A stretch of 13,129 nucleotides of DNA from Chthonomonadales bacterium (GTDB lineage Bacteria; Armatimonadota; Chthonomonadetes; Chthonomonadales; Chthonomonadaceae): contig JBBQPO010000175.1 of assembly GCA_038217285.1 (NCBI GenBank), positions 1 to 13,129 on the forward strand, written 5' to 3'. Below are positions 1 through 13,129 of this stretch, piece by piece; position 1 is the stretch's first letter; each line of letters begins with the position of its first letter. The notes below the pieces were generated by a model that was not told the DNA's origin, did no database searches, and worked only from the letters and a program-made list of their open reading frames with translations. The translations under genes were made by a program, and so were the position numbers.

Positions 1-165
1 GCGAGAGCAGGAGCAGAACGGGTAAAATATCGGGCATGGGTTTTCGACTTTCGAGAGTTGTTGGCTTGGCGTCTACAACTTCGATCCGAAAGCCCTATTC
101 TCATTCATGGATTCGCCACCCGTTTTGGCGAAGGTATTGTACTAACCGATCCTTTTATTTTCTGA
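1..165 (+). CDS. possible 3' end of a gene entering from the left edge (ARAGAERVKYRAWVFDFRELLAWRLQLRSESPILIHGFATRFGEGIVLTDPFIF*)
   Basis: Frame +1 is open from base 1 to TGA at 163-165 with protein-like composition. No family recognised. Confidence 0.35.
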   Translation, partial: ARAGAERVKYRAWVFDFRELLAWRLQLRSESPILIHGFATRFGEGIVLTDPFIF

Positions 166-315
166 GAAATCTGCCTGTTTGCCCTACCCGAGGTTCAGGA
201 GAGTCTCCAGGCGCCTTCGACAGCGCCGTCCCATAATGGGAGTCATATCAAAACAAATGTCTATCTGAACACCGAGGAAATTGTACGATCGCTACAGGAA
301 GTCTTCTGTTAAAAC

Positions 316-422
316 GCAAATCGGCTCTGTTTCCGTATAAATTTGGAAGCAGAGCCGAGGATAACTGACCGAGTGCGTGTTCGAGAAGTGTGGATCCTCA
401 CCACCTTGAATTCGGAGGTTCG
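316..422. repeat. structured intergenic repeat, copy 1 (107 bp)
   Basis: Aligns with 3134-3239 with 6 substitutions and 1 indel. Contains hairpin 321-358 (15-bp stem, two G-T pairs, TATAAATT loop) and a longer imperfect hairpin at ~363-420. Weaker similarity extends left to ~297. Confidence 0.95.
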
Positions 423-472
423 CCGTAATCCGATGCGCCTCGGAGCGCGATCAAGAAAGGGACGCGCGCCAT

Positions 473-886
473 TCAGCAGAGCGCCGCCGCGTCCATAGGG
501 CGCGTATAAAGCTTCGTTGTATCCGTGGCTTCGCTGCGGAACAGGCCCAGAACGTACGCCCGGCAGTGCCGGAGGTTGTTCAGGATCACGCAGCGGTCCT
601 GTCGGGTTTTGGCGACCAGCAGGGTGCCCTGCACAACCCCGAGCATCAGGTCGGCGATGCTGGCCGGGTCGAAGTCGATTACAGGTGGATGCGCCTTCTT
701 GGCGTCGGCGAGCAGCGTGCGCACATCGCCGGCCCACATCGCAAAGTGCGCCTCACACAGGTCTCCCAGCCTCCGGTTCGACGCCCCCGTCTCCTGCGCG
801 ACCGTGCCGACGACGCAGCCGGAAACCGCCTCGGGATGCAGGTATGTTTCGCCCATTACTTCAAACAGCCAGTCCAGACGGTCCAA
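473..886 (-). pseudogene. 5'-truncated TetR/AcrR-family regulator (NemR/LmrA-like C-terminal ligand domain only)
   Basis: Motifs LDRLDWLF, GCVVGTVAQE and LGVVQGTLLVAK match TetR C-terminal domains. An in-frame TAA lies two codons upstream and no N-terminal HTH is present. Confidence 0.75.
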
Positions 887-887
887 T

Positions 888-1180
888 TGTTATAATGACT
901 TCTGGGCAGGGAAAGCGGAAATCTATATGCGGCATAAGAGAAGCACCAGAGAATGCGGCCAGTAGAGGACCCGGACCATGCGTTCCAACACACCGCCGAG
1001 CGCATGGCGGAAAGCGATATAGGCGCCGACACCCAGGAGATCTACAGACAGTAGGAAGCAGACTTACAGGAGGCGGTCCAGGCAGTGCGGAAGGCCAGCA
1101 AGGATATCCGGATAAGCGCTTACCGAGCGGAGGTACGGGCCGATCAGAGCGTGCAATGCATTCTCCTGGACATAGGCTGA
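888..1180 (+). pseudogene. probable decayed gene fragment of unknown function
   Basis: Frame 953-1180 reads MRPVEDPDHAFQHTAERMAESDIGADTQEIYRQ*EADLQEAVQAVRKASKDIRISAYRAEVRADQSVQCILLDIG* with one internal TAG (1052-1054). An upstream frame CYNDFWAGKAEIYMRH (888-935) may join via a frameshift. Confidence 0.4.
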
Positions 1181-1269
1181 ACGTACGCTGCGGCAAATTA
1201 TCATTGAAACCTGATGTATTTGCGCTCCGTCTTCTCTAGGTATCGGAACGATATTTGGAAGGAAGTTAT

Positions 1270-1917
1270 ATGAAATCCGCTAAGACTGGGATCGCCGTGC
1301 TGGGATTGACCTGCGCCTTGAGCACGTCTGCGCTTGCAAAGATGCCTGCTAATCTCATTGTTCCCGGCCAGCATATTGGCCGGATCCGTCTCGGCGCGGA
1401 CGCGAAAACACTGAAAAGATTGGGCGATCCGGACACGGGAGAGGCGGCGATGATGAAGCAGTGGATGACCTGGTATTCCAAACCGCCGGCGAATCAACCG
1501 GATGCCGTTCCTGCGGAACTGGATGTTTATGTTACGCTGGCCCACGACGGTGATGGTTCGGAAAAAGTGATTACCGAGGCGCGCGTCACGTCCGCGTCCT
1601 TCAAACTGGCCAACGGCATCGCGGCCGGCAGTAGCTTCACCCATATCAAGCATGCTTATCCCCATCTGAAACTGGTGCAGACCTACACGACAAAAAAATC
1701 CAACGGGCCCATTCGAATATACGATGACACACAGCGCGGCGTAGCGTTCGAGATTTATCGTGGCCGGGACGGCAAGTCTGCCGCAGGACAGTGTAGCGCA
1801 ATTATCGTGCATTCCCCCGGCAAGGTCGCGGGAGCCAATTACCTTACGCTTTCCGACTATCTGCAAGGCCAGAGCGATCCCCGCAACCACACCAGACTAC
1901 ACTTTTTGCCTGAATAG
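1270..1917 (+). CDS. secreted hypothetical protein (Sec signal peptide)
   Basis: ATG at 1270 follows a purine-rich GGAAGGAAG RBS. MKSAKTGIAVLGLTCALSTSALA is a typical signal peptide with an A-x-A cleavage site. The mature part starts with LIVPGQHIGRIRLG. Confidence 0.85.
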   Translation: MKSAKTGIAVLGLTCALSTSALAKMPANLIVPGQHIGRIRLGADAKTLKRLGDPDTGEAAMMKQWMTWYSKPPANQPDAVPAELDVYVTLAHDGDGSEKVITEARVTSASFKLANGIAAGSSFTHIKHAYPHLKLVQTYTTKKSNGPIRIYDDTQRGVAFEIYRGRDGKSAAGQCSAIIVHSPGKVAGANYLTLSDYLQGQSDPRNHTRLHFLPE

Positions 1918-1929
1918 CCTCTGTGTCTG

Positions 1930-1955
1930 CCGACGGCCTCCCGTATGGTCGTCGG
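1930..1955 (+). terminator. stem-loop downstream of the secreted-protein gene (possible terminator or stabiliser)
   Basis: CCGACGGCC-8nt-GGTCGTCGG forms a 9-bp stem with one G-T pair, ~13 nt after the stop. There is no clear U tract. Confidence 0.4.
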
Positions 1956-2008
1956 GATGCATTAAACTTTTGAACTTCATGGACACAATCGAATGTAAAC
2001 CGCGTAAT

Positions 2009-2040
2009 GCATAGTGAGACTTGTCTCATAGTGACTATGC
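2009..2040. promoter_or_regulatory. nested palindromes, operator-like
   Basis: GCATAGT...ACTATGC (2009-2040) overlaps TGAGAC-TT-GTCTCA (2015-2028) and CATAGT-G-ACTATG (2027-2039). It ends 40 nt upstream of ATG 2081. Confidence 0.35.
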
Positions 2041-2080
2041 CCGAAGGCTTTCTGAATCCTCCGTAACGGACAAAAAAATT

Positions 2081-2956
2081 ATGAACATCGGTAAACATGA
2101 AGAAAAGGCAGCCAGCTACTATCCTGTGTATCAGTCTCAGCCGCTTCAGACAGCCGAGACCGTGCCTGCGCACACAGAGGCAGCGCTGCAGGAGCGCGTA
2201 ACGCCCCAGGAGTTTGCGCAAGCCCTGGCTTCCCTGGAAGCGCGGAAGGAAAACGCCGAGCATGCTTTGCAAGAGACGGTGCCGATCGGCGAAGCGTTGC
2301 AGCAACTGAGCATCTCCGCCGACGCCGCCGAAATCCTTGCGGAGGTGCAGCAGGAGCGTCAGCGACAGGCCCGAAAGCAACAGGCGCTGAAGCGAACGCT
2401 GGTTCAGCGACGACGGCTGGGCCTAGGCCTGGGCGGCGCTCTTGTTTTATCCCTGGGCATCTTGATGATGTCTTCTTTTCGGAGCACCCCTCTGGAGGTT
2501 GCCGCGCCCGCGACCGTCGTGTCGCCACAACCTGTCTCTGCCGAGATCCGCACGCTTGCGGAAGTGTCCGAAGGACAACTGGTGCAAACCAATCCGCAGG
2601 ATTTTAAGGCGCTGCTGCAAAATCCAGCCCTATCGCCTGCCAGCGTGATCGTTCAAACGCTTGGCAACTCGCCTGTGATGGGAAGCTGGACGCTCGTGAA
2701 GCATGACGGGCATATCTACATGCGCGGCTATATGGCGGCGATGTCGGCCCAGGCAATGGCGCAGATGAAATCCCTGCAGGTTTTCAGCATGCCTTATGAT
2801 AGTTCGCAGGTAAACGGAATGGCGTATGTGAAGCCCGTAACCATGCGCCTGGGCAGTTTTTCGTGGCAGGGCATGAGCAGCGAGGCGGGAATTCCTGCCC
2901 TTACGGTGTCCAAACTCCATTTGGACCATTACGGGAACGAGCATCCGAATTTGTGA
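2081..2956 (+). CDS. single-pass membrane hypothetical protein (helical/coiled-coil N-terminus, TM, C-terminal domain)
   Basis: Long ORF; ATG 2081 preferred over TTG 2021, start uncertain. An Ala/Glu/Gln-rich helical region is followed by RRR and the hydrophobic LGLGLGGALVLSLGILMM segment. Confidence 0.85.
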   Translation: MNIGKHEEKAASYYPVYQSQPLQTAETVPAHTEAALQERVTPQEFAQALASLEARKENAEHALQETVPIGEALQQLSISADAAEILAEVQQERQRQARKQQALKRTLVQRRRLGLGLGGALVLSLGILMMSSFRSTPLEVAAPATVVSPQPVSAEIRTLAEVSEGQLVQTNPQDFKALLQNPALSPASVIVQTLGNSPVMGSWTLVKHDGHIYMRGYMAAMSAQAMAQMKSLQVFSMPYDSSQVNGMAYVKPVTMRLGSFSWQGMSSEAGIPALTVSKLHLDHYGNEHPNL

Positions 2957-3052
2957 AGTACCGGATCATTTCCTTCGCCGCTTCTTTCCCCCTTCTACAT
3001 TGGTATCCAGCCGCACCTGGATGTGACTCACGGAGATGATAATCTCCCCTCC

Positions 3053-3082
3053 TTGACGCCCCCCCGGTGCCTCATGCACACT
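3053..3082 (+). promoter_or_regulatory. possible sigma70-type promoter pointing into repeat copy 2
   Basis: TTGACG (3053-3058)-N18-CACACT (3077-3082), preceded by the palindrome GGAGAT-GATA-ATCTCC (3032-3047). The -10 match is imperfect. Confidence 0.3.
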
Positions 3083-3133
3083 ATAGGCATCACTCTTGGA
3101 CATGCATTCGCTTTTAGAAACTTTCTGTTGAAT

Positions 3134-3239
3134 GCAAATCGGCTCTGCTTCCGTATAAATCGGAAGCAGAGCCGAGGATAACTGACCGAGTGCGTGTTCA
3201 AGAAGTGTGGATCCTGACTGCCTTGAATTCGGAGGTTCG
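3134..3239. repeat. structured intergenic repeat, copy 2 (106 bp)
   Basis: Direct repeat of 316-422. Perfect 15-bp inverted repeat TCGGCTCTGCTTCCG-TATAAAT-CGGAAGCAGAGCCGA at 3139-3175, then a long imperfect hairpin at ~3180-3237. Confidence 0.95.
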
Positions 3240-3253
3240 GATCCAGACAAGAG

Positions 3254-4081
3254 CTATCCCTGCGGAATGAAGGCTGCGCCGACAGGTCGGAAGTCCGACA
3301 CGGAGAACACATTCACCTGCTTGGCCGCATCGTAGCGGATGGTCCACTGATGCGGGAAGAAACCGGGGACCGGATACAACTGAGGCTGGTCGATAACGTC
3401 GGTCTCCGTCTGGTGCGACTGGAGGAAGCTGACGTCATCTCCGACCGGGGTTCCGTTTATATGTCCCTTGTAGATCAGGAAGTTCATCCCCACGGTGATC
3501 CGCGCCGGCTGACCTGCCGGCTTGGTGGGATCGTCGTAGCTCTGTCCGAGACCCGGAACGATCGTCGGCGGAACGCCTGCCGGCGCGCCTACGGGAACCT
3601 CACGCGGGTCTGGAACCGCGAACTCATTGGCAAACGTGGGCGGATCCGGCTGCGCCGGGGGATTGATCAGCATAACGCAATGGAAATGCTGCGGTTCTCC
3701 AGTGGGCCGGAATTGATCGATCGGGTGACCTGTAAAGTAGAAGAGGGCCATGGCTTTGTAGGGCGAAGCGGAAGCCTGTGCCGGAAGCGGAATGATATAG
3801 ACGTTGGGTTTATCGTCGGAGATCGGCGTGGGCGGCTGATTGGCGATGCCGGATTGTTCGAGTTCGAACCCGAACTCGAGTGGCGTCGCGCCGTTCGTCC
3901 GGACAAAGCTGCGGCCCAGAAGGTAGGATCCATGGGGTCCGTTGGTTGCGGTCACATCCGGGCCGAAGAAGGTCTGCCCGGCAGGCGTGTTGTTGTCGTT
4001 GCCGCCGCATCCGACAAGCATAGCGCATGCGGCCAGCGCAAGAATTCCAGTCGCAAATCGCGTCACCAAGTTGATTGACAT
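3254..4081 (-). CDS. lipoprotein, DUF5602/TTHB210-like (diverged)
   Basis: AGGAG RBS and lipobox LVGC followed by GG. The order of FGPDV...RSFV, IPLP..A...PY, GHP, HFH, VPGLG and QP..Y..PGFFP..W.IRYD motifs resembles DUF5602 proteins (family call from recall). Confidence 0.75.
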   Translation of the reverse strand: MSINLVTRFATGILALAACAMLVGCGGNDNNTPAGQTFFGPDVTATNGPHGSYLLGRSFVRTNGATPLEFGFELEQSGIANQPPTPISDDKPNVYIIPLPAQASASPYKAMALFYFTGHPIDQFRPTGEPQHFHCVMLINPPAQPDPPTFANEFAVPDPREVPVGAPAGVPPTIVPGLGQSYDDPTKPAGQPARITVGMNFLIYKGHINGTPVGDDVSFLQSHQTETDVIDQPQLYPVPGFFPHQWTIRYDAAKQVNVFSVSDFRPVGAAFIPQG

Positions 4082-4100
4082 GTATTTCTCCTATAGTATG

Positions 4101-4129
4101 TAGAATGCCCGCTGAGAGCGGGCATTCTA
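4101..4129 (-). terminator. perfect stem-loop after the AGE-family gene (terminator or mRNA stabiliser)
   Basis: TAGAATGCCCGCT-GAG-AGCGGGCATTCTA is a 13-bp perfect stem 13 nt after the stop at 4143. No poly-U tail. Confidence 0.6.
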
Positions 4130-4142
4130 ACGATTGAGAGGA

Positions 4143-6029
4143 TCAAGCAGGGACCAGGCGAACCTTGACTTTCGTCTCGTTCCCCGTGTGCTTTGCCCCA
4201 TGACCCCCGGCGCGGTTTCGCGAGAGACGCTGTTGGGCGTCCGGCGTTTGCTCGGTAGGTAGTTTCACCGTAAGAGCCTTGGCGTCGAAATCCGTGTACG
4301 GTTCGCCGTTGATCCAGACCGATTCGATTTTGATGCTTCCCTCGGGAAGAAGGTCTGGAGACACGCGAAGGATATTGTCCTTGAACCCGCCCGCTTGCGG
4401 CTTGAAGTACAGATCCAACGGCTGCTTTGTCACCAACAGATTGCTGTAAACTGCGGCAAGGTAGCCGAGTTCCGTGGCATGATAGGTGCCCATCGAATGG
4501 CTGCCCTTATTCCGCTCGTTTCCAAGCAGGTAAGGCAGGCCGTTCGCCAGGACATTGAAGTACACGGCCCCGGAATCGGTGTCCAGGAACCACGCATTGT
4601 AGAAAGCGGAGGACTCCCGCGCCAGCTTGAGATATTCCGGCGTTTTAAAGATTCCACCAAGGATCAAGTAGGCAAGGATGCCCTGCTCCTGCTGCCACCA
4701 CGCCTTACGATCGTGGAACGCCAGGCGACGGGTTTCTTCTCCCGGCCCAAGATGCCGCTCGCATACGTCGTACCAACCGCCACGCTGCTTGTCCATGCCG
4801 ACTGCGGGGATCGTGTCTCCCAACTGCTTGGCAAGCTGAACATAACTGTCTTTAGGCCGAAGCGAGTTCATGCGCATCAGGTTCCAGGCAATCTTCAGGT
4901 CATGGCCGGCGACCGCGCGGTCTTGCTGCCATCCCCAGGTCTTGTCCGGGCTCCAATCGTCGAAGAATTTCTCCTGCACGAACGGGGTATCGTCCTTGGC
5001 GGGGAACTTGTCACGGATCGTATCGAAGGTCAGTTCCAGGAAGTCGGCGTACTTCTTATCGCCGGTCGCCAGATAGAGGTTAATAAGGTAAGCAGGAGCA
5101 TGGTCACCGACCGAGTTCCAGTTTTTGCGCGCCTGGTTGTGGCCCAGCGATTCCGCTTTGGGATCGAAGGTATCCGTGGTGATATGTGAATAGTAACCGC
5201 CGGTGGGAGACGTGTCCAGGTAGTACTTATTGAACAGGTTGATCGTCTTGTCCGCGTCCTCCAGAATGCCGGGGTCGCCCGTGATGCGGTACGTCTGGAT
5301 GGGGCCCGCGAGCGCATAAATCTGCTCGTAGCAAGGCATCGCGCCGTAATCGTCTCCGAACAGAGAGCCAAGGACATCCTTGTTGCCGCCCGGCTGAACG
5401 TCCAGCGCATGCAGCCAGTAGACGACTCCCTCCGATTCCTTATCACGCTTAACGATGTTGTCGCGCAGGTACTGGGTTCCTTTTTCGGCCGCTTCGAGGA
5501 ATCGATCCTCGCCCGTCAAGAGGTACGCGGTGGCGAACCCGTATACGGTGCGAGAAATGGTGTCGGTCTCCTGGATCGTGGTGCCCAGTTTAGCGCCGTC
5601 CAAAAACAGGCTCGTGCGATACTTCGAGTAGTCGATCTCTCCGCCATCGAACTGCGCCTTGATGTAGAAGTCGGCGATATGCTTTACCTGCTCGATCCAC
5701 CAGTCCTGCTTTTCAAACACAAAGTTGCCCGGCTTCGTGCCCGGGAACACCAGGTGCTTGGCTTCGAACTTATGATCGCCGCCTTCCGGGTAATAGAGGC
5801 CGTAAGCGAACACATAGTTGCCGGGCACGAGCAGTTCCTTGAGTTGCCCGCTCGCGTCCTTATACGACTCTCCGAGATTCCGCACATACTCGTAGAAAGT
5901 CGCGGACGTCAGCTTGCCGCTAAACTCTTTGTCTCCCGGAGTCTTGATGGTGAAAGTGCCTTGTTCGGCATCCGCCGCCGTAATGTATCCGGCGATCGTG
6001 TCGGAAAAGATAAAATTAATGTCATTCAT
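4143..6029 (-). CDS. AGE-family (N-acylglucosamine/cellobiose 2-epimerase-like) protein with extra N- and C-terminal domains
   Basis: 628 aa with ISRTVYGFATAY, NWNSVGDH, AGHDLKIAW, KAWWQQEQ and KGSHSMGTYH, corresponding to AGE/CE (alpha/alpha)6-barrel motifs. GGGAGG RBS upstream. Confidence 0.88.
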   Translation of the reverse strand: MNDINFIFSDTIAGYITAADAEQGTFTIKTPGDKEFSGKLTSATFYEYVRNLGESYKDASGQLKELLVPGNYVFAYGLYYPEGGDHKFEAKHLVFPGTKPGNFVFEKQDWWIEQVKHIADFYIKAQFDGGEIDYSKYRTSLFLDGAKLGTTIQETDTISRTVYGFATAYLLTGEDRFLEAAEKGTQYLRDNIVKRDKESEGVVYWLHALDVQPGGNKDVLGSLFGDDYGAMPCYEQIYALAGPIQTYRITGDPGILEDADKTINLFNKYYLDTSPTGGYYSHITTDTFDPKAESLGHNQARKNWNSVGDHAPAYLINLYLATGDKKYADFLELTFDTIRDKFPAKDDTPFVQEKFFDDWSPDKTWGWQQDRAVAGHDLKIAWNLMRMNSLRPKDSYVQLAKQLGDTIPAVGMDKQRGGWYDVCERHLGPGEETRRLAFHDRKAWWQQEQGILAYLILGGIFKTPEYLKLARESSAFYNAWFLDTDSGAVYFNVLANGLPYLLGNERNKGSHSMGTYHATELGYLAAVYSNLLVTKQPLDLYFKPQAGGFKDNILRVSPDLLPEGSIKIESVWINGEPYTDFDAKALTVKLPTEQTPDAQQRLSRNRAGGHGAKHTGNETKVKVRLVPA

Positions 6030-6060
6030 GCGTCCACGCCCCTCCCTTATTTGAACTTCG

Positions 6061-8247
6061 TTACGCCTTCGAGACGAGAACCACGATGGTGCGATCGTTC
6101 ACGAAGTACTCGCTGCCTTCAATCTCGACTTCATTCCCGGGTTCCGCAATATCTTCAGGAGAAGGCAAAGAGGTGTCGGCGGACCGATACCACTTCCGTC
6201 CTGGAACCGTCGGCAACTGGAAATTCGCTCCCTCCCAGTGCATGTTCATGATCACGTGAAGATCCGGATCGCCGTCGAATCCGCCCATCGTGTAGGCAAG
6301 GATCCGCGCCTCGGCGTCATGCCAGCCGGGACTGTTTAGTTCATAGCCGTGCCAGGAGATATCCGGCACGCCGCGTTCGTTCAACTGTCCGTTGAAAAAG
6401 CGCGGCCGGTGCAGACTCGCATGCGATGTCCGGCGCGTGATGATGCTGGACCAGAACCGAAAAAGGTCGTTGTGTTTTTCGGGCAGGGTCCAATCGAACC
6501 AACTGATCTCGCTGTCCTGGCAGTAGGCGTTGTTGTTGCCCTGTTGGGTCCGCCGCACTTCATCGCCCCCAAGGATCATGGGCACGCCCTGTGCGAGCAT
6601 CAGGATCGTCGCGAAGTTCTTGATCTGGCGGTTCCGCAACGACTCGATTCCCGGATCGTCGGTGGGACCTTCCACGCCGCAGTTCCAGCTGAGATTGTCG
6701 TCGATGCCGTCGCGGTTATTCTCGCCGTTCGCGTCATTGTGCTTATAGTCGTAGGAAACCAGATCGTTGAGCGTAAACCCGTCGTGGCAGGTGACGAAGT
6801 TGACGCTGTTGATCGGCAGTTCTCCCGTGGTTTCAAAGATGTCCGCGCTCCCGGAGATGCGGTTCGCCACATCGCCAATGATGCCCGGTTCGCCTTTGAC
6901 GAAACTGCGGATGGTGTCACGGAATTTTCCGTTCCATTCGCCCCACCGATACCCCGGGAAGTAGCCGACCTCATACAGTCCCGCCGCGTCCCAGCATTCC
7001 GCGATCACCTTGGTGTCGGCGAGCATATCGGAAAGCTCGATGTTCCAGATCACGGGAGGATCGAGCATCGGCAGCCCGTCCTGGCCTCGCGTCAGGATGA
7101 CGGCCTCATCGAAGCGAAATCCGTCTACATGCATCTCCCTTACCCAGAAGTCCAGACTATCGACAATCATCTTCTCGGCGATCGGATGGTTTCCGTTGAC
7201 CGTGTTGCCGCAGCCGGTGTAGTCCATATAGTACTGGTGGTCTTCGGTGGAAAGCATATAATAGACGTGATTGGCGAAGCCCTTGAAGTTGATCGTCGGC
7301 CCCTGATCGTTGCCTTCGTTCGTGTGGTTGTAGACCACGTCCAGGATCACTTCGATGCCCGCCTTATGGAAGGCCTTCACCATATCCCGGAATTCGTCGA
7401 GGTGGGATCCGTATTCCGGCGAAACGCAGTAGCCGTTATGGGGGGCGAAGAAGCTGATGGTGCTATAGCCCCAGTAGTTTGTAAGCGGCTTCCCCGTCAC
7501 GGGACTGATGCGCAGCACTTCCTTCTCGTCGAAGTCATGCACCGGCAAAAGCTCCACGGCGGTGATGCCGAGTTGCTTGAGATACGGGATTTTCTCGATC
7601 ACGCCGGAAAACGTGCCGCGCCGCTTCTCGTCCACGCCGGACGTGGGAGACCGGGTGAAGCCGCCGACGTGCATCTCATAGATCACGGTCTCCGCCATGG
7701 GGTGATTGAGCGGCTTGTCTCCCTCCCAATCGTAGGCGCAGGGATCGATGACCACGTTGCGCATGGAGGTCGCCATATTGTCTTCCTGGCCGCACGCATC
7801 CACGCGATTCCACAGACCGTTCGTATTGCCAAGCGCATACGGATCGATCAGCACCTTGTTGCGATTGTAGCGCTGCCCCTTGCCGTGAAGATCGCGCGGA
7901 CCGTCGAGTCGATAGGCATAATGCGCGTTGGGCTTCAGACCTTTGACGTATGCGTGCCAGAAGTGAAAGGTCTTATTCTTGGTCGGGTCCAGGTCGATGA
8001 CCGCGATGGGCTCGGGAGCGTCGTGCTCATCGAAGATCAAGAGCTCCACGGCGGTCGCTTCCTCGGCGAAAACACTGAAGTTCACACCTTCCGCATCCGG
8101 GGTCGCTCCCATCGGATGCGCGCGGCCACGCTCGACGATAAATTCACGCGATGGCGTCAGAGCCACGGCGGTAACGGTGGTCGCGGACGGTTCGGCTCCG
8201 TCCTTGGAATGGTCCTGTATCAGTGTCGATGTATCGGCTACGGTCAT
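6061..8247 (-). CDS. glgX: glycogen debranching enzyme / isoamylase (GH13_11, CBM48)
   Basis: Motifs LIDPYA, IYEMHVGGFT, NYWGY, DVVYNHT, YTGCGNT, DGFRFD, IAECWD, HDGFTL, SWNCGVEG and GNNNAYCQD are all present. Confidence 0.96.
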   Translation of the reverse strand: MTVADTSTLIQDHSKDGAEPSATTVTAVALTPSREFIVERGRAHPMGATPDAEGVNFSVFAEEATAVELLIFDEHDAPEPIAVIDLDPTKNKTFHFWHAYVKGLKPNAHYAYRLDGPRDLHGKGQRYNRNKVLIDPYALGNTNGLWNRVDACGQEDNMATSMRNVVIDPCAYDWEGDKPLNHPMAETVIYEMHVGGFTRSPTSGVDEKRRGTFSGVIEKIPYLKQLGITAVELLPVHDFDEKEVLRISPVTGKPLTNYWGYSTISFFAPHNGYCVSPEYGSHLDEFRDMVKAFHKAGIEVILDVVYNHTNEGNDQGPTINFKGFANHVYYMLSTEDHQYYMDYTGCGNTVNGNHPIAEKMIVDSLDFWVREMHVDGFRFDEAVILTRGQDGLPMLDPPVIWNIELSDMLADTKVIAECWDAAGLYEVGYFPGYRWGEWNGKFRDTIRSFVKGEPGIIGDVANRISGSADIFETTGELPINSVNFVTCHDGFTLNDLVSYDYKHNDANGENNRDGIDDNLSWNCGVEGPTDDPGIESLRNRQIKNFATILMLAQGVPMILGGDEVRRTQQGNNNAYCQDSEISWFDWTLPEKHNDLFRFWSSIITRRTSHASLHRPRFFNGQLNERGVPDISWHGYELNSPGWHDAEARILAYTMGGFDGDPDLHVIMNMHWEGANFQLPTVPGRKWYRSADTSLPSPEDIAEPGNEVEIEGSEYFVNDRTIVVLVSKA

Positions 8248-8344
8248 AATAGTGTTCCTGCTCTCTACTTATTGGATCGAGGTGACGCCGAGCTCCACGC
8301 TGCCGAGCATGTGAGCGTCGCCAGCATCCGCCCGAACCGTACTG

Positions 8345-8764
8345 CTAGGAAAGAGCCGGCGGGTTTTCTTCGTCTACAAACCCCTGGCTTATTTCCACGA
8401 TATTGCCGTTCGGGTCCTTGACCCAGACAGTGCGCCATCCCGGTATGAAGTCATCGAAGCTTAGCGGCCCCAGTGTCACCTGGGCGTCCGCCCCCATCTC
8501 CTTCAGTTTGGCGTCCACGTCCTCGACCTGAAAGGCAATGTGCCTCCAGGCAGGGAAGCCCGGTCCATCTTTGTCGGCCGCCGGATCCGGCGCTTCGCCA
8601 ACCGCCTGAAACAGCTCGAGGTAGACATCGCCGACCTTTAGAAAGACGATCTGGTCTTTGCCAAGCGGAATCACTCGGGCGCGTCGGAAGCCGAAGTAGC
8701 GCGTGTAGAAGCGCTCGACCGCGATAGGGTCCGAGCACGAAATCGCAACATGCGAAAAGGCCAT
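8345..8764 (-). CDS. VOC family (glyoxalase I/epimerase-like) metalloenzyme
   Basis: HVAI, LELF, RHIAF.V.DVD and DPNGNIVE motifs. The predicted metal ligands H5, E50, H75 and E124 are intact. Confidence 0.92.
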   Translation of the reverse strand: MAFSHVAISCSDPIAVERFYTRYFGFRRARVIPLGKDQIVFLKVGDVYLELFQAVGEAPDPAADKDGPGFPAWRHIAFQVEDVDAKLKEMGADAQVTLGPLSFDDFIPGWRTVWVKDPNGNIVEISQGFVDEENPPALS

Positions 8765-8775
8765 GCGTTCCTCCC

Positions 8776-9351
8776 TTACCCCGCTTTTGCCAGCATGAGG
8801 TCGATGATCTTGCGAGCAAACAAATGACAGTGACCGCCTGTACGCGCGGTCACAAGGTCCGTGCCATCCACGACTACGTCCTGGTCCACATAAACGGCGC
8901 CCATATTAATGGCGTCGCCATGCAGGTTGTTATGCACGACCACATTGCGGCCGCGAACGAGTTCGGGCGCGGGAGCGACCAGCCACATCCCGTGGCAAAT
9001 GATGCCTTTGATGACATCCTTTTCCGCAAAAGCACGTTGCAGGAAGACCGTCGCGGGCGGAAGCTTACTGGCGTCCTCCGTGTAGCGCAGGCGATCGGAG
9101 ACGATGCCCGACGGCACGATGATGGCGGAGTAGCTGCGCAGTTCCTCGTCCGACATGTTCTCGAAGCTCTCGCGAACCTCGAACGGCACCTTCCACTCAT
9201 GACCGGTGAAGGTGAGCTGGCTCTGTCCCCACATGCGCGTAAGGAAGTGCAGCTCGATTCCCTCTTCGGGGAAGCGATGCTCGTAGTAGAAGATTTCCTT
9301 CTCGTAGTAGTCGCCCTCGATGAGGACGCCGACCTTCTTCTTGACTGCCAT
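8776..9351 (-). CDS. DJ-1/PfpI family protein (YhbO/PfpI-like)
   Basis: KKVGVLIE..Y...E (E19), AIIVPSG, nucleophile elbow ICHG (C119), and VVVDG.DLVTAR. Confidence 0.93.
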   Translation of the reverse strand: MAVKKKVGVLIEGDYYEKEIFYYEHRFPEEGIELHFLTRMWGQSQLTFTGHEWKVPFEVRESFENMSDEELRSYSAIIVPSGIVSDRLRYTEDASKLPPATVFLQRAFAEKDVIKGIICHGMWLVAPAPELVRGRNVVVHNNLHGDAINMGAVYVDQDVVVDGTDLVTARTGGHCHLFARKIIDLMLAKAG

Positions 9352-9373
9352 GGTGTTGTCCCGCTTTCCGGCG

Positions 9374-9766
9374 TTACGCCAGCGATCCGTCGGCGTGCTG
9401 GACCATGCCGGCGAAGTGAATCGCGATCTTGCCGTCGCGCAGCACCCAGCTGTCGGAGAAGCGCATCTTCGCCTCGCCGTCGGCCAGCTTCATCGTGATC
9501 TTTTCGGTGATCATCAGCGTCTCGGGGTGCTCCGACTCCGCCCAGAAGACGATCTCGTCCTCGAGCCCCTGGATGCCGAGGATGCCGTTCATGTGCTCGC
9601 GCAGTTCGGTCTTGCCGCGGTAGTACTTCGGCGTCTTCATGAAGCTGCTGATCAGCAGGCAGTCGTCGGTGTACTGGTCGAGCAGCGCATCGATGTTCTT
9701 GTCGAGAATGAACTGGATGTGCTGCTGGAACATGCGACCGAGCTTCGTATCGGGGACGTTGACCAT
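9374..9766 (-). CDS. NTF2/SnoaL-like protein
   Basis: 130 aa with a NIDALLDQYTDD, YRGK.EL, FSDSWVLRDGKI pattern typical of the NTF2-like fold. Confidence 0.85.
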   Translation of the reverse strand: MVNVPDTKLGRMFQQHIQFILDKNIDALLDQYTDDCLLISSFMKTPKYYRGKTELREHMNGILGIQGLEDEIVFWAESEHPETLMITEKITMKLADGEAKMRFSDSWVLRDGKIAIHFAGMVQHADGSLA

Positions 9767-9790
9767 CGTGTCTGCTCCGCTGCTGGAAAG

Positions 9791-10258
9791 TTAGAGGCGC
9801 GCGAACCCGGGCGCGTAGGCAAACGGCGCCGCGACGGCGTTGTACTTGCTGATGGCAAGGCCGAACTTGTTCTTGCTGGACTTCACCACCGTCCAGGTCT
9901 GGGTCGCGTCGAGCGAGGTGCGCTTCGCCTTGGTGGCCGGCTTCACGAACCAGCTCGCCTGCCACGCCACTACCACCTTGAGCTCCGGCGCGTCATCGGT
10001 GCCGCCGGTGCGCTCGACCGACACCACGTTGTGGTTCTCGTCGAAGAAGATGTTGATGACGCCGGGTGCCGCGGTGCCGTTCGAGTAGGTGCCGCCGGCG
10101 TACCATGCCAGGAAATCGCTGACGCCAGGCAGCGTCGCTTCCGGGAAGATCATCTGCACGTCGTCGGTGACGAGCGATGCGAGTTCTGCGGTCGGGGCGT
10201 GATTGTCGAGCGCGAGGTACCACGCCGTGACCAACTCGTTGACGATGCGCATGTCCAT
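9791..10258 (-). CDS. hypothetical protein, probable NTF2/SnoaL-like fold
   Basis: LVTAWYLALDNH, LVTDDVQMIFPE, G..DF..WY, FFDENH and a C-terminal beta-strand pattern. GGGAG RBS upstream. Confidence 0.75.
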   Translation of the reverse strand: MDMRIVNELVTAWYLALDNHAPTAELASLVTDDVQMIFPEATLPGVSDFLAWYAGGTYSNGTAAPGVINIFFDENHNVVSVERTGGTDDAPELKVVVAWQASWFVKPATKAKRTSLDATQTWTVVKSSKNKFGLAISKYNAVAAPFAYAPGFARL

Positions 10259-10281
10259 GTCGTGTCTTCTCCCCAGGGAAA

Positions 10282-11988
10282 CTACTGACCGCAGGTATTG
10301 CCGACCCGCTCGGGGTGCGTATCGCCCTCGAGCACCAGGTCAATCAGGAACGGCCCCGGCGTGGACAGCGCCTGCGCGATGGCAGGACCGACCTCCCAGG
10401 GCTTCTCGACGCGGACCGACGGCACGCTCATGGCGCGCGCCAGCTCCGCGAACTTCAAGGGTGGCTGCGACAGGTCGAAGCTCAACGGATAGTCGTGCTT
10501 CTCGATGCCCTGCTCCCGCCAGTACTGATCGATGTTCAACTGCAGCAACCGGTACGAGCCGTTGTTACAGACGATGAACTTGACGCCGATGTTGTGGCGG
10601 GCAGCCGTCCACAGCGACTGGATGGTGTACATCGAGCCGCCGTCGCCGCTGAACGCCAGCGTCGTCTTTCCCGGATTCGCGAGGCTCACCCCCAGGCCAC
10701 CGGGGAAGCCGACGCCGAGCGAGCCGCCGCGCGTCAGGAAGTAGTCGCCCGTCTTCGACGGCGACAGATAGCGTGAGACGGCCGGCGAGTTGGTGAGCGC
10801 CTCGTCGAACACCACGACGTCGCCCTTCAACTGCGCCGTGAGCTCCTCCATGAAGCGGGTCATCTTCACCGGCTGGCTGTCGCGCACCGCCAGGTCAGCC
10901 TCGAGATCGGCGCGATGCTTCGCGTCCTTCTCGAGCCGTCCCTGCTCGACGCGCGCCTTCGCCGCGTCCACCTTCACCGGCGGCAGCAGGCGCTCCAGGG
11001 CGTCGGCCAGCAGCGCCAGCGTCAGCTTCGGGTCCGCGACAACGCCCAGATCGACCGGATGGTTCTTGGCGATTTCGTAGGCGTTGAGGTCGATGTGCAC
11101 GACCTTCGCCCCTTCGGCAAACACATCGCCCAGTTCCGGGAACACTTCGGGAACGATGTAGGTGCCGACCACCAGATTGGCGTCGCCTTTCTGGAGAATC
11201 GGCAGGCTGTGCTCGCCGAACATGTGCCCGGTCATGCCCTGATACAGCGGATGACGCTCGCTCATGTTCACTTCGCCGGCGTCGGCCTCCCAGACTTCCG
11301 CACCGAGCAGTTCGGCCACGCGGGCCAACTCCGCCTGTGCGCCGGAGTAGGCGACGCCGTCGCCGACGAAGATGACCGGCCGCTCGGCGGCGGCCATGAT
11401 GGCGGCCGCCTGCTCCACGAGGGAGGGGGCCGGCACCACGCGTGTCGACGGAATCGAGGTCGGCCGCACCGGCTCGTTCGACGGTGCGTCGAGAATGTCC
11501 TGGGGCTGGCCGACGTAGACCGGTCCCATGGGCGGCGTTGCCGCAATCTTGAGGGCGCGCCGCAGGACGCGGAGCAGCGACGAGGGGTGCTGCACCACCG
11601 TCGCCCACTTGGTGACGGGCCGCATCATGCCGACGAGATCGCCAGCCATCTGCGCGTCCATCGCGGCGTACTTGATGCCGGCGTCGCCACCGATGACGAC
11701 CAGCGGCGAGTTGCCACGCTTCGCCTGGTAGAGCGCGCCGACGCCGTTGCCGATGCCGGGAGAACTGTGCAACTGCACCAGCGCCGGCTTCTGCGTCGCA
11801 CGGGCATAGCCGTCGGCGGCGAGTACCGCAATCGACTCCTGCAGCGTGAGGATGTACTTCATCTGCGGGTAGGCCCGCAGCGCATCGAGGAACCCCTGCT
11901 CGACCGTGCCAGGATTCCCGAACATGTGCGTGATGCCGTCAGCGAGGAACTGCTCGATGATGGCGAAATGGCCGGTCTTGTGACCCAT
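10282..11988 (-). CDS. thiamine diphosphate-dependent enzyme, benzoylformate decarboxylase-like
   Basis: FGNPGTVE, LQE..AV..ADGYARAT (conserved ThDP Glu), LHSSPGIGN, and the GDGG...NN ThDP/Mg motif. The start is placed at 11988 because ATG 12033 lies inside the intergenic hairpin. Confidence 0.93.
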   Translation of the reverse strand: MGHKTGHFAIIEQFLADGITHMFGNPGTVEQGFLDALRAYPQMKYILTLQESIAVLAADGYARATQKPALVQLHSSPGIGNGVGALYQAKRGNSPLVVIGGDAGIKYAAMDAQMAGDLVGMMRPVTKWATVVQHPSSLLRVLRRALKIAATPPMGPVYVGQPQDILDAPSNEPVRPTSIPSTRVVPAPSLVEQAAAIMAAAERPVIFVGDGVAYSGAQAELARVAELLGAEVWEADAGEVNMSERHPLYQGMTGHMFGEHSLPILQKGDANLVVGTYIVPEVFPELGDVFAEGAKVVHIDLNAYEIAKNHPVDLGVVADPKLTLALLADALERLLPPVKVDAAKARVEQGRLEKDAKHRADLEADLAVRDSQPVKMTRFMEELTAQLKGDVVVFDEALTNSPAVSRYLSPSKTGDYFLTRGGSLGVGFPGGLGVSLANPGKTTLAFSGDGGSMYTIQSLWTAARHNIGVKFIVCNNGSYRLLQLNIDQYWREQGIEKHDYPLSFDLSQPPLKFAELARAMSVPSVRVEKPWEVGPAIAQALSTPGPFLIDLVLEGDTHPERVGNTCGQ

Positions 11989-12024
11989 GATGTGAAACGG
12001 CCCGTCTTCCTGAAGGAGGCGAAG

Positions 12025-12064
12025 GACGGGCATCCCCGGCGCTTTGGCGCCGGGGATGCCCGTC
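12025..12064 (-). terminator. perfect 18-bp intergenic stem-loop (attenuator or stabiliser)
   Basis: GACGGGCATCCCCGGCGC-TTTG-GCGCCGGGGATGCCCGTC lies 10 nt after the stop at 12075. The following tail is only weakly U-rich. Confidence 0.6.
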
Positions 12065-12074
12065 AGAGTACGTG

Positions 12075-12899
12075 CTACCAGCCGTAGCGGCGGAGGCCCT
12101 TCTCGAGCGCTTTCACCATCAACTCACCAACCAGGTGCGAGTCCTGCGTGGACCGGCCGGTCAGGAACGGGTAGTCGAGGACGGTCGAAATGGTGCGGCC
12201 GACGCCACCGTGGTACTGGCCGCCGGGCTGCGTCGCATCGCGCAGGATCAGCTCGAGCGGATACGGGGGCGGCCCCATGTTGAAGTCGGTGTTGATGAAG
12301 CCGGTGCCGTCCTTGTAGTCGTACTCTAGCGCGTGTCCGGTGACATGCTTGCCGGCGATGATGCTCTTGCGATCAATCCAGTCGCGCGCGAACGCCAGCA
12401 CGGCGACGCCGTAACATTCGGCGGTGATGAGCTTGTCCTGCGCCAGGAAGCCGAGCACGACGTCGTGCAGACGCTGGTTGTTCACCATGTCGACGATCGG
12501 CCCGCTGCCGCCGACCAGCAACAGCGCGTCGTACTTCTTGAGCCCTTCCCAGGCCTGCTCGCGGGCGTTGTGATACGCCTCGAGGCCGTGGCCGAAGTTC
12601 TCCGAGTTGAAGTACGGACGCACCGGGAACAGTTCCGACAGATTCAGCGGGTTGTCCAGGCGGGTCGACGCATCGATCTCGCGCGTCTTCTGGGCGAAGT
12701 AGGCGTCGGTGACGCACTTGCCGAGGGGTGGATCGAAATAGCCTTCGGTCATGCTGGGCGGCAGCGCGTGCGCGCGCTTGCCGGTCGGCGTCATGAACGT
12801 GGTCGTGTACCCCGCCTTGTCCAGGACTTCGACCGGGCCGACCAGTTCCTCGCCCCAAAAACCCCATTCCGACAGAACAACCAGAATTTCCTTGCTCAT
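12075..12899 (-). CDS. type 1 glutamine amidotransferase-like DJ-1/PfpI protein (Hsp31-like)
   Basis: ILVVLSE.GFWGEE (E18), YDALLLVGGSGP, AECYG (C162), GKHVTGH and FLTGRS. GGAGG RBS upstream. Confidence 0.92.
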   Translation of the reverse strand: MSKEILVVLSEWGFWGEELVGPVEVLDKAGYTTTFMTPTGKRAHALPPSMTEGYFDPPLGKCVTDAYFAQKTREIDASTRLDNPLNLSELFPVRPYFNSENFGHGLEAYHNAREQAWEGLKKYDALLLVGGSGPIVDMVNNQRLHDVVLGFLAQDKLITAECYGVAVLAFARDWIDRKSIIAGKHVTGHALEYDYKDGTGFINTDFNMGPPPYPLELILRDATQPGGQYHGGVGRTISTVLDYPFLTGRSTQDSHLVGELMVKALEKGLRRYGW

Positions 12900-12901
12900 T
12901 A

Positions 12902-12999
12902 CGCGTCCTCCACGCGACCCATCCCGCAGTGCACACGAGAGGGTGTGCCCGGACTCGAGACTGTCGTCTTCGAAACGTTCACACCCTGCGGTGCGAACG
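12902..12999 (-). promoter_or_regulatory. structured 5' region of the cluster; RBS displayed in a hairpin loop
   Basis: Minus-strand hairpins: CGTTCGCACC-GCAG-GGTGTGAACG (12976-12999), GCACAC-6-GTGTGC (12931-12948) and CGCGT-GGAGG-ACGCG (12902-12916). Confidence 0.4.
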
Positions 13000-13129
13000 C
13001 CTTTTAATTCGGATGGTGCTGAAAAGCTTGAAGTTGATGCGGACCTGCCTTGCGCCAGACCCTGTAACCGGCGGACGTACGGCCCTGGGGGGAGGCTGCC
13101 GTAGTGTGCGCTGCTGAATCATTCTGCGA

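Follow-up and report, generated by a model that had tools for sequence, protein, structure and literature searches.

A lineage-specific, two-copy structured repeat at gene ends in a Chthonomonadales bacterium

Relation to described intergenic elements

Several described classes of bacterial sequence resemble the locus analyzed here: intrinsic terminators, small palindromic intergenic repeats, small RNAs derived from 3′ untranslated regions, and DNA sites that function when folded as single strands. The locus is a repeat from a bacterium of the Chthonomonadales that lives in soil or sediment and is uncultured. It lies on contig C175 of the draft genome G000, an assembly of 6.2 Mb in 459 contigs. 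The whole contig, 13,129 nt, was analyzed and is referred to as the window. Unless stated otherwise, all coordinates are those of the window, and the + strand is the strand as presented.

Like an intrinsic terminator, the element contains a hairpin (hairpin 1) with a long G+C-rich stem and, on the − strand, a U-rich 3′ tail, situated shortly after the stop codons of genes on the same strand. Unlike a terminator, it is conserved as a unit of ~130 nt, which is far beyond what termination needs. The hairpins of terminators in related genomes are flanked on both sides, by an A-tract and a U-tract; the tail of the element is present on one side only, and it is weak. Moreover, one sequence occurs at two unrelated genes, and the substitutions between the copies fit the opposite strand.

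The small palindromic intergenic repeats include REP/BIME, ERIC, Correia, and RUP-type MITEs. The element shares with these that it is repeated, folds strongly, is located at gene ends, and would be co-transcribed into 3′ trailers. It differs from them in comprising two copies on one contig and in having no family in related genomes. The original prediction had included a REP- or MITE-like element among its candidates. This identity is contradicted by the copy number, as two copies in 6.2 Mb is not the dispersal expected of such repeats, and by inspection of the aligned ends and flanks, which revealed neither terminal inverted repeats nor target duplications.

Small RNAs that derive from 3′ untranslated regions or share a terminator with the upstream gene are a further point of comparison. 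Read on the − strand, the unit likewise has a 5′ edge that is sharp, a start that is single-stranded and rich in C and U, and an internal hairpin followed by a terminator hairpin. In contrast to what such an RNA would lead one to expect, the substitutions weaken the − strand helices of the element.

Finally, G-T pairing tolerated on only one of the two strands also characterizes sites that function when folded as single strands. An integron attC site is a single imperfect hairpin with inverse core sites, found next to gene cassettes and the integron integrase. Both attC sites and the ends of IS200/IS605 elements resemble the present element in their strand-specific, G-T-tolerant pairing and in the occurrence of direct copies on one strand. 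The element differs from both in having two hairpins instead of one long imperfect hairpin, in the lack of a nearby integron integrase, Y1 transposase or TnpB, and in its spacing of 2.8 kb with intervening genes on both strands.

The repeat unit, its predicted fold and its substitutions

The unit occurs as two direct copies, at 286–422 (copy 1) and 3105–3239 (copy 2). These are ~92% identical and 2.8 kb apart, with copy 2 lying downstream in the same, + strand, orientation. A duplicated element had been predicted at 316–422. The duplication is real, copy 2 being recovered by both a repeat search and an alignment, and the unit, of ~125–137 nt, extends 5′ of that interval. The repeat search yielded two pairs: D1, matching 340–422 to 3157–3239 (83 nt, 93%), and D6, matching 313–342 to 3131–3160 (30 nt, 93%). 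The one-base offset between these pairs is due to a 1-nt indel. In an alignment of 286–430 with 3105–3247, similarity set in at ~286/3105, was strong from 298/3117 and weaker before (286–297 in copy 1), and ended abruptly after 422/3239. This sharp 3′ edge is one base beyond the end of P1, the predicted closing helix described below. A covariance model built from the two copies, R1, scored 156.1 bits at 296–424 and 149.1 bits at 3115–3241. Within the unit, the copies are separated by 11 substitutions and two 1-nt indels; a 38-nt run that includes 359–373 contains no difference. The six substitutions predicted within 316–422 were all confirmed, and a 1-nt indel in the loop of hairpin 1 was found in addition.

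Both copies fold strongly on the + strand, with z-scores of −4.4 and −4.7 and none of 200 shuffled sequences folding as well. The RNAalifold consensus comprised 39 pairs on the + strand (−45.3 kcal/mol), compared with an energy of −28.4 kcal/mol on the − strand. The predicted + strand consensus is a three-way junction composed of a closing helix (P1), a P2-P3 arm, and a P4-P5 hairpin. P1 is predicted to pair 298–306 with 414–421 in copy 1 and 3117–3125 with 3231–3238 in copy 2. The adjacent bases 302 and 303 of this helix exchange places from one copy to the other, and either order pairs with GG. P2 is predicted to pair 314–318 with 374–378 (3132–3136 with 3191–3195 in copy 2), position 315 forming a C-G pair in copy 1 and a U-G pair in its counterpart. 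P3 is hairpin 1. In copy 1 (321–358), its stem pairs 321–335 with 344–358 through 15 pairs and closes an 8-nt loop; in copy 2 (3139–3175), it has 15 perfect Watson-Crick pairs and a 7-nt loop. The pairs of T330 and T344 in copy 1, G-U on the + strand, are A-C mismatches when read on the − strand. After hairpin 1 comes an unpaired 15-nt stretch at 359–373 (3176–3190), identical in both copies, which forms an internal loop in the consensus fold. Hairpin 2 spans 379–411 (3196–3228) and consists of P4 (379–385 with 405–411) and P5 (390–393 with 401–404).

Single-sequence folding favored outer pairs other than P2. The outer pairings first proposed were present when copy 1 was folded by itself; the consensus of the longer alignment prefers P1 and P2 in their place. 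When folded using DNA parameters, the + strands of the two copies agreed at hairpin 1 only and disagreed elsewhere.

The differences between the copies were then mapped onto the consensus fold. As originally claimed, the stem substitutions at 330 and 344 (hairpin 1), 383 (P4), and 402 and 403 (P5) interconvert G-C or A-U pairs and G-U pairs on the + strand. The remaining substitution of 316–422, at position 399, is in a loop. P1 and P2 contribute three changes of like kind, at 302, 303, and 315, bringing to eight of eight the substitutions at predicted paired positions that maintain + strand pairing as G-U. The unpaired differences in the unit are three substitutions and both indels. The G-U states are evenly divided between the copies, each having four; those of copy 2 are at 3122, 3133, 3219, and 3220. 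All of these changes are one-sided: none of the 39 pairs is altered on both sides, as only two sequences exist. The rate of difference is equal in paired (8/78) and unpaired (5/47) columns.

The influence of chance on this pattern was evaluated by re-placing the observed substitutions, each X>Y change being moved at random among positions carrying the same base with the indels kept, and by running RNAalifold on both strands. For the 125-nt unit, a + strand consensus as good as that observed was obtained in 13 of 600 trials using copy 2 as the parent and in 1 of 600 using copy 1. The corresponding values for the − strand were 396/600 and 182/600. For 316–422, the values were 54/1000 (parent copy 2) and 11/1000 (parent copy 1) on the + strand, and 793/1000 and 512/1000 on the − strand. 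The − strand energies thus showed no signal in this test. Judged by the re-placement on 316–422, the rough figure of 1/32 given earlier for the chance of such polarity was about right. The resulting p-values, 0.002–0.05, pertain to a region that a very large scan had singled out for this very pattern, and the polarity statistics are those of two sequences, with P1 and P2 chosen by the folding program. The substitution pattern favors the + strand fold over the − strand fold in a manner that is suggestive, not decisive. The earlier claim of selection on a + strand structure is partly supported by the polarity and the strong folding; it is weakened by the number of sequences, two, and by the selection of the region for its pattern.

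Genomic setting and search for relatives

Both copies are located between tail-to-tail genes. At copy 2, the + strand gene is P0001 (2021–2956), encoding a membrane-anchored protein of 311 residues, whose stop codon is 149 nt before the copy. The − strand gene is P0002 (3254–4081), encoding a lipoprotein-like protein of 275 residues, whose stop codon is 14 nt from the copy. Homologues of P0001 occur in 19 of 68 genomes of the class. P0002 has no Pfam match, and its homologues, of 28–36% identity, occur in three other genomes. One genome, G018, contains four paralogues of P0002, and G000 contains none elsewhere. Three tandem paralogues (28–36% identity; L029, L031, and L032) occupy 2702–5032 of contig C239 of G018, indicative of an expanded family.

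The surroundings of copy 1 are gene debris. The − strand gene there is a TetR-type fragment (473–886; Pfam TetR_C_13, 6.2e-09), which stops 50 nt from the copy. It corresponds to the C-terminal ligand domain only. Its stop-to-stop frame does not extend farther upstream, and since no upstream frame contains the helix-turn-helix region, the gene looks truncated at about 886–890. A second gene fragment, at 938–1180 on the + strand, is interrupted by an in-frame stop codon at 1052–1054. It shares 73% identity over 121 nt with 22447–22567 of contig C47 of G000, a stretch within an intact frame of 185 residues (22068–22622). Besides these two fragments, the segment between the copies contains two intact genes. 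On the other side of copy 1, positions 1–139 are the end of an insertion sequence on the − strand, whose transposase gene runs from near 38 off the contig end and whose boundary is 146 nt from the copy. Seven further copies of this insertion sequence occur in G000, and G018 has 10 further matches besides that on its contig C125. One full copy (L049, 650–1537) matches DDE_5 (7.4e-31). The read depth of the insertion sequence is 371, as compared with ~6 elsewhere. Copies that are 100% identical to the window end occur in G018, on contigs C340, C183, and C593; the copies of G000 are at most 93% identical. The window contains no tRNA or tmRNA gene.

Searches for further copies returned little. In the 6.2 Mb of the genome itself, only the two copies were detected using BLAST (E up to 10), R1, or BLAST with a word size of 7. 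Across 61 relatives, 68 genomes of the class, and 401 of the phylum, searched using BLAST and, for the class genomes, R1, the sole real match was contig C125 of G018. This contig is identical to window positions 118–9070 at 8,953 of 8,953 positions, and G018 has these two copies only. Because the identity is complete, C125 is the same sequence binned twice and offers no independent evidence. The occurrence of the sequence in two bins of different genera, together with the P0002 paralogues and the insertion sequence identities, suggests that the contig derives from a G018-like organism and that its placement in G000 may be a binning error.

The remaining matches were attributed to chance. BLAST matches of 27 nt in G019, inside coding-looking sequence, and of 23 nt in G082 are of this kind. 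Exact-word scans yielded only the identical contig, labelled as a Chthonomonadales MAG, among genome_contigs (one 22-mer), and no match among metagenome_contigs (one 20-mer) or viral_contigs (one 18-mer). A 19-mer from the 3′ end of the element occurred at six metagenome loci and three foreign genome loci. R1 scored none of these nine, and the only match with E ≤ 1 (8.9 bits, E = 0.61) did not overlap the word. Applied to the 68 class genomes and to 14 loci surrounding homologues of the genes that flank the element, R1 returned weak matches only, and these were ordinary terminators. The weak full-length matches in related genomes are those in G018:C33 (25 bits), G033:C422 (18 bits), and L039 (17.5 bits). 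Each is an ordinary hairpin, preceded by an A-tract and followed by a U-tract, whose stem is of similar make to that of hairpin 1. The one match whose surroundings were inspected is located between convergent ORFs.

The element was also compared with described RNAs. A search of the whole window against Rfam 15 (E up to 1) yielded only a spurious match to MIR531 at 12025–12064. Those positions carry a near-perfect hairpin of ~40 nt and 77% GC between − strand genes for a TPP enzyme and a ThiJ/PfpI-like protein, and this hairpin is probably a terminator or an attenuator. When the copies were searched alone (E up to 10), the best match reached 22.3 bits, the gathering score of the family being 80, in agreement with the prediction that the element matches no Rfam family. 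The suggestion of a ribozyme-like motif did not hold up: none of the hammerhead, twister, and other ribozyme models reached E = 10, and nothing else points in that direction. A full-text search of the literature on noncoding RNA and intergenic repeats in the Armatimonadota returned only unrelated items. The element is outside every described family tested here; it is a lineage-specific, structured intergenic repeat located at gene ends.

Candidate roles of the two strands

The possibility that hairpin 1 terminates transcription of the − strand genes had been set aside too quickly in the original prediction, given its U-rich tail, its proximity to stop codons, and the passing of copy 2 in a terminator scan. 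Specifically, hairpin 1 of copy 2 was identified by the scan as terminator-like on the − strand (3175–3139); G-C accounts for 10 of its 15 pairs, and its tail is TTTGCATT. In the alignment, the tail occupies 307–320 in copy 1 and 3126–3138 in copy 2. Its − strand sequence is rich in U and its + strand sequence in A; what follows hairpin 1 on the + strand is GGATAAC. The tail of copy 2 has five T in eight bases, copy 1 is absent from the scan list, and the tails of both are interrupted by GC. Hairpin 1 is 79 nt past the stop codon of P0002 and 115 nt past that of the TetR-type fragment. On the + strand, a simple scan detected no terminator-like site between 2956 and the element, or after it. 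To judge from its sequence, hairpin 1 looks like the ordinary terminators of related genomes, but one-sided.

Building on the observed duplication, folds, polarity, gene layout, and lack of relatives, we tentatively propose that the element is a lineage-restricted, two-copy transcript-end module of convergent gene junctions, combining a − strand terminator with a folded + strand read-through transcript. Termination, read-through, and selection are the inferred parts of this proposal. Hairpin 1, which is G+C-rich and 15 bp long, would act on the − strand, together with its U-rich tail, as a factor-independent terminator of the gene ending 14–50 nt away, and the ~65 nt ahead of hairpin 1, comprising the linker and hairpin 2, would constitute the 3′ trailer of that gene. 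As P0001 has no + strand terminator-like site of its own, read-through of its transcript into the module is plausible. The + strand read-through transcript would then close, right at the edges of the repeat, into the three-way junction with its invariant 15-nt internal loop. That the + strand fold tolerates all of the differences between the copies suggests that this fold is constrained as well. Most simply, it would be a 3′-end structure that protects or stops the convergent transcript. Several observations count against the proposal: the same 137 nt occur behind two unrelated genes; the U-tail is weak, with copy 1 unlisted by the terminator scan; the polarity statistics have the limits given above; and the DNA-parameter folds of the copies agree at hairpin 1 only. 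In addition, copy 1, which follows a truncated gene in debris beside an insertion sequence, may be a relic free of constraint, and the polarity would then be luck.

It is possible, if somewhat unlikely, that the element is a − strand terminator and 3′ trailer only, copied once in a local rearrangement, with the G-U polarity arising by chance. Copy 2 would then work for the lipoprotein gene, and copy 1, behind a dead TetR gene, would drift. The hairpins are consistent with this, as the 15-bp stem of copy 2 is perfect and that of copy 1 is broken by two − strand mismatches. So are the debris around copy 1 (the TetR-type fragment, the fragment at 938–1180, and the insertion sequence end at 1–139), the equal divergence of paired and unpaired columns (8/78 versus 5/47), and the selection of the region because of its polarity pattern. 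However, random placement equaled the + strand consensus in just 13/600 and 1/600 trials. Moreover, the G-U states of copy 2 (3122, 3133, 3219, and 3220) also fit the + strand fold, and the pattern is thus not confined to the copy that is supposed to drift.

The fold and polarity evidence applies equally to a stand-alone small RNA gene on the + strand, ~125 nt in length, trans-acting, protein-binding, or catalytic, and present as two paralogous copies. The 38-nt invariant run, which includes the unpaired 359–373, and the + strand z-scores of −4.4 and −4.7 are in keeping with such a gene. Nevertheless, we consider it improbable. Similarity fades upstream, leaving no shared promoter visible; a promoter scan limited to sigma-70-type sites found none in 1–4300; and no + strand terminator was found by the scan after the element. 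In addition, the Rfam and ribozyme models were without match, and relatives occurred in none of the collections searched. A new + strand structured RNA of one Chthonomonadales lineage, a ~125-nt three-way junction with an invariant 15-nt internal loop that would be protein-binding or catalytic, is a more doubtful proposition still. In that case, the two copies would be paralogues that drifted by fold-keeping changes only, and the terminator-like appearance of hairpin 1 would be secondary.

Explanations at the DNA level are the least probable of those considered. Under these, the copies would be att-like ends of a decayed insert, or single-strand-folding sites, bounding a 2.8-kb mosaic. Direct repeats do flank a segment with two fragmentary and two intact genes, next to an insertion sequence, one repeat edge is sharp, and G-T pairing is held on one strand only, as in folded single-strand sites. 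Nevertheless, no integrase, transposase, or HUH domain was found in the ORFs and frames between the copies (Pfam, NCBIfam, and PHROGs; E up to 1), and 2.8 kb is far below the usual size of an island. A search for sequencing runs containing 1–4300 returned a single DNA run, X1, and no RNA run. The contigs of X1 on 1–4300 show no joint across the 2.8-kb segment; they also contain no variants within the element, the bin 3025–3168 being without cover. No empty site was found in the genome itself, G018 having been checked with window positions 1–300 only, and the folds obtained using DNA parameters disagree outside hairpin 1. Evaluated as an attL/attR pair, the locus has the direct repeats, no recombinase domain in the ORFs and frames scanned, and no close relative among the genomes searched in which an empty site might be sought.

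Other identities were rejected. An integron attC site is contradicted by the two separate hairpins, by the absence of an integrase domain from the scanned ORFs, and by a core-like GTTGAAT that occurs only on the 5′ side, in copy 2; IS200/IS605 ends are contradicted by the absence of a Y1 (HUH) transposase or TnpB between the copies (Pfam, NCBIfam, and PHROGs). A small protein is not indicated, as the + frames open at 343–498 and 3118–3270 share no start and run into unrelated flanks. Paralogous flanking genes are likewise rejected: the frame at 3–236 is unrelated to P0001 (E = 21) and is not protein-like. Finally, the differences are not limited to the adenines of one copy, and no reverse transcriptase was found, which sets the copies apart from the repeats of a diversity-generating retroelement.

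To our knowledge, almost no RNA biology has been described in the Armatimonadota. If the + strand fold is real, the element would be among very few structured RNA candidates from this phylum, and it would exemplify a single sequence used by both transcripts where convergent genes meet. For now, its main value is as an orphan candidate to be revisited given relatives or metatranscriptomes of the lineage.
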